Both the position numbers and the translations under genes were made by a program. Of a stretch of 64,000 nt of DNA, positions 1 to 64,000 are shown piece by piece. Location of the stretch: positions 163,569 through 227,568 of the forward strand of contig CAVYGR010000008.1 of the NCBI GenBank assembly GCA_963768105.1, given 5' to 3'. Position 1 is the first letter of the stretch. Every line of letters begins with the position of its first letter. The notes beneath the pieces were generated by a model. The model was not told the origin of the DNA, did no database searches, and worked only from the letters and a program-made list of their open reading frames with translations. Origin of the DNA: Candidatus Dormiibacterota bacterium. Its GTDB lineage: Bacteria; Chloroflexota; Dormibacteria; Aeolococcales; Aeolococcaceae.

Positions 1-108
1 CCCGGCCTCTACATGTGCGGCGCCGGCACGCATCCCGGCGGCAGCGTCATGGCGATCAACGGCCGCAACTGCGCGATGGCGGTGCTCGCCGACACCGCGC
101 CGCGCTGA
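1..108 (+). CDS. C-terminal fragment of phytoene dehydrogenase-like NAD(P)/FAD oxidoreductase (partial at window edge)
   Basis: Own translation PGLYMCGAGTHPGGSVMAINGRNCAMAVLADTAPR*; GLYxCGAGTHPGGxV is the C-terminal FAD-binding motif of this family. Confidence 0.8.
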   Translation, partial: PGLYMCGAGTHPGGSVMAINGRNCAMAVLADTAPR

Positions 109-115
109 GCGTGAG

Positions 116-1598
116 CTAGCGGCGGATCCGCAGGGCGTTGCGAATCACCGCATCTCCTCGCGGTCGGCGACGCGCAGCGCGAGCAGCACAGCCGCGTAGA
201 TCAGCGCGGACGCGAGCACGACGACGGCAAGCATCACCCTGCTCTGATGCGGGTTGGCGACGTAGATGAAGGCGCCCATGACCACACCGGCGACGATCGC
301 CTTCCACGAGGTGCTCACCACCCTGATGCGCCCAGCTGAGCGCGGAGCACGATCCAGCCGACCACCACCAGGGCCGCCTCGGTGACCACCACCGCCCAGC
401 TGGCGCCGAGGTAGCCGTAGCGGGGGATCACGATCAGGTTGACGCCGACGTTGATCACCAGGCCGACCATGGCGACGAACGCGAACACGTTCTGCTTGTC
501 GATCGCGTTGAGCGTCGCCGCAAAAGTGTTGTCGGCGAACATGAAGACGATCGCCAGCGACAGGATCTGCAGCGCGGGCTCCGATCCGGGGTAGAGATCG
601 AGCAGGCTGTTGAACTGCGGGGCGAGCAGGAACACGCCGACGGTGATCGGCCAGCCGAGGATGACCAGCGCCTTGAAGAATTTCTCCGCAAGGGGAAGCA
701 CCCGCCCCGGTGATCGCCGGTGATAGACCGAGAGCACGGGAAACACCACGCTGCGCAATGCGAACGGGATGAAGAGCAACGACTCGAATGGCTTGTACGC
801 GAGCGTGTAGTTGCCGACCTCGGAATACGGCCGGAAGCGCTGCAGGATGGGGACGTCGACCTTGAAGTAGACGGTGGTGATGATGAAGGTGATCCCGAGC
901 GGGACGGCGACGCGCACCCAGGAGAGCAGCAGTCCCGGTTCGAACTGAAATCCCGGACGGAGCACACCCATCACGATCAGCACGGTGCCGAAATACACGC
1001 ACGCGAACGCGTAGCTGATCGCGTAGGCCCAGAGGAAGAAGCCGGTATCGGCGTGGATGTGCACGCCGACCAGGACGAGTGCGAAGACGACCAGTGTTTC
1101 CGGAATGATCTCGATGATCTCGAAGGTGAGCCGCTGCATCGCGTACAGCGTGTTGCGCAGCAGCAACTGATAGCCGGAGAGCACCAGGATCGCGAAGCAC
1201 GGCCAGAGCAGCGAGCGCACCCCGGCGATGTAGAGCGCGGCGAAGATCAGCGGCAGTCCGACGGCCGCACCGACCAGCTTGAGCGAGGCGACGTTGTTCC
1301 AGTACCTCGCCAGCTCGTTGGTGTGGCGCGCGCCCTCCCGGACGTAGAGCGCGGAGAACCCCAGGTCGGTGACGGTCCCGATCAGACCGACGTAGGTGAT
1401 CGCCGTCTGCATCTCGCCGAACCTGTCCTTTCCGAGGAAGTTGGCGACGATGATCACCGCGACGAGCGCAACGATCCGCGAGATCACGCGCACGATGAGG
1501 ATGAGGATCGTGTTGCGCAGCGCCCGCATCCCCAGGCCGCCGGGCAGGTCGGGCGCGGCGCCCGCGGCCGGTGCGGTTTCGTCCTGCAAGGCGCTCAT
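116..1598 (-). CDS. Wzx-type polysaccharide flippase (frameshifted near 320 and 145)
   Basis: ORF 315..1598 has many TM segments with NVxVNLIVIPRYGYLGASWA; C-terminal helices (WKAIVAGVVMGAFIY...REEMR, IRNALRIRR) continue in other frames to 116. Confidence 0.85.
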
Positions 1599-1656
1599 TC
1601 TATCGTCGCCTCCGCGCAGTGCCCGTCAGCAATGCCGGTCGATACACTCGGGGCAC

Positions 1657-3383
1657 ATGCCTGACGTCGCCGCCGAGCGACTCCGCAGCCAGAGCGACAG
1701 CGCGCGCACCGATGGCGGCGCCCTGATGGCGCGCACCCTGCGCGAGCGCGGCGTGACCACCATGTTCGCCTTGCCGGGCGGCCACATCCTGCCCCTTGCT
1801 CGACGCCTGCCTCGATGAGGACATCCGGGTCATCGACACGCGTCACGAGGGCGCCGCGGTGCTCGCCGCGGAGGGCTGGGCGCTGGCAACCGGGGACACC
1901 GGCGTCGCCGCCGTGACCGCGGGCCCGGGCTTCGCCAACGGCCTCATCGGGCTCCTCGACGCCGGCGCGTGGAGCGTCCCGCTGGTCATGCTCGCCGGTC
2001 GCACCGGCCGCTCGAAACAGGGCCGCGGGCGCGGTGATGGACATCGACCAGCGCGCCATCGCCGCGCCGATCGCGAAATGGTCGGCGAGCTGCGGCGATG
2101 CCGGTCGGGTCCCGCGCTACGTCGCCGAGGCGATGTACCGGGCGCGGAGCGGATGCCCCGGCGCGGTCTACCTCGACGTCGACGCCGACGCGGTCTACGC
2201 GCGGGCGGCCCCGCTCGACGTGGTCGCGCCGGGATTCCCGACCTCGCCACCGCGCCCCTGCGCCTCGCCCACCGAGACCGGAGCACTGATCGCGGCGCTG
2301 TCGACGGCGCAGCGGCCGCTGATCGTGGCCGGCAGCGGCGCCTTCTGGTCCGGCGCCGGTAGGGAAATCGCCCGCTTCGCCGAGATCGCCCGGATCCCGG
2401 TGATCACCGCCAGCGCGGCCCGCGGTGTGGTCGCCAACTCCCACCCGTGGAGCCTCGGTTCGCTGGTCCACGGCGGCCTCGCCATCCCCAGCGCCGATTG
2501 CGTGCTGGTGCTCGGCACCGCGTTCAACGCCAATGTCATGTACGGCGGCGCGCCCCTCTTCGGCGCCGAACAGACGCTGCTCCAGGTGGACATCTCGGCC
2601 GACCGACTCGGCGGCAATCGCGCCGCCGACGTCGCGGTCGTGGGTGACGTCGGCGCGGTGGTTCGGGATCTCTCCGACGCCTGGGCCTCGACGCCGCCCG
2701 GCCGCGATGCGTGGCTCGAGCGTGCCCGGTCGCTCGCGGCCGCGTCGCTCGACTTCTGGGATCGTCAGGTCGACGAACACACCGGCGACCTCGTGCACGC
2801 CGGAGCGGTGGCACGCGACCTGGCGTTGTTCGTCAGCGAGCGCTTCAACGGCGCCGCGACCCTCGTCGCCGACGGCGGCGACGCCCTGGCGTGGGCGCTC
2901 GCGTACTTCGACGCCGAGCTGCCCGGTCGCCTGCTCACCACCACCACCGCGCTGGGGACGCTCGGCGTCGGCATGCCGTTCGCGCTCGCGGCGCGGGCGG
3001 CCCGCCCCGACGAACCGGTCTTCCTCTTCACCGGCGACGGGTCCTTCGGCCTGAGCGCCATGGAGATCAACACCGCGGTGCGGCACCACCTGCCGATCGT
3101 CGTGGTGGTGTCGAACAACGCCGGCTGGGGGGACGTCCAGCACGAGCAGGACGACGCCTTCGGCCCGGGGCGTCATGTGGCAAGCCGGCTGCCGGGCGCC
3201 CGATATGATCGCCTCGCCGAGGCGCTGGGCGGCCACGGGGAGCGCGTCGAGCACCTCGACGAGCTCCGCCCCGCGCTCGAGCGCTCGCTCGCCGGCGGCG
3301 TCTGCAGCGTCATCGACGTCCAGACCGATCCGTCCGTGCTGTCCGAGTTGCTCCGCATGGTGGCCCAGCTCGGGCTGATGTGA
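1657..3383 (+). CDS. Thiamine-diphosphate-dependent enzyme, acetolactate synthase/2-hydroxyacyl-CoA lyase-like (frameshifts ~1795 and ~2030)
   Basis: Pieces DGGALMARTLRERGVTTMFALPGGHILP / DTRHEGAAVLAAEG...TAGPG / GDGSFG...NN ThDP motif lie in three frames. Confidence 0.85.
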
Positions 3384-3386
3384 TCC

Positions 3387-4382
3387 ATGCGCGCGGTCAA
3401 GCTCCTCGACGCCCACCTCCTCGAGCTCGTGGAGCTCCCCGAGCCTGAGGCCGCGCCCGGAGAGGTGGTGGTCAGGGTCGACGGCTGCGGCATCTGCGGC
3501 TCGGACCTGACCTCGTTCAAGGTGGGGCTGTTCACCGGCACGGTTCCCGGTCACGAGCTTGCGGGCGTGGTCGACGGCGTCGGCAGTGGAGTGAGCGATT
3601 GGCGCGCCGGCGACGAGGTGGTCATCGACCCCAAGATCCCCTGCGGCGTGTGCGACGACTGCCGGAGCGGCGCGGGCCACCGCTGTGCCATGGCGCTGAC
3701 CGCGGGCATCGGCTTCGCGCGCGACGGCGGGTTCGCCGAGCTGGTGGCGGCGCCCGCGGCACTCCTCCACCGCCTGCCCGCAGGACTCGCCCTCGAGCAC
3801 GCCTGCCTCGTGGAACCGCTGTCCGTTGCCATACACGGCGTGCAACGCGCCCGGATCCATCCAGGGGACGCGGCGGTGGTGATCGGCCTCGGCTCGATCG
3901 GCCTGCTCAGCGTGGCCACGCTTCGCGCCGGAGGGGTCGGGACGATCATCGGGGTCGATCCGGTGGCCGACCGCCGGCGGCTTGCGCTCGATCTCGGCGC
4001 CGAGGCGGCGGTGGCGGAGCTCCGCGAGGTCAGAGGGCTGATCGCGCCGCCGCCGGCGGTGATCGAGTGCTCCGGCCATGCCCCGTTGCTGCACGCCGCC
4101 GCGGACCTGGTCGCACCCGGGGGCCGTCTGGTCCTGGTCGGCGTGCCCTTCGGTGAGACCATGGTCATACCCCTGATGTGGGTGACCCGTGAGATCGAGA
4201 TCGTGGGGAGCATCGCGTCCGGCGGCGCGGACTTCGAGGCCTCGCTGGAGATGCTCGCCGCCGACCCCGGCATCGCCCGGATCGTGACTCGGCGAGCGTC
4301 GCTGGCCGAGCTGCCGGCGGTCTTCGAAGAGCTGCTCAGCCCCGCTTCGGGCGGGAAGGTGGTCGTCGACCCGCGGCTTTGA
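3387..4382 (+). CDS. Zn-dependent alcohol/threonine dehydrogenase family (MDR)
   Basis: CGICGSD, GHE, CxxCxxC...C structural Zn, GLGSIG Rossmann motif. Confidence 0.92.
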   Translation: MRAVKLLDAHLLELVELPEPEAAPGEVVVRVDGCGICGSDLTSFKVGLFTGTVPGHELAGVVDGVGSGVSDWRAGDEVVIDPKIPCGVCDDCRSGAGHRCAMALTAGIGFARDGGFAELVAAPAALLHRLPAGLALEHACLVEPLSVAIHGVQRARIHPGDAAVVIGLGSIGLLSVATLRAGGVGTIIGVDPVADRRRLALDLGAEAAVAELREVRGLIAPPPAVIECSGHAPLLHAAADLVAPGGRLVLVGVPFGETMVIPLMWVTREIEIVGSIASGGADFEASLEMLAADPGIARIVTRRASLAELPAVFEELLSPASGGKVVVDPRL

Positions 4383-5034
4383 CCGGGCGCGCGGAGGCCG
4401 GCCCGGCCGCCGCCGGCGCCGGGGCGACCACCACGGGGACCGGCGCCACCGCGCGCCAGCAGTACCAGGCCGCGGTGCTGCGATACGGACGCAGGGGGTC
4501 ACCGAGCACCGCCAGCTCCTTCGGGGTCGGCATCGTGCTCAGGCCGTGGATGCGGGCCCAGCCGTTGCGCACCCCCAGGTCGTCGACCGGCCAGACATCC
4601 GGGCGATGGAGCTGGAAGAGCAGGAACATCTCGGCGGTCCACCGCCCCACGCCGCGCACCGTGACGAGGCGCTCGACGATGGCGTCGTCGCCGAGCCCGT
4701 CGAGGTCGTTGACGGGCACCGTCCCGTCGACGAACTTCGCCGCCAGGTCGATGATCGCCGCCAGCTTGTTGGCGGAGAGCCCCGCAGCCCGCATCACCTC
4801 GGGCTTGGCGGCGAGCACGCTCTCGGGCCGAACCGGGGCGCCACCCAGCGCCGTCACCAACCGGGCGTGGATGGTGCGCGCGGCAGCGCCGGCAAGCTGC
4901 TGGAAGACGATGGCGCTGAGCAGCGCCTCGAACGCCGAGTCTGCGTCGGGACGGATTTCCATACCGGGAACCGTCTCGATGATCCGGCGGAACGCGGGGT
5001 CGGCGCGGACGACGTGCGCCGCGGCGCGACTCAT
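4336..5034 (-). CDS. alkA: DNA-3-methyladenine glycosylase II (HhH-GPD)
   Basis: AIVFQQL, VRGVGRWTAEMFL, DVWPVDDLGVR, PYRSTAAWYCW; ATG at 5034. Confidence 0.88.
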   Translation of the reverse strand: MSRAAAHVVRADPAFRRIIETVPGMEIRPDADSAFEALLSAIVFQQLAGAAARTIHARLVTALGGAPVRPESVLAAKPEVMRAAGLSANKLAAIIDLAAKFVDGTVPVNDLDGLGDDAIVERLVTVRGVGRWTAEMFLLFQLHRPDVWPVDDLGVRNGWARIHGLSTMPTPKELAVLGDPLRPYRSTAAWYCWRAVAPVPVVVAPAPAAAGPASARPVKAAGRRPPSRPKRG

Positions 5035-5039
5035 GCGGG

Positions 5040-5558
5040 TCACCGCGGCTGCGGCTCGTGCATCGCCGCCATTCCATCGACGACTCGCGCCTGCGGCAGC
5101 CGGAGCAACGCAGCCGGCGCGAGGCGCACCTTCATCGAGCGGCTGCCGCCGCCGATCACCACCGAGTGCTGCTCCATCACGTGCGCATCGATGTAGAGAG
5201 GAAGGTCTGCAGGAAGTCCGAAGGGCGTGACACCACCGATCATCATGCCGGTGAGGTCGCGGGTCTGCTCCGCGCTCGCGAACGACGCCTTGCGCACCCC
5301 GAGGAGGTCGCAGACCGCGTGATTGACATCGAGCCGGCACGTCGCCAGCACCAGGCAAGCGCACGCGGTCCCGGGTTCCTTGCGCGCCGCGACCACGATG
5401 GTGTTCGCCGACTCCTCCGGCGGCACGCCGTACCTCGCGCAGAACGCGGCGGTATCGGCGAACTCCGGATCGCACGCGAGGATCTCGTGCTCCACGCCGA
5501 GCGCGTCGAGGCGCTCGCGCACCCTCGCCTCGATCGCCGGCGCGTCGTCAGCGAGCAT
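5040..5558 (-). CDS. YbaK/EbsC family aminoacyl-tRNA deacylase
   Basis: ANTIVV, ASFAS, TGMMIGGVTPFGLP, GGGSR motifs. Confidence 0.88.
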   Translation of the reverse strand: MLADDAPAIEARVRERLDALGVEHEILACDPEFADTAAFCARYGVPPEESANTIVVAARKEPGTACACLVLATCRLDVNHAVCDLLGVRKASFASAEQTRDLTGMMIGGVTPFGLPADLPLYIDAHVMEQHSVVIGGGSRSMKVRLAPAALLRLPQARVVDGMAAMHEPQPR

Positions 5559-5596
5559 CGCGTCCCTGCGGCCGACCCGTAGAGTCCTCCCCCAGC

Positions 5597-6739
5597 ATGC
5601 GCATCTCCGCTCCTGCAGAGACGGCTCCGGGCGAGACCCGGGTCGCGCTCGTTCCCCGGTCGGCGACGCAGTTGGAATCCACGGGCGCCACAGTAGCCAT
5701 TCAGGCCGGAGCGGGGTCCGCCGCTGGGCTGCCCGACGCCGCCTACCGCGAGGCCGGCGCCGAGGTGGTGGCGGATCGCGCGGCGCTGCTCGGCGATTCG
5801 GACATCGTGGTCGTGGTCCGCCGACCGGAGCGCGCGCTGGTGGGCGAGCTCAAGCGTGGGGCGATCCTGGTCGGCGTGCTCGAGCCGGCGGGTGACCTCG
5901 AGCTGGTGCGCGCCCTCATCGACGGGGGCGTGACCGCGTTCCGGCTCGAGGCCATGCCCCGGATCAGCCGCGCGCAGGACATGGACGTGCTCTCGTCGAT
6001 GGCGACGCTCGCCGGGTACCACGCCGCGGTCATGGCCGCGTACCGCCTGCCCAGGATCTTCCCGCTGATGATGACCGCGGCGGGGACGCTCACCCCCGCT
6101 CGGGCGTTGATCCTCGGCGCGGGCGTGGCCGGGTTGCAGGCGATCGCAACCTGCCGGAGGCTCGGCGCCGTGGTCGAGGCCTTCGACGTTCGACCCGCGG
6201 TGCGCGACCAGGTGGAATCGTTGGGCGCGCGCTTCGTCGAGACCGGTGTCGAGTTGGAGACTGCGCAGGACACCGGCGGCTACGCGCGCGAGCTCGCGGC
6301 CGACGCGCAGGAGCGCCAGCTCGAGGTGCTCGCCGAGCACGTGCGCGACTTCGACGTGGTCATCTCCACCGCGCTGATCCCCAATCGCAAGGCGCCGATC
6401 CTCGTGACCGCGGCGATGGTCGCGTCGATGCGCAGCGGCTCGGTGATCGTCGACCTCGCCGCGTCCGGCGGCGGCAACTGCGAGCTCACCCATCCCGACC
6501 AGGAGGTGATCAACCACGGCGTGGTCATCCTCGGGCCCACCAACCTTCCCGCGGCCATCCCCGGGCAGGCGAGCCAGCTCTACTCGCACAACGCCACGCG
6601 CTTCGTGACTCAGCTGCTCAAGGACGGTCAGGTGCGTCTCGATTTCGACGACGTCGTGATCAGTCAGACGTGCATCACCCACGACGGCAAGCCGATGGGC
6701 GAGCAGATCGACGCGCTGCTGCAGGGAGCGGGCGCGTGA
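5597..6739 (+). CDS. pntA: NAD(P) transhydrogenase alpha subunit, domain I
   Basis: ETRVALVP, PRISRAQDMDVLSSM, GAGVAGLQA, DLAASGGGNCE. Confidence 0.95.
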   Translation: MRISAPAETAPGETRVALVPRSATQLESTGATVAIQAGAGSAAGLPDAAYREAGAEVVADRAALLGDSDIVVVVRRPERALVGELKRGAILVGVLEPAGDLELVRALIDGGVTAFRLEAMPRISRAQDMDVLSSMATLAGYHAAVMAAYRLPRIFPLMMTAAGTLTPARALILGAGVAGLQAIATCRRLGAVVEAFDVRPAVRDQVESLGARFVETGVELETAQDTGGYARELAADAQERQLEVLAEHVRDFDVVISTALIPNRKAPILVTAAMVASMRSGSVIVDLAASGGGNCELTHPDQEVINHGVVILGPTNLPAAIPGQASQLYSHNATRFVTQLLKDGQVRLDFDDVVISQTCITHDGKPMGEQIDALLQGAGA

Positions 6740-7087
6740 ACGGCGGGCTGAACTCCGGGCCAGACCCTCGCGCTGGGTGCGTTCATCTTCGCGCTCGCGG
6801 TCTTCGTCGGCTTCCTGCTCATCTCCAAGGTGCCGACGATGCTGCACACGCCGCTGATGTCGGGGACCAACTTCATCCATGGCATCGTGCTGGTGGGCGC
6901 GCTGACCGTGGCCGGCACCGCCAATGACACGCTGGGATACGTCATCGCCATCGTCGCGGTGCTGCTCGGCACCCTCAACGTCGTCGGTGGATGGGTGGTG
7001 ACCGATCGCATGCTGCAGATGTTCCGGCGTCGTCCGGCGGCGGACGCGCACAAGGCCGAGCCGCCACCGACGGCGCCGGTGCCCTGA
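6736..7087 (+). CDS. pntA: NAD(P) transhydrogenase alpha subunit part 2 (membrane; +1 frameshift near 6760)
   Basis: GTG at 6736 overlaps upstream stop; ...FVGFLLISKVPTMLHTPLMSGTNFIHG...VTDRMLQMF. Confidence 0.9.
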
Positions 7088-7162
7088 CCGCGATGCAGCT
7101 GGCTGAAATCACGGTCCGGTATTGACAGTGGTACGGCCGTACGCGCTCGCCGCGTCGACACC

Positions 7163-8566
7163 ATGCTGATCGCGCAGCCGTCCGCGCTCACGACGCTCGG
7201 ATACCTGCTGACCGCCGTCAGCTTCATGTTCGGCATCCAGCTGCTGCGATCCCCGGCGACCGCGCGTCAGGGCAATCGCGTCGCCGCCGTCGGCATGCTG
7301 CTCGTGCTCGGCATCACCGCCGCGCTCATTCACAACACCGGCAACTGGCCGTTGATCATCCCGCCGATCATCATCGGCACCGTCATCGGAGCGGTGTCGG
7401 CACGCCTGGTGCGCATGACCGCCATGCCCCAGATGGTGGCGCTGTTCAACGGCATGGGCGGCGGCTCGGCGGCGCTCATCGCCGCGCAGGATTTCCGCAC
7501 CGCGGTCGCGAGCGGGACCGCGCATCCCGACGTGACGTGGGCGATCATGGTGAGCTGCGTCATCGGATCACTGAGCTTCGCCGGCAGCCTCATCGCCTTC
7601 GCCAAGCTGCAGGAGCTGATGCCGGGGCGGCCGCTCACCTATCGACTCCAGAGCGCCGTCAACGGCGCGTTGCTCCTGGTGATCATCGGGCTCGCCGTCT
7701 ACCTGATCGTCGCCGACCAGAACCTCGCGCTCTTCGCGCTCTACGTCGCGCTGTCATTGCTCCTCGGCGTGCTCTTCGTCATCCCGATCGGTGGAGCGGA
7801 CATGCCGGTGATCATCTCCCTGCTCAACTCCTTCACCGGGCTGGCCGCGGCGACCACCGGTTTCGTGCTGAGCAACGACGTGCTCATCGTCAGCGGCGCA
7901 CTGGTGGGCGCGTCGGGAACCATCCTCACGCTGGCGATGAGCCGTGCGATGAACCGGTCGCTGTTCAACGTGCTGTTCAGCGGCTTCGGATCAAAGGTCG
8001 AGGTGGCAGGCAGCGCGGCCGGTGCCGAGGGAGGGACCATCCACCCGACGACCGTCGAGGACCTCGCGCCGCTGCTCGCCTTCGCGCAGCTGGTGATCTT
8101 CGTCCCCGGGTACGGCATGGCGGTCGCGCGCGCGCAGCACGAGGTGAAGGAGCTCGCCGACGAGCTCGAGAAGCGCGGCGTCACCATCGAATACGCCATC
8201 CACCCGGTGGCGGGCCGCATGCCGGGGCACATGAACGTGCTGCTCGCAGAGGCCAACGTCCCCTACCCGCAGCTCAAGGAGATGGACGCGGTCAACGGTG
8301 ATTTCGCGCGTACCGACGTCGCGATGGTGATCGGCGCCAACGACGTCGTGAACCCGGCGGCGCGCACGCAGTCCAACAGCCCGATCTTCGGGATGCCCAT
8401 CCTCGACGTCGACCAGGCCAAGACGGTGGTCGTGCTCAAGCGCAGCATGGCCACGGGGTTCGCCGGGGTCGACAATCCCCTCTTCTACGAGCCGAACACG
8501 CTGATGCTCTTCGGGGATGCGCGCGCCTCGGTTGCCGCGCTGATCGCCGAGGTCAAGAAGCAGTAG
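7163..8566 (+). CDS. pntB: NAD(P) transhydrogenase beta subunit
   Basis: MTAMPQMVALFNGMGG, GGADMPV, PGYGMAVA, HPVAGRMPGHMN, GANDVVNP. Confidence 0.97.
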   Translation: MLIAQPSALTTLGYLLTAVSFMFGIQLLRSPATARQGNRVAAVGMLLVLGITAALIHNTGNWPLIIPPIIIGTVIGAVSARLVRMTAMPQMVALFNGMGGGSAALIAAQDFRTAVASGTAHPDVTWAIMVSCVIGSLSFAGSLIAFAKLQELMPGRPLTYRLQSAVNGALLLVIIGLAVYLIVADQNLALFALYVALSLLLGVLFVIPIGGADMPVIISLLNSFTGLAAATTGFVLSNDVLIVSGALVGASGTILTLAMSRAMNRSLFNVLFSGFGSKVEVAGSAAGAEGGTIHPTTVEDLAPLLAFAQLVIFVPGYGMAVARAQHEVKELADELEKRGVTIEYAIHPVAGRMPGHMNVLLAEANVPYPQLKEMDAVNGDFARTDVAMVIGANDVVNPAARTQSNSPIFGMPILDVDQAKTVVVLKRSMATGFAGVDNPLFYEPNTLMLFGDARASVAALIAEVKKQ

Positions 8567-8960
8567 GCGGCGCCTCCATCGTTCCCGTGGCGGCGACAGT
8601 GCGGAGCGCCCTGAGCAGGTCTGCCGGCGCCGTGTCCTTCACCACGTAGCCGACCGCGCCGCTCTTCAACGCCTCGACCATCCGCTCGTGGCCGCCGAAC
8701 GACGTCAGCATCATCACGCGCGTGTCGGGCGTCGTCTCGACCAGACGCCGGGTCGCCTCGATCCCGCCCATGCCGGGCATGGACAGGTCCATGAGCACGA
8801 CGTCCGGGTGCACCTCGAGGGCCATCTCGAGTGCCTGCTCACCGGAGTCCGCCAGGCCGACCACCTCGATGTCGGCCTCGTGACCGAGAAACGAGGCTAG
8901 CCCCTTGCGGACGACCGGATGGTCGTCCACGATCATGACGCGTATGGCTGCGGGGGGCAT
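8553..8960 (-). CDS. Stand-alone NarL-type receiver-domain response regulator (no HTH)
   Basis: IVDDHPVVR, DVVLMDLSMP, LTS, GYVVK; ends 135 aa in, abutting pntB. Confidence 0.88.
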   Translation of the reverse strand: MPPAAIRVMIVDDHPVVRKGLASFLGHEADIEVVGLADSGEQALEMALEVHPDVVLMDLSMPGMGGIEATRRLVETTPDTRVMMLTSFGGHERMVEALKSGAVGYVVKDTAPADLLRALRTVAATGTMEAPPTAS

Positions 8961-8971
8961 CCGAGGTCACT

Positions 8972-10471
8972 CTAGCCGATGGGCAGCGTCAACACGACGA
9001 GCGTGCCGCGGCCGGGCTCGGAATCGATGGTCAGAGTACCGCCGGCCTCCTCGGCCAGGTCGACGATCGCCGACGTGCCGAGGTGATGCTCCGCCCGGCG
9101 ACGTGCGACGTCAGCCTGGCTGAAGCCCTTGCCGTCGTCCTGGATGCAGAGGATCGCCGAACCGTCCTCGGTGGTCAGTTCGACGCTGACGTTCTTCGCC
9201 TGCGAATGCGCGGCGACGTTGCGCAGCACCTCCTGGGCGACGCGGAAGATGAGCGCCGCGCGATCCTTGCGCAGGCGGAGGTTGGGCGGGAGATCGAGGG
9301 TGCTGTTCGTGCCCTTGCGTTTGATGTCGGCAAGCACCTCGATGAGCGCCGCCTGCAGCCCCTCGCGCCTGAGCGTCGGGGGAGCGAGATCGATGATCAG
9401 TGTGCGCAGGCCCTTCATCGCGTCGCGCGTTTCCGTGGCCGACCGTTCGAGCAGGTCGATCAGCTCGCTCCGCCCGTTCATCGCGTCGGGTTCCCCCTTG
9501 AGCTGAGACGCCTCCGCGGACAGCGCGAACGCGAGTCCGGCAAGGTTCTGCACGACGCCGTCGTGAAGGTCCGCGGCAATCTTCGTGCGCTCTCGCTCCG
9601 AGGCCTCGGCCTCTTTTCGGAGCAGTTCAAGGCGCTCCTTCTGGTGCCTCGTGTTCTCCACGTCGAAGGCGTGCGACCTGATCGCGAAAATGATCAGGTA
9701 GACGTGGAGCACGATGACCGGCGCCAGCAGGGCCATGAAGCCCACCACGCCGGCGTCGCCCTGCATGACGACGAAGGCGAAGGCTGCGAACCCGTACCCG
9801 ATGCTGTACGGCAGCACGGTCAGGCGAGACCGCAGGACGACGAGCGCCGGCTTGCCTTCGGCGAGATGGAACACCACCGCAGCCGATCCGGAGTTCAGCG
9901 CGAAGTGCGCGAATCCCGCCGCGAGACCCGCCGTGAGCGCAGCCGGCGGGGTGTGACCGACGAGCTGTTCGACGCCCTGGAACACCGCCCAGGCGGTCGT
10001 GTTGGCGAGGAAGATATTCGCGATGTTGAAGCTGGTGCGGAACCAGCCATTGTGGTTTCGGACGATCACGCCGAGCGGCTCCGCCACCGCGCCGACGAGT
10101 GCGCCCGTGGGTCCCAATGCCACGGCAAGACCGAGGTGGACGAATATCGTCGGGGTCCAACCGATCTTGGCCGGTCCAGTCGGTGGGAGCACGTACACCG
10201 ACATCAGAAAGATGGTCACGCCGCCCAGCGCCAGGGTGAGCGCCAGTTGGTGCACGGGCGGCGTGGGCAAACGCAGCGTGACCGCGGCGATCAACACCGC
10301 GGCACCGACCACGGTCGCGACGTACCCGACCAGCGCCGGGTTGTACGCGACCGGGCCCAGCGCGGGCGTCGACGGCAGGATGTCGAGACGACGGATCGCG
10401 CGCCCCACGGCGCCGAACTTCGGACGATGGTCTGCGTGACGCGTCTGGGGCGCGGCGATATCTTGCGCCAT
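8972..10471 (-). CDS. Multi-TM sensor histidine kinase, HisKA_3 (NarX/ComP-like)
   Basis: Long hydrophobic N-terminal region, H-box ERTKIAADLHDGVVQ, EVLRNVAAHS, DDGKGF, SEPGRGT. Confidence 0.92.
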   Translation of the reverse strand: MAQDIAAPQTRHADHRPKFGAVGRAIRRLDILPSTPALGPVAYNPALVGYVATVVGAAVLIAAVTLRLPTPPVHQLALTLALGGVTIFLMSVYVLPPTGPAKIGWTPTIFVHLGLAVALGPTGALVGAVAEPLGVIVRNHNGWFRTSFNIANIFLANTTAWAVFQGVEQLVGHTPPAALTAGLAAGFAHFALNSGSAAVVFHLAEGKPALVVLRSRLTVLPYSIGYGFAAFAFVVMQGDAGVVGFMALLAPVIVLHVYLIIFAIRSHAFDVENTRHQKERLELLRKEAEASERERTKIAADLHDGVVQNLAGLAFALSAEASQLKGEPDAMNGRSELIDLLERSATETRDAMKGLRTLIIDLAPPTLRREGLQAALIEVLADIKRKGTNSTLDLPPNLRLRKDRAALIFRVAQEVLRNVAAHSQAKNVSVELTTEDGSAILCIQDDGKGFSQADVARRRAEHHLGTSAIVDLAEEAGGTLTIDSEPGRGTLVVLTLPIG

Positions 10472-10693
10472 TAGATCGATCCTATTCTGTTCTGCATCGC
10501 CGGAGCGGCACTATCTGCGTGACAGCATTGTCAGCGCATCATGCGGCAAATCCCTGGCCAGCGCTAGCGTTTGACGCGTTAGCAACGGGCTCGCGCATCA
10601 ATCGCGTCAGCGAATCCGGCGCATCGATTCGATCAAAAAATGTGAACGCGAGATGCGCGCGATGGTCTTAAGCCTAGGAACCCTCCGCAGCGT

Positions 10694-10699
10694 TACAGT
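10694..10699 (+). promoter_or_regulatory. Putative -10 element (TACAGT) for the micro-ORF/MFS transcript
   Basis: TAnnnT hexamer 70 nt upstream of the GGAGG-led ATG in an AT-richer intergenic region. Confidence 0.35.
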
Positions 10700-10768
10700 A
10701 CGCACAACAGCAAAGGCGCCGACGGTCGGGTATCAAGCTACCGGCGGTGCACTTAGACGGAGGATTCC

Positions 10769-10801
10769 ATGGCTAATTGGGGCGACGTAGACACCTGGTA
10801 G
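10769..10801 (+). CDS. Micro-ORF, 10 aa MANWGDVDTW
   Basis: GGAGG (10759-10763) + 5 nt + ATG GCT AAT TGG GGC GAC GTA GAC ACC TGG TAG; hairpin follows at 10811-10835. Confidence 0.6.
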   Translation: MANWGDVDTW

Positions 10802-10928
10802 GTAGTCTTGCCCGGGCTTCACTGTAGAGCCCAGGTGTGACGATTCTTTGGATGATCTCGTGACGACCCGATAGCGGGTCTATCGCGTCATTGTCACGGA
10901 GAGGGATTTCGGGCTGGAGGGCAGCCGG

Positions 10929-12227
10929 GTGCGCGTTGGCGCATTCGGCCCCACGGCTGCGTTTCTGCGCGTACGCTTGCATACGCACGTCAACTGTCCT
11001 GGAGGATCGAGGCTGAGATCCTTGGCGAACGCGCCGTCGGCCCGCCGAACCCCCACCCTGACGGTCAGTCCGGCGGCGCGATTGCTGATCGCTGCGGGAA
11101 CGTCCTTCTATGGGGACTGGCTGACCACGGTTGCGCTGGTCGTTCTGCTGTTTCGACTCACGCACTCGCCGGTCGGGCCCGCCCTGTACATGCTGGCTCG
11201 TGTGGCACCCAAGGTCGTCGGTCCCTTCCCCGGCGGTGCGCTTGCCGATCGATTCGGCCCCGCTCGGATCGCCACGCTCTGCGGCATCGGCCAGGGTGTG
11301 CTCACCGCAGCGATCGTGCTCTTCGCGGAGCAGGGAGCCGTGTGGCCCATATACGGGGCGGTCGCCCTGTCGCAGTTCCTGGGCTCGGCCGCGCAGCCGT
11401 GCTACGGGGCGCTCATCCCGCGGGTGACGACGCCGGAGCGTCTCGGTCGGATCCAGGGCAGCTACTCAGCGCTGTCCAGCTCCAGCGTCATGATCTCCCC
11501 CGCCGCCGGCGCTCTCGTGCTGCCCTTTGTGAGCCCCGAGGCGCTGATCATCGTCGACGCGGCGACGTTTGTCGTGGCGGCCGGATTCGTCGCCACGCTG
11601 GCCGGCGTGGGGCGAGAGCCCGGGGCCGCGCTCTCGCTGCGCGGCATGGCCGCCGGCGTGCCCGTCGTTGTGCACGACCCGATGCTGCGCTTCCTCGTTG
11701 CCGCGTACTTTTCCAACGGCGCCGCGGTCACAACCCTGCAAGCGGTGCTGGTCGTCGCGGCAGCCCAGCGGTACGGCAACGACGCGATGGTGGGTTGGCT
11801 CTACGCATCCGTGGGTGCGGGCGCGCTGCTGGGCACACTCCCTGTGATTCGAAGAACGCCCGCGCTGGTCGGGATCAAGCCCATCGTGGCCGCCAGCGCC
11901 CTCGAACTCATGCCGCTTGCGATCTTTGTTTTCGTGACCGCGCTGCCGCTCGCCATGCTCGCCCTCTTCGCCAGCGCGCTGGGCGCCACGTTGTATCAGA
12001 CGAGGGGTGCGGTGGGGCTCCAGCAGCGCGTCCCTCGGGAACTCCTGGGCCGGACCACCGCGGTCGTGAGATTCGCGCTCAACACCGGCATGTTGCTCGG
12101 GGCGATTGCGGCGGTCTCCCTGGTGCAGCCACTCGGCTGGCAACCGACCGTGCTCATCGTTTGCGCGGCGGGGGCGACCCTGCTGTTCTTCACCGGGGTC
12201 AGCGAGGGCAGGCCGGCGTCGAGCTAG
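10929..12227 (+). CDS. MFS transporter (DHA3/macrolide-exporter-like), paralog 1
   Basis: GTSFYGDWL, GGALADRFG motif A, LQQRVPRELLGR; GGAGG at 10916-10920 before GTG. Confidence 0.9.
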   Translation: MRVGAFGPTAAFLRVRLHTHVNCPGGSRLRSLANAPSARRTPTLTVSPAARLLIAAGTSFYGDWLTTVALVVLLFRLTHSPVGPALYMLARVAPKVVGPFPGGALADRFGPARIATLCGIGQGVLTAAIVLFAEQGAVWPIYGAVALSQFLGSAAQPCYGALIPRVTTPERLGRIQGSYSALSSSSVMISPAAGALVLPFVSPEALIIVDAATFVVAAGFVATLAGVGREPGAALSLRGMAAGVPVVVHDPMLRFLVAAYFSNGAAVTTLQAVLVVAAAQRYGNDAMVGWLYASVGAGALLGTLPVIRRTPALVGIKPIVAASALELMPLAIFVFVTALPLAMLALFASALGATLYQTRGAVGLQQRVPRELLGRTTAVVRFALNTGMLLGAIAAVSLVQPLGWQPTVLIVCAAGATLLFFTGVSEGRPASS

Positions 12228-12412
12228 TTCGCCCTGGGACAGGCGCGAAGCCGCGTGCACTTTCGCAAAGAGTTATCAAGTCTCGAACAACTCGAGTAAA
12301 CCTGGCAGCAGCACGTCGAACGCCGCGCCGCCCCACCCCCCATCATCCGCGAGCCAGTCTCGGCAGACGTGTGTCGAGGCTACCTGGTGCCGGCGGAACC
12401 ATGGAGGGCTAA

Positions 12413-12442
12413 ATGGCGGAGTGCGGAACCGGCTGGGCCTGA
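12413..12442 (+). CDS. Micro-ORF, 9 aa MAECGTGWA
   Basis: GGAGG (12403-12407) + 5 nt + ATG GCG GAG TGC GGA ACC GGC TGG GCC TGA; hairpins follow. Confidence 0.55.
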   Translation: MAECGTGWA

Positions 12443-12456
12443 TCCCAGCCCGCTAG

Positions 12457-12480
12457 AGCCCCACGCAAGACGCGGGGTTT
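12457..12480 (+). terminator. Terminator-like hairpin after micro-ORF 2
   Basis: AGCCCC-acgcaagacgc-GGGGTT followed by a short T-rich tail. Confidence 0.4.
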
Positions 12481-12557
12481 GTGAATCCGTTGGTGCGACG
12501 TCGTGGGAAGAGCTGCCCGCGACGTCGCGCTCGTTTCCTCCCCGCAACGGAGTACAC

Positions 12558-13903
12558 ATGCCGATCGATACCGCGCGCTTCACCCCGCGGAGCGACCACC
12601 ACGGCCACAGGCCGATCGGTCGGCGCGCCTGCTGCTGGCCGCCGGGGTCTCGACCTACGGCGACTGGCTCACCGTCGTCGCCCTCGCCGTCCTCCTGTTC
12701 CGCCTGACCCATCAACCCGAGGCGCCGGCGCTCTACATCCTCGTCAAGGTCGCGCCCCGGGTCTTCGGCCCCACCCCGGGCGGATTTCTCGCGGACCGCT
12801 TCGGTCCCGCCCGGGTCGCCGGATGGTGCGCGCTCGCGCAGGCGGCGCTCACCGCGGCCATCGTGGTCTGCGCCGCCAGCGGAACCGTGTGGGCGATCCT
12901 CGCCGCCGTCGCCGCCGCCCAGTTCCTTGGGTCGATGGCGCAGCCGGGGTGCGCGGCGTGCATCCCTCGAGTGACGCGCCCCGACCGGCTCCTGCGGGTC
13001 AACGCCATCTACAGCGGGCTCTTCGAGTCGAGCGTCCTGGTTGCGCCCGCCGCCGGCGCGCTGCTGCTGACCTGGGTGCGGCCCGAGGTCCTGGTCGCGG
13101 CTGACGCGGGGTCGTTCGCGCTGGCCGGGCTGTTGATGCTGTCCCTGCGGGCGGTCGCGCGGCCGGCGAGCCTCTCCCCTGCGGGCCGACATGCCTCCGC
13201 GCTCCGCGTCGTGGTCCGCGACCCGGTGCTCCGCTCCCTCGCCGCCTCCTTCTTCTGCAGCGCCGCGGTGATCACCGCGCTCCAGGCGGTGTTGGTGGTC
13301 GCGGCCGCGGAGCGCTTCGGCCACGACACCGCCGTGGGATGGCTGTACGCCGCGGTCGGCGCGGGCGGTGTCGCCGGGAGCGTGGTGCTGCTGCGCTGGC
13401 GGCCGCCGCCGATCGGCGCGCTGGGCATCTCGATCGGGTTTCTCCTCGAGGTCGTCCCGCTCGGGCTCTTTGCCCTGGTCGGCGGGCTGATCCCGGCGCT
13501 GGCGCTGCTCGCCGTCAGCACCGCCGCGGCAGCGCTGTATCAGACCCGCGGCCAGACGGCCCTGCAGGAGCGCGTTCCCGCCGAGATCCTCGGCCGGGTC
13601 AACGGCCTGATCCGCTTGCTGCTGTACGCAGGCATGCTCGCCGGCGCCGGCGCCGCGGTCGCGCTCGTCGACGTCGTGGGGTGGAGCACCCTGGTGATCG
13701 CGACCGCCGTGCTCGCCGCCGCGGTCTACCTGGTCACCGCGCTCGTCTTCGACCTGGCCCGAGGCGCCCCGGCGAGGTCACCCTCACCGGGACGCCCGGG
13801 GTGCGGATCTCGGATCAGACCGCGACGGCCTCGCGAACCTCCTTCTCGATGGGCAGGCCCACCGAGTTTCCCCACTCGCTCCACGAACCGTCGTAGTTGC
13901 TGA
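12558..13903 (+). CDS. MFS transporter, paralog 2 (probable ATG 12558 with early frameshift; true end probably near 13800)
   Basis: GVSTYGDWLTVVAL, GGFLADRFG, LQERVPAEILGRV; colinear with 10929..12227; GGAG RBS at 12549. Confidence 0.88.
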
Positions 13904-14682
13904 CGCGGGGGAAGCCGAGCAGGTAGGTCAGCACGAACCAGGTGTGCGACGAGCGCTCGCCGATCCGGCAGTACGTGATCACGGATTGGTCGTCGGTCAC
14001 GCCCTGCGCCGCGTAGAGATCGCGAAGCGCGTCGGCGGGCTTGAAGGTGTCGTCGTCCTGGATCGCCTGCGCCCACGGAATGTTGGCCGCGCCGGGAATG
14101 TGGCCGCTGCGCTGCGCGCCCTCGTTGGGGTACTCGGGCGGCGCGGAGATCTCGCCCTTGAACTCTGCGGGCGAGCGCACGTCGACGAGCGCCCGGCCCG
14201 CGGCGCCGAGGGCCTTCTCGACGTCGCCGCGGAAGCTGCGGATCGAGGTGTCGGCGTCAGACGCGGTGTAGGTGCTCGGTGTGAAGGACGGCGCCCCTCG
14301 GTGACCTCGCGTCCCTCGTCGATCCACTTGCGCCGGCCGCCGTTGAGCAGACGGATGTCGGGGTGCCCGTAGATCCGGAACGTCCAGAACGCGAACGCCG
14401 CGAACCAGTTGCGGAAGTCGCCATAGAGCACGAGGGTCGTGTCCCTGGTCGCGCCGACCCGCGAGAGGAGCTGCTCGAACTGCTCCTTCGACAGGATGTC
14501 GCGACGCACCGGGTCGTTGATGTCGCGCTTCCAGTCGACCAGCTCCGCGCCGGGGATGTGCCCCAGCTCGTACGCGGCCGACGGGTCGTAGTCGACTCGA
14601 GGATCCGGACCTGCGGGTCGGTGAGGTGCTCGGCCAGCCAGTCGGTGGTGACCAGGACCTCTGGATGTGCGTATTCGGTCAT
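13815..14682 (-). CDS. Two-domain rhodanese thiosulfate sulfurtransferase (CysA-like; frameshifts ~14597 and ~14295)
   Basis: [28 protein letters not shown], active site [19 protein letters not shown]. Confidence 0.92.
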
Positions 14683-14781
14683 GACAAGAGCTCCTGTTGT
14701 GTGGTGCTATTAGTGCGGCGGGGGCCGCGCGGTTGTGCAATCACGGACGACGGCGCGGCGACGATCGCGCGCCGGGGACGG

Positions 14782-14868
14782 TCAGGCCGAGGTCGTACAG
14801 GTCGCCCTGCCGGACCGCAACCGTCCCCAGTCGAGCCAGCGCCGGCGGGTCAACAGCGTCCCATCCAT
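14782..14868 (-). CDS. Putative Cys-containing leader peptide MDGTLLTRRRWLDWGRLRSGRATCTTSA
   Basis: 28-codon ORF 10 nt downstream of a -10 box, upstream of a sulfurtransferase; resembles actinobacterial LxxRRxxDxxRxxSxxC leader peptides. Confidence 0.6.
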   Translation of the reverse strand: MDGTLLTRRRWLDWGRLRSGRATCTTSA

Positions 14869-14877
14869 ATGGGATCG

Positions 14878-14911
14878 ATGGTAGGTAATCCCGACCTCGG
14901 TAGTCAAGTTT
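14878..14911 (-). promoter_or_regulatory. Sigma70-type promoter (TTGACT-N18-TACCAT) overlapped by an Rrf2/IscR-type operator
   Basis: Minus strand AAACTTGACTACCGAGGTCGGGATT (14887-14911), an imperfect 25-bp palindrome with GAC-N7-GTC core. Confidence 0.65.
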
Positions 14912-14939
14912 CTGCGAAGCCCGGTAACGGGTCGGCGCG

Positions 14940-15647
14940 CTACCCGGCGGCCGAGATGCTGAGCCTCCGAGCCAGCAGGTAGGCGCGCGTGGTCTGCACC
15001 TCGACATCCGGGTACGGAACGCGCACGAGACGCGCCTCGACGCCGAAGCCCGACGCGGTGACCTCCGCCTCCAGGCGTGCGGCGTCGAAGAAGCGAAAGT
15101 CCATGTCCACGCTCACGCCGAGCATGTCGTCGGCATGGACCGTCGCGTCGCCGTGCTCGCCGAGATGCACGGCGACCAGGAGCAATCCGCCGGCAACCAG
15201 GACCCGATGGAACTCCCCGAGCGCCGCGCGGACGTCGGCGTCTGCGGTGAGGTGGATGATCGAGTAGAAGGCGACGATCCCGTTGAACCGGCCGTCGGGT
15301 CCGCCGAGGTCCGTCATCGTGCCGACCTCGAAGGTCATGTCCGGGTGCAGGGCCCTGCCGCGGTCCACCATCGCCGGCGACAGGTCGATGCCGGTGACCG
15401 CGAGGCCCAGCTGCGCCAGGAACGCGCCGACGTGGCCTGGACCCGAGCCGATATCGGCCACCGCGGCGTGCGTCCCGCTCTCCGCCTGCAGCTGCTCGGC
15501 GAACGCGGTCAGCAGCGCGCAGTCGAGCGGTTTGTGCGGCAACTCGTCGTGCACGCGCTCGACGTAGGCGTCGGCGACGGCGTCATAGCTGGCGCGTACG
15601 CGCTCCAGATCCTGCGGCGCGCGGTCGCCACCACTCGGTTCGTTCAT
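14940..15647 (-). CDS. Class I SAM-dependent methyltransferase
   Basis: VRASYDAVA, VADIGSGPG, GIDLSPAMV, FYSIIH. Confidence 0.88.
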   Translation of the reverse strand: MNEPSGGDRAPQDLERVRASYDAVADAYVERVHDELPHKPLDCALLTAFAEQLQAESGTHAAVADIGSGPGHVGAFLAQLGLAVTGIDLSPAMVDRGRALHPDMTFEVGTMTDLGGPDGRFNGIVAFYSIIHLTADADVRAALGEFHRVLVAGGLLLVAVHLGEHGDATVHADDMLGVSVDMDFRFFDAARLEAEVTASGFGVEARLVRVPYPDVEVQTTRAYLLARRLSISAAG

Positions 15648-15694
15648 CGGGGTGCACCGGCCCGACACAGACCGCCTGCTAAATTCGCCATGCC

Positions 15695-16069
15695 ATGCAG
15701 CCTAGGACTGTTCTCCCCGTCGCCGCCGCCGACGCCGCGTGCCTGGCGGTCTTCGTGCTGCTCGGGCGCGAAAGTCACGACCTCACCACCGGGCTCCTCT
15801 GGTATCTCACCGTGCTCTGGCCGTTCCTGCTCGGTTGGTTCGCGGCGGCCGCCGCCCTTCGCCTCTACGGGTCGTGGCCGAACCGCCCGATCGCGCTCGC
15901 GGCCACCTGGGTCGCGGGCCTCGCGATCGCGCTGATGCTGCGAGCGGCGATCACGCAGCGCGCCACGCCGCTCGCGTTCATCATCGTGGCGTACGCGTTC
16001 ATCGCGCTGCTCGTCTTCGGCTGGAGGCTCGCGCTCCGGAGTGTGCAACTCCTGCGCCACCGAGCCTGA
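15695..16069 (+). CDS. DUF3054-like membrane protein
   Basis: DAACLAVFVLLGRESH, WPFLLGW, four hydrophobic helices. Confidence 0.75.
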   Translation: MQPRTVLPVAAADAACLAVFVLLGRESHDLTTGLLWYLTVLWPFLLGWFAAAAALRLYGSWPNRPIALAATWVAGLAIALMLRAAITQRATPLAFIIVAYAFIALLVFGWRLALRSVQLLRHRA

Positions 16070-16071
16070 GC

Positions 16072-16236
16072 ATGGCCGGGGTCATCCTGCTGATCGTGCT
16101 CGCCTTTGGGATCGGCGCCCTGCTCTGGTGGGCTTCGGCACTGCCGCCGACCCGCCCCCGCCCTGACAGCCGCTATCGCGGCCGGACCTTCATGTCGGTG
16201 CACCGCAGGATCAGGCGCAACAAGCCTCGCCGCTGA
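16072..16236 (+). CDS. Small single-TM hypothetical protein (54 aa)
   Basis: MAGVILLIVLAFGIGALLWWA then a basic tail; starts 3 nt after the upstream stop. Confidence 0.5.
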   Translation: MAGVILLIVLAFGIGALLWWASALPPTRPRPDSRYRGRTFMSVHRRIRRNKPRR

Positions 16237-16315
16237 GCGCTAGGCACGAAGCCGGGTATGTGCATTACGCGCGCGAAGGAGGGGCCGCGAGTGGTCCTCG
16301 CGACCCCTCGATGAT

Positions 16316-17710
16316 TCAGTCGCTCGGTATGCCGCTCGCCGGCGGCGTTGACGCCGCCCCGGAGTAGGTGGTGATCGGACCCGTCGCAGTGTCGTCGGTT
16401 ATCTGAACTGGGCCGAGCGGCGTGTCGCCACCGGTCGCGGTGATCTGCACGACCTGCACCCCGGTGAATCCTAGGTGGTTGCTCGACGAGTACCCGTACG
16501 GAGTCAATCCCGGCCCGTCCGTCCAGTGACTGTTCTGGATCGCGCTGACGAGGCTCGCTCGGGTCGGGTTCTGGCCCGCAGCCTTGAGCGCCTGCACGAA
16601 CGTGTAGGCCTCCGCCATGCCATAGGCAACGTTGCCATCCCACGGCAGGCTGGGCGCGTATGTGTTCTTGATCCCCTGGAACAGCGAGATCCACGGATTG
16701 GCGGTATCGCTCTCCGAGGGGTAGTAGATGTCACTGATCGTGCCGGTGACCAGCGCCGCGGGAAGCGTGACGCCGAGCGCTCCGCTGGTGAGGATCGATG
16801 CCAGGGTCGGCGGATCGGCGCCGACGTTGCTGACGACGAACTGCACCTTGTAGTTCAGCTTGGCGGCGCTCGCCTCGGCCACAGCGGTGAACGTCGGGAT
16901 CGAGAAGCTCACGATCACCTGCACGCCGGCCGCCTTCAGCTTCGCGATCGCCGTTCCGACCGCCATCGCGCCGGCGGCGGTCGGCGTGTAGTACTGCGGT
17001 GTGGTCACCAGGTTGACGGCGCCGCCCTGGAGCGTGTCGGTGGCGCCCACTACGCCGTCCGTGCCGAACTCGTCGTTGGGTCCCTGCGCGAAGAACCCGA
17101 CCTTCTGTCCGGCGAAGTGCTGGGCCACGTACTGCCCGAGGATCTTTCCCTCGATGGTGTAGTCAGGTTGCCAGCCGAACGTCTCCGGGTACTGGGCGAC
17201 GTTGTTCCAGCAGTTGCATCCCGACGCCACGAACAGGTCGGGGATCTTCTCGGTATTGAGGTAGGAGACCACCGACAGGTGGGTCGGCGTGCCCAGCGCT
17301 TGGTAGATCGCGAACACGTTGTCCTGGAGCACGAGCTTCCGTGTCTGCGTCGCCGTGATGGTGGGGTTGTAGCCGTCGTCCAGGTATGTGTATTTGATGC
17401 TGCGACCGAAGACGCCGCCATGCGCGTTCACGTACTTGAAGTACGCGTTGGATGCCGGCGCGATCTCCGAGTACCCAGGCGCCGCGGGGCCGGTGAGCGG
17501 CTGCGTGCTGCCGATCGACACCGACGTCGCGGTGACCCCCGGCGCCGACGCCTGATTGCCCGATCCCGTTGACCCTCCGCTCCCGCACGCGGCGGTCACC
17601 ACCGCAATCCCCATCCCGGCGGTGGCCATCGCCCAGGTTCTCGATCTGCCGATCTCTGATCGCATGCCTGTGCTCCTTGTGTGTGCCGGCGTCGCTGCTG
17701 CCGCATTCAT
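16316..17710 (-). CDS. Branched-chain amino acid ABC substrate-binding lipoprotein
   Basis: Lipobox TAAC, PLTGPAA, VNAHGGVFGR, DDGYNP. Confidence 0.9.
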   Translation of the reverse strand: MNAAAATPAHTRSTGMRSEIGRSRTWAMATAGMGIAVVTAACGSGGSTGSGNQASAPGVTATSVSIGSTQPLTGPAAPGYSEIAPASNAYFKYVNAHGGVFGRSIKYTYLDDGYNPTITATQTRKLVLQDNVFAIYQALGTPTHLSVVSYLNTEKIPDLFVASGCNCWNNVAQYPETFGWQPDYTIEGKILGQYVAQHFAGQKVGFFAQGPNDEFGTDGVVGATDTLQGGAVNLVTTPQYYTPTAAGAMAVGTAIAKLKAAGVQVIVSFSIPTFTAVAEASAAKLNYKVQFVVSNVGADPPTLASILTSGALGVTLPAALVTGTISDIYYPSESDTANPWISLFQGIKNTYAPSLPWDGNVAYGMAEAYTFVQALKAAGQNPTRASLVSAIQNSHWTDGPGLTPYGYSSSNHLGFTGVQVVQITATGGDTPLGPVQITDDTATGPITTYSGAASTPPASGIPSD

Positions 17711-18744
17711 GGCAAAGGCGCTGCGGGCAGGGTACTCGTCTTGCGCCGGGAACGAACCATCCGGACGAGAGCCTCCCGGAGGGTGGCAAGCCCTCCGGCG
17801 ATGCCGACTGGGAACATCAGGATCGCGACGATGAGGACGATCCCATAGATCGCGAGCGGCACGTTGTTGGCGACGTTGGGCGGCACGTTGAGGCTGGTCA
17901 ACCCGCCCGTCCAGACCGGGACGTACACGAGGATGAATGCGCCGACCACCGCGCCGAACAGGCTGCCGAGACCGCCGATGACGATCGCGGTGAGCAGCGA
18001 CAGCGACAGGTTGAGCGTGAAGCCGGTCGGCGAGGTGATGCTCACCCAGTAGGCGAAGAGCGACCCTGCCAGGCCCGCGCAGACCGCGCTGATCACGAAC
18101 GCGAGCACCTGGGTGCGCGCTACGTCAACTCCCGCGAGCCGCGCCGCCACCTCGTTGTCCCGGACCATGCGCAGCCTCCGTCCCGTGTGACCGCGAACGA
18201 TGTTGGCGAGCAGGAAGAACGTGATCACGCCGGCGGCGACACAGACCCAGGCGAACCACAGCTCCGGCGAGAATCCGGCGCCGAGCGCGTCGGGAGGCGT
18301 CGCCGGAGGGACGCCGATGCCCTGGTTGCCGCCGAATAGGCTCGCGAAATGGGTGGGCACCTGGGGCAGCGCCACCGCGAGCGCCAGCGTCGCGCCCGCG
18401 AGGTACGGACCCCGAAGCCGAGCCCCGGCGAGACCGACGATCGCCCCGGCGACGCCGGTGCTCACGATCGAGGCGAGCAGCATCAGGATCAGCGGCAACC
18501 CGGGATGCCACTGGAGCAGGACCGATGTCGTGTAGGCGCCGATCATCATCAGCGCGCCATGGCCGAGCGATATCTGGCCGTTGGTCCCCGTGAGCACGGT
18601 CAGGCCCGCCGCGGAGATGGCGTAGATCGCGATCCCGGCGACGTTGTAGTTGGTGTACGAATCGAAGACCAACCCGGTCAGGGCGAAGAGCACCGCGGCG
18701 CAGCCGAGGAAGAACAGCCCGTGGCGTACCAGCGTCGACCTCAT
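17707..18744 (-). CDS. livM: Branched-chain amino acid ABC permease
   Basis: GQISLGHGALMMIGAY, RLRGPYLAGATL, GGLGSLFG. Confidence 0.9.
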   Translation of the reverse strand: MRSTLVRHGLFFLGCAAVLFALTGLVFDSYTNYNVAGIAIYAISAAGLTVLTGTNGQISLGHGALMMIGAYTTSVLLQWHPGLPLILMLLASIVSTGVAGAIVGLAGARLRGPYLAGATLALAVALPQVPTHFASLFGGNQGIGVPPATPPDALGAGFSPELWFAWVCVAAGVITFFLLANIVRGHTGRRLRMVRDNEVAARLAGVDVARTQVLAFVISAVCAGLAGSLFAYWVSITSPTGFTLNLSLSLLTAIVIGGLGSLFGAVVGAFILVYVPVWTGGLTSLNVPPNVANNVPLAIYGIVLIVAILMFPVGIAGGLATLREALVRMVRSRRKTSTLPAAPLP

Positions 18745-19619
18745 ACCTGCCGCTCCCGCCCGAAGCTCAGCAGCCCCTGCGGACGCACCATCAACACCGC
18801 GATGAGAATCACGAGGCTGCCCAGGGGAGCGAGGTCGGATCCGATGTACCCGCTGACGTAGCTGAGCGCCAGACCCACAGCGAGCGCACCGATCACCGCG
18901 CCGACCGGGTTGTCGAGGCCGCCGATGATCGCTCCGGTGAAACCGAAGACGAGTATCTCGTCCATGTTGTTCGGATAGAGGAAGATCGCCGGCGCGGCGA
19001 GCAATCCGGCGAGGGCGCCGAGCATCGCGGCGAATCCCCACCCCAGGGTCAGCATCCTGCCGACGCGGATGCCGAGGATGCGCGCGATCTCCGGATTGAA
19101 GGCGGCCGCGCGCATCCGCAGCCCCAGTGTGGTGCGCTGAAAGACGATGAAGAGCACCAGCATCGCCACCAGCACGGCGCCGACGGTGAACAGGGCGAAG
19201 GGCGAGACATCGAGGTTGGTCGACCCCGCGACGATGTCGATGTTCGAAACTGGAACCGGAAACGACTGCGTCTGGCCGCCGAAGAGCATCGGCGCCACCG
19301 CCTCGAGGACGATGAGCACGCCGAGGGTGAGGATGACCGCGTTGAGCGGTGGTCGCGTCTCCACGGGCCGGACCAGCACGCGCTCGATGAGCGCGCCGAC
19401 GACGAGCCCGGCCGCCAGCGCGATGACGAAAGCACCCCAGTAAGGCACGCCGTGCTGGATCGCGACCAGCGCGAGGTAGGTGGTGAACATCGCCATCGCA
19501 CCCTGCGCATAGTTGACGATGCGGGTGGCACGCCAGATCATCACCAACGCCAGCGCGATGGCCGCGTAGAGCATGCCGTTGACCACGCCGTCGACGGTGT
19601 AGATCACGAACAGGTACAT
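18741..19619 (-). CDS. livH: Branched-chain amino acid ABC permease
   Basis: IVNYAQG, TTLGLRMRAAA, GGLDNPVGA. Confidence 0.9.
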   Translation of the reverse strand: MYLFVIYTVDGVVNGMLYAAIALALVMIWRATRIVNYAQGAMAMFTTYLALVAIQHGVPYWGAFVIALAAGLVVGALIERVLVRPVETRPPLNAVILTLGVLIVLEAVAPMLFGGQTQSFPVPVSNIDIVAGSTNLDVSPFALFTVGAVLVAMLVLFIVFQRTTLGLRMRAAAFNPEIARILGIRVGRMLTLGWGFAAMLGALAGLLAAPAIFLYPNNMDEILVFGFTGAIIGGLDNPVGAVIGALAVGLALSYVSGYIGSDLAPLGSLVILIAVLMVRPQGLLSFGRERQV

Positions 19620-20319
19620 TCAGAAGCCCAGGTACGCGTGACGCAGCGCATCGTCACCGGCGAGTCGATCGGCGCGGTCGGTCAACGCCACCTTCCCCTG
19701 CGACAGCACGACGGCCTGGTTCGCGACCGAGAGCGCCGAGCGCGCGTTCTGCTCGATGAGCAGCACCGTCAACGCGCGCGTGGTCACCAACGTCTGCAGG
19801 CGCTCCATGATCAGCGCCAGCAGTCCCGCGGCCAGGCCGAGCGACGGCTCGTCGAGCAGCAGCGCGGTCGGTCGCGCCACCAGCGCGCGGCCGATCGACA
19901 GCATCTGCCGCTCGCCCCCGCTTAGATGCGAGGCCTGCAATCCGCGCCGCGTCAGCAGCGGCGGAAAGAGTTCGTAGGCTGCGTCGATGGCCACGCGCTG
20001 GTCGGCTCGGTCGCGGCGCCAGAGTCCGCCGAGGCGAAGGTTCTCGTCAACGGTGAGCTCGCTGATGATGCCGTGGCCCTCGGGCACGTGCCCGACGCCG
20101 AGACGGGCGATGGCTTCCGGCGAACGCCCCAGCAGCTGCTGGTCCCCGAGCCGGACCGAGCCGCTGCGTGCTTTGACCAAGCCGGAGACGGTGCGCACCA
20201 GCGTGGTCTTGCCCGCGCCGTTGGCGCCGAGCACCGCGGTGATGCTGCCGTCGGGCACGGACAGCGACACCTGGTCGAGGGCGGTGACGCCGCCATACGC
20301 CACGGTGAGGTCGGTGATC

Positions 20320-20342
<23 letters not shown>
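19620..20342 (-). CDS. livF: Branched-chain amino acid ABC ATPase
   Basis: [33 protein letters not shown]. Confidence 0.9.
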
Positions 20343-21109
<767 letters not shown>

Positions 21110-21188
21110 CCTACCGTGACCCGTTCAGCCGCATAAGTGCCCGCCAGGGTACAGCGATCCCGCGCGCATCGAGACGAGTCCGGGCGCG

Positions 21189-21935
21189 TCAGCGGATCGC
21201 GACAAGCACGCGATTGGAGAGGTGCTGCCAGATGGTGCCGACCTCGGCGAAGCCCGCGGCGAACAGCGCCGATCGATGGAACTCATAGCTGTGCGCGTTG
21301 TCGTCGTGCGGATGGTCGTGGGAGCGTCGGGCTCGCTCTGCCACCTCGGTCGCGAGCGCCGGCTCCGCAACGGCGGCGGACCACCACGCGTCGTAGTCCT
21401 CGGCGCCCTCCGGAGCGTCGGGCCACGCCGGCCGAACCTGAGCTGCTCCGGCCGCGATCGCGGTCTGGTCGTGATCGAAGTCCAGACGGTCGCCGTCCAG
21501 GAATATCCCGCCCGGACGCAGCACCCCGCCGAGAGTGCCGTACAGACGCACCAGCTGCTCGAGTCCGAGCCAGTGCAGCGCGGTGGTCGAGACCGCCGCG
21601 TCGTACGGCCCAGGCGCCGGCAGGGAGTCCACCCAGTCGGAACGCAGGTCCGTGTCGACGAAGGTCAGGTGATCGTTGGCGCCGAGCGCGCCCCGACCGA
21701 TGGCCAGGAGCACCGGGTCGGTGTCGATCGCCACGATCGTGGCTCCGGGCAGGCGATCGAGGACGCGCGCGCTCATCGACCCGGGGCCGCAGCCGAGGTC
21801 GAGTACGCGCGGTTCGGCGCCGGCGAAGGCGGCGAGCGCGTCGACGATGGCGGTGAACCGCTCCTCGCGGTCGGGGATGTGGCGCTGCTGTTGCGCGTCC
21901 CAGCGTGCCAGCCAGGCTCTCCAGTCCGTGGTCAC
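21189..21935 (-). CDS. Class I SAM-dependent methyltransferase
   Basis: VLDLGCGPG, IDTDPVLL, TTALHWL. Confidence 0.88.
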   Translation of the reverse strand: MTTDWRAWLARWDAQQQRHIPDREERFTAIVDALAAFAGAEPRVLDLGCGPGSMSARVLDRLPGATIVAIDTDPVLLAIGRGALGANDHLTFVDTDLRSDWVDSLPAPGPYDAAVSTTALHWLGLEQLVRLYGTLGGVLRPGGIFLDGDRLDFDHDQTAIAAGAAQVRPAWPDAPEGAEDYDAWWSAAVAEPALATEVAERARRSHDHPHDDNAHSYEFHRSALFAAGFAEVGTIWQHLSNRVLVAIR

Positions 21936-23086
21936 GGCTGCAAGGGTACGGAGGCGTCGGACCCGTCCGTCGCCGCGGGCAGGGTGACGCTGATCGCCGT
22001 GCCCTCCCCCACCCGGCTCGTTGCCGCCACGGATCCGCCGTGCGCCTCGACGACGTCGCGCACGATCGCCAATCCCAGGCCGGATCCCTTCGATCCCGGC
22101 CCCTTGACGAAGCGATCGAAGACGCGGGGCAGCATGTCCGCCGCGATTCCCTCGCCGTCATCGCGCACCGTGATCCGGACCGCATCGCCGGCGGCGCTCG
22201 CCTCGACCCGGATCTCACCGCCGCGACGGCTGTGGGTGAGCGCGTTGCTGACAAGATTGCCAAGAACCCCACGGATGCGGGCCGGGTCCGCGTCGATCGG
22301 CGGCAGGTTCGGGTCCACCGCCTCGGTGAGACGGACCCCGGCCGCGGACGCCTCGGGGCGGAACGCGTCGAGGGTCTCGTTGACGAGGACGTCGACGTCG
22401 ATCGGCTCGCGATGCAGCCGTAGGCTGCCGCCCTCGAGCAACGTGAGCGTGCCCAGGTCGGTGACGAGCATCTCCAGCGACTCGGTGGCGCTGACGATCG
22501 GGGCCATGTGCTCGGCGTCAGCGGGATAGATGCCGTCGGCGATGGCCTCCGCCTGGCCGCGAATGATCGTCAACGGGGTGCGGAGCTCGTGGGCGATATC
22601 GGCGACCACCGACCGCCGCCGCGTCTCCTCCGCCTCGAGACGGCCGCTCATGTCGTTGAGCGCGCGGGCGAGGGAGCGGAGATCCGCGGGACCGCGGACC
22701 GGGACTCGCGCCGAGTAGTCGCCTGCCTCGATGCGATGCGCTCCTTCGATCAGCGCCCCCACCGGCGCCGCCAGGCGGCGGAGGACGAGGAGCGCGACCA
22801 GCACCACCGCCGCTCCCAACGCGAGTGCGGTGACCGCGAGCGCGGTGGACAGCGGGGCGGAGCTCACCACTCTGAAGAGGCTGAGCACGAGCCAGACCAC
22901 GCCCACCATCGCGCTGAGCACGACCAGCATCGCCAGGCCGAAGAAGCACCCGATCCGGCGGGCGAAGCGGCGACCCTGGCGCCGCCAATCCACCCCGTCA
23001 GGTGCGGACCACTGCCGTCCCTCGGGCCACCAGGGCGGCCGTCCCCCGCCCTTCCCCCGCGCCCAGGGCGGCCCGGACCCCCTCAC
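21932..23086 (-). CDS. HAMP-domain sensor histidine kinase (BaeS-like)
   Basis: Two TM segments, HAMP, ADIAHELRTPL, NLVSNA, DDGEG, GSGLGL. Confidence 0.92.
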   Translation of the reverse strand: MRGSGPPWARGKGGGRPPWWPEGRQWSAPDGVDWRRQGRRFARRIGCFFGLAMLVVLSAMVGVVWLVLSLFRVVSSAPLSTALAVTALALGAAVVLVALLVLRRLAAPVGALIEGAHRIEAGDYSARVPVRGPADLRSLARALNDMSGRLEAEETRRRSVVADIAHELRTPLTIIRGQAEAIADGIYPADAEHMAPIVSATESLEMLVTDLGTLTLLEGGSLRLHREPIDVDVLVNETLDAFRPEASAAGVRLTEAVDPNLPPIDADPARIRGVLGNLVSNALTHSRRGGEIRVEASAAGDAVRITVRDDGEGIAADMLPRVFDRFVKGPGSKGSGLGLAIVRDVVEAHGGSVAATSRVGEGTAISVTLPAATDGSDASVPLQP

Positions 23087-23772
23087 GGCTGCACGTCGAC
23101 GACGCGGTATCCCACCCCGAAGACCGTCTGGAGATGACGCGGGGCGCGCGGATCGACCTCGATCTTGCGGCGGATGTTCTTGACGTGCGCATCGATGGCT
23201 CGCTCGTAGGACTCGATGGCGACACCGTGCACCGCGTCGAGCAGTTGGGCTCGCGTGAACACACGTCCCGGCTGTCGCGCCATGTAGAGGAGCAGCTGGA
23301 ACTCCGTCGCAGTGAGGAGCACGTCGCGGCCGTCGACCTGCACCTGCATGCGCGGTCCGTCGAGCACCATCGAGTCGCCGACGCGCACCACGTCCTCGCG
23401 AGCCGCCGCGGTCTGCGCACGGCGCATCACCGCACGCACGCGGGCAACGACCTCGCGGGCGCTGAAGGGCTTGGTGACGTAGTCATCGGCCCCGAGCTCG
23501 AGGCCGGCGACCCGGTCCGCCTCCTCGGTCCTGGCGGTGAGCATGATGATGGGCACGTCGCCGGCGCGCCGCATGTCGCGAGCCACATCGAGGCCGTCCG
23601 TCTCCGGCAGCGTCAGGTCGAGGATGACCAGGTCCGGACGATGTCGGGTGAACTCTCGGAGCGCTGCCGCGCCGGTGGCTGCCGTCATCACCTCGAACCC
23701 CGCCCGCTCCAGGTAATCGCGCACCAGCCGGACGATCTCGGGTTCGTCGTCGACGACGAGCACTGTCTTCAC
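23083..23772 (-). CDS. OmpR-family response regulator
   Basis: VDDEP, LDLTLP, GADDYVTKPF, LTATEF, AIDAHVKNIRRK, GVGY; GTG at 23772. Confidence 0.93.
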   Translation of the reverse strand: MKTVLVVDDEPEIVRLVRDYLERAGFEVMTAATGAAALREFTRHRPDLVILDLTLPETDGLDVARDMRRAGDVPIIMLTARTEEADRVAGLELGADDYVTKPFSAREVVARVRAVMRRAQTAAAREDVVRVGDSMVLDGPRMQVQVDGRDVLLTATEFQLLLYMARQPGRVFTRAQLLDAVHGVAIESYERAIDAHVKNIRRKIEVDPRAPRHLQTVFGVGYRVVDVQP

Positions 23773-23827
23773 GAGGGGGCCATCGTAGGGGCGCAGCGGG
23801 GCGACGATGACGCCGCCCCGCTTGCGT

Positions 23828-24091
23828 TCAGACCGACTGCGCTGTGGGCGTGGTCGCCTCGGCGTCGCGTTTGCCGTGGCCGGCGCCGGCGCAGCCACCG
23901 CCCCACGCCGCACCGCGAGGCCCGAAGCCACGCCTGCTCCAGCGTCGAGGCGTCAGCCCCAGCACTCGCGGGATGACCAGGGCTCCCAGGAAGGTGATCA
24001 CGATGAATCCCGGATCCCTGGTGGTGATGCCGACTGCGGTTGCTGCTCCGACGGCCACGAGGCCCCAGGCGGTGCGTCCTGCACGGTACAT
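23828..24091 (-). CDS. Small two-TM hypothetical protein
   Basis: 87 aa ORF with AAGGAG RBS and two hydrophobic segments. Confidence 0.6.
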   Translation of the reverse strand: MYRAGRTAWGLVAVGAATAVGITTRDPGFIVITFLGALVIPRVLGLTPRRWSRRGFGPRGAAWGGGCAGAGHGKRDAEATTPTAQSV

Positions 24092-24144
24092 GTCGATGCT
24101 CCTTGTGGAGGGTGAACGGTATGCGCCTCACTCTCGGGAGCAGA

Positions 24145-24163
24145 TGCGAACCGCGTGTGAACC
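24145..24163 (-). promoter_or_regulatory. 11-bp-spaced direct repeat (GGTTCACA/GGTTCGCA), OmpR-type site
   Basis: tgcgaacc at 24145 and tgtgaacc at 24156, upstream of the small membrane gene and two-component operon. Confidence 0.45.
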
Positions 24164-24212
24164 AGACAGGGAGGTCTGGCGCATCGACGAAGCAGCACGC
24201 GACTGACGCGGG

Positions 24213-24300
24213 CAGGGCCGGCTCCCACGCGGAGAGCCGGCCCCTGTGGTCAACGTTTTGGCTGCCACGCGGAGAGCCGGCCCTGTGGTCAGCGCTTGGC
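24213..24300. repeat. Terminator-like hairpin with ~40-bp tandem duplication of its arm and the cupin 3' end
   Basis: CCACGCGGAGAGCCGGCCC(C)TGTGGTCA at 24225 and 24265; left arm CAGGGCCGGCTC at 24213-24224. Confidence 0.8.
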
Positions 24301-24663
24301 GTAATCGCCGAACCCGGTCCAGTCGACGACCACGCATGCCTCATCGCCAACCGTCCAGGCGTCGTGACCAGAAGGGACGATCATCAGGTCGCCGGGGCCG
24401 AACGCCTCCTCGGTCCCGTCGTCCATCACCACCGTCATCCGCCCCGAGATGACGTAGCCGACGTGGGACGCCTGGCAGCTCTCCGTCTTCGCGATGGGCT
24501 TGACGTGCTGCGACCATCTCCAGCCGGGCTCGAAGCGCGCCCGACCGACCGGACCGCCGTCAGTGGTCACGACCTCGAGCTTGCCGCTGTTCGCCTCAAA
24601 CGGGCGGGTCTCGTCGGGTGTGTCGAGACTCTTGCGAATCATCCGGGTGCCAATGACCGACAT
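24289..24663 (-). CDS. Cupin domain protein
   Basis: RKSLDTPDETRPF, EPGWRWS, CQASHVGY, PSGHDAW; AAGGAGG RBS. Confidence 0.88.
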   Translation of the reverse strand: MSVIGTRMIRKSLDTPDETRPFEANSGKLEVVTTDGGPVGRARFEPGWRWSQHVKPIAKTESCQASHVGYVISGRMTVVMDDGTEEAFGPGDLMIVPSGHDAWTVGDEACVVVDWTGFGDYAKR

Positions 24664-24727
24664 GGGTTCCCTCCTTGCACTACGTGCGTTGATGAGCTCC
24701 GGTCTGCTGACCGGATGATGAGCATAG

Positions 24728-25609
24728 TCAGACGGCAGCGCCGTATTCAATCGGTCGCGCCGGATCGGCGCTCCACTCCGAGAACGAGCCGTCGTAGACG
24801 CCCGCTCCGTGGATCCCCGCAAGCTCGAGCGCGATCAGCGCCACCGTCGCGGAGACACCGGTGCCGCAGGTGGCGATCAGCTCGCGCGGCGGCCGCGCGG
24901 GATCGATGCCCGCATCACGCAGCAACCTCGCGATCGCCGCAGGGGTTGCGAACAATCCGGTGGCGCCGTCGACGAGCTCCTGGTAGGGCAGCGACCGAGC
25001 GCCGGGGATATGACCCGTCCCCGCGGCTCCAGGCTCGCCCAGGAAGAGATGGCGTGGGCGAGCGTCGATGAAGGTTGCCCCGCCGGCGCCGGCCAGCTCG
25101 ACCTCGTCGAGGCTGCGCCGCAACGCGGGCCGAGCCCTTGGCGTGAATGCCACACGTGCTCGCTGCGCGATGTCCGCGGTCGTGGGCCGTCCCTCGTCGA
25201 CCCAGGTCCGCCATCCGCCGTCGAGGACCCGCGCCTCGGCGCCGTAGAAGCGGAAGCTCCACGCCACCCGGGCGGCGAAGATCCCGTAGTAATCGTCATA
25301 GGTGACCACAAGGTCGCCATCACCGATCCCCAGCGCCCCGGCGCGATCCGCGAACGCATCCGCCGATGCGATCTGGTACGGCACCGGATCCGCGACGTCG
25401 ACGAAGTCGTGCTCCCAGTCGACGAAGACCGCGCCGGGGATGTGTCCCTCCGCGTACTCGGCGCGCTTGGCATGTGCCAGAGCGGAGCTCGGATGGCGTC
25501 CGCGAACGTCGAGGACCACCACCCGGTGCTCATCGAGGTTGGCCCGCAACCAGTCGCCGCCGACCAGCGGCCCCGGCGGCGTTTCGAGCGGTGCGATCTG
25601 CGTGGTCAT
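24728..25609 (-). CDS. Rhodanese sulfurtransferase, mercaptopyruvate type (SseA-like)
   Basis: GHIPGA twice, VLDGGW, active site TCGTGVSA, YDGSFSEW. Confidence 0.9.
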   Translation of the reverse strand: MTTQIAPLETPPGPLVGGDWLRANLDEHRVVVLDVRGRHPSSALAHAKRAEYAEGHIPGAVFVDWEHDFVDVADPVPYQIASADAFADRAGALGIGDGDLVVTYDDYYGIFAARVAWSFRFYGAEARVLDGGWRTWVDEGRPTTADIAQRARVAFTPRARPALRRSLDEVELAGAGGATFIDARPRHLFLGEPGAAGTGHIPGARSLPYQELVDGATGLFATPAAIARLLRDAGIDPARPPRELIATCGTGVSATVALIALELAGIHGAGVYDGSFSEWSADPARPIEYGAAV

Positions 25610-25756
25610 CCGCGTACTCCTCGTGTTGGGTTCGGTCTGCGCAACGGACCTTAGAGGCCGCTGCTTGACCGGTTCTGCCCTCGACCTTGCAGAAACCTTG
25701 GCGCTCGTCCGATCCGTGACCAGGCCCGGGAACCTTGGAGGGGGCTCTGATGTCCT

Positions 25757-26239
25757 ATGGGTATGCGACGGCCCCTGCTGCTCCTGACGTTGGTCGCCGG
25801 CGGCGTCATGGTCGCCGGGGCCATCGCAGGCGTGGGGCTCGCCAGTAGGTCGTCCCCGTGGTGGTACACGTCGGGGCCCAGCGCCTGCGGACCGCCCGCC
25901 CAATATCGCATCGATGGAGGCCGCGCGCAGCCACTGGGCGGCTGCGCGGGCGTCTTCTCCGATCCCCCTGCGACCACGCGGGTGCGCGTTGGCCAGGAGA
26001 TCGACGTGCACATGAGCGAGGACGCATCGGGCCATCCCGGCTTTCCTGCCCCCACGAGCGCGAACGCCGACGTGCTCGTGCGAGGCTCCCTGCAGGACGG
26101 CGGCGCGACCGTGAGTTTTCGAGCCCGATCACCGGGGGTGTCACTGCTGGCAACGCGAGCGCTCTGTCAAGTGCTCCCGCCGCCGGCGGCAGACGAACTC
26201 ACAACGTGCGCGATCCTCGCCGTGACCGTGATCCCATGA
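25757..26239 (+). CDS. Hypothetical secreted/membrane-anchored protein
   Basis: N-terminal hydrophobic helix and 4 Cys; possible ECF-type promoter GGAACC-N17-GTCCTA at 25729-25757. Confidence 0.6.
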   Translation: MGMRRPLLLLTLVAGGVMVAGAIAGVGLASRSSPWWYTSGPSACGPPAQYRIDGGRAQPLGGCAGVFSDPPATTRVRVGQEIDVHMSEDASGHPGFPAPTSANADVLVRGSLQDGGATVSFRARSPGVSLLATRALCQVLPPPAADELTTCAILAVTVIP

Positions 26240-26472
26240 GTAGTAGCCTCGCGAGCGGTTCGGTCTCGTCGGGGGAGTAACCCCCGGCGTCGGCGCCGAC
26301 CTCGTCGGCCCAAGAACTCCTTCCAAAGAGGGTGTCGTCCGGCGCCCGCGGGTTGCGCGTCATGTAAACGCGCCGCATGTGCCTCTAAGTGGACAACAAG
26401 CGCTGTCTCCGAAAGCGGCTCCGGCCGACGAACAAGAGCGGGCGTTGCGTGGCCACCACGGAGGGAACCAGA

Positions 26473-27424
26473 ATGGTCGGCTCGCGAAAGCACGAACTGG
26501 GGATGATCGCGATGGGGCGATCCGCGGCCCTTGCCACCGGCGTGGCGATGGCGGCGGCGCTTCTGGTCTCCGGCCCTGCGCATGCTGCCTATCCGGGGAC
26601 GAACGGACGGATCTCGTTCGCGACATGCGACACCAGCGGGTGCTTCGTCTCCACGATGCTCCCTGACGGGAGCAAGGTTCACCACCTGACCAGCGGGTCC
26701 GACCCCGACTGGTCGCCCGACGGACGGAAGATCGCCTTCGACCTCAACCTGGCCGGCCGGATTGAGGTGTTCACCATGAACGCGGACGGCAGTGACGTGC
26801 AGCAGGTCACCCACCTCCGCGGCCCCTTCACCGGCCGTCCGTCGTGGTCCCCGGACGGGAGCCAGCTGGTGTTCGAGCACTTCCCAGCCAACAACGCGTG
26901 CTGTGGGAACATCTGGACCAGCCGTCCCGACGGCACGGGGCTCCATCAGGTCACCCATTTCACCTCGGAGAACTTCCCCCATGAGGCGGAGTTCTCCCCG
27001 GACGGCCAGCGGATCGCGTTCTTTGAGGGCGCCCCGCGTGGGGGGAATCTCGCAGCGATCTTCGTGATGCGGGCCGATGGAACCGACATACGCCAGGTGA
27101 CCCCGCTTGCGATGGACGCCGACCACCCGGAGTGGTCACCGGACGGCTCCAGGATCATCTTCAACAACGATGCCCATCAGAACGTGGGAGACATCTACAC
27201 CATCCGGCCCGACGGAACCGGATTGAACTCGCCTGACCGACGTGATCCCCCTCGGCGAGGCTGACTTTCAGCCCGACTACTCCCCGGACGGCACGATGAT
27301 CGTGTTCAGCCAGTTCATCCCGAACCAGCCGACCGCCGTGCTGACCATGGAGTCCGACGTCAGCAGCGCCAAGGTCATCAACTCCAACGGCGCGTCGCCA
27401 GACTGGGGGCCCCGGCCATCTTGA
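26473..27424 (+). CDS. Secreted TolB-like PD40 beta-propeller (frameshift ~27230)
   Basis: Signal peptide AHA-A, PGTNGRISF, repeated WSPDG; GGAGGG RBS. Confidence 0.85.
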
Positions 27425-27631
27425 AGACCTCGCTCCAACAGTCGACAACGCGGAGCCGACCGAAGCTCCGCACCTGGTGGTCTCCGGGGGAGTGACGTGG
27501 TTTCCCGGCGTTGGGATCTGGGCATGCGACGCGCGGTCGCTGTCTCCCTTGGCTTGGTGACTGCCGCGCTTCTCGGCAGCTACCTGTTCTGAGCGTGACG
27601 ACGTGGAGAACATTGGCCGCAGGTCTGGATC

Positions 27632-28162
27632 ATGATGCGCGCAGCCATGGCTGTCGATCAGCAGGCATTGGGAGAGGAACGAGGCGCAAGTTTCGAAGCG
27701 TCTTTCGCTGTCGAGGAGCGCCGTCTATTCGCAATCGCCATGTCCATCCTGCGTGACCCCGCCGAGGCGCAGGACGCGACCCAGGAGACGGCGTTGATCG
27801 GATGGCGACGATGGAGCTCACTGAGGGATCCCGCGAGCTCCGGGGCGTGGCTGGCACAGATCTGCGTCCATCACTGCATACGGCGCAAGCGATCACTCGT
27901 TCGGTGGCTCACATTCGACGATTCCGTCAAGCAACTTCGTGCGGACGCAGACCGCCATATGCAGGACGGTGGGACATTTGCCGATATCGACAGGGCGTAC
28001 GCACGGCTGTCCGTGCGTCAGCGCGCCGTTGTCAGCCTGCACTATCACCACGGCTACACGCTCGTTGAATGCGCAGACCTGATGGGGTGCAGTCCCGGAT
28101 CCGTATCGCAGCATCTCGCGAGAGCGCTCCGGTCGTTGCGGAAGGACCTCAGCGATGATTGA
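27632..28162 (+). CDS. ECF RNA polymerase sigma factor
   Basis: AQDATQET, GAWL (region 2); LSVRQRAVVSLHY...GSVSQHLARA (region 4). Confidence 0.9.
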   Translation: MMRAAMAVDQQALGEERGASFEASFAVEERRLFAIAMSILRDPAEAQDATQETALIGWRRWSSLRDPASSGAWLAQICVHHCIRRKRSLVRWLTFDDSVKQLRADADRHMQDGGTFADIDRAYARLSVRQRAVVSLHYHHGYTLVECADLMGCSPGSVSQHLARALRSLRKDLSDD

Positions 28163-29313
28163 CAGGGGTCTTCAGAACTCAATTGGACGCCTATCTCAAT
28201 CGCTTCGACACGTTTGCTGCGCCCCCGCTCGCCGTCAGGATCCCGGGGAGGCGTGGAAGAGGGCTGAACCTGCTGGCCGTCGTCGCAGTCGTTGCTGTCG
28301 TCGTCGCCATTCTGGCCACTCCAATCGTACTGAGCAGATTCCGAGGCCAACACAGCGCCCCGGCAGGCCGGCCACGGCCAACCGCCAACATCTCCCCGCG
28401 ACCGCCGCTCCAGCACAACGGGCAGATCGTGTCGGGGATCGGCAGTCTCCTCGTTGCGCTCAACCTAACCAGCGGTGACACGCCGACTATCTTCTCGGAA
28501 CCCGCGGGCGACGCGGTCCTTGATCCCGCTTACTCGCCAGATGGCACCAAGCTCGCGTACCTCCGGGGCGGCCCACCTGCCAGCGGCGGCTATCCGCAAT
28601 ACATCGATTCGATTTGGGTCCTGGACACCACGACCGGGCACACCCGGCTTCTCACGACGTGTAACGGGTGCGGCGTCTTCGACTACGTCAGCTGGTCACC
28701 TGACGGCTCGCGCCTGGCCTTCTCCCAGGCTGATCCGCGTGGAAGCCTGCAGCTTTACCTGATCGACGCCGACGGCAGCCACCTGACACAGCTGACCCAC
28801 TTCGCGGCGGCTCAGAACGCGGCGCAACCGACCTGGTCTCCCGATGGAACCCGTATCGCGTTCACTTTTTTTGGTATTGGTAACGTCCCCAACCAAGGGG
28901 AAGTCAACACATCGGTCAACCTCGATGTCATCGGGGTCAATGGCTCGGGGCTTGCAACGCTGCTCTCCAGTGGCCAGAGCAGCGGCTACGACACCCATTA
29001 CCTATTCCCGGCGTGGTCGCCGAACGGCTCCCGGATCGCGTACGTGCTCGACCCGCCGGAGCCCAGCGGCGGTGAAAACCAGTACCAGGTGTGGCTGGTG
29101 AATCCCGATGGCTCGCATCGCACCGAGATCTTTCGGCAGAACGGCTGCTGCATTGGGGCGGGGATCTATGCCGGGCCGGCGTGGTCACCCGACGGGACGC
29201 GGATTGCCGCCGTGGTCATGTCCACGCTCTGGGTGATGAACGCCGACGGGGGGGCGCCAAAGTCCCCGGGTAAGGTCGGCTACTACCTCCCCGCCTGGCA
29301 GCCCGTGCCGTGA
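28155..29313 (+). CDS. Membrane-anchored TolB-like PD40 propeller, candidate anti-sigma factor
   Basis: Overlaps the sigma stop; short N-terminus, one TM, then repeated WSPDG/YSPDG blades. Confidence 0.8.
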
Positions 29314-30443
29314 CTGTCGCATTCCAGGTGTATCAAGGAGGGAGTCCAGTGTCGGCACGAGCCTTATTCAACAGGTTGCGCATTGCGTGGTTCAGCCTCC
29401 AAGGGTTGGATCTGCTGGGGACCACAGGCAAACTAACCTCTCGGCGTCGTGTGTCGATCGGCGGGGTGACCGCCGTCCTCGTCGTCGGTTGCGGCGGGGC
29501 GGCAACGACGAGCCCTACAGCAAACGCGTCGCCGACGGCTGCATCACCCATCGCGCCAACGCCCACGAGCGGTCTCCCCGCGCACGGCCGCATCGCCTTC
29601 CAACTCGAGTTCGGCCCCAACGGAGACGACTGCAACATCGTCACGATCGAGCCGGATGGGACCGATCTGCGAATGCTCACGAATGTCGCCGCTGGCTCGG
29701 GCTGCTACGGCGATCCGGCCTGGACCCCCGCGGGCGATCGGATTTTCTTCGACAAGGGCGGCAATACCTCGAGCCATCTCTTCTCCATCGCCGCGGCCGG
29801 TGGCTCCATACGGCAACTCACATTCGGGTCAGGGTTTGACGGCGATCCTGCGATTTCGCCCGACGGCACCCGCATCGCATTCGATCGGGGTGGCGGCCCG
29901 AATCCCCCCGCTCCAGGGATCTTTCTCATGAATATCGATGGGAGCAACATCGTGCGACTGACCACGCCGCCATCGTCGTCGACCGATGGAGACGCTCAAC
30001 CGAACTTCTCGCCGGATGGAACGAAGCTCGCTTTCGTTCGTGATGGAGCGATCTACATCATCGGCATCGACGGCAAGGGATTGCGCGAGGTGACGCGGGC
30101 ATCCCTGGACGCCGTACGGCCGCGGTGGTCGCCGGATGGGTCCAAGCTCCTGTTCGGGAATCCCGATACGGCGAGTTCCGCGGTCGGCCGCAACGTTTAC
30201 GTTGTCAATGCTGATGGAACGGAATTACATGAGCTGACCACGGAGACTGAGCCGAGCTCCGCGGAGGCCCCCGCCTGGGCCCCGGATGGCACGATGATCG
30301 TCTTCGATCAGTTTCAGGATGGCACCCACTTCGTCGCACTTGTGGTAACGCATAGGGACGGCTCGGATCCGATCGTGATCTGGCATCCCACGGCGTACAC
30401 GAACAACTTCCCGGTCAACGCGACGTGGGGTACCGCGCCGTGA
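29310..30443 (+). CDS. TolB-like PD40 propeller lipoprotein
   Basis: VVGC lipobox-like site, Pro/Thr linker, GRIAF, SPDG repeats; start uncertain. Confidence 0.82.
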   Translation: MTVAFQVYQGGSPVSARALFNRLRIAWFSLQGLDLLGTTGKLTSRRRVSIGGVTAVLVVGCGGAATTSPTANASPTAASPIAPTPTSGLPAHGRIAFQLEFGPNGDDCNIVTIEPDGTDLRMLTNVAAGSGCYGDPAWTPAGDRIFFDKGGNTSSHLFSIAAAGGSIRQLTFGSGFDGDPAISPDGTRIAFDRGGGPNPPAPGIFLMNIDGSNIVRLTTPPSSSTDGDAQPNFSPDGTKLAFVRDGAIYIIGIDGKGLREVTRASLDAVRPRWSPDGSKLLFGNPDTASSAVGRNVYVVNADGTELHELTTETEPSSAEAPAWAPDGTMIVFDQFQDGTHFVALVVTHRDGSDPIVIWHPTAYTNNFPVNATWGTAP

Positions 30444-30484
30444 GCCTCTGCGACTGGCAGACGGCGACGACGGGGTTGCATCTC

Positions 30485-32140
30485 ATGCGGACCAAGCGCC
30501 TGATTACCGCAGCGAGCGCGATCCTTGTCGCGGGGGGTGTGGCTTGCGATCCGGCTCCCCCCAAGAACGCTTTGTGCGTTGGTAGCGAGTCGGGCTGTTA
30601 CTCAACGCTCAAACCGGCGATCGCTGCAGCCCACGCGGGCAACACGATCCGGATCGGCCCGGGCACGTTCGCGGGCGGAGTGACCGTGAAGGTGAGCGTC
30701 ACCATCATCGGCGCAGGGACGAGTTCGACCATCATCCGGGGAGGGAACAGCGTGCTGACGATCGGCACGTACGAAGCGCCGACTGAGCCGACGGTCTCGA
30801 TCGCCGGTGTGACGATCACCGGCGGTGTGACTCGCTCGAGCCCCCACGCGAATCCCGGGGTTGGAATCGCGAGCTACTCCGGTGTCATCGCGCAAGGCGG
30901 GGGCATCGAGATACCCCAGTCATCGGCTGGTAGGGGCGCCACCGTGACCATCACGAACAGCGTCATCACCGGCAACCGGGTCGCACCCAGCCGCGCTCTA
31001 TCAGTCGGACCCCCGTGCCCAGGCAACGTCAATTGCCCTTATGCCGAAGCAGACGGGGGCGGAATCGACAACTGGGGTACGTTAACACTTGCACACAGCA
31101 CCGTCAGCGACAACCTGGTCGGCTCCGCCTCTGGCCTGTCAACGCTTGCCAGCAACGCGGTCGGAGGCGGCATCATGGTCGAGCCGACGGGCACCCTCGT
31201 GGTCACCGATTCCGTGATCAGCGACAACCACGCCAGCGCGACCGCGCCCAACGGTCGCTACGCCAAATCCGGCGGTATCTGGGTCGAGGGCGCCGCATCG
31301 CTGACGATGAACCACGACTGGGTCACGAACAACAGCGCCGAGCTCTCGGCGGCGTTCCGAAACAGCGTTACGGCACTGGCGCAAGCGGGCGGCGTCGGCC
31401 TCGGCGGTGACAGTTGCGCCGCGTCAATATCCCAATGCCCTTCGGCCACGATCCGCAACACGACGATCGCGGGCAACCGCGTCAGTGCCACGAATACTGT
31501 CGGTGATGCTAGCGCCTCCGCGGGTGGCCTCGTCTCCGGCGGCCCGATCGCGCTCCTGTCCAACGACACCATCAGCGGCAACAGCGTCAGCGCGACGACG
31601 CCGCCAGGTTCATCGGGCAATGCTTTTGCCAACTCGGGCGGCGGCTCATTCGGTGCCACCCCGGTCCGCGACACACGTGTCACCGGCAACAGTGTCGAGG
31701 CCACGTCATGGGCAGGGACCGCCCAGGCCGTCGGCGGAGCCTTTGCTCTCGGCACCAACCCGCTGACCACCATCAGCAACAGCGTCATCAGCGACAACCG
31801 CCTGGACGCAACGACCACCAGCGGCTCCGCGATCGTCGAGGGCGGTGGCATCCAGAATGGCGAGCTACTGGCGTTGCAAAACACACTCGTCGAGAACAAC
31901 ACCGGAACCGCGCGGGGTCCGAAGGGAAAATCCCAGGGCGGCGGCATCTGGACCGGCTCGGCCTTCGGCTCTGTACCGCCAAGACAACTCACGCTGGCCG
32001 GTAGCACGCTTTCGGGCAACGCGCTGACAGCGAGCGGAGGCATCACAGCGCAGGGCGGAGGTCTCTACACCACCGTTCAGGTGACGCTGACCAACAGCAC
32101 CACCGCTCGCAACCTGCCCGACCAGTGCTTTGGATGTTGA
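30485..32140 (+). CDS. Secreted right-handed beta-helix (Pmp-like GGGI repeat) protein
   Basis: Signal peptide/VAC; repeated GGGI...TITNSVITGN motifs; C-terminal NLPDQCFGC. Confidence 0.78.
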   Translation: MRTKRLITAASAILVAGGVACDPAPPKNALCVGSESGCYSTLKPAIAAAHAGNTIRIGPGTFAGGVTVKVSVTIIGAGTSSTIIRGGNSVLTIGTYEAPTEPTVSIAGVTITGGVTRSSPHANPGVGIASYSGVIAQGGGIEIPQSSAGRGATVTITNSVITGNRVAPSRALSVGPPCPGNVNCPYAEADGGGIDNWGTLTLAHSTVSDNLVGSASGLSTLASNAVGGGIMVEPTGTLVVTDSVISDNHASATAPNGRYAKSGGIWVEGAASLTMNHDWVTNNSAELSAAFRNSVTALAQAGGVGLGGDSCAASISQCPSATIRNTTIAGNRVSATNTVGDASASAGGLVSGGPIALLSNDTISGNSVSATTPPGSSGNAFANSGGGSFGATPVRDTRVTGNSVEATSWAGTAQAVGGAFALGTNPLTTISNSVISDNRLDATTTSGSAIVEGGGIQNGELLALQNTLVENNTGTARGPKGKSQGGGIWTGSAFGSVPPRQLTLAGSTLSGNALTASGGITAQGGGLYTTVQVTLTNSTTARNLPDQCFGC

Positions 32141-32237
32141 CCGATGTTTGCGCACGGAACGTCTCCGCGGTGAGGTGGCACCTCACGACGCACACCGACA
32201 CCTTCCCTCGGGGGCCGGACTGGAGTACCGCACCGTG

Positions 32238-33476
32238 ATGCCACGCCTGCAGACGCCGGAATCGCTAAGCCGGTGGAGAGCGATGGTTGTCCTTGCGGCT
32301 GTCGTCGTGGGCCTGGGCGTCGTGTCATGGCTGGTCACCGGACGTATTGGTCGCGCGGGGCCGCCGCCAGCGACCTCTTCCCCGATCGTCAGGACATCGC
32401 CATCACCATTCGGATCATTGCCGGATGTCGGCACTTTGTCCGGGGTTGCATGCGTGAACGCTGGAGATTGTTGGGCGGTTGGCAACGCCACCCACCCGCC
32501 ACCGCTGATCGTGCATTACACAGGGAACGGCTGGGCCCTCGTTCATACCACCAACCCCAGCTTCGGTCAGTTGATTGGGGTGACATGCGTAAGCGCTGGA
32601 GATTGTTGGGCGGTTGGCAACTCCGTGGACGATGGCGGCGCCGGAGCCACCCGACCGCTGATCGAGCATTACACGGGGAGTCGCTGGGCCCCCGTCGCCG
32701 CCCCCGATCCGAGCCTCGGCCCGAACGTCGTGCTGAATGGGGTGGCTTGCGTGGGCGCTGGGGATTGTTGGGCGGTAGGCGACTCCGGCAACGCCAGCCT
32801 CACCCGCCCACTGATCGAGCATTACACCGGGAGTCGCTGGGCCGTGGTCGGCACTCGCCACCCGAGTTCAGACCCATTCGTTGTGCTGAATGGGGTGGCC
32901 TGCGTGAGTGATGGGGAGTGCTGGGCGGTTGGCTACTTCGGCAACGCCGGCGTCACCCGCCCACTGATCGAGCAGTACACGGGGAGACGCTGGGTCATCG
33001 TCGACGCCCCCAACCCCAGCCCAGGCCCGTTTGTCGCGCTGAATGGAGTGACCTGTATGACCAGGGACTGCTGGGCGGTTGGCTCCTCGAGCATCGGCAA
33101 CCCGACGCTGCTCGAGCACCTCACCGGAAGCACGTGGGCAATCGGCGCCAACTCCGGTGTGGGAGTCTCGTTAGGGGTGAGCTGTGCGAGCGCTGCGGAC
33201 TGCTGGGCGGTTGGCGACACCCAGCAACCATCCATTGCCGCAGGTCAGCCGCAGATCGCGCACTACGACGGGATCAGCTTGATCGCCGATAACGCCCCCA
33301 ACCCAGCTGACTTTGTAAGGGGCGAAACGGGGGCTGTCTTGAACGGAGTGTCCTGCGTGAGCGCCGCGGACTGCTGGGCCGTTGGCGGCGCCAACTCCGA
33401 CAGGGGAGGAACACTAATTGAACAGTTCACGGGGAGCAGCTGGCGCATCATCACCGCACTCAGCCAGGGACCGTGA
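32238..33476 (+). CDS. Membrane-anchored protein with 7 LxGVxC-x5-CWAVG repeats
   Basis: Seven ~50-aa repeats counted, N-terminal TM. Confidence 0.85.
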
Positions 33477-33547
33477 GTAGGGTGGCGCCGGTGGTAACGC
33501 CCATGCTGCCCAATTCTGGCAACGCTTATCGGCGACCGGCTGACAGC

Positions 33548-35850
33548 ATGGACGCGTACGTCGAGCACACCGTGCAACTCCGGAGGCCCGCCGGCCGGCG
33601 AACAGATGCGCTTCGCAGTCACACCTTCGAGATCGCCGCCGTCCTGTCCGTCGCACTGATCGTGGCAACGTCGTGGGCGGTCCTCGCGGCGGGCTGGGTC
33701 AGGGGCGGAGGCGGCGCCGTGGTTGTCTCGGTCACATCGGTCATCGAGGCCGCCCTGCTTGCCCATGCGCATGCCCCGCGTATCGCCGCGGCAATCGCCG
33801 CCCCGTTTCTCGGCCTTGCCGCAATCGTCCCAACGACCCTGGCGGCAATGCCCTCAGTGTCGAGTCAGACGGTCGGCACGATCGCGGGGCACTACGAGCG
33901 AGCGCTGGTCAACGGACTCTCGTCAACCGAGGATTGGGACTTCACCGTCGGCCTGTGCGCGGTCCTGTTCGTCTGCGGCTACTGGCTCGGGTGGATGGTC
34001 CTCCGCGAGCACCGCGGCATCCTCGCGGTCATACCGATCTTTTCCGTTCTGGCCACCAACGTCGTCAACGCGCGGACCCCCGACTCGATCGCGGTGCCCG
34101 AGACGATCGCCGTCGGTCTTGCCCTCGCGGTGGTCGCCGCCGCGCACCTCGGATCGCTGAACGATCAATGGACGTCGTCGCGGATCACCGCGTTGGGGGA
34201 CCTCGGGTGGCGTTTTGGGACCAGCGCCGCCGGGGTCGCGGTCGTCGTGACGATCGTGGCGCTGCTCATACCGCCTGCCTCCCACATCGACATCTCGGCG
34301 CGGCTGTTTCCGCACGGGATCGGGAGCGGCACAGGTGGATCGGGAACGGGGACGACGACGTTGGGAGGTGCGTCCACGATCGGCTTCAACCCCGCGGTGC
34401 AGCTCGGGAGACAGTTGACCAGCCATCCTCAACTCGTGATGACATACTCCGTCAACACCTCCGTAGCGGTCTACATTCGCCTCGCTGACGACGTGGTGTT
34501 CAAAGACGGGGGGAATTGGGACCCCCAAATCGGCGACAGCGTCGCCGACACTGAGACATGGGGCGGTGTCGCGTATCAGGTCGGCCCACTCCCGCGAGAC
34601 TCACACCCGTCCGACGGCGGGGTCAGCGCGTATCAGCGGATCGTGACAGCGAACATCCTCATGCAGAACGGGGCTACCGGTGACCAGCCGTTGGCGCCGT
34701 TCGCCGGTGATCCTGCCGCCGTCAGCCACGCGGGCACCGCCTACGGCATTTTGAACCCCACTGATCGAAGTCAGCTGCTCACGGTCGACCAGGTCGTGCT
34801 CGATCGGAGCATCGCCGCCGGCACCGCTGTCCAGACCACTGCCTTCATCTCGACCGCAACCGAAGCCCAGCTCCGTGCCGCCGGAACTGACTATCCCGGA
34901 TGGACAAAGCCGTATATCTCACTCCCCGCCGCTGGCAGAAAGAGCGTGGCGACGATTCACAGCCTGGCGTTGGAGTGGACCCTCGCGGCAAAGAACCCGT
35001 ACGACAAGGCGATCGCCATCGAGACGCACCTGCGGGGCTTTCAGTACACGCTGAACCCGACCCAGCCGTCCGATCCCGCAGTCTGGCCGCTCGTGTACTT
35101 CCTGACGGTGAGTCACCAGGGCTACTGCCAGTACTTCGCGTCTGCGATGGGGTCGATGCTCCGCACTCTCGGCATCCCGACGCGTCTCGTCAGTGGGTAC
35201 GGCCCCGGGACAAGCGCACAGAACGGACGCCAAGGTCAGCGACAGCAGGTGGTGACCACGAGCGACGCCCACGACTGGGTTGAGGCTTCCCCGGCTATGG
35301 ATGGATCCCGTTCGAGCCGACCCCCCCGTCCGTCCAGGGTAACTACGAGCCGTTCTTGCGGGGACAGCGGGCGGTGACCGGCGCCAATCGGGGGCCGCTG
35401 GCGAGCGCAAAGGCGGTCCCGACGACGAAACCAGGAACCCTGCCCGGTCCCAGTATTCCGCTTGCCACACGTCCCGGCGCGAATTCGGGAGTCCCAGGGC
35501 CGGTGCTGATCTCACTCGCGATGCTCGGTGGGGTCGTTGCGCTGATCGCAGCCGCACTGCTCTGGCTGGCGCTGCCCCGCTCGACGGCCGGCGCCTGGCG
35601 GCGCGTGGAGGCGCTCGGGGAACTGTCGGGAATGGACAGGCGAGCAGCCGAAACGCACAGGGCATTCGCCGCGCGCCTCGCGCACGCCCGACCGCGCGCC
35701 GGCCCATCACTCAGCGAGCTCGCGACGGTCACGGCGCGCGCGGAGTTCAGCGCGACCCGTGTTTCGCCGAGTGAACGCGCGCACGCGCTCCGGACTTGGC
35801 GCAGGGCACTGATAGAGGCTGCGTTACCGCCGGGGAAATCTCCACGCTGA
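33548..35850 (+). CDS. TgpA-like membrane transglutaminase-domain protein (frameshift ~35287)
   Basis: Multi-TM N-terminus, [41 protein letters not shown]-terminal TM. Confidence 0.85.
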
Positions 35851-35950
35851 GCAAGGCGTAACCGACGAGCAGTCGATCATCGCCTGGGCGCGCAAAGGGG
35901 GCGCCCGCTGCGCAGCGGCTCGGACTCCGACCTCAGATCACCTGGATTGC

Positions 35951-37105
35951 TCACCACTTCTCGATCAGGGTCTGCGAGTACGACGCCATGTTGTAGTAAT
36001 ACCCGTCGGCCATGCAGAACGAGGTGCTCGTGCAGCTCACGGCGTCGAGCTCGCCGGTTCCACCACTGTTGGCGTTGTTGGGTGAGCTCACGAGGCTCCA
36101 ACTGCTCCCGTTCCACTTCTCGATGAGAGTTGCGCTATTGGTGCCGGCGGCCATGCAAAACTTGGGGCCCACGCAGCTCACGCCATAGAGGAAGTTCTCC
36201 TGGTTCGCGATCCGGTTGGGCGACGCGACCAGGCTCCAGCTGGTCCCGTTCCACTTCTCGATCAGAGTGCTCGCGTAGGCGTAGTAGCCGGCGGCCATGC
36301 AGAAGCCGCCGGTGCCGGTACAGCTCACGCCGTAGAGAGAATTGTCCTGCGTGCCACGGTTGGGTGAGCTGATAATGGCCCAGCTGCTCCCGTTCCACTT
36401 CTCGATCAGGGTCTGATTGATGCTGCCGTTGAGGTAGTAGCCGGCGGCCATGCAGAACATGCTGCTGACGCAGCTCACACCACCCTTGAGGAAGTTGTCC
36501 TGGGTGCTGCTGGTATTGGGCGAGGGCACGAGGGTCCAGCTGCCGGCGCTCCACTTCTCGATCAGGGTCTGCCAATTCGTGCCGTTGAAATACCGGCCGG
36601 TGGCCATGCAGAACGCGGTGCTGACACAGCTCGCCTTGCCAAGGTAATTGTCCTCGCTGGGGCTGGTGTTGATCGAACTCAGCACGCTCCATTTGCTGCC
36701 GTTCCAGTTCTCGATCAGGGTCTGGTAGTTCGTGCCGTTGTAGGAGTCGCCGACGGCCATACAGAAGCTGCCGCTGAAGCAGCTCACACCGTTGAACTCG
36801 TCGTCCTGGGTGCTGCTGACGTCGACCGAGGCGACCACATTCCAGCTGGTCCCATTCCACTTCTCGGCGAGAGTCCGCTCAACCATTGTTGTGTGGTAGT
36901 AGCCGACCGCCATGCAGAAGCCGCTGCCGACGCAACTCACGCCGCTGAGCGTGTTGTTCAGAGTACTGGTGCTGCTGATGTTGGGCGAGCTCACCAGGGT
37001 CCAGTGAGGCGTTGCTGCTTGTGCCACGCCGCCGGTCAGCACCAAGGCGGTGACCGCTGCCGCAATGCCGCCAACCAGCGCCCGCCGCGGGCGTGATCGA
37101 CTCAT
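35951..37105 (-). CDS. Secreted protein with 7 GVSC-x5-CMAxG...TLIEKWNG repeats
   Basis: Signal peptide AQA-A and seven repeats, also visible at DNA level. Confidence 0.88.
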   Translation of the reverse strand: MSRSRPRRALVGGIAAAVTALVLTGGVAQAATPHWTLVSSPNISSTSTLNNTLSGVSCVGSGFCMAVGYYHTTMVERTLAEKWNGTSWNVVASVDVSSTQDDEFNGVSCFSGSFCMAVGDSYNGTNYQTLIENWNGSKWSVLSSINTSPSEDNYLGKASCVSTAFCMATGRYFNGTNWQTLIEKWSAGSWTLVPSPNTSSTQDNFLKGGVSCVSSMFCMAAGYYLNGSINQTLIEKWNGSSWAIISSPNRGTQDNSLYGVSCTGTGGFCMAAGYYAYASTLIEKWNGTSWSLVASPNRIANQENFLYGVSCVGPKFCMAAGTNSATLIEKWNGSSWSLVSSPNNANSGGTGELDAVSCTSTSFCMADGYYYNMASYSQTLIEKW

Positions 37106-37282
37106 TCCCTGATCCCCGTCGAAGCCGGCTGGCGAATCGGCCTTCAGCGTTGCGGCACCAGTCCGACCGCGACCATGCATGGCGCCCCCCTGACTGCGAA
37201 CTGGCTGACAGCGCGAGAGCCGATTGGTTCGCGACGATCCGGATGATAGCGCCGGAGACCGTGATTGCGTCGCTCGACGCGC

Positions 37283-37441
37283 TCAGGCCTCCTCGGCCAT
37301 CGCCATGAGGTCGTCCTTGCTCACCTCGCCGACCAGGTCGGGATGATCGCTCCGCATGTGGCGCTCGATGACCTGGGCCGCCTCATCCGCGGTCTCTCCC
37401 CGACCGACGAACCCGCACTGACAGATGATCTGTTTGGCCAT
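37283..37441 (-). CDS. DUF1059-like small metal-binding protein
   Basis: MAKQIICQCGF...HMRSDH; GGAGG RBS. Confidence 0.8.
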   Translation of the reverse strand: MAKQIICQCGFVGRGETADEAAQVIERHMRSDHPDLVGEVSKDDLMAMAEEA

Positions 37442-37518
37442 GGCACCTGCCTCCCTATGTGTGTCGCGCGCCATTGGGGCGAAGGGTCGCACTTTCTGAC
37501 ATTCTCCTTGCCGCAACC

Positions 37519-38283
37519 TTGACGCAGCAGCCCTCGACTCGAATCCAGATCTGCGGACGCCTCGCGGTCGAGATCGCCGGCCGCAGTGTCACCGACCTCA
37601 TCCCGCGACGCCAGGGCCGCGTCCTGTTCACCTACCTCGTGCTCAGCCGCCATCACCATACGAGCCGCGACCAGCTCATCGACGCGCTCTGGGCGGCGTC
37701 CGTGCCTCCCGACGCCGAGGGCGCGCTCAGCTCCGTTCTCTCCCGGCTGCGACACGCCATCGGCATGGACGCGCTGGCGGGCCGCGGCGAAGTCCGGCTG
37801 ATCCTGCCGCCTGACGCGTGGATCGACTTCGAGGCCGCCGAGGAGGCGCTCCATCGCGCCGAGTTGGCGATCGCCCAGCGCCAGTGGGCCCGGGCATGGG
37901 GCCCGGCCCTCGTCGCCCTATTCGCCGCGCGCCGAGGATTCCTCAACGGTGAGGACGCCCCGTGGATCGAAGCGTCTCGGCGGCGGCTCGAGGACATCCG
38001 CTGCTCGGCACTCGAGTGCTACGCGGCGTCCACGCTCGGCCTTGCGGGAACGGAGCTGCACGTCGGCGAGCGGACCGCTCGGGAGTTGATCGAGCTCGCG
38101 CCCTATCGCGAATCCGGATACCGCCTGCTCATGGAGATCCTGGCCGCCCGCGGCAACATCGCCGAGGCACTCCGCGTCTACGAGGAGCTGCGGAGCCTGC
38201 TGCGCGAGGAGCTCGGTGCGACCCCGAGCCCCCCGATCCAGGCGCTCCAGCTCCGGCTGCTGAAGGCGGCGGACTCGCCTTGA
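37519..38283 (+). CDS. SARP/AfsR-type (wHTH + BTAD) transcriptional regulator
   Basis: SRDQLIDALW, LSRLR, PYRESGYRLLM, LREELGATPS. Confidence 0.88.
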   Translation: MTQQPSTRIQICGRLAVEIAGRSVTDLIPRRQGRVLFTYLVLSRHHHTSRDQLIDALWAASVPPDAEGALSSVLSRLRHAIGMDALAGRGEVRLILPPDAWIDFEAAEEALHRAELAIAQRQWARAWGPALVALFAARRGFLNGEDAPWIEASRRRLEDIRCSALECYAASTLGLAGTELHVGERTARELIELAPYRESGYRLLMEILAARGNIAEALRVYEELRSLLREELGATPSPPIQALQLRLLKAADSP

Positions 38284-38329
38284 TGCTTTTGAAGTTGGTT
38301 GCCTGACCGGCGCATGCCTTTGACGATCA

Positions 38330-38350
38330 TGTGACCACAGTGTGGCCACA
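38330..38350. promoter_or_regulatory. Tandem palindromic operator of the TA operon
   Basis: TGTGACCACA-G-TGTGGCCACA upstream of the antitoxin. Confidence 0.65.
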
Positions 38351-38382
38351 AGGGTGAAGGGGATCGGCTAACCTACTCAGCC

Positions 38383-38625
38383 ATGCGAAATGTAGGCGTC
38401 CGTGACTTTCGCGACCACGCGACCAGATACCTGTCCGGCGACGAACCGCTCGCGGTGGAGCGACACGGAAAGGTGATCGGCCTCTACTTCCCGGTGAGGG
38501 CCGACAAGGACGAGGCTCGACGAGCTCTAGATCGCATCGATACGACGGTCGACGAGTTGCTCGCCCGGACCGGAATGTCGGAGCAGGAATTCGCTGACGC
38601 TCTCGAGACCGAGCCGCCCGATTGA
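38383..38625 (+). CDS. Phd/YefM-like antitoxin
   Basis: MRNVGVRDFRDH...LAVERHGKVIG; acidic C-terminus. Confidence 0.78.
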   Translation: MRNVGVRDFRDHATRYLSGDEPLAVERHGKVIGLYFPVRADKDEARRALDRIDTTVDELLARTGMSEQEFADALETEPPD

Positions 38626-39111
38626 GGCTTGTCCTTGACGCCGCCGCGGGCGTGCGTCAGGTACTTTCCCGTCGCCGGCCGCGGCTGCTTGTGCACTCGT
38701 CGCTCCAGCTGCTCATGCCCGAGCATTGCCTTGATGAATCCATACGAGTTCATCCGCTCGCGAATCGCTGATCGCGCGGGCGCAGGCGTGCTCGACGCTG
38801 AGACCGCAGCCGTGCTTCGTACCGAAGGGGAATCTGCTTTGCGCGCCGCTGCCACCGTCATTCCTGCGGCTGTGTACGGTACGCGTGAAGCGGATGCGCA
38901 GCAGCGGCTGGAAGGCCACTGTGCTTTCGACGACTGGCCGTCGGTGGCGCTCGCGTTGGCGCTTGCCCGGGAATGCGACGGGATCTGGACCGATGATCGC
39001 GATTACTTTGGCACGGGAATCGCGATTTGGTCGACCGACGCCCTGAGGCGCGTGCTTTTCAACCTTTCCTGGGGTGTCGTGATCGGGGCCGACCCGAGCG
39101 GATCGCGGTGA
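38622..39111 (+). CDS. PIN-domain toxin (frameshift ~38740)
   Basis: TTG overlapping the antitoxin stop gives LRLVLDA; downstream frame has DDWPSVALAL and IWTDDRDYFG. Confidence 0.75.
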
Positions 39112-39134
39112 GCCGTCAGCTCTGACTCGCCGGC

Positions 39135-40094
39135 TCAGCCCTGGCTGAAGGTGATCGGGTCGCGAGCGCTGCGATCGACCGCGAGCTGGAAGACGTCCGG
39201 CCGGCTGTAGTGGCCAGTCACATCAAGGGTCCGCCGCGCCGCCGCAGCGCTCGCCGGATCGATGTCGGCGAAGAGCAGCCCCTGTTCGGCGTGAAGCGGT
39301 CCCGCGACGATCATCCCGCCGGGGGCGATCACGATCGAGTCGCCCGGGTTGATCCACTCCTCGGCGTCGGGGAACAGTTGCTCCCGGCCGGGGAACGACG
39401 CCGGCACGTCCGACCCGCGAAGCGCGCAGCCCGACCCCAGCACCCAGCATCGCCCCTCGGCGGCGATGTGGCGCAGGGTGGCGATCCACGTCTCACCCTC
39501 GTCCCAGGTGGAGGCGACGTACACCTCCACGCCCTCGGCGTACAGGGTGTAGCGCGCCAGCGGCATGTAGTTCTCCCAGCAGATGAGCGTCCCGATGCGC
39601 CCGGTCGACGTCTGGGTAACCCGCAGCCCGGTGGCGTCGCCCTGTCCCCAGACCATCCGCTCGGGATTGGTGGGGACCAACTTCCGGTGCCGGTTGAGGA
39701 TCCTGCCGTTGGCGCCGATGGTGACTAGCGTGTTGTACAGCGTCGCCCGACCGAACGCTCCCTCGCGCTCGTGCACCCCGCAGACCACCACGAGGCCGAG
39801 CTCGGCGGCCGCCTCCCGCAGTGGGCGCAGGCCGTCGGCGGCGAGATCGATGCTGTTGTCCACGAGGCGGCGGTGGATCTCGCCGGTCAGATCGTGGTCA
39901 GCATCAGGGCGAAGCCGCCAGATCCACGCCGGGTACCCGGGCACGAAGGTTTCCGGAAAGACGGCAAGCGTCGCACCGCCCTCGGCGGCGGCGCGCAGGT
40001 GGGTGACCGCGGCCGCGAGGGTCGCCTCCCGGTCGAGTAGCACCGGCGGCTCCTGGACGATCGCCACTCGCACGTCGCCACTCGTGGTTGCCAT
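39135..40094 (-). CDS. Nitrilase (carbon-nitrogen hydrolase)
   Basis: FPETFVPGYP, HRKLVPT, LICWEN (E-K-C triad); ATG at 40094. Confidence 0.93.
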   Translation of the reverse strand: MATTSGDVRVAIVQEPPVLLDREATLAAAVTHLRAAAEGGATLAVFPETFVPGYPAWIWRLRPDADHDLTGEIHRRLVDNSIDLAADGLRPLREAAAELGLVVVCGVHEREGAFGRATLYNTLVTIGANGRILNRHRKLVPTNPERMVWGQGDATGLRVTQTSTGRIGTLICWENYMPLARYTLYAEGVEVYVASTWDEGETWIATLRHIAAEGRCWVLGSGCALRGSDVPASFPGREQLFPDAEEWINPGDSIVIAPGGMIVAGPLHAEQGLLFADIDPASAAAARRTLDVTGHYSRPDVFQLAVDRSARDPITFSQG

Positions 40095-40130
40095 GAGCTG
40101 ACTATAGGGATCGGCCGATCGAGACACCGC

Positions 40131-41147
40131 GTGAAGGTCGACCTCGATACCCGTCCGAAAGGACGCCTCTCGTACCCTGCCCGGGTGTCCTGGCAGACCT
40201 CTCGACTTGCCCGATGCGCCGGCGCGGCCGTGGCGGTCGCGGCCCTCCTCGCAGGCTGCACGAGCAGCCCAGTCGCCACGACGCCCAGTCCCAGTCCCAG
40301 TCCCGTCCCCTCCCCGACGGCGTTGACCCATCTGTCCATACCGACGCCTCCGGGACTCGCGGCGACCTCGCTCGCCGGCTGCCCCGCCGCCGTCGATGTC
40401 GGAGCCCTGCACCTCGTGCACCACTTCACGGTGTCGCCCGATGACGCAGCCGTCGACTCCACCGGCCGCATCTGGATCACCGCGCGCGAGGCCAATCTCG
40501 CCTTCAGCCTCAACGCCGACGGCAGCGGGATCCAGAGCCGCGCCGTCGGCGGTGGCCCGGAAGGTGTCGCGATCGACGGCGCGCGGGTCCTGATCGCACA
40601 GCAGAACGTCAACGCGATCGCGGTGATCGCTCCCACACGGTCCACGCTGGTCACGTTTCCCAACCACACCGCCAACGCGGGCATCGACGGCATCGCCATC
40701 GACACCACGACCCAGCGCCTGCTCGTCCCCGACAGCCCGACCGGCCAGCTGTTCGCGGTACCGCTCTCGGGACCGCCTACGCCGGTGCTGCTCGCAAGCC
40801 ACCTGGGTCGCCCGGTGGCGGCCGCGGTCGACGCAGCCGGCAACATTTTCGTGGCCAGTGAGTCCACCCCAGGGCTGGTCATGATCACCCCGGCCGGATC
40901 TCGGAAGACCGTCGGCCATTTCACGTACCTCGACGAGGTGGTCGCCTACGCCGGCCTCCTCTACGTCACGGAGCTCGACCGGCGCGATGTGGTGGCGGTC
41001 GATCCCGCCACCGGGGCGTCCGTCCCGATCGCGGTGCACCTTCCCGCCCCGCAGGGACTGGCGGTCACCGCCGCCGGGGTGCTCGAGATCGTCGATGCCA
41101 CCACCAACTCGCTGTACGCTCTGCCCGCATGCCGCGCAGGGGGATGA
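40131..41147 (+). CDS. NHL/SMP-30-like beta-propeller lipoprotein
   Basis: LLAGC lipobox, PS linker, PDDAAVD/PEGVAID/PQGLAVT repeats. Confidence 0.72.
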   Translation: MKVDLDTRPKGRLSYPARVSWQTSRLARCAGAAVAVAALLAGCTSSPVATTPSPSPSPVPSPTALTHLSIPTPPGLAATSLAGCPAAVDVGALHLVHHFTVSPDDAAVDSTGRIWITAREANLAFSLNADGSGIQSRAVGGGPEGVAIDGARVLIAQQNVNAIAVIAPTRSTLVTFPNHTANAGIDGIAIDTTTQRLLVPDSPTGQLFAVPLSGPPTPVLLASHLGRPVAAAVDAAGNIFVASESTPGLVMITPAGSRKTVGHFTYLDEVVAYAGLLYVTELDRRDVVAVDPATGASVPIAVHLPAPQGLAVTAAGVLEIVDATTNSLYALPACRAGG

Positions 41148-42244
41148 CCACAGGCCGAACCAGCCCGCGCTTCGCCGCGGTGCTCTTCGCGCTGCTGCTG
41201 GCCGGATGCACGTCCACCCCCCGATCGGACGTCTCCGACCCTCCGGCCACCTCCGCCGGGGCGCCGACATCCACGGGAGCGCCGACCACCGGGACGACCG
41301 CGGGACCGAAGCCGCAGGTGATCACGTGCCTGCTCCCCGGGGAGGCCGCGGCCCTGCCCGCGCTGCCGGCCGGCGTCCCCTTCACCGGCCACCTGCTGAT
41401 CGCCGAAAGCAGCTACAAGTCCCGGATCCTCGAGATCAACGCCGCCGGCACCGTCACCTGGACGCAGCTCACGACCTCGCCCCCCCTGGCCCGGACCCTC
41501 GGGCCGCCCGACGACGCCTTCTACACGATGAACTGCCTCAGCATCGTCGCGAACTCCGAGGAGGGCCAGGGCGTCATCGCCATCGATCGCGCCAGTCACG
41601 CGGTCGTGTGGCAGCTCGGCACCTACCTGCGTCGCGGTGGCGGTCTCAGGCTGTTCAACAATCCCGACGATGCGGTCCCGGCCGCCGACGGCACCGTCTG
41701 GCTGGCCGACATCAACAACTGCCGCCTCCTCCACCTCAACGGCGCCACCGGCGCCGTGATCGCGGTCCTCGGCGCCCACGGCTGCCGGCACGATCCGCCC
41801 TCGCAGTTCACCGAGCCGAACGGCGCCTTCCCGACCCGCGACGGATCCCTGGTGACCACCGAGATCAGTGGTAGCTGGGTGAGCTGGCTCAACCCGAATG
41901 GGAGCCTGCGCTGGAGCCACCGCGTCCCCGCCGCGTATCCCTCCGACGCGATGGCGCTGCCCGACGGGTCGGTGCTGCTCACCGATTACTCCTCGCTCGG
42001 CGCTGTCATGCGCATCGCCGCGAACGGCACCGTGCTCTGGCGGTACGCACCGCGCGGCGTGGGGCAGCTCAACCATCCATCGATCGCCATCCCGCTCGCG
42101 CAGAATCGGGTCGCCATCTGCGATGACTTCGGCAACCGCATCATCATCGTGGATCCCACGACGTCGCGCGTCGTGTGGCAGTGGAGCGGCAACGTCGCGT
42201 ATCGCCTCGTTCGCCCCGACGGACTCGACTACCGACCGTCCTGA
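41144..42244 (+). CDS. Beta-propeller lipoprotein (NHL/arylsulfotransferase-like)
   Basis: LLAGC lipobox; PDDA, PSDA, LNHPS repeats; GxVxW motifs. Confidence 0.72.
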   Translation: MTTGRTSPRFAAVLFALLLAGCTSTPRSDVSDPPATSAGAPTSTGAPTTGTTAGPKPQVITCLLPGEAAALPALPAGVPFTGHLLIAESSYKSRILEINAAGTVTWTQLTTSPPLARTLGPPDDAFYTMNCLSIVANSEEGQGVIAIDRASHAVVWQLGTYLRRGGGLRLFNNPDDAVPAADGTVWLADINNCRLLHLNGATGAVIAVLGAHGCRHDPPSQFTEPNGAFPTRDGSLVTTEISGSWVSWLNPNGSLRWSHRVPAAYPSDAMALPDGSVLLTDYSSLGAVMRIAANGTVLWRYAPRGVGQLNHPSIAIPLAQNRVAICDDFGNRIIIVDPTTSRVVWQWSGNVAYRLVRPDGLDYRPS

Positions 42245-42314
42245 CGTCGCAGCGGTCGCAATCCGCGAGTTCATGGGATGATTTTCCAGCCACCGCGCAC
42301 AGCTGAGGATCCGT

Positions 42315-44528
42315 GTGGACGAATATCCCTGGGAAGAACGTCGCCGTCTGGGCCGGCCGTCGCGCGTCACCGTGCAGCGCGGTCCTGCACCCATCTCCAT
42401 CAACCACGGATCGACGTTCCTGGTCTGCGCAGGGGACAGCTCCATCGAATCGTCGGGAGGACAGGGGCAGGGACTGTTCGCCGAGGACACGCGCTTCCTC
42501 TCGAGGCATCAGCTCCGCCTGAACGGTCAGCCGCTGCGCGTACTCGCCTCGAGCCGCCTCTCGTACGACCATGCGCGGTGGACGCTGCTCGCGGGCGAGC
42601 TGGCGTCGGTGACCGACGAGGTGTACGACGGCACGGTCAGCATCACGCTGGATCGCGTGGTGAGCGCGCAGCGTCTCCACGAGGACATCAGCGTCGAGGC
42701 CTATGGCGCCCTGCCGGTGACGCTGCTTTTGCAGGTGCTCATCGCCAGCGACTTCGCCGATCTCTTCGAGGTGCGCACCGAGCGATGGCAGCGCCGCACC
42801 GAGCTGACCACGCGCTGGCAGGCGCGGCAGCTCGAAAGCCGTTACGAGCGCGGCGCATTCACGCGCCGCTGCCTGGTGCGATCCGACAGCGACCACCCGG
42901 CCACCTATGCCAACGGCGAGCTGCACTTCCCCATCGATCTGAAGCCCGGGGAGCGCTGGCGAACGTGCCTGCAGTACGACCTCATCACCACGCGGGACGC
43001 GCGGCCGCACTTCACCTCGTGCCCGACGCAGACGGAGCGCCCGGATCCGTCCGACGCGCTCCGTCGCCGCTGGCATCGCACCGTCTCGCGCGTGGTCCCC
43101 GCCGATCTGCGCCTGCTCCGGGCCTACGAACAGGCGGTGGAGGACTTCGCGGCGCTGCGCCTGTACGACTTCGACTTCTCGCAGGACGTCTGGTTGCCGG
43201 CCGCCGGGATCCCCTGGTTCGTCGCCGTCTTCGGGCGCGACTCGCTGATCGCGTCGATGCAGGCGCTCCCGGTGCATCCGCTCTTCGCGATGGGCACGCT
43301 GCAGACGCTGAAGATGTGGCAGGCGGTCGACGACGACCCGGAACGCGACGCCGAGCCCGGCAAGATCTGCCATGAGATGCGAGTCGGCGAGTGGGCGCAG
43401 TTCCACACCATCCCCCACTCCCCGTACTACGGCACCGCCGACGCGACGCCGCTGTATCTGCTGTTGCTGGCAGAAACCCACCGGTGGCTCGGCGATGCCG
43501 AGGTGCTGCATCCCTTCCGAGACGCCGCCGAGCGCTGCCTAGCGTGGATCGACCGGTACGGCGACTCCGACGGCGACGGCTTCCAGGAATACGCACCGCG
43601 GACCAGCGCCGGTTATCGCAACCAATCCTGGCGTGACGCCGAGGACGGGGTGCTGGACGAACAGGGTGGGTTCCCGCCCCATCCCATCGGCACGTGCGAG
43701 CTCCAGGCGTACGTGTGCGCGGCCAAGCGCGAGGTGGCGGATCTCTTCGAGGCGTGGGGCGACGGCGCTCGCGCGAAGGAGCTGCGCGCCCAGGCCGAGA
43801 CGCTGCGCCGCCATTTCGTGGACGCGTTCTGGGTGCCGGCCGAGGGCACGGTGGCCTTCGCGCTCGACGGCGAGAAGCGGGCGGTGCGCACCGCGACGTC
43901 CAACCCCGGGCACGTCCTCTGGCTGGGCATGCTCGACGAATCGCGCGGGCGTCGCGTCGCCGACCGGCTGATGGAGCCCGACCTCTTCAGCGGTTGGGGG
44001 CTGCGCACCCTCTCGACCGGTCACCCCGCATACGATCCCCACTCCTACCAGCGCGGCTCGGTCTGGCCGCACGACACCATCATCGCCGCGGACGGCCTGC
44101 GCCGATACGGACGCACCGAGAATTCCTGGCGCCTCATCGAGGGCATGCTCGCCGCGGTCAGCTCGTTCGAGGATGTGCAGATGCCGGAGCTCTTCGCCGG
44201 GCTGCCCCGCCGTCACCCCGACGTGCCGGTCCCCTATCAGCAGGCCAACGTGCCCCAGGCCTGGGCGGCGGGGAGCATCTTCCACGCGGTGCGCATCCTC
44301 CTCGGGCTCGAGCCCGATGCGCCATCGCGGCGCCTCTATCTCGACCCCGCTCTGCCGCCGTGGTGCCCCGAGCTGACGGTGCAGAACCTGCGCTTCGGAG
44401 GTCAGCGCCTCGCCGTCACCGCCACGCGCCGTGCCGACGGCTCATGCGACGTCAGCGTCAGCGGACACAGCGGCGACGTCAGCATCGTTCGCGGCCGTCC
44501 GCCCTGGCGGGAATTGCCCGCCGACTGA
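42315..44528 (+). CDS. Amylo-alpha-1,6-glucosidase / glycogen debranching enzyme
   Basis: DTRFLS, AGIPWF..FGRDSL, EPGKICHE, YQRGSVWPHD, PELF, PQAWAAG. Confidence 0.92.
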   Translation: MDEYPWEERRRLGRPSRVTVQRGPAPISINHGSTFLVCAGDSSIESSGGQGQGLFAEDTRFLSRHQLRLNGQPLRVLASSRLSYDHARWTLLAGELASVTDEVYDGTVSITLDRVVSAQRLHEDISVEAYGALPVTLLLQVLIASDFADLFEVRTERWQRRTELTTRWQARQLESRYERGAFTRRCLVRSDSDHPATYANGELHFPIDLKPGERWRTCLQYDLITTRDARPHFTSCPTQTERPDPSDALRRRWHRTVSRVVPADLRLLRAYEQAVEDFAALRLYDFDFSQDVWLPAAGIPWFVAVFGRDSLIASMQALPVHPLFAMGTLQTLKMWQAVDDDPERDAEPGKICHEMRVGEWAQFHTIPHSPYYGTADATPLYLLLLAETHRWLGDAEVLHPFRDAAERCLAWIDRYGDSDGDGFQEYAPRTSAGYRNQSWRDAEDGVLDEQGGFPPHPIGTCELQAYVCAAKREVADLFEAWGDGARAKELRAQAETLRRHFVDAFWVPAEGTVAFALDGEKRAVRTATSNPGHVLWLGMLDESRGRRVADRLMEPDLFSGWGLRTLSTGHPAYDPHSYQRGSVWPHDTIIAADGLRRYGRTENSWRLIEGMLAAVSSFEDVQMPELFAGLPRRHPDVPVPYQQANVPQAWAAGSIFHAVRILLGLEPDAPSRRLYLDPALPPWCPELTVQNLRFGGQRLAVTATRRADGSCDVSVSGHSGDVSIVRGRPPWRELPAD

Positions 44529-45683
44529 CAGGCGCAGCGCCTGTCCCCTTCCTGGCAGCGTCCGCGTGCCGGCACCGGCGATGGCATCGTCGTAGATGCG
44601 CTGATATCCCGTGGCCATCGCCCGGGGGCTGAAGCGGGCGCGAGCCCGCGCTGCGCAGCGCGCCCGATCGATGTCACCGGCGTGGCGCACCGCGCCGACC
44701 ATCCCGTCGACGTCGTCCACCAGGAACCCCGTCGCCGCTTCCTCGATGAGTTCCGGCGCGGCGCCGCGGGCAAAGCTGATGGCGGGCGTGCCGCTCACCA
44801 TCGCCTCGACCACCGACAGGCCGAAGGGCTCGTCCCACTGGATCGGCGCCAGCAGCGCGGTGGCGCGCGCCAGCAGCCGCGCTTTCTCGACGCCGGCGAC
44901 GTTGGGGATGTGGCTCACGTTCGAGCCGTCGGGTGCCGGCTGCACCTGCTGTTCGAAGTACCGCCGGGACTCGGGCGTGCCGTCGACCTTGCCCGCGAGG
45001 ATCAAGCGCATGCCGGTGCGACGCGCAACGTCGATGGCGATGTGCTGCCCCTTGTCGGGGCAGATCCGCGCGAGGCAGAGCAGGTACGGGTCGCTCGCGG
45101 CACCACCGCCGTCGACAGCGAGTTCGTCGATGGCGACGGCGTTCGCAACAGTGCCAACCCAGGGCAGCTGCGGGCGCGGCCGCTTCTGACTCTCGCTGAT
45201 CGACACCAGCCGGAGCTGCTCCCCCAGCGCCGCATAAAAATCGGCCGTGGCCGGATGCACGACGCCGTGCTCGGTGTGCACCACGGGGGCGACGCCGGCC
45301 TGCAGACACCCGGCCAACGTTGCGAAGCCGACGTGGTCGTGGATCACGTCGACGTCGTTGAGTTGACGGATGGCGCGCACGACGTTGGCCGCGTAGGCAA
45401 GCTCGCGGGGACGCTCCTCGTACTGCCCCAATGCGGAACGCCAGTGCGCGGGCGCACAGACGACCGCGTCGAGCCCCGACCCTTCGGCAGCGATCAACGT
45501 CACGTGCTGGCCCTGCCGGCGCAGCTCCTCCGCCAGCAACGCGACCACGTTTTCGATCCCGCCATAACCGCGCGGCGGCACCGGGTACCACGGCGGCGCC
45601 ACCAACACCACATGACGGCGATGCGAGGCGAACACCGGCTGGGCTGATGAGGGGAGAGCGTGCGGGCGCTGGCCGGTGACCAT
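44442..45683 (-). CDS. Glycosyltransferase family 4
   Basis: PVPPRGYGGIE, RICPDKG, WDEPFGLSVVEAM..GTP. Confidence 0.92.
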   Translation of the reverse strand: MVTGQRPHALPSSAQPVFASHRRHVVLVAPPWYPVPPRGYGGIENVVALLAEELRRQGQHVTLIAAEGSGLDAVVCAPAHWRSALGQYEERPRELAYAANVVRAIRQLNDVDVIHDHVGFATLAGCLQAGVAPVVHTEHGVVHPATADFYAALGEQLRLVSISESQKRPRPQLPWVGTVANAVAIDELAVDGGGAASDPYLLCLARICPDKGQHIAIDVARRTGMRLILAGKVDGTPESRRYFEQQVQPAPDGSNVSHIPNVAGVEKARLLARATALLAPIQWDEPFGLSVVEAMVSGTPAISFARGAAPELIEEAATGFLVDDVDGMVGAVRHAGDIDRARCAARARARFSPRAMATGYQRIYDDAIAGAGTRTLPGRGQALRLSVGGQFPPGRTAANDADVAAVSADADVA

Positions 45684-45950
45684 CGTTCATATTGTGCAGA
45701 CGCGGACCGTTGCGCGTCGAGCAATATTGCGATCGCTAAAAACAATCGCCGCAATCGTGCGGGGTTTCTGCCAGTTCGGCGGAGATCTGCCGATTCTGTG
45801 TCGCCACCGGCCGCAGCGCGTCTGGTGGGGTCGGCGCGGTACTGCACCGTCTAGATCAGCGTTTGACGGCGGTCACAGCCCCATAACAGGGGTGTGGTGT
45901 TTCTGCCGATACCACCTCGGGCACCGATGTCAGGCGCCTAGGATGGCCTC

Positions 45951-46181
45951 GTGAACACCGCACAGCCCCAGACGATGGCTGCTCCCGTCATGCGCGCCTG
46001 GTTTGCCCTCTCCGCGTCCGAGGAGGCCGTCGCCGCGATCAATCGCCACTATCGCGTGCCCGCTGACAACGTCCTCCCGCCAACACGGCTGCTGGCCGAG
46101 TGGCGCGAAGCCGGACACCCAGACCCGGACGGCTGGATCCAGGAAAAGGTGCACGAGATCCGCGAGGACCAGGCCGCCTAG
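45951..46181 (+). CDS. Small hypothetical protein
   Basis: 76 aa ORF with AGGA upstream and coding-like composition. Confidence 0.5.
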   Translation: MNTAQPQTMAAPVMRAWFALSASEEAVAAINRHYRVPADNVLPPTRLLAEWREAGHPDPDGWIQEKVHEIREDQAA

Positions 46182-46229
46182 AACCGTCTGGGTTGCCGCC
46201 TTCGGTGAGCCGGCTCGGAGCACACCCTG

Positions 46230-47060
46230 AGGACTCAAGGGTGTGTAGATGTACCCGTGGTCGGTGTTGGTGCTGTCGTGGTAGTCGCCGACGATACGCC
46301 CGGCGTCATTGACCCCCTGGGCGGTGGTGCCCATCGTTCCGCTCGGGTCATCGAGGGTCGCGAACACTCCGTTCTTATAAGTCATGCCGTGGTTCAGGTT
46401 GGCGCCGTCGGTGTAGGTGCCGACGATCAGGCCGCTGCGATTGATCTCGAAGGTGAAGGTCCCCTGGAAGGCGGCGCTGCCGGCACTCGGGTCGTTGAGC
46501 ACCTTGTATGTCCCCGACTTGAGCGTGAAGCCATGGGTGACGTCGGCGCTGTCGGTGTACGTCCCCACGAACAGGCCGCTTGCGTTCACACCATCCAGGA
46601 CGGTGCCCTGGCCTGATGCGGTGCCGGCTCCGGGGTTGTCGACGGTCGTGAAGTGTCCGCTGTGGTCCAGGAAACCGTGGGTGACACCCGCGGCATCGAT
46701 GTACTCGCCCAGGAAGGTGCCGCTCGACGTCATGTCGTAGCTGATGGTCCCCTGGAAACTCCCCGTGCCCGCGCTGGGATCGTCGATGGTCGTGAACTTC
46801 CCGGCTCGATAGACGAATCCGTGATAGGAGTTGCCGCTGTCGACGTACCAACCGACAACGGTCGTGTTGCGCAAGACGTTGCTGTCATCACCCGTGTCCT
46901 TGGGCGTGATCGGAGAGGTGCCTTGCCCTGGCCCGGTGCCGGCATTGGGGTCGTTGAGCAACGTGAAGGTCCCGTTGTGGTACAGCGCCCCAAATTGCGA
47001 CCCGGAGCCGCTGGTGTAGTTGACGGCGATGACGTTGTCCTCGTCGATCCCGGCGGGCAG
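46230..47060 (-). pseudogene. 5'-truncated secreted repeat protein (HGF...DP.AG...GT repeats)
   Basis: About 5 repeats GxYxDxxxxxHGFxxxxGxFxxxDDP; no start or signal peptide before the divergent hydrolase. Confidence 0.6.
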
Positions 47061-47113
47061 CGGACGGCGGCTTCCTGGATCCGGCTGGCTGGCTGCAGGA
47101 GACGGCCGCCGCG

Positions 47114-48001
47114 ATGGGTAGCATGCTGGCGATGTTCGACGGCTTCGATGTCCTCGACGTGCCCACCGCTTCCGCCACCATCCATGCCCGCGCCGGGGGT
47201 CAGGGCTCGCCGGTGCTGCTGCTCCACGGCCATCCCCGCACCCACGCGACATGGCATCGGGTCGCGCCATTGCTCGCCGAACGACATGCGGTCGTCTGCG
47301 CCGACCTGCGCGGTTACGGCCACTCCTCCACCCCGGTCCCCGCAACCGACCACACCACCTACAGCAAACGCGCGATGGCCGGTGACTGTGTCGAGCTGAT
47401 GCGCGCGCTCGGTCATGAGCGTTTCGCGGTGGTCGGCCACGACCGTGGCAGTTACGTCGCCTTTCGACTCGCAATGGATCACCCGGAGGTGGTGAGGTCG
47501 CTCGTGGTCATGGACAGCGTCCCCATCGGCGAGGCACTCCGCCGCTGCGACGCCCGCTTCGCGCAACTGTGGTGGCACTGGTTCTTCCTCGGCAACCCGG
47601 CCGCGGCAGCGGAACGCGTGATCAATCTCGATCCAGACGCCTGGTATCACAGCGATGCGCAGCGCCGCCGCATGGGCGACGACGGCGCCTGGAACGATTT
47701 CCATGACGCGATCCACAACCCGGACGTGGTGCGGGCGATGTGCGAGGACTATCGTGCGGGGCTCACCGTCGACCGCCAGCACGACGATGAGGATCAGGCC
47801 AATGGCCGCCGGATCACCTGTCCGGTGCTGGTGCTCTGGTCAACGCGCGATGACATGGAGACGCTCTACGGCAACCCGGTCGTGGTGTGGCAGTCCTGGG
47901 CGGACGACGTGCGCGGTCACGCCATCGCATCCGGTCACCACATGGCCGAGGAGGCGCCGCAGGAGGTCGCGGCATCGCTGCTGGCGTTCCTCGACGAGTG
48001 A
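47114..48001 (+). CDS. Alpha/beta hydrolase, fluoroacetate dehalogenase-like
   Basis: LLHGHP, DLRGYG, YSKRAMA, GHDRG nucleophile, WHWFF, GHHMAEE. Confidence 0.9.
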   Translation: MGSMLAMFDGFDVLDVPTASATIHARAGGQGSPVLLLHGHPRTHATWHRVAPLLAERHAVVCADLRGYGHSSTPVPATDHTTYSKRAMAGDCVELMRALGHERFAVVGHDRGSYVAFRLAMDHPEVVRSLVVMDSVPIGEALRRCDARFAQLWWHWFFLGNPAAAAERVINLDPDAWYHSDAQRRRMGDDGAWNDFHDAIHNPDVVRAMCEDYRAGLTVDRQHDDEDQANGRRITCPVLVLWSTRDDMETLYGNPVVVWQSWADDVRGHAIASGHHMAEEAPQEVAASLLAFLDE

Positions 48002-48037
48002 GCGGCCGCGCTCGCTGCAGACTGACATTCGTAAGGA

Positions 48038-49468
48038 TCAGCGAGCGGTCAGGTCGAGCGTCCAGCCCCGCGGGTTGATGGGAATCACCACGACGGTCCC
48101 CTTCTTGGCCGTGTCCAGCCGGCTCACCTGCGCGCCCCAGTGTTCTTCCAGATACGGAGGATAGGTCCAGTCGACGCGCACGCCGATGAGCACGCTGCTC
48201 ACCAGCACCGCGGCGGCGGCGACGGCAACGATGCGACCGGTCCACACACGTCGCCCCGCGGTCTGATTCGAAGTGAGCGCGGCGCGTGTATCCCGGTGTC
48301 GAACCTGCTCCAACCACGGACCGCCGTAGCGCACCACCAGCCACCCCAGTGAGATGGCGAAAGCGAGCAGTGGAAAGAGGAAATACCTGATCCCGCCCGG
48401 GTGGAAATTGACGATGTCGGCGGGGTTGCCGAGGCTCGGCCAGCGCGCACCAGCGATCGACGGCGCGGCGATGGCCAGCAGGAATTCGACCAGGGCGAAG
48501 AAACAAAACGCGCGCAGGATGGCCGGTCCTCGCCACGCGGCCCACCCGCACACCGCAAACGGGATGACCGCCAGCACCGTGAGCGCACCCCCGTTGGTGG
48601 CGATCCACGAGCCCTGGATCTGGGTGAGACCGTGCGCGCCGACAATCAGGCCAAGCGTCACCTGCCGGCCGATCATGCGGACCAGCGGATAGACGCCGGC
48701 GGCGAGCGGGCCGGCGACACGTTCGGCGCCGAACCGGTCGATGATCACGAGGACCTGGATGACGGCGCACGCGGTGTTCGCGATCAGCAGGTTTCTGAGC
48801 CGGCGGTCGTCACGCTGCCGGCGCCACCGCCAGAACATGATCGGCTCGAGCAGGACGCAATAGGGGCCGGTCAGGCCGCTGCCGAGGATGATCAGGCCGT
48901 CGAGAATATGGCCGACCTTCCGGGGCGGTGGATCGGACAACATCACCACGAAGGCGATGAGTTCCAGGTGCCACTGCGCGTTGGTGAGGTTGCCCGCGGT
49001 GTCGTAGGCGTTGGGCAGCGCGATCACCAGCAGCGCGATCGCAACCCGGACCGGGACGCTGGGGATGGCTGATCGCATCCGCGGTGACAGGAGGTAGCAG
49101 ATCCCGACCACCTCCACCGCCAGTGCCACCAGGTTGAAGAAGGTCGGCGCCGCGACGGTCGGGAGCAGCAGGGAGATCGACGCGCCCAGACGCTGCAGCA
49201 GGACCAGGTATCCCGCAGCCGGGTGGATCAATGACTTCAGGGGGCCGAGGCTGTAGGCGCTCTGATACCAGGTGCTGTCATCCGCGTAGAACTGCGCGTG
49301 GAAGAGCAGCGCGGGCATGTGCGAGAGCCAGAGCGCGGCGGTCAGGAGGGCGGCTGCGACGAGCCACCAGGCGGGGTGGCGTGACACGCGGGCTCGCCAC
49401 GTCGCTGCATCGCTGCGTGCCTCGCCGCGGCCCACCGTCGAGGCATGCAGAGCGGCGTCCTGGCCCAT
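48038..49468 (-). CDS. Polytopic membrane protein, GT-C/GtrII-like
   Basis: FYADDS, AGYLVLLQRL, NLTNAQWH, RYF, IPINPRGW. Confidence 0.65.
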   Translation of the reverse strand: MGQDAALHASTVGRGEARSDAATWRARVSRHPAWWLVAAALLTAALWLSHMPALLFHAQFYADDSTWYQSAYSLGPLKSLIHPAAGYLVLLQRLGASISLLLPTVAAPTFFNLVALAVEVVGICYLLSPRMRSAIPSVPVRVAIALLVIALPNAYDTAGNLTNAQWHLELIAFVVMLSDPPPRKVGHILDGLIILGSGLTGPYCVLLEPIMFWRWRRQRDDRRLRNLLIANTACAVIQVLVIIDRFGAERVAGPLAAGVYPLVRMIGRQVTLGLIVGAHGLTQIQGSWIATNGGALTVLAVIPFAVCGWAAWRGPAILRAFCFFALVEFLLAIAAPSIAGARWPSLGNPADIVNFHPGGIRYFLFPLLAFAISLGWLVVRYGGPWLEQVRHRDTRAALTSNQTAGRRVWTGRIVAVAAAAVLVSSVLIGVRVDWTYPPYLEEHWGAQVSRLDTAKKGTVVVIPINPRGWTLDLTAR

Positions 49469-49534
49469 CGCGGCGACAATAGCCGAGACCCGCGGCGTCA
49501 GGGCATAGTGCGGTTTGTGCTATCCCGCATTTGG

Positions 49535-50239
49535 ATGCGCGTGACCCGACGACGATCGTCGCGCACCTCAGGGCTCAACCCGAACGAGTCCCTGCCCCAG
49601 GAGGAGCCCAAGCGGCCGGCCTTCCGGGAACTGGTCGGAATGATCCAGGCCAACACCCTCCAGACGGCCATCCGACGTCAGCTCGATGAGATCGCGAAGC
49701 GGCAGCAGCCGTACCACGTTGCCTGGGTGGGTGCCCGGCTCAAGATCACGCCTCCGCGGCCCACCGGTGTGTCTGGTGTCCATTTGGGACTCCTGCGGCG
49801 AAGGTCATGGTCCTTCGCGCCGGGCAGTGCCGAAGTGGAAACGTCCTGGGGCTCACGGCGTTCGACGACGCGCTATGTCGTCACCGGCGTGGAGATCGCG
49901 CATGACGTCTGGACGGATGGCCGTGGCGCGACCGACCGCCTCAAGGTCACGGGCCCTCAATACCCGTCTACCACGGTGGTGGCTCTCCAGCACGACCATC
50001 TGAGCAACGCTCAGATTCCCCCGGGGAAGGACATCCGCTGGTGCGTCGCGCCCACGCTGACGGGCTCCGCTGCCGAACGCGGGCTGCCTCCCGGAGTTGG
50101 CGAGGCATATGAATCCGACACGATCCGGGCGATGGCGCCCGCGATCGTCGCGCTCAGTCGCCTGATCACCGACGCGACTCGCTGCCCGCTGGCGGTCGTG
50201 GTTGGGTCGTGCGCGGCTCCGAGCTCCGGCGCCGACTGA
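49535..50239 (+). CDS. Hypothetical protein
   Basis: Open frame filling the gap with plausible composition; no motif recognised. Confidence 0.5.
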   Translation: MRVTRRRSSRTSGLNPNESLPQEEPKRPAFRELVGMIQANTLQTAIRRQLDEIAKRQQPYHVAWVGARLKITPPRPTGVSGVHLGLLRRRSWSFAPGSAEVETSWGSRRSTTRYVVTGVEIAHDVWTDGRGATDRLKVTGPQYPSTTVVALQHDHLSNAQIPPGKDIRWCVAPTLTGSAAERGLPPGVGEAYESDTIRAMAPAIVALSRLITDATRCPLAVVVGSCAAPSSGAD

Positions 50240-50247
50240 AGAAGGCG

Positions 50248-51274
50248 TCAGGCTGCGGTGCGCGCTCGGCGGGACGCAGCTGCTCGCGCGGCCGCCCGCC
50301 GCTCCAGCCGTCGCCGATGTCGCGCGCGCAGCCGCCAACCGATGAGTGCCGCCAGGAGCGCACCGAGAATCACCAGCACCCACGGGCTGATCACCAGCAC
50401 GGTCTTGGTGCGCACGATCTGCAGCGTGCCGGTCCCGGTGCGGTCCGGGTAGGTGACGACGTCCCGCAGGGTGACCAAGTCGATCAGGAAAGCCGGCTGC
50501 GCGCTGACCGCGAACCATCGCGACCTTCCGATCGGAAGCAGTGACCTGCTGATGCGCTGCTGCGTCGGGGTTCCGGCTGATGGGCGCTGAGGTCACATCG
50601 TTCTCGCCGTAGAACAGCGCCGACGATGACCCGATGTTGTGGACGGTCAGCCTGCCGTCGACGTGGTCGCCGATGACGAGCGAGTTGATGTGGATCGGGC
50701 CCCAGTTGAAACCGATGGTGGTCAGCGTCTGCCGAGAGCGCCCGAACGCGCGGCCCGGGGACATTGATCGTCAGGAACGCTCCGATCTGATTGATGACCA
50801 CAACCTCGCCGCTCACCTGCGGCACCGGGCTCACCAGAAAACCGATGTAGTACAGATCGGGCCCGAGCTGGGCGGGCATGTGCACCGTGATCGAAAGGTC
50901 GACAAAGTGCTGCGCCGGTATGGTGATGTCGCCGCGAGGGAAGTCGGTCCGCCCCGCCCAGAGCGGGTCGGGTGTGCCGGTGAACGCGGTCGTTCCGTTG
51001 TCGCCGAGGGTGATCCCCTCACCTCGTCACCGTGACGGTGACCGGTGACGCACCCGGGTTCAGGACGCGAATGGGGATCGTCGCGGTCTCCCCCGGGGTC
51101 AGCGACACCGGGTCCGGGGGTACCGAAACGGCGATGGAGCGAGGGGCCATTCACGCCCGGGGTCGGCGAGCCCGGCAGACACGCCGAGTGGCACGATGAC
51201 GACGCCTGCCGCAATCGCGATGATGCCCGCCAGCCACCCCCTCCCAGCTACGCGGCCCGTGACTACCCCAGCAT
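50248..51274 (-). CDS. WxLIP/DUF916-like surface protein with C-terminal TM (multiply frameshifted)
   Basis: Fragments PGETATIPIRV, LGPDLYYIGFLV...INQIGAFLTINVPG, LTVHNIG, PWVLVILGALLAALIGWRLR; ATG overlaps upstream TGA. Confidence 0.6.
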
Positions 51275-52295
51275 CACGTGTAGTTCGGGGTGGCGGTGTA
51301 CGTGATGGTGTCGGTGTACGTCCCAGACGCCGTCGCGTAATCGATCGCGGTCTGGTCGGTGATCGCGCAGCGTGTTCGCCGTGGCGCCGGTGGCACGTTG
51401 TGCTCGACGCAACCACGTCGCCGGCGTTGCGATAGCCGGCGTACTTCGTGCCCGCCTGCGAACGCGGCGTTGACCGAAAATCCGGCGTCACCAACGCCCG
51501 TGCCCGTGACGGTATAGCCGGTCACATTGGCGGGCGCAGCCGGCCACGCAACCGCAGTCGCCATGCTCGCCGAGACCTGCGGGATCGTCGGGTTTCCCGC
51601 CGATGCGCTCTGCAGACCCGTTGCATTGTCGGACAACCGTCAGCGTGTACCCGGAGTTCGCGTTGGTCAGGATCGTGATGTTGCTGGTGTAGCTCTGGTC
51701 GGCCAGCGCCGGCAGGCTCGGGTCCATGGTCAGCTGGAACGCGGTGGTGTCCAGGGTGAACGTGAGGCTCTTGGCGACCACGATGGTCTTGCGCGGTGTT
51801 GGTCGCGGCGAAGATCACCGCGGGCGTGGTGCCGGTGTCGATGACCGCCGGAACCGCGGTGTTGGTCGCCATCGCGGTCGTGTAGCTGCCGGCGGCGGGG
51901 TTGGTCAGCCCCGAGAGCTCGAATGAAGATCGGAATGCCGGCCGAGACGTTCGCTGCCGCGGTCACCGTATAGGTGATGACCTGCCCCACCCTAGCCACG
52001 GTTCCGGCGCCGATGCCGTACGCTGAGGACGATGGCGGGCGCGCCGCCCAGTCCCGCGCCCGACACGGTGAAGGTGATCGTCTTGATCGTCCCGGCGGTC
52101 GCGGTCTTGAACGAATACGCGTAGTTCGTCGGCGTGCGCCGCAGCCTGGTTGTTCGACACCGCCCAGCTCAGGTTGGTGAGCGCGCCCGCAGCCAGCGCG
52201 GACTGGGTCGTGACCACCGCCACGCCGGATACGAGCGTGACTGCCACCAAAAGTGACACCGTCCGCTGCTTAATGCGATGTGACCAGGGTCTCAT
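51274..52295 (-). CDS. Secreted WxL-like/pilin-like beta protein (multiply frameshifted)
   Basis: Signal peptide ALA-A; SLTFTL, TNANSGYTLTV, C-terminal SGTYTDTITYTATPNY. Confidence 0.65.
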
Positions 52296-52517
52296 ATCGC
52301 GGGATCCTGAACTCAGAACGCCGCGTCGGGCGGTCTGGCCGCCGTTCCGTCACCCTATCGTCATCGCGAATACGGTACGGTCGCGGATAGACAAGAGTTG
52401 CAGCATGGGATGTTGCCATGCGTCCCCTCCGGCGCTGTCGCGCAGCGAACCGGCGACGTGACGACGGTCACCTCGCGGACAGACGCAGATATCCGCACGC
52501 TGAGACCATTGCGCGCC

Positions 52518-52691
52518 ATGTTGGTCTGCCCTCGGTGCGGCTCTGACCGGCTGGTCACGTTGACGTTCACGTCCGCCATGGGCGAGGAGCTGGTCGACTT
52601 GCCCAAGCGTCCCGTCGCCAAGTGCGTCGACTGTGGTCACCGGCTGTGGCCCTCGGAAGTCACCGCGCAAGAGGAACCCCAGTCAAGCTGA
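52518..52691 (+). CDS. Small Zn-ribbon protein
   Basis: CPRCGS...KCVDCGH. Confidence 0.65.
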   Translation: MLVCPRCGSDRLVTLTFTSAMGEELVDLPKRPVAKCVDCGHRLWPSEVTAQEEPQSS

Positions 52692-53227
52692 CCCTACACG
52701 ACGAGACACCCATCACGACCGAGCGGCTGACGCTCGCTCCTCTGACCGTGCTCGACGCCGACGAGATGGTGGGCGTGCTCAACGACGAGCGCCTGCATGG
52801 GTTCATCGGCGGTCATCCGCTCACTCTGGTCGAGCTTCGGGATCGATACCGGCAGGTCGTCGACGGGCCGGGAGAACCCGGACGTGCGTGGCGCAACTGG
52901 ATCGTTCGCTCGAAGCCCGACGGGACCGCGCTGGGCACGGTGCAGGCCACCATCTCCACGACGTCCGACGGCCGTGCCACCGCCGAGATCGCCTGGGTGA
53001 TCGGTGTGGCTTGGCAGGGACGGGGATACGCCAGCGAGGCCGCTCGGGCCGTTGTCGAATGGCTGCGCGCGCATGGCGTGGACGACGTGACCGCCCACAT
53101 CCATCCCGACCACCCCGCGTCGGCCGCGGTGGCACGCCGCGCCGGACTCCACCCCACCGAGGCGGAGGTTGACGGGGAGACGGTATGGCGCCTGGCGCCG
53201 CCGCTCAACCCGCCAGCGGCAACCTGA
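52622..53227 (+). CDS. RimJ/RimL-type GNAT acetyltransferase (start uncertain)
   Basis: TTERLTL, WQGRGYASEA, HIHPDHPAS. Confidence 0.85.
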   Translation: MRRLWSPAVALGSHRARGTPVKLTLHDETPITTERLTLAPLTVLDADEMVGVLNDERLHGFIGGHPLTLVELRDRYRQVVDGPGEPGRAWRNWIVRSKPDGTALGTVQATISTTSDGRATAEIAWVIGVAWQGRGYASEAARAVVEWLRAHGVDDVTAHIHPDHPASAAVARRAGLHPTEAEVDGETVWRLAPPLNPPAAT

Positions 53228-53900
53228 CGACGAACCGGCTGCCGCGGCCCTGTTGCCCGATCATCTCGATGTCCCCGCCGTGCTCGCGAGCGAGGACGCG
53301 CGCGATGTACAGACCCAGCCCGACGCCCGGGACGGGGCGCCGATCGGCGTCGGGACCTCGCTCGAAGCGCTCGAACAGCTGGCCGGCCTGGTCGGGGTCG
53401 ATACCGACGCCCTGGTCGGCGACCGTGATCACCGCCGTGGCGTCGTCGGACTCCACGGTGCAGTCGATGACACCGCCGTCCGGCGAGTACTTGATGGCGT
53501 TGTCGATGAGATTCCGCACGATGGTGCCGACACGAGCCGGATCCACAACGGCCACGAGCGGCTCGTCGGGCATGCGAACGCGCAGTTCCAGGGCCGGGGA
53601 CAGCGCCGGACCGACATCGTTAATCGCCTCCTGGACGGCCGCGCGCACGTCGGCTGGATGCCGGGAGAGATGGAGCCGGCCGTCCGCAAAGCGCGCGTCC
53701 TCGAGCATGTCGTCCGCCATCCGTTGGATCGCCCGGGTCTTCGCCCGCATCGGCACCAGCGCCAGCCTGGCCGCGGGGGGCAGGTCGCCCAGGGTGCCGT
53801 CCTCCAGCATGGACAGGTAGCCGTTGAGGACGCTCACGTGACTCCGAATCTCGTGGGCGGCGACGCGTGCAGGGTCAGTCCAGGAATCCGACTGTCTCAT
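53205..53900 (-). CDS. Cytoplasmic histidine kinase without a sensor domain
   Basis: AAHEIRSH at about residue 15, NLIDNAIKYSP, DQGVG, GLGL. Confidence 0.85.
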   Translation of the reverse strand: MRQSDSWTDPARVAAHEIRSHVSVLNGYLSMLEDGTLGDLPPAARLALVPMRAKTRAIQRMADDMLEDARFADGRLHLSRHPADVRAAVQEAINDVGPALSPALELRVRMPDEPLVAVVDPARVGTIVRNLIDNAIKYSPDGGVIDCTVESDDATAVITVADQGVGIDPDQAGQLFERFERGPDADRRPVPGVGLGLYIARVLAREHGGDIEMIGQQGRGSRFVVRLPLAG

Positions 53901-53941
53901 TACCCTTTATTCTGATACCACGGGTATCATAACAGCGGGTA

Positions 53942-54244
53942 CTACGTCGCGCGGAGCTCTCCGAGCCGGGTCTGCCAGAACGCGTATCGGCGCTCGAGGC
54001 GCTCACGCTCCGCCTCGAGGATGGTCAGATCGGCATGTGCCTCCGGCTGCGCGGCGGCGGGGAGGTCGGCCGCACCCGACGCCACCTCTCCGACGACACC
54101 CTGCTTGAACTCGAGCAGCTCGGCATAGACATGCACCCAATGCTTCGCGTCATCCAGGTAGGTCGTGGCCGGATCCTCGCCCTCGAGGAGTCGATCGGGA
54201 TCGGCCACTTTCTCGATGGCGTCCTGGGCATCGTCGCTGGGCAT
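53942..54244 (-). CDS. Small helical hypothetical protein
   Basis: 100 aa; DRLLEGEDP..DAKHWVHVYAELL...RYAFWQTR. Confidence 0.65.
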   Translation of the reverse strand: MPSDDAQDAIEKVADPDRLLEGEDPATTYLDDAKHWVHVYAELLEFKQGVVGEVASGAADLPAAAQPEAHADLTILEAERERLERRYAFWQTRLGELRAT

Positions 54245-54326
54245 CGCGCCAGATGGTAACCGCATTTGGAGCGGTGCCCGCATCCATCCGGGAGCCGGGC
54301 AGGCGACGTGCTCGCGAGTGTGGCGG

Positions 54327-55148
54327 CTAGCGCCGAGGTATCGCGCCCTTGCGCCGCAGGATGCGGGGGAAGCGGCGACGGCGGGGGCGCCAGCGGCCGC
54401 TCCCCCGCTGCGAGACGTCCTCGAAGGTCTCGCCGGGCGGGAGATCGATGGTGAACGTCTCGGGCGGCAGGTCGATGTCGAATGCCACCTCGGTCATCTC
54501 GATCACGATGAACGGCTGCTCACGCAACCGCGCCTCGGCGCTGAGCACCACCCCCGTCGCCGCGTCGACGGAGAGCAGGTAATCGTCGGCGCCGACCCCG
54601 AGCGCATGGAGACCATGATCGGGCTGACGATCGGGGCGGACGCGCGGCAGTCCACGCAAGCGGACAACATCTCGTTCCAGCAGCAGGCCACGGCCGAGCG
54701 ACTCCAGACGCAGCCCGCTCAGCAGTGCCGCCGTGTCAAGCAGCCCTTCGGCGGGTCCGAGGCCGTGCTGATGATTGTCCGCGCCGTGATTGGTCATCCC
54801 GCCCATGTCCGTGGACCAACTCCACCAGGTCGGACCGTCAAAGACCACCATCGATGACCTGTCGCCGTAGGAAATCTCGGAGCGGGTCCGGCCCGCCTGC
54901 TCCATCCACAGCCGCCACGAATCCTCGCTCTCGTCGGGAACCGGGGGTTGCGGACCCTCGGGAACATATGAGGCGGTGAGCCGTACGACCGACCCGGGCG
55001 CTTGGCCGGCCTCCATCGCGGCGAAGTGGCGCTCGAACGCTTCATTCGCACGGGGTTGATGGCGCCAGTTGCGTCCGACCGCTCGCAGCGTCCGCCAGCG
55101 CGGTTCGGCGTCCTGCAAAACCTCCAGGATTTCGCCCAGTTCGCCCAC
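54327..55148 (-). CDS. Hypothetical protein with LolA/MucB-like fold features
   Basis: WRLW, VFDGPTWW, VDAATGVVL, LPPETFTIDLPPG. Confidence 0.6.
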   Translation of the reverse strand: MGELGEILEVLQDAEPRWRTLRAVGRNWRHQPRANEAFERHFAAMEAGQAPGSVVRLTASYVPEGPQPPVPDESEDSWRLWMEQAGRTRSEISYGDRSSMVVFDGPTWWSWSTDMGGMTNHGADNHQHGLGPAEGLLDTAALLSGLRLESLGRGLLLERDVVRLRGLPRVRPDRQPDHGLHALGVGADDYLLSVDAATGVVLSAEARLREQPFIVIEMTEVAFDIDLPPETFTIDLPPGETFEDVSQRGSGRWRPRRRRFPRILRRKGAIPRR

Positions 55149-55246
55149 GTTTCGGAGCCTACTCTTCCCTGCCTCGCGGCCTGGGCGCAACCGGGAACTC
55201 GCGGATCCCGATGTGAGCTAATGAGTCCACACACAGGGAGTCGAAC

Positions 55247-55621
55247 GTGATGGAGACCTGGGAACTGTGGTTTCCGGCGGCGGCCGCCAACGGCATGCTG
55301 TTCGCGCGTTCACGCATCGATCCCGTGTCCGCCGTGTGGGTGCACTCGCCGCCCGAGCTGCTCGCCGTGCTCGTCCGCGGCGCAGACGAGTCGGTCATCG
55401 CACGAGCCGACGAGCTGCGCCGCGACGGACGCCAGTTCCCGATGGCACGGCTGCAGCGCGAGGGAGCCTCGATTCGCCGCGAGGACCGCTGGCCGGTGGC
55501 GACCGATGTCGGCGCGGTGGTCATCCTCCCAGGCGGTGAGGCCGGCATTCTCCGCAGTTGGTGGAACGCCGACGACGCATCCGAATGGCGCTGGCAGGTT
55601 GAGTTCTACAACCACCGATGA
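55247..55621 (+). CDS. Hypothetical protein
   Basis: GGGAG RBS; VILPGGEAGIL..WW...EWRWQVEFYNH. Confidence 0.65.
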   Translation: MMETWELWFPAAAANGMLFARSRIDPVSAVWVHSPPELLAVLVRGADESVIARADELRRDGRQFPMARLQREGASIRREDRWPVATDVGAVVILPGGEAGILRSWWNADDASEWRWQVEFYNHR

Positions 55622-55625
55622 AGGG

Positions 55626-56642
55626 TCAGCCGAAGTACCCGACGAGGTTCCCGTTGGCGGGGTTCTGCGCCGCGCCGAGCGGCGCGAGGCCGAACGCCGC
55701 CTCGATCGAGCGCAGCGTCCCGTAGTGGTTGCCGGCGATCGAGAGATTGCCACGGCCCCTGGCGTTGTTCGAGATCACCACCATCGGGATGGCGTTGCTG
55801 CTCGGCCCCTCGTCCATGGTCACGATCACCGTCGAGTTGAAGCGCGTGAACCACGACGAAGCCAGCACCGGCGCGATGTTCGCTCGCAGCCAGTCGTCAC
55901 CGGCGGTGACCGACCCTGAATGCATGTCGTTCAATTGATTCGGCGTGATCCAGACGAAGTCCGGAGCGCTCGGCGAGGCGAGCGCGGCTGTCAGGCCGGC
56001 CGCGCCGGGATACGGCAGGACGTGCTGCGCGCACCCGTTACGGAGCACGTCGCCCACGACGACGAAGGGGTCGTGCTTCTCTCCGTAGAGCGCCGACGAG
56101 CCGCTGCCGCCGGCCCACTGCCCGGTGAAGCAGGGCGACGGCATCAACTCCATGTACGCCCTCCAGGGGATGCCCGCCGCACTGAGCTGCCCGCCGAGCG
56201 ACGGCGCGCCGAGGGTCTGGAAGCACGTGTCCGAGCCGCAGCCCTGCGTCCCGCCCATCGTCACCGCGAGGTAGTTCGGCTCGCTCGGATGCGAGACGCC
56301 GGCCCATCCGACGACAGAGGCGTACTGCGCTCCGAGGCTGCAGAGGTACGGATCGGCCGAGCACGAGCCAAGAGTTGCCGCGTAGCCCTTGTTCTCCAGC
56401 ATCACCAGGAGGACGTGCGTGGCCCCGCCGAGCCGGGTGCTGCGATGGGCGGGCCGGTTGGTCGGCCGAGACGTTGGGCGCGGCGTCGGCGACGCCGGTC
56501 GCGGTGAAGGCGTGGCCTGCAGCGTCGGCGCCAGCGTGGGGATGGCGCTGCCGCTCGGAGCCGGCGTCGGGGTCGCCGTCCTCGCCCTGGGGGTGCCGCT
56601 GCCGCACGCCGCAAGCAGCGAGGCGAGAGCGACCACGGACAA
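55626..56642 (-). CDS. Phosphoesterase-family (acid phosphatase) lipoprotein
   Basis: LAAC lipobox, MLEN, HPSEPNY, KHDPF, ITPN..DMH, TMDE, NHYGTLR. Confidence 0.88.
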   Translation of the reverse strand: MSVVALASLLAACGSGTPRARTATPTPAPSGSAIPTLAPTLQATPSPRPASPTPRPTSRPTNRPAHRSTRLGGATHVLLVMLENKGYAATLGSCSADPYLCSLGAQYASVVGWAGVSHPSEPNYLAVTMGGTQGCGSDTCFQTLGAPSLGGQLSAAGIPWRAYMELMPSPCFTGQWAGGSGSSALYGEKHDPFVVVGDVLRNGCAQHVLPYPGAAGLTAALASPSAPDFVWITPNQLNDMHSGSVTAGDDWLRANIAPVLASSWFTRFNSTVIVTMDEGPSSNAIPMVVISNNARGRGNLSIAGNHYGTLRSIEAAFGLAPLGAAQNPANGNLVGYFG

Positions 56643-56682
56643 AACCCCTCTCCAGGGCGGACGCCCAGGATACTCTCGCTGT

Positions 56683-57315
56683 GTGGCCCCTCTCTGGACG
56701 GCGGTGATCGCCGCGGTCGCCGGAATCGTTGGCGCCGGGCTCGGCGTTGGAGCCGGCGCGCTCATCGCACGGCGGAACAGCAATCGGCTTCTCCAGTCGA
56801 TGCGCAAGGCGCGAGGTCAGGAGCGTCGAGCGGCAGTGTATCTCGACGTTGCGGTGGGCTGGCACGCCTACCTCCAGGCGGTCCGGCCGCTCGCCTTCCC
56901 CGACGAAAGCTACCCGGCCATGACATCCCGTGATCTGTCCGCCGTCCTCCGATCGCGCGCGCAGCTGGAGCTGGTCGGCTCGGCCTCGGTGCAACAGCTC
57001 CACGATGGAGCGCTGGAGGGCGCCGTGGCGCTTATCAACCTCCTCCAGTCGCTCCCGAAATCGGCGGCCGGCGAGCCGGCCATCGCCGCCGGACGGAGTT
57101 CCCTGCGAGTCGCGCTCGCGGAGATCGGCAAGCGGGTCGACCTGCTCGAGGAGCGGATGAATCAGGAGCTGCACCCACGGACTGTCCTGACCGAGCAGCA
57201 TGTCGAGCTCACGGGCCGTCGAGGTGTGGCGACCGCGGCTCCCCAGCCGCCACCCTTGGTGACCGGAGAACCGCAGCCGCCACCCGTCACGACGGCGGCC
57301 ACTCCCCCGCACTGA
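56683..57315 (+). CDS. Hypothetical single-TM protein
   Basis: GTG just after TACTCT; N-terminal TM followed by a helical domain. Confidence 0.6.
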   Translation: MAPLWTAVIAAVAGIVGAGLGVGAGALIARRNSNRLLQSMRKARGQERRAAVYLDVAVGWHAYLQAVRPLAFPDESYPAMTSRDLSAVLRSRAQLELVGSASVQQLHDGALEGAVALINLLQSLPKSAAGEPAIAAGRSSLRVALAEIGKRVDLLEERMNQELHPRTVLTEQHVELTGRRGVATAAPQPPPLVTGEPQPPPVTTAATPPH

Positions 57316-57394
57316 GGTACCGATCGGCTACTCTGGCGGCGGCATCCCCACCGTGGGGGCTGCTAGAGCGGGAACGTGAGCGGGAAGGCGTGCA

Positions 57395-59539
57395 ATGCGG
57401 CGGATCACTCGGCACGCCCTCGCAGTATCGGGGGCAGTGCTCATCACCGGCGGGACGATGGCCGCGCGCCCGAACCTCGACTCGGCTCGAGTGGCGCAGT
57501 CTGCGACCACCAACGCGCCGCACATCATGCTCATCGTCGAGGAGAACACCGCGTACGGGAGTAGCGACGGCTCCCCGTTCGTGATCGGCAACGCCAAAGC
57601 GCCCTATATCAACAACACCCTTGTCAAGACCTACGCATCGGCCACCAGCTGGTACGCCGTCGAGCACAACAGCCCCAAGGACTATTACGACCTGGTCTCC
57701 GGCGCCGATCAGGCCGGGAAGTCCAAGCCCTACAAGGCCACCACCCTGGTCGACGAACTGGCCGCGGCAGGCATCAGCTGGAAGGCGTACATGGAGGACA
57801 TGCCGTCCGCCTGCTACAAGGGCAAGGACGTCTTGAACTACGCGGCCTCGCACAATCCGTTCATCGATTTCGCCGGCATCGTCAACAACCCGACGCAGTG
57901 CGCCAACGTCGTGCCCTACACCCTTTCGGGGATGTTGACGGACATGGGCAGCACCAATGCACCCAGCTTCGTTTGGATCACCCCCAATCAGTGCGACGAC
58001 ATGCACAGCAACTGCGCACCCTTGAACAATCACGTGCAGCAGGGCGACCAGTGGCTCCAGAACAATCTGCCGTCGGTGCTGAGTTCCCCCTGGTATACGC
58101 AGGGCAATGGCGTCGTCATCGTCACGTGGGACGAGAGCGCGATCGCTGACACCTCGGGCGGTACGGAGGGGAACGGCGGCCACATCGCAACCCTGGTGAT
58201 CAGTGCCAAGTCCAGCGGCGCGTTCACCAGTCCCGGCGATCACTACGCGACGCTGCGCGGCATCGAGGAGGCCTACGGCGTCGGCTTGCTCGGCAACTCG
58301 TCCAACGCGGCATTCGGCGATATCGGGCCGGCGTTCGGCGGGAGCCTGACGCCCGGCGCCATCGGCGGAACGGTGACCGACGCGGACACGCCCCAACCGA
58401 ATGCGCCGATTCCCAACGCCACCGTCACCTGCACCTGCGCCGGCACGCCCCAGACCACCGACACCAACGGCAACTACACGTTCGGCGGCGTGAACCCGGG
58501 TACCTACTCGCTCACATTCGCAGACAGCAACCCACCGGGGTACGTCACGCAGACGGCGAACAACGTCAGCGTGAATTCGGGTACCACGACCACGGAGAAC
58601 GTCGGACTGACCCAGATAGACAGCATCAGCGGGACGGTCACCGACGCGCAGACCGGCAATCCCATCGCCGGCGCCCTGGTGAGCTGCGCGGGTGCCACCG
58701 GCCCAACCAACTGCCCGAACAACAACCCCGCCGGCACGAACAGCGCCGGCTTCTACTACCTCACCGGCTCGCTGCCGGCCAACAACCCCTACTCGCTGAC
58801 CGTCTCGGCAACGGGCTACGTCACCCAGATCGTGGGCGTCAGCGTCCCGAACGGAAATGCGGCCGCGACACAGAACGTCGCCCTCGACGAGGTTGCCAGG
58901 CCGCCGCCTCCTGCGATCGTCCAGGATGTCGCATCGGCTGCCAAGGCAGCCGTGACGTCCTTCTCCGTGACGACCGCTTCGACCACAGGCGGCGACCTGC
59001 TGGCTGTCTCCTCAGAGTTCGACGCGGGCAGCGGCAAGACCTCGGGCTCGATCACCGGCGTCACCGACAACCAGCTTGACCACTGGACACGCGCGGTGGG
59101 GATCAATCCGTCCACGCGGATCGCCACCGAGATCTGGTACGCACCGGCCGCAACTGCGGGGGTGACCTCGGTGACGGTGACCTTCTCGAAGTCGGTCAAC
59201 CCGGTGGTGCGGTTCTACGAGATCAGCAATGCGAGCGCCGTCGATCAGACGACGGCAGGGTCCGGCAGCAGCACAGCGCCGAGCAGCGGGACGACCGGCA
59301 CGACGACCAGTGCCAACGAGGTGGTCATCGGCGTCATCGGCTTCGCATCCACGACGGCCGCGATCTCTGGCCTCCCGACCGGCTTCACCGAGGATACGAT
59401 CGTGCGCAACGCCCTGACCGGCTTCAACAACTCCGAGCAGGCCGGTCATGACACGGTCTCGACCGCCGGCATGTTCTCGTACTTCGGGACGCTCTCCGGA
59501 TCGCAGCCCTGGTCGGCGGCGCTCGCTACGTTCCGGTAG
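57395..59539 (+). CDS. Secreted phosphoesterase with two carboxypeptidase-regulatory-like domains and a C-terminal beta domain
   Basis: IVEEN, HNPF, ITPN.CDDMH, TWDE, DHYATLR; GTVTDA..PI..A twice. Confidence 0.88.
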   Translation: MRRITRHALAVSGAVLITGGTMAARPNLDSARVAQSATTNAPHIMLIVEENTAYGSSDGSPFVIGNAKAPYINNTLVKTYASATSWYAVEHNSPKDYYDLVSGADQAGKSKPYKATTLVDELAAAGISWKAYMEDMPSACYKGKDVLNYAASHNPFIDFAGIVNNPTQCANVVPYTLSGMLTDMGSTNAPSFVWITPNQCDDMHSNCAPLNNHVQQGDQWLQNNLPSVLSSPWYTQGNGVVIVTWDESAIADTSGGTEGNGGHIATLVISAKSSGAFTSPGDHYATLRGIEEAYGVGLLGNSSNAAFGDIGPAFGGSLTPGAIGGTVTDADTPQPNAPIPNATVTCTCAGTPQTTDTNGNYTFGGVNPGTYSLTFADSNPPGYVTQTANNVSVNSGTTTTENVGLTQIDSISGTVTDAQTGNPIAGALVSCAGATGPTNCPNNNPAGTNSAGFYYLTGSLPANNPYSLTVSATGYVTQIVGVSVPNGNAAATQNVALDEVARPPPPAIVQDVASAAKAAVTSFSVTTASTTGGDLLAVSSEFDAGSGKTSGSITGVTDNQLDHWTRAVGINPSTRIATEIWYAPAATAGVTSVTVTFSKSVNPVVRFYEISNASAVDQTTAGSGSSTAPSSGTTGTTTSANEVVIGVIGFASTTAAISGLPTGFTEDTIVRNALTGFNNSEQAGHDTVSTAGMFSYFGTLSGSQPWSAALATFR

Positions 59540-59639
59540 TTGTCGCCGGCGGCCGCCCGACCGGCACGCGTTCGGGCCATTCGAAGAGCGGACCCGCGCC
59601 CTGGCGCACGGTCGACGCGTTCGGTAAACTCAGCCGATC

Positions 59640-60428
59640 ATGGACCTGGCAGTCGTCGCTCTGACGATTGTTATTGCGGTGATGGCGATAGCAGCCGCCG
59701 GGCTGACCGTGGCAGTCATTCAGCTCGTCCGGCACAACGATCATCTGTGCGCGGAGATGCGCGCCCTGGCCGACCATAACGTAGATTTGATCGCATCGGC
59801 TGATGAGCTAGCTCGGGCGGAGCAAGAACACGCTGAGGAGACACGTGCGGATCACGTGCTCGCTGACGCACCCCTCCTCGTTATTCTCGACGAGCCACCG
59901 CCGGGGATTCGCGAGGAACCCTGGGCGGCCGTTCGGGTCCGCAACGTCGGCAGCGGACCGGCATTGCACTTCGTTGCCTGGATGCTCGCGGGCGGCAACC
60001 TCTATCGCTCGGCCGGCGCGGAGGCGAAGGGTTTCTCAGGACATCTCCATCTGACGCCTGGCGACATCTTCGAGCCCGGACCCTTTCAGAACATGCTCTA
60101 TGTTGGCAGAGCGCAGGGGTACCTCGACCCTGGCTCGGCCGTCGTGGGTGAGGAACCTTCGACCAACCTTGCCGCATATTGCGGTGACCAGTTCGGAAAC
60201 CGGTACCGGTTCAACCTGCGCACCGGCGATCCCCCGGAGGTCTGGGAACGCGGCGCCGACGCACCACCGTGGGCCGGCGCGTGGGACCCGAGGCTCACCT
60301 CAGCGGCGTCGCCTGAGCCTGAAGCGAACGTCCTCGGAAGGGTGCTCCATCGCCGCGACCCGATCGAGGACGTCAACGCCTTGCACGACGCGCTGCACGC
60401 GCTTCAGGACGCCAACGCAGCCGTCTAG
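59640..60428 (+). CDS. Hypothetical single-TM protein
   Basis: N-terminal TM, short coiled segment, VRNVGSGPA, YCGDQFGNRY. Confidence 0.65.
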   Translation: MDLAVVALTIVIAVMAIAAAGLTVAVIQLVRHNDHLCAEMRALADHNVDLIASADELARAEQEHAEETRADHVLADAPLLVILDEPPPGIREEPWAAVRVRNVGSGPALHFVAWMLAGGNLYRSAGAEAKGFSGHLHLTPGDIFEPGPFQNMLYVGRAQGYLDPGSAVVGEEPSTNLAAYCGDQFGNRYRFNLRTGDPPEVWERGADAPPWAGAWDPRLTSAASPEPEANVLGRVLHRRDPIEDVNALHDALHALQDANAAV

Positions 60429-60504
60429 CGGCACGCCGACGCATCCCGGGTTCCGGCGCAATGGCCACTCGGCTTTCTCCATATTTTCCAAGGCCTTTGG
60501 CTGC

Positions 60505-60534
60505 TTGACGAGCATCCCAGGAGACGGCTACCAT
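60505..60534 (+). promoter_or_regulatory. Sigma70-type promoter
   Basis: TTGACG-N18-TACCAT. Confidence 0.55.
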
Positions 60535-60577
60535 CGCTCGACGAAGAGGGCACGAGCATGGGGGCGCTGTCAGCCTG

Positions 60578-62119
60578 ATGCGACGGCAGGTGACCTCCCG
60601 CGGCCTGCGTTGGTCGGCGGGGATAACGGCTGCGTTACTGGTCTCGATCCTGGGGGGACGCGCTGTCATCGCGCAACCCTCCGGTGACGATTGGCCCGTC
60701 TACCTCAACGGTGCTTCGGCCAGTGGGTTCACCGCCGAGACCCTGATCTCACCATCGAATGTCGCCGGCCTCAAGGCGAGAACGGGTTGGCCGGTCGCGC
60801 TGACCAATGGAGCCGTCTGTCCGGGCAGCAGCTATATCTGTTCCAACAAGATCGCGTCTCAACCCACCGTCGCAACCGTCGGAGGCGCGACGCTCGTCTA
60901 CGCCGGCTCCTGGAATGGCAGCGAGTACGCACTCTGCGCATCGACCTGCACGGTCGGTTCGCAGAATTACACATCCGGCCAGGTGGTCTGGAGCACCTAT
61001 CTCGGACGCAACAGCACGTGTGGCACTCCCACCCAGAGTGCGGTCTACGGTGTCACCTCCGCCGCCGCAACCGGCGTCGCCGTGATCGGTGGCGTGAGCC
61101 GGAATGTCGTGTTTGTCGGCGGTGGCGGCAACATCACACTGTCCGGTGGCGTCCTCACCAATGGAACCGCCCAGGAATTCGCACTCGATGCGCTGACCGG
61201 CGCCATCCTCTGGCAGACGCCGCTGGGATCGTCGCCGAGCCACTACATGTGGAGTTCAGCGGTGCAGGCCAACGGCAGCGTGTACGTCGGGATCGCTTCG
61301 GCTGGTGACTGCCCACTCGTACAGGGAGGCGTGGCGCAACTCGATCCGAACAGCGGCGCGGTGCTCAACACGTTCTCAACTGTCGTCGCGAAATGCAAGG
61401 GCGCCAGCGTCTGGGGATCGGCTTCGGTTGATACGTCGGGCGATGTCTACGTCGCCACCGGCAACGGGGGCGGCTGCAAGAATGAGCCGTATGCCACCGC
61501 GGTGCTCAAGCTCAGCCCGACCCTGAGCCTGCTGAGCGCCTGGCAGGTACCTGCAGCGGAGCGGCCGGGCGGTGATTTTGACTTCGGCAGCACACCGACC
61601 GTGTTCGCCGGCACCGTCGCCCCCGGCGGGGCGCTGCGTTCGCTCATTGGCGTGGGGAACAAGAATGGCATCTACTACGTCTTCGACCAGAGCAACGTCA
61701 GCGCTGGGCCGGTGGCACGCCTTCGCATCGCCGTAGGCGGCAGTGGGCCACAGTTGGGCATCATCTCACCCAGCTCCTGGGATGGCAGCACACTCTACGT
61801 GGCCGGCGGCAAGACGACCATCAACGGCACGACCTACACCGGCAGCATCAGCGCCTACGATCCCAACAACATCGCAACGCCGCTCTGGCAGCATGGCTTC
61901 AATCTCGGCGGGCCGATCTATGGCGCCGTCAGCACCAATCCCGGACTCGCGTACGTCGGCGTGGGGACCACGTTCGCCGTGCTCAACTCCTCGAACGGCA
62001 ACCTCGTCTTCACCTCACGAGGAGCCGAATTCTTCGGAGCGGCATCCATATCGCATGGCGCTATCTATATCGGGGACGGCAAGGGGCAGCTGCGTGCGTG
62101 GAGCATCAACGGATTGTGA
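60578..62119 (+). CDS. Secreted PQQ-binding-like beta-propeller protein
   Basis: DWPVY, ALDALTGAILWQ, DFDFGSTP, GNKNG. Confidence 0.82.
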   Translation: MRRQVTSRGLRWSAGITAALLVSILGGRAVIAQPSGDDWPVYLNGASASGFTAETLISPSNVAGLKARTGWPVALTNGAVCPGSSYICSNKIASQPTVATVGGATLVYAGSWNGSEYALCASTCTVGSQNYTSGQVVWSTYLGRNSTCGTPTQSAVYGVTSAAATGVAVIGGVSRNVVFVGGGGNITLSGGVLTNGTAQEFALDALTGAILWQTPLGSSPSHYMWSSAVQANGSVYVGIASAGDCPLVQGGVAQLDPNSGAVLNTFSTVVAKCKGASVWGSASVDTSGDVYVATGNGGGCKNEPYATAVLKLSPTLSLLSAWQVPAAERPGGDFDFGSTPTVFAGTVAPGGALRSLIGVGNKNGIYYVFDQSNVSAGPVARLRIAVGGSGPQLGIISPSSWDGSTLYVAGGKTTINGTTYTGSISAYDPNNIATPLWQHGFNLGGPIYGAVSTNPGLAYVGVGTTFAVLNSSNGNLVFTSRGAEFFGAASISHGAIYIGDGKGQLRAWSINGL

Positions 62120-62330
62120 TAAGGGCGTGCTCGCGCAGAGCTGAGTTGCTACCTCAGCGAGGACCATGTGCTGCCTCGCTGAGGTGCGCAATGCCCCTGT
62201 CGTTGGTATAAAATCGCCGCTGCAACGCAGCGCGCCGGAAGCCACGACGGTGGCTCGGCAGCGTCTGCTGGGGCTAGACCACGGAGGAGAGGTTGACGTT
62301 GGCGGGGGAAAAGTCACCGGCTGGGCCACG

Positions 62331-63461
62331 ATGGTCGTCCTCGTGCTGACGGGCATTGCCGCTATCGGCCCGCGTGGCGTGGACGCGAGTGCCAGCGGTG
62401 CCACGTACCATCCGCTGTGCCCGCCCGCAGCCGGCATGGCCCAATGCCAGGGCGAGTTTCTCGCGGATACGTCCGGGGCGACGCTCGCCTCGACCACACC
62501 GTCCGGCCATACCCCCGCCGATCTCCAGAGCGCGTACCGTCTGCCGTCATCGACCAATGGCTCCGGCCAGACCGTGGCGATCGTCGACGCGTACGACGAC
62601 CCCAATGCGGAGGCCGATCTCGCCGTCTATCGCTCGACCTTCGGTTTGCCCGCCTGCACGAGCGCGAGCGGTTGCTTCCGCAAGGTGGATGAGTTCGGCG
62701 GGACCACCTATCCCCGAGCCGACACTGGGTGGGCAGGCGAGATCTCGCTGGACATCGACATGGTGTCGGCGGTCTGCCCGAACTGCAACATCCTGTTGGT
62801 CGAGGCGAACACCCCGAGCTTGCAGAATCTCGCCACGGGTGTCGACACCGCCGCGACCCTTCACGCCACCGAGATATCCAACAGCTACGCCCGGCAGGAG
62901 TTCAAGGGTGAGACCGCACTCGACTCGCACTATGACCATCCGGGGATCATGATCACTGTCGCCTCCGGCAATAACGCATACGCCGGCGGCACCACGTACC
63001 CCGCGGCCTCGCCGTACGTGACGGCGGTCGGTGGGACCAAGCTGGTGCGCTCGTCGACCGCACGCGGATGGTCTGAGACGGCCTGGCAGAAGACCAGCAG
63101 CGGATGCTCATTGTATGAGCCCAAGCCCGCCTGGCAACACGACTCGGGTTGTGCCAAGCGGACATTGGTCGACACATCGGCTGTGTCAGTGAATCTCGCC
63201 GTCTACGACACCTATAACCAGCCGGGATGGTCGGTCGGCTACGGGACGAGCGCGCCCACTCCGATCATCGCGGGGATCTACGCACTCGCCGGCAACGCGG
63301 CGACGCTGTCGTTTGGATCCTCCACGTACCAGACAGGTGCGTCACTCTTCGACATCACCTCCGGGAGCACGGGCACCTGCGGCACCTACCTCTGCAAGGC
63401 GACGACCGGATACGACGGCCCGACTGGCAACGGGACCCCGAACGGAACGGGAGCCTACTAA
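62331..63461 (+). CDS. Secreted S53/S8 serine peptidase (start possibly TTG ~62293 with frameshift)
   Basis: GQTVAIVDAYD, EISLDID, SNSY, GGT, GTSAPTP, GYDGPTGNGTPNG. Confidence 0.9.
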   Translation: MVVLVLTGIAAIGPRGVDASASGATYHPLCPPAAGMAQCQGEFLADTSGATLASTTPSGHTPADLQSAYRLPSSTNGSGQTVAIVDAYDDPNAEADLAVYRSTFGLPACTSASGCFRKVDEFGGTTYPRADTGWAGEISLDIDMVSAVCPNCNILLVEANTPSLQNLATGVDTAATLHATEISNSYARQEFKGETALDSHYDHPGIMITVASGNNAYAGGTTYPAASPYVTAVGGTKLVRSSTARGWSETAWQKTSSGCSLYEPKPAWQHDSGCAKRTLVDTSAVSVNLAVYDTYNQPGWSVGYGTSAPTPIIAGIYALAGNAATLSFGSSTYQTGASLFDITSGSTGTCGTYLCKATTGYDGPTGNGTPNGTGAY

Positions 63462-63483
63462 CTGACACCAGGCGACAACTCGG

Positions 63484-64000
63484 CTAGGTCGTATCGTTCG
63501 GGTTGGGTGGATGCGCAGCCAGGTACTGCTGCTCAGCCACGGAGATGGGCCGCTGCGTCATTACCGCACCGGTCAGCGGAGCCTGGGAATAATCGAAGGA
63601 GCTTGAGTAGTCGTACGCGCCGCTGTCCGCCGGCGTCAAGGGAGCCAGGGTGAATGCGTGCTCGACAAAGGCGAGCATCGACGCGTAGGTTGCCGGCGCC
63701 GAGTCAGTGAAGCCGGGTTTCGCATACGGGCTCACGATGACCATCGGTACGCGCACCCCGGCGCCCGGAATCGTCGGGGCCACATGATCGTAGAAGCCTC
63801 CCATGTCGTCGTAGGTGATGAAGATCGCCGTCGACGACCAGTCGGGACCGTTCTCGACTGCGCTCACCGCCTGGCCGATCCAGTTGTCGCCGTTGGCCAT
63901 CGACGTTCCGTTGTGCTGCGACGTCTGACCGGTCACGCCTCCCGACGGCAGCAGGACGGAGAGATTCGGTAGCGTGCCTTTCTGCGCATCGGTGACGAAC
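63484..64000 (-). CDS. Phospholipase C/phosphoesterase family, C-terminal part (partial)
   Basis: WSSTAIFITYDDMGGFYDHVAP, GVRVPMVIVSPYAKPG. Confidence 0.9.
   Translation of the reverse strand, partial: FVTDAQKGTLPNLSVLLPSGGVTGQTSQHNGTSMANGDNWIGQAVSAVENGPDWSSTAIFITYDDMGGFYDHVAPTIPGAGVRVPMVIVSPYAKPGFTDSAPATYASMLAFVEHAFTLAPLTPADSGAYDYSSSFDYSQAPLTGAVMTQRPISVAEQQYLAAHPPNPNDTT

Follow-up and report, generated by a model that had tools for sequence, protein, structure and literature searches.

Each of two paralogous MFS genes in the stretch of DNA analysed here (64,000 nucleotides, hereafter the window) is preceded by a micro-ORF that has Trp as its last or next-to-last codon. These micro-ORFs exist, are conserved, and are tightly paired with the MFS genes within structured leaders. 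Our current working hypothesis, to which we give about an even chance, is that they are cis-acting leader ORFs in which a ribosome at the terminal Trp codon sets the expression of the MFS gene. An earlier note on this DNA had offered cis-acting leader peptides as the alternative to its main proposal of a secreted peptide, and that alternative emerged as the better-supported reading of the two.

Trp micro-ORFs paired with MFS genes

The micro-ORFs and the genes that follow them are these:

10769 to 10801, plus strand: micro-ORF1, from ATG to TAG, 10 codons plus TAG (MANWGDVDTW), with Trp codons at 10778-10780 and 10796-10798
11013 to 12227, plus strand: MFS1, DHA3-like, with a probable CTG start at 11013 and GGAGGA 6 nt upstream (Pfam MFS_1, 8.1e-20)
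12413 to 12442, plus strand: micro-ORF2, from ATG to TGA, 9 codons plus TGA (MAECGTGWA), with its Trp codon at 12434-12436
12503 to 13903, plus strand: body of MFS2 (Pfam MFS_1), whose 3' end overlaps a convergent rhodanese gene

The sequence confirmed the geometry described in the earlier note, a Trp micro-ORF with GGAGG-N5-ATG before each of the two MFS genes: the SD of micro-ORF1, GGAGG, occupies 10759-10763 with a spacer of 5 nt to the ATG, and a GGAGG SD likewise stands 5 nt ahead of the ATG of micro-ORF2. The MFS genes are paralogous, as had been claimed, MFS1 and MFS2 being ~52% identical. The start of MFS1 is likely CTG 11013 and not an ATG, GTG or TTG; this CTG is the only in-frame candidate in several relatives, and the TTG at 11022 is peculiar to the window and lacks conservation. 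The conserved start of MFS2, ATG 12558, is in the window one base out of frame relative to aligned relatives.

The relatives that we compared are Candidatus Dormibacterota by their record titles, are all MAGs and are not independent of one another. Micro-ORF1 was found at the same place, on the same strand as the MFS gene, in 19/19 same-genus loci, and micro-ORF2 in 20/22. A Trp micro-ORF lay upstream of the MFS gene in all 54 of the 54 loci with >450 nt of upstream sequence and, in further genera, in 17 of 20 loci. At 20 loci from other genera, which are likewise not independent, 17/27 SD-led ORFs of 5-22 codons upstream of the MFS gene ended in W or W-x, compared with 11/148 elsewhere in the same loci. 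The pattern of micro-ORF1 occurs only once in the 2.68-Mb genome (six-frame scan). A chance origin of the micro-ORFs is excluded by this genome-wide uniqueness (for micro-ORF1), by the same-place recurrence in the genus and by the excess of terminal Trp in other genera. In the alignment of relatives, the start codons swap between ATG and GTG, the stop codons between TAG, TAA and TGA, and Ala2 is encoded by all four GCN codons; since starts and stops interchange and the Ala2 codons are synonymous, the frames behave as translated ORFs.

Trp as the last or next-to-last codon is the sole feature kept across all genera. The micro-ORFs are 6-15 codons long and contain 1-3 Trp codons each, never in tandem; a second Trp stands at codon 4 in many of them, some contain three, and the short (second) type has one Trp only. 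Conservation of the other residues is limited to groups of genera, the N terminus reading M-A-[NTS]-W-G-D in the genus and M-[AG]-T-W-D-[TN]-Q-C in a distant group. A check suggested in the earlier note, for conserved SD-led short Trp ORFs upstream of MFS homologs, was thus positive: ORFs of <16 codons with Trp at or next to the C terminus precede the MFS gene at nearly all orthologous loci. The companion check for co-occurrence with the kinase held in part, the first cassette being linked to this type of kinase across genera whereas short-type cassettes have none nearby. Second-type cassettes (micro-ORF plus MFS) were found with no kinase, receiver or HD_5 gene within 3.3 kb at loci L100, L105, L110, L114 and L116, and the neighbours of such kinase-free short cassettes, in other genera, are unrelated. 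Because the short cassette occurs without kinase or receiver amid unrelated neighbours, the micro-ORF travels with the MFS gene and not with the kinase.

These patterns bear on the possibility that the micro-ORF products are a secreted signal, namely leaderless, unmodified peptides of 6-15 residues with a C-terminal Trp that would be exported by the MFS protein and sensed outside by the polytopic domain of the kinase, which we regard as unlikely. Conservation of the peptide sequence beyond Trp inside genus groups speaks for such a signal, but between genera nothing is retained beyond the Trp and its place at the end, short-type cassettes have no sensor nearby, and in this genus a single sensor would have to serve two peptide/MFS pairs. 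Few cases are known in which an MFS protein exports plain ribosomal peptides. The earlier note had also stated that no modifying enzyme or ABC exporter is adjacent, and this was upheld: no processing, modifying or ABC export gene was present among the neighbours scanned in the conserved module, a further point against secretion.

RNA structure and transcription of the leaders

The elements of the two leaders are as follows:

10664 to 10699, plus strand: candidate promoter region of leader 1, with the partly palindromic GGTCTTAAGCC at 10664-10674 and a -10-like TACAGT at 10694-10699
10710 to 11012, plus strand: leader 1 RNA, with H0, SD, micro-ORF1, H1, H2 and H3 in this order
about 10715 to 10751, plus strand: hairpin H0 at the 5' end of leader 1 (RNAalifold)
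about 10808 to 10838, plus strand: hairpin H1, with the conserved loop CACUGUAG (RNAalifold)
about 10845 to 10903, plus strand: long hairpin H2 of leader 1
about 10919 to 10953, plus strand: GC-rich hairpin H3 of leader 1
12330 to 12557, plus strand: leader 2 RNA, with SD, micro-ORF2, P1, T1, a U-rich tail, T2 and a UUUC(C) stretch
12431 to 12451, plus strand: hairpin P1, which contains the Trp and stop codons of micro-ORF2 (alignments)
12459 to 12477, plus strand: terminator-like T1, with its U-rich tail at 12478-12486
about 12492 to 12533, plus strand: 16-bp hairpin T2 of leader 2
12549 to 12552, plus strand: GGAG, the SD of MFS2, which could pair with the UUUC(C) stretch of leader 2

A hairpin 3' of both micro-ORFs, as the earlier note had reported, is provided by H1 for micro-ORF1 and by P1 and T1 for micro-ORF2. 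The promoter of leader 1 may lie at 10664-10699, a region conserved in a 19-locus alignment, and the leader 1 RNA contig described below begins at 10710; a consensus promoter scan gave no call at leader 1. RNAalifold revealed compensatory changes in H0 and H1 (22 same-genus sequences) and covariation in T1 and T2 (34 distinct sequences). Covarying hairpins are also found in the leaders of the distant group, and part of the peptide conservation may reflect RNA pairing. As a single sequence, leader 1 folds with z = -2.58, none of 100 shuffles being equally stable, and the fold of leader 2 is not significant against shuffles (z = -1.31). Nucleotide identity across the genus reaches 80% in H2, 76% in H3 and 86% in codons 1-6 of the micro-ORF, compared with 65% for the MFS1 coding sequence and 64% for that of the kinase. 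The leaders are under selection as RNA, and in parts they show more conservation than the coding sequence of the MFS gene. No U-tract terminator was found in leader 1 by the RNAalifold fold or a terminator scan, T1 was not called in the window by a simple terminator scan, and the spacing between the last Trp codon and H1 varies by about 6-17 nt among the aligned genomes.

The 100-200 nt between micro-ORF and MFS gene are conserved as structured RNA, far above the needs of a terminator, which argues against a secreted signal. Together with the kinase-free cassettes and the retention of Trp alone, these structured leaders disfavour the proposal of the earlier note that the peptides are exported whole by their MFS and sensed by the kinase.

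The existence of a short leader 1 RNA is weakly indicated by a single assembled contig of 205 nt from one soil metatranscriptome run (X2), which covers 10710-10905 with no differences at a word depth of 99.9, contigs being unable to rank depth or to fix RNA ends. The remaining X2 contigs within the first 3.6 kb have word depths of 2.6-7.4, and none falls on the MFS1 body. Such a short RNA would also suit a stand-alone peptide gene. A short, abundant micro-ORF transcript is indeed a point in favour of a secreted product, with microcin C as precedent, where a hairpin lies between the 7-codon gene and the downstream genes (PMC4231749). The microcin C system, to which the cassettes can be likened, has a micro-ORF (the 7-codon mccA) whose product is a real peptide, ribosome-dependent termination just 3' of it and a downstream MFS exporter, MccC (PMC4231749); it differs from them in that the peptides here end in Trp, not Asn. 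No MccB-type (ThiF-like) adenylating enzyme and no immunity genes were present among the genes scanned around the cassettes.

An Rfam cmscan of 8000-15000 (E up to 1) returned no match to the leaders, Trp_leader included. Its sole match, to lin-4 on the opposite strand at 13748-13813, was set aside as chance. In the Dormibacterota-related literature, we found nothing on these micro-ORFs or leaders.

Proposed control by a ribosome at the terminal Trp codon

We propose that each micro-ORF would be translated as the 5' part of its MFS gene's mRNA, within the folded leader, and that the sensor would be the ribosome at the end of the micro-ORF, where the Trp codon is last or next to last. A hairpin starts at the terminal Trp codon or at most about 15 nt past it. 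A ribosome lingering at this codon would keep the next hairpin open, and a ribosome that terminates and leaves would allow it to form. By default, the transcript would end, or stay closed, in the leader and yield the short abundant leader RNA; in the alternative state, the MFS gene would be transcribed and translated. Since Trp codons are the sole feature common to all genera and number 1-3 per 6-15 codons, the signal would most likely be how much charged tRNA-Trp, or free Trp, is available, and the MFS proteins would transport a Trp-related substrate. That ribosomes stall at UGG, what the signal is, which way regulation runs and what the MFS proteins carry are all parts of the model that we infer. 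A link to Trp that is independent of the peptide comes from the distant group, where TrpRS is encoded by a single gene (one match each, 5/5 genomes), located 2-3 kb downstream of the MFS gene and in the same orientation. In the window's own genome, trpS is unlinked to the cassettes and no leader was found for trpE.

One known leader for comparison is TnaC, the free-Trp-sensing leader of the tryptophanase operon. This peptide has 24 residues with an essential Trp 12 from the end, needs a C-terminal Pro and blocks Rho, and the ribosome held at the end of its ORF governs the genes that follow, among them one for a Trp transporter. The micro-ORFs would share with TnaC a Trp leader peptide and a ribosome acting at the ORF end, but they have no sequence similarity to it and go down to 6-7 codons. 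In Actinobacteria, classical attenuators are found upstream of trp operons and trpS (PMC1262725), and trpL and the Streptomyces trpS attenuators have the same SD-led short 5' ORF, enriched in Trp and followed by conserved hairpins. A nearby trpS extends this likeness in the distant group only. The cassettes depart from the trpL type in several respects: their Trp codons are non-tandem with one at the ORF end, the target is an MFS gene, Rfam gives no match, some members of the family have a membrane sensor as partner, and no terminator/antiterminator pair could be resolved. Leader-peptide attenuation also operates in the DHA3-type pump operon mef(E)/mel and in bmrCD, where a micro-ORF and a structured leader likewise precede the pump and premature termination is the default (PMC4335068 and PMC4191407).

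Several observations count against cis control. No mutually exclusive terminator/antiterminator pair was definable, and no alternative pairing had covariation support; it is not obvious that T1 would be blocked by a ribosome standing on the Trp codon or the stop of micro-ORF2; the group-wise conservation of residues beyond Trp is not required of a pure codon sensor; and the regulated gene encodes a DHA3-like MFS protein, not a Trp pathway enzyme. The variable spacing between Trp and H1, the lack of a U-tract in leader 1 and the unremarkable fold of leader 2 weigh in the same direction, as do the separated Trp codons (a single one in the short type) and, in the window's own genome, the unlinked trpS and the leaderless trpE.

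A cis-acting leader peptide might instead sense a small molecule, either a ribosome-targeting antibiotic or the pump substrate, with nascent-peptide arrest inducing the efflux pump as in ermC, cat86/cmlA and mef(E)/mel. The best model for the MFS proteins is indeed TIGR00900 (NCBIfam, DHA3 drug:H+ antiporter), with a weak match to Mef(A), but the scores of 120.3 and 123.7 bits for the former (cut-off 319.6) and of 20.7 bits for the latter (cut-off 675) are far too low, and the proteins are DHA3-like only, below the DHA3 family cut-off. Drug sensing would also suit short ORFs with group-specific conserved N-terminal residues and organisms from soil and peat (record titles), and leader-peptide control of this kind is established for mef(E)/mel and bmrCD (PMC4335068 and PMC4191407). 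It would, however, leave unexplained why a terminal Trp is the single universal feature of otherwise unrelated micro-ORFs, and we see only a small chance that it is right. We recognised no known stalling motif in the micro-ORFs, and a terminal Trp is not known as a drug-stalling motif. In contrast to mef(E)/mel, bmrCD, ermC and cat86/cmlA, the cassettes are chromosomal, vertically inherited in one lineage, and duplicated.

Cis control of the MFS gene might also be combined with an action in trans of the released peptide, of the short leader RNA, or of both. This would accommodate the evidence for cis control, the conservation of peptide residues within genus groups and the abundance of the short leader RNA, and the Sinorhizobium Trp attenuator products peTrpL and rnTrpL provide a dual-function precedent (PMC7968998 and bioRxiv 10.1101/606483). 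Either model alone would be more parsimonious, and we consider the combination highly improbable.

If control by a ribosome at the terminal Trp codon is true, the cassettes would represent leader-ORF switches of a new family, from a lineage for which the records found contain no cultured member (61/61 titled MAG). The design would be very compact, sensing Trp at the end of a 6-7-codon ORF, with a transporter as target instead of a biosynthetic operon. It would give a testable handle on the cargo of the MFS proteins (Trp itself, a compound derived from it, or one that inhibits Trp charging) and show how abundant bacteria of soil and peat (record titles) tune a transporter.

A membrane sensor beside the first cassette

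Two genes on the opposite strand adjoin the first cassette:

8553 to 8960, minus strand: response regulator of 135 aa, receiver only (Pfam Response_reg, 1.1e-30), with no other domain and no HTH
8972 to 10471, minus strand: histidine kinase of 499 aa, with a polytopic input domain (about residues 40-270), HisKA_3 and HATPase_c

The arrangement given in the earlier note, a first unit opposite a polytopic HisKA_3 kinase and a NarL-type receiver, was therefore correct, with the addition that the receiver has no output domain: its best NCBIfam match is to positions 7-128 of the 216 of NarL. The 3' end of the receiver gene overlaps that of pntB by 14 nt. The receiver is 85-91% identical within the genus, and a 135-aa receiver ORF is likewise present in the distant loci L083 and L095. 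The input domain of the kinase has about 6-7 hydrophobic segments in residues 40-265; compared with 11 same-genus alignment rows, the N-terminal part of the protein is 40-57% identical and the C-terminal part 72-86%. The first-type cassette adjoins the kinase in 51/52 loci and the receiver in 48/49, and in further genera the membrane domain lies by this cassette in 12/20 loci, of which 8 have the kinase and the receiver and 4 an HD_5 fusion. The pntB and rhodanese neighbours of the first cassette, unlike the kinase, are not kept across genera. Four genera have this membrane domain joined to HD_5 instead of a kinase (4/4 proteins scanned, from four loci with a kinase-like match on the same strand). 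No DNA-binding domain was detected in the receiver, the kinase or the HD_5 version, in the window and in the distant loci scanned, and for this reason the membrane sensor cannot be the transcription factor of the MFS gene. We suggest that the sensor, as kinase plus receiver or as HD_5 protein, would be coupled in function to the first MFS cassette. Cis control by the micro-ORFs leaves this conserved pairing unexplained.

The pairing speaks for a secreted signal: the sensor stays with the first-type cassette (counts given above) where other neighbours do not, its membrane part diverges faster than the catalytic part, and the sensor looks like a reader of the product or cargo of the cassette because neither output has a DNA-binding domain. 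Such a system would consist of Trp-ending peptides from tiny genes, dedicated MFS proteins and an undescribed polytopic sensor with a kinase-receiver or HD_5 (HD-GYP-like) output, the leader RNA setting the peptide-to-pump ratio as in microcin C; it would be peptide signalling unlike the known Gram-positive systems, and we hold it to be a doubtful prospect. The kinase-sensing step of the earlier note is itself disfavoured by the RNA contig that covers leader 1 only, by the receiver without a DNA-binding domain and by the replacement of the kinase with HD_5 in four genera.

In ComQXPA, the kinase ComP is also of the HisKA_3 type. ComQXPA and Agr resemble the first cassette in having a small Trp peptide near a polytopic kinase; they differ from it in that the cassette has no precursor leader, no ComQ/AgrB-type enzyme and a receiver without a DNA-binding domain, in that the peptide gene stands outside the kinase operon and also occurs kinase-free, and in that an HD_5 protein replaces the kinase in some genera. 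UhpC is an MFS co-sensor beside the polytopic HisKA_3 kinase UhpB, which has MASE1 in its membrane part; the regulator of that system, UhpA, is of the NarL type and binds DNA. An MFS gene adjoining a polytopic HisKA_3 kinase is common to both systems, whereas the regulator here is receiver only and the membrane part has no Pfam family.

A further outcome of the comparison is a polytopic input domain, so far uncharacterised, that can carry either a kinase or an HD_5 output. Because it keeps so faithfully to a transporter cassette, it is a candidate for a sensor of a ligand or one linked to the transporter. The membrane domain of the kinase matched no Pfam family by hmmscan (E up to 10), MASE9 (PF20972) included. 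A possible likeness to MASE9 comes from language-model features only, the nearest ESM Atlas clusters containing 18-32% MASE9 members (score 0.93, 208 shared features).

Tryptophan-ending micro-ORFs ahead of the transporter genes

Two paralogous genes of DHA3-like transporters, MFS1 and MFS2, are each preceded by a tiny Trp-bearing ORF (micro-ORF1 and micro-ORF2), and the window sequence agrees with the earlier note's description of the pair, with GGAGG and 5 nt before both ORFs and hairpins after both. The region lies in a 2.68-Mb MAG with a completeness of 69.7%, and every genome compared with it is also a MAG.

Features of the region (window positions)
7163-8566, + strand: pntB, leftmost gene of the region
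8553-8960, - strand: receiver-only response regulator, 135 aa
8972-10471, - strand: kinase, 499 aa, HisKA_3 + HATPase_c
between kinase and MFS1: divergent intergenic region, 540 nt
10769-10801, + strand: micro-ORF1, MANWGDVDTW, 5 nt after GGAGG
11013-12227, + strand: MFS1, with CTG 11013 as the probable start
between MFS1 and MFS2: spacer, 330 nt
12413-12442, + strand: micro-ORF2, MAECGTGWA, 5 nt after GGAGG
12503-13903, + strand: MFS2 body frame; conserved ATG at 12558
13815-14682, - strand: rhodanese-domain gene, convergent with MFS2

The tandem MFS pair is recurrent within the genus (41 related genomes). Micro-ORF1 was found at 19/19 same-genus loci that include the region upstream of MFS1 (22 loci in total; the truncated L019, L021 and L022 are left out), in the form M-A-[NTS]-W-G-D-x-[DEA]-[NST]-W with one optional extra residue. 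Micro-ORF2, of the form M-[AT]-x-G-x-x-W-[GAS], is present at 20 of the 22 loci, the two others being L017, whose locus lacks a second MFS, and L022, which is cut. A scan with one genome per species yielded 61 loci, and each of the 54 in which over 450 nt of upstream sequence is available carries a first-type micro-ORF. The loci of the distant group, whose MFS is 36-42% identical, have a micro-ORF of 14-15 codons (M-[AG]-[TS]-W-[DN]-[TNS]-Q-C-x4-5-W-x), and 17 of 20 additional loci from other genera have W-ending micro-ORFs of 6 to 14 codons that are otherwise unrelated in sequence to the genus and distant-group forms. Conserved Trp micro-ORFs upstream of MFS homologs, for which the earlier note proposed to test, are thus borne out in both sets. 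The micro-ORF frame is preserved across a 3-nt insertion, all four codons are used for Ala2, and both the start (ATG/GTG) and the stop (TAG/TAA/TGA) vary; a six-frame scan of the whole genome returned a single occurrence of the micro-ORF1 pattern.

At the 20 additional loci, Trp is the last or next-to-last residue in 17 of the 27 SD-led ORFs of 5-22 codons within 480 nt upstream of MFS, versus 11 of 148 comparable ORFs elsewhere in the same loci (binomial p 2.6e-13, over relatives that are not independent), so that a terminal Trp codon is the one universal feature across genera; a second Trp at codon 4 is frequent and a third occasional. Three loci of MFS paralogues (L118 (G487:C7), L102 and L115) have no W-ending micro-ORF, and at one of them a Mutator-family transposase lies directly upstream, which may have displaced the leader of that paralogue. 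By the taxonomy used, MFS orthologues are restricted to the family of the window (56 of 71 sampled genomes, the 56 including three unpublished ones, and 14 of 22 genera); no orthologue was found in the 16 order-mates searched, where the best matches are ~30% identical. A far-type DNA pattern gave two matches in 401 genomes of the "phylum" (the tool's label), both in the same family, and was too strict for prevalence, so a family-level protein search was used instead.

MFS1 probably starts at CTG 11013, 6 nt downstream of GGAGGA: in several relatives a CTG is the sole in-frame ATG, GTG, TTG or CTG from the preceding stop codon to the conserved N-terminus, and TTG 11022 of the window is TCG in most relatives. 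This CTG sits within a small conserved hairpin (GCUGA/UCGGC). For MFS2, the conserved start is ATG 12558, with the SD GGAG at 12549-12552, and in 20 aligned relatives the protein starts with M-[PTAL]-I-[DN]-x-[AG]-R-F. We infer these start codons from sequence; none could be fixed for the distant-group MFS genes. In the window alone, ATG 12558 and the MFS2 body differ in frame by one base (region 12558-12620), owing to an assembly indel or else to a frameshift of recent date. Apparent 1-nt indels affect both MFS2 and the rhodanese-domain gene, which is broken into two or more frames (ORFs 13815-14327 and 14257-14682, - strand), and these two disruptions, together with the completeness of the MAG, suggest indel errors in the assembly.

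Structure and transcripts of the leaders

The sequence between the promoter and the MFS start (leader 1 for MFS1, leader 2 for MFS2) is strongly conserved in alignments. Since RNAalifold on the genus and intermediate genera together gave a weak consensus (-7.4 kcal/mol), folds were made group by group, and the hairpin-to-Trp-codon geometry was taken from these consensus folds and the alignments. In leader 1, a 5' hairpin ahead of the SD shows compensatory changes, as does, many times over and with an invariant loop, the 12-bp hairpin H1 located 3' of the micro-ORF1 stop; the leader further holds a long hairpin, H2, and a GC-rich one, H3. In leader 2, one hairpin (P1) encloses the Trp and stop codons, T1 is a terminator-like stem with a U-rich tail, T2 is a 16-bp hairpin, and another stretch has the potential to pair with the MFS2 SD. 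Homologous hairpins occur in the distant group, among them a GUGACG...CGUCAC element. Nucleotide identity within the genus is 80% for H2, 76% for H3 and 86% for codons 1-6 of micro-ORF1 (taken from 10770 instead of 10769, with negligible effect); the coding sequences of MFS1, the kinase and pntB stand at 65%, 64% and 83%. The leader 1 fold is more stable than all 100 shuffles (z = -2.58), and that of leader 2 is not better than shuffles (z = -1.31). Taken together, these data argue that the leaders are functional RNA.

An Rfam search of the region matched no family, and a consensus promoter/terminator scan called no promoter and did not call T1 in the window. A T-box, considered for the conserved UUGG of H2, was rejected because UGG is not retained in intermediate genera and no Rfam T-box matched. 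Two possible long-range helices, one in the distant group (micro-ORF codons 1-7 with a G-rich motif close to where MFS begins) and one in leader 2 (sequence 5' of the micro-ORF2 SD with the first MFS2 codons), are compatible with the sequences, yet show almost no compensatory changes and are not counted as evidence. L043, L054 and L059 have an insertion of ~40 nt (alignment columns 317-356) that repeats the 3' half of H3 (GCGCAUUCGGCUCC) and is a local duplication inside the leader. The partly palindromic GGTCTTAAGCC at 10664-10674, ~20 nt 5' of a -10-like TACAGT, hardly varies across the genus and is a possible operator for some regulator. An upstream motif, GCAAAGAGTTGT..., is common to leader 2 and the distant-group leaders and differs from that of leader 1.

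Part of the stretch is present in five sequencing runs, four of which were aligned. Because all of these data are assembled contigs, ends and depths such as the following are not measurements: in the metatranscriptome run X2, a 205-nt contig identical to the window over 10710-10905, from ~11 nt past the conserved TACAGT across micro-ORF1, H1 and H2, has a word depth of 99.9, the remaining X2 contigs listed on 10300-13900 have depths of 2.6-7.4, and none of them lies on the MFS1 body. This hints weakly at a leader RNA that is short and abundant; it is compatible with a switched-off attenuator but also with a stand-alone peptide transcript. Another X2 contig, 295 nt long and from a relative (17 differences), spans micro-ORF2, T1 and T2 and runs into MFS2. 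The 205-nt contig implies one G more than the window shows in the G run at 10903-10905. The contigs of runs X1, X3 and X5 have low depth; many come from relatives, and they may be DNA. Parts that they leave uncovered were not used.

A membrane sensor beside the cassette

Of the loci with sufficient sequence, 51 of 52 have the divergent kinase and 48 of 49 the receiver; outside the genus, the pntB and rhodanese neighbours are not retained. Within the window, pntB and the receiver gene converge with a 14-nt overlap (8553-8566), a tight junction also seen in the relatives examined. The 135-aa receiver ORF also occurs in distant loci, so its receiver-only form is not a truncation. The N-terminal half of the kinase has ~6-7 hydrophobic segments and matched no Pfam family at E up to 10; by language-model features it lies nearest MASE9 clusters (score 0.93), for which hmmscan gave no confirmation. 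Among the 20 further loci, 8 have kinase and receiver, and at 4, from four genera, a Pfam HD_5/HD domain, of the HD-GYP phosphodiesterase family, replaces the kinase on the same membrane domain (35% identity across kinase residues 41-326; E 6e-42). The fusion gene lies beside the micro-ORF-MFS cassette, just upstream on the same strand.

HD_5/HD fusions (locus positions)
L103, 1141-2664
L106, 1190-2755
L107, 1180-2724
L108, 2003-3508, - strand

The remaining 8 loci have neither arrangement within 3.3 kb, and 5 of them still carry a short W-ending micro-ORF, amid mutually unrelated neighbours (a PAS-GAF-GGDEF-EAL protein, a BTAD/NB-ARC regulator, LeuRS and a deacetylase). Thus the linkage of micro-ORF and kinase proposed earlier is nearly constant at first-type loci, but it does not extend to these five loci, and the minimal conserved unit is micro-ORF plus MFS. 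The polytopic input domain, a modular and undescribed sensor domain, forms a looser second layer, in which one cassette per genome is paired with it and the outputs are never DNA-binding.

The earlier note proposed that the micropeptides are secreted signals, exported by the MFS and sensed by the kinase. A sensor that lacks a DNA-binding output and faithfully adjoins a peptide-plus-pump cassette does look like a reader of the cassette's product, and this is a real argument for the proposal. However, cassettes without a sensor exist, no processing genes lie in the conserved module and conserved structured RNA separates the micro-ORF from the pump, so that we regard secretion as unlikely. A complex prediction for kinase residues 1-285 with MFS1 scored 0.00 and is uninformative either way.

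Proposed control of the transporters by the leader ORFs

The micro-ORFs fit best as cis-acting leader ORFs, the alternative that the earlier note had placed second, because micro-ORF and MFS are inseparable, the leader is conserved, folded and equipped with terminator-like elements, a hairpin begins at or just past the ORF end, and Trp codons alone are universal. The dwell time of the ribosome at the terminal Trp codon would decide what becomes of the next hairpin and, in turn, MFS expression. The simplest determinant of this time would be charged tRNA-Trp, or else free Trp, as for TnaC. Other residues are conserved group by group, a sign that pairing of the RNA or the nascent peptide matters too. 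With these group-specific residues, and since no alternative-structure pair could be defined in the leaders and the H1 spacing is not constant, two further readings retain some weight: ligand- or drug-dependent ribosome arrest on the micro-ORF, which we consider improbable, and a dual role in cis and in trans, which seems more improbable still.

Leader ORFs that control transporters, and attenuators built on Trp codons, are established in published work (PMC4335068, PMC4191407, PMC7968998, PMC4231749, PMC1262725). In the library searched, our literature search returned such precedents only and no paper combining "Dormibacterota" and "leader peptide". On the cis-acting reading, the leader ORFs described here would make up a new family, in which the ORF closes with the sensing codon, stands before duplicated MFS genes and is coupled to an undescribed sensor domain.

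A leader at the genome's own trpE, looked for as a comparison, was not found; trpE directly follows an aminotransferase gene. The distant group, and no other, has its sole TrpRS gene 2-3 kb downstream of MFS on the same strand, which is a second link to Trp. An auxiliary (resistance) TrpRS was considered and rejected, the neighbouring TrpRS being the only match in 5/5 genomes. In the genome of the window, trpS is on a different contig. The order after MFS, on the same strand, in L081, L083-L090 and L092-L098 of the distant group is unknown ORF, alpha/beta hydrolase and TrpRS (for example, L083:6481-7515).
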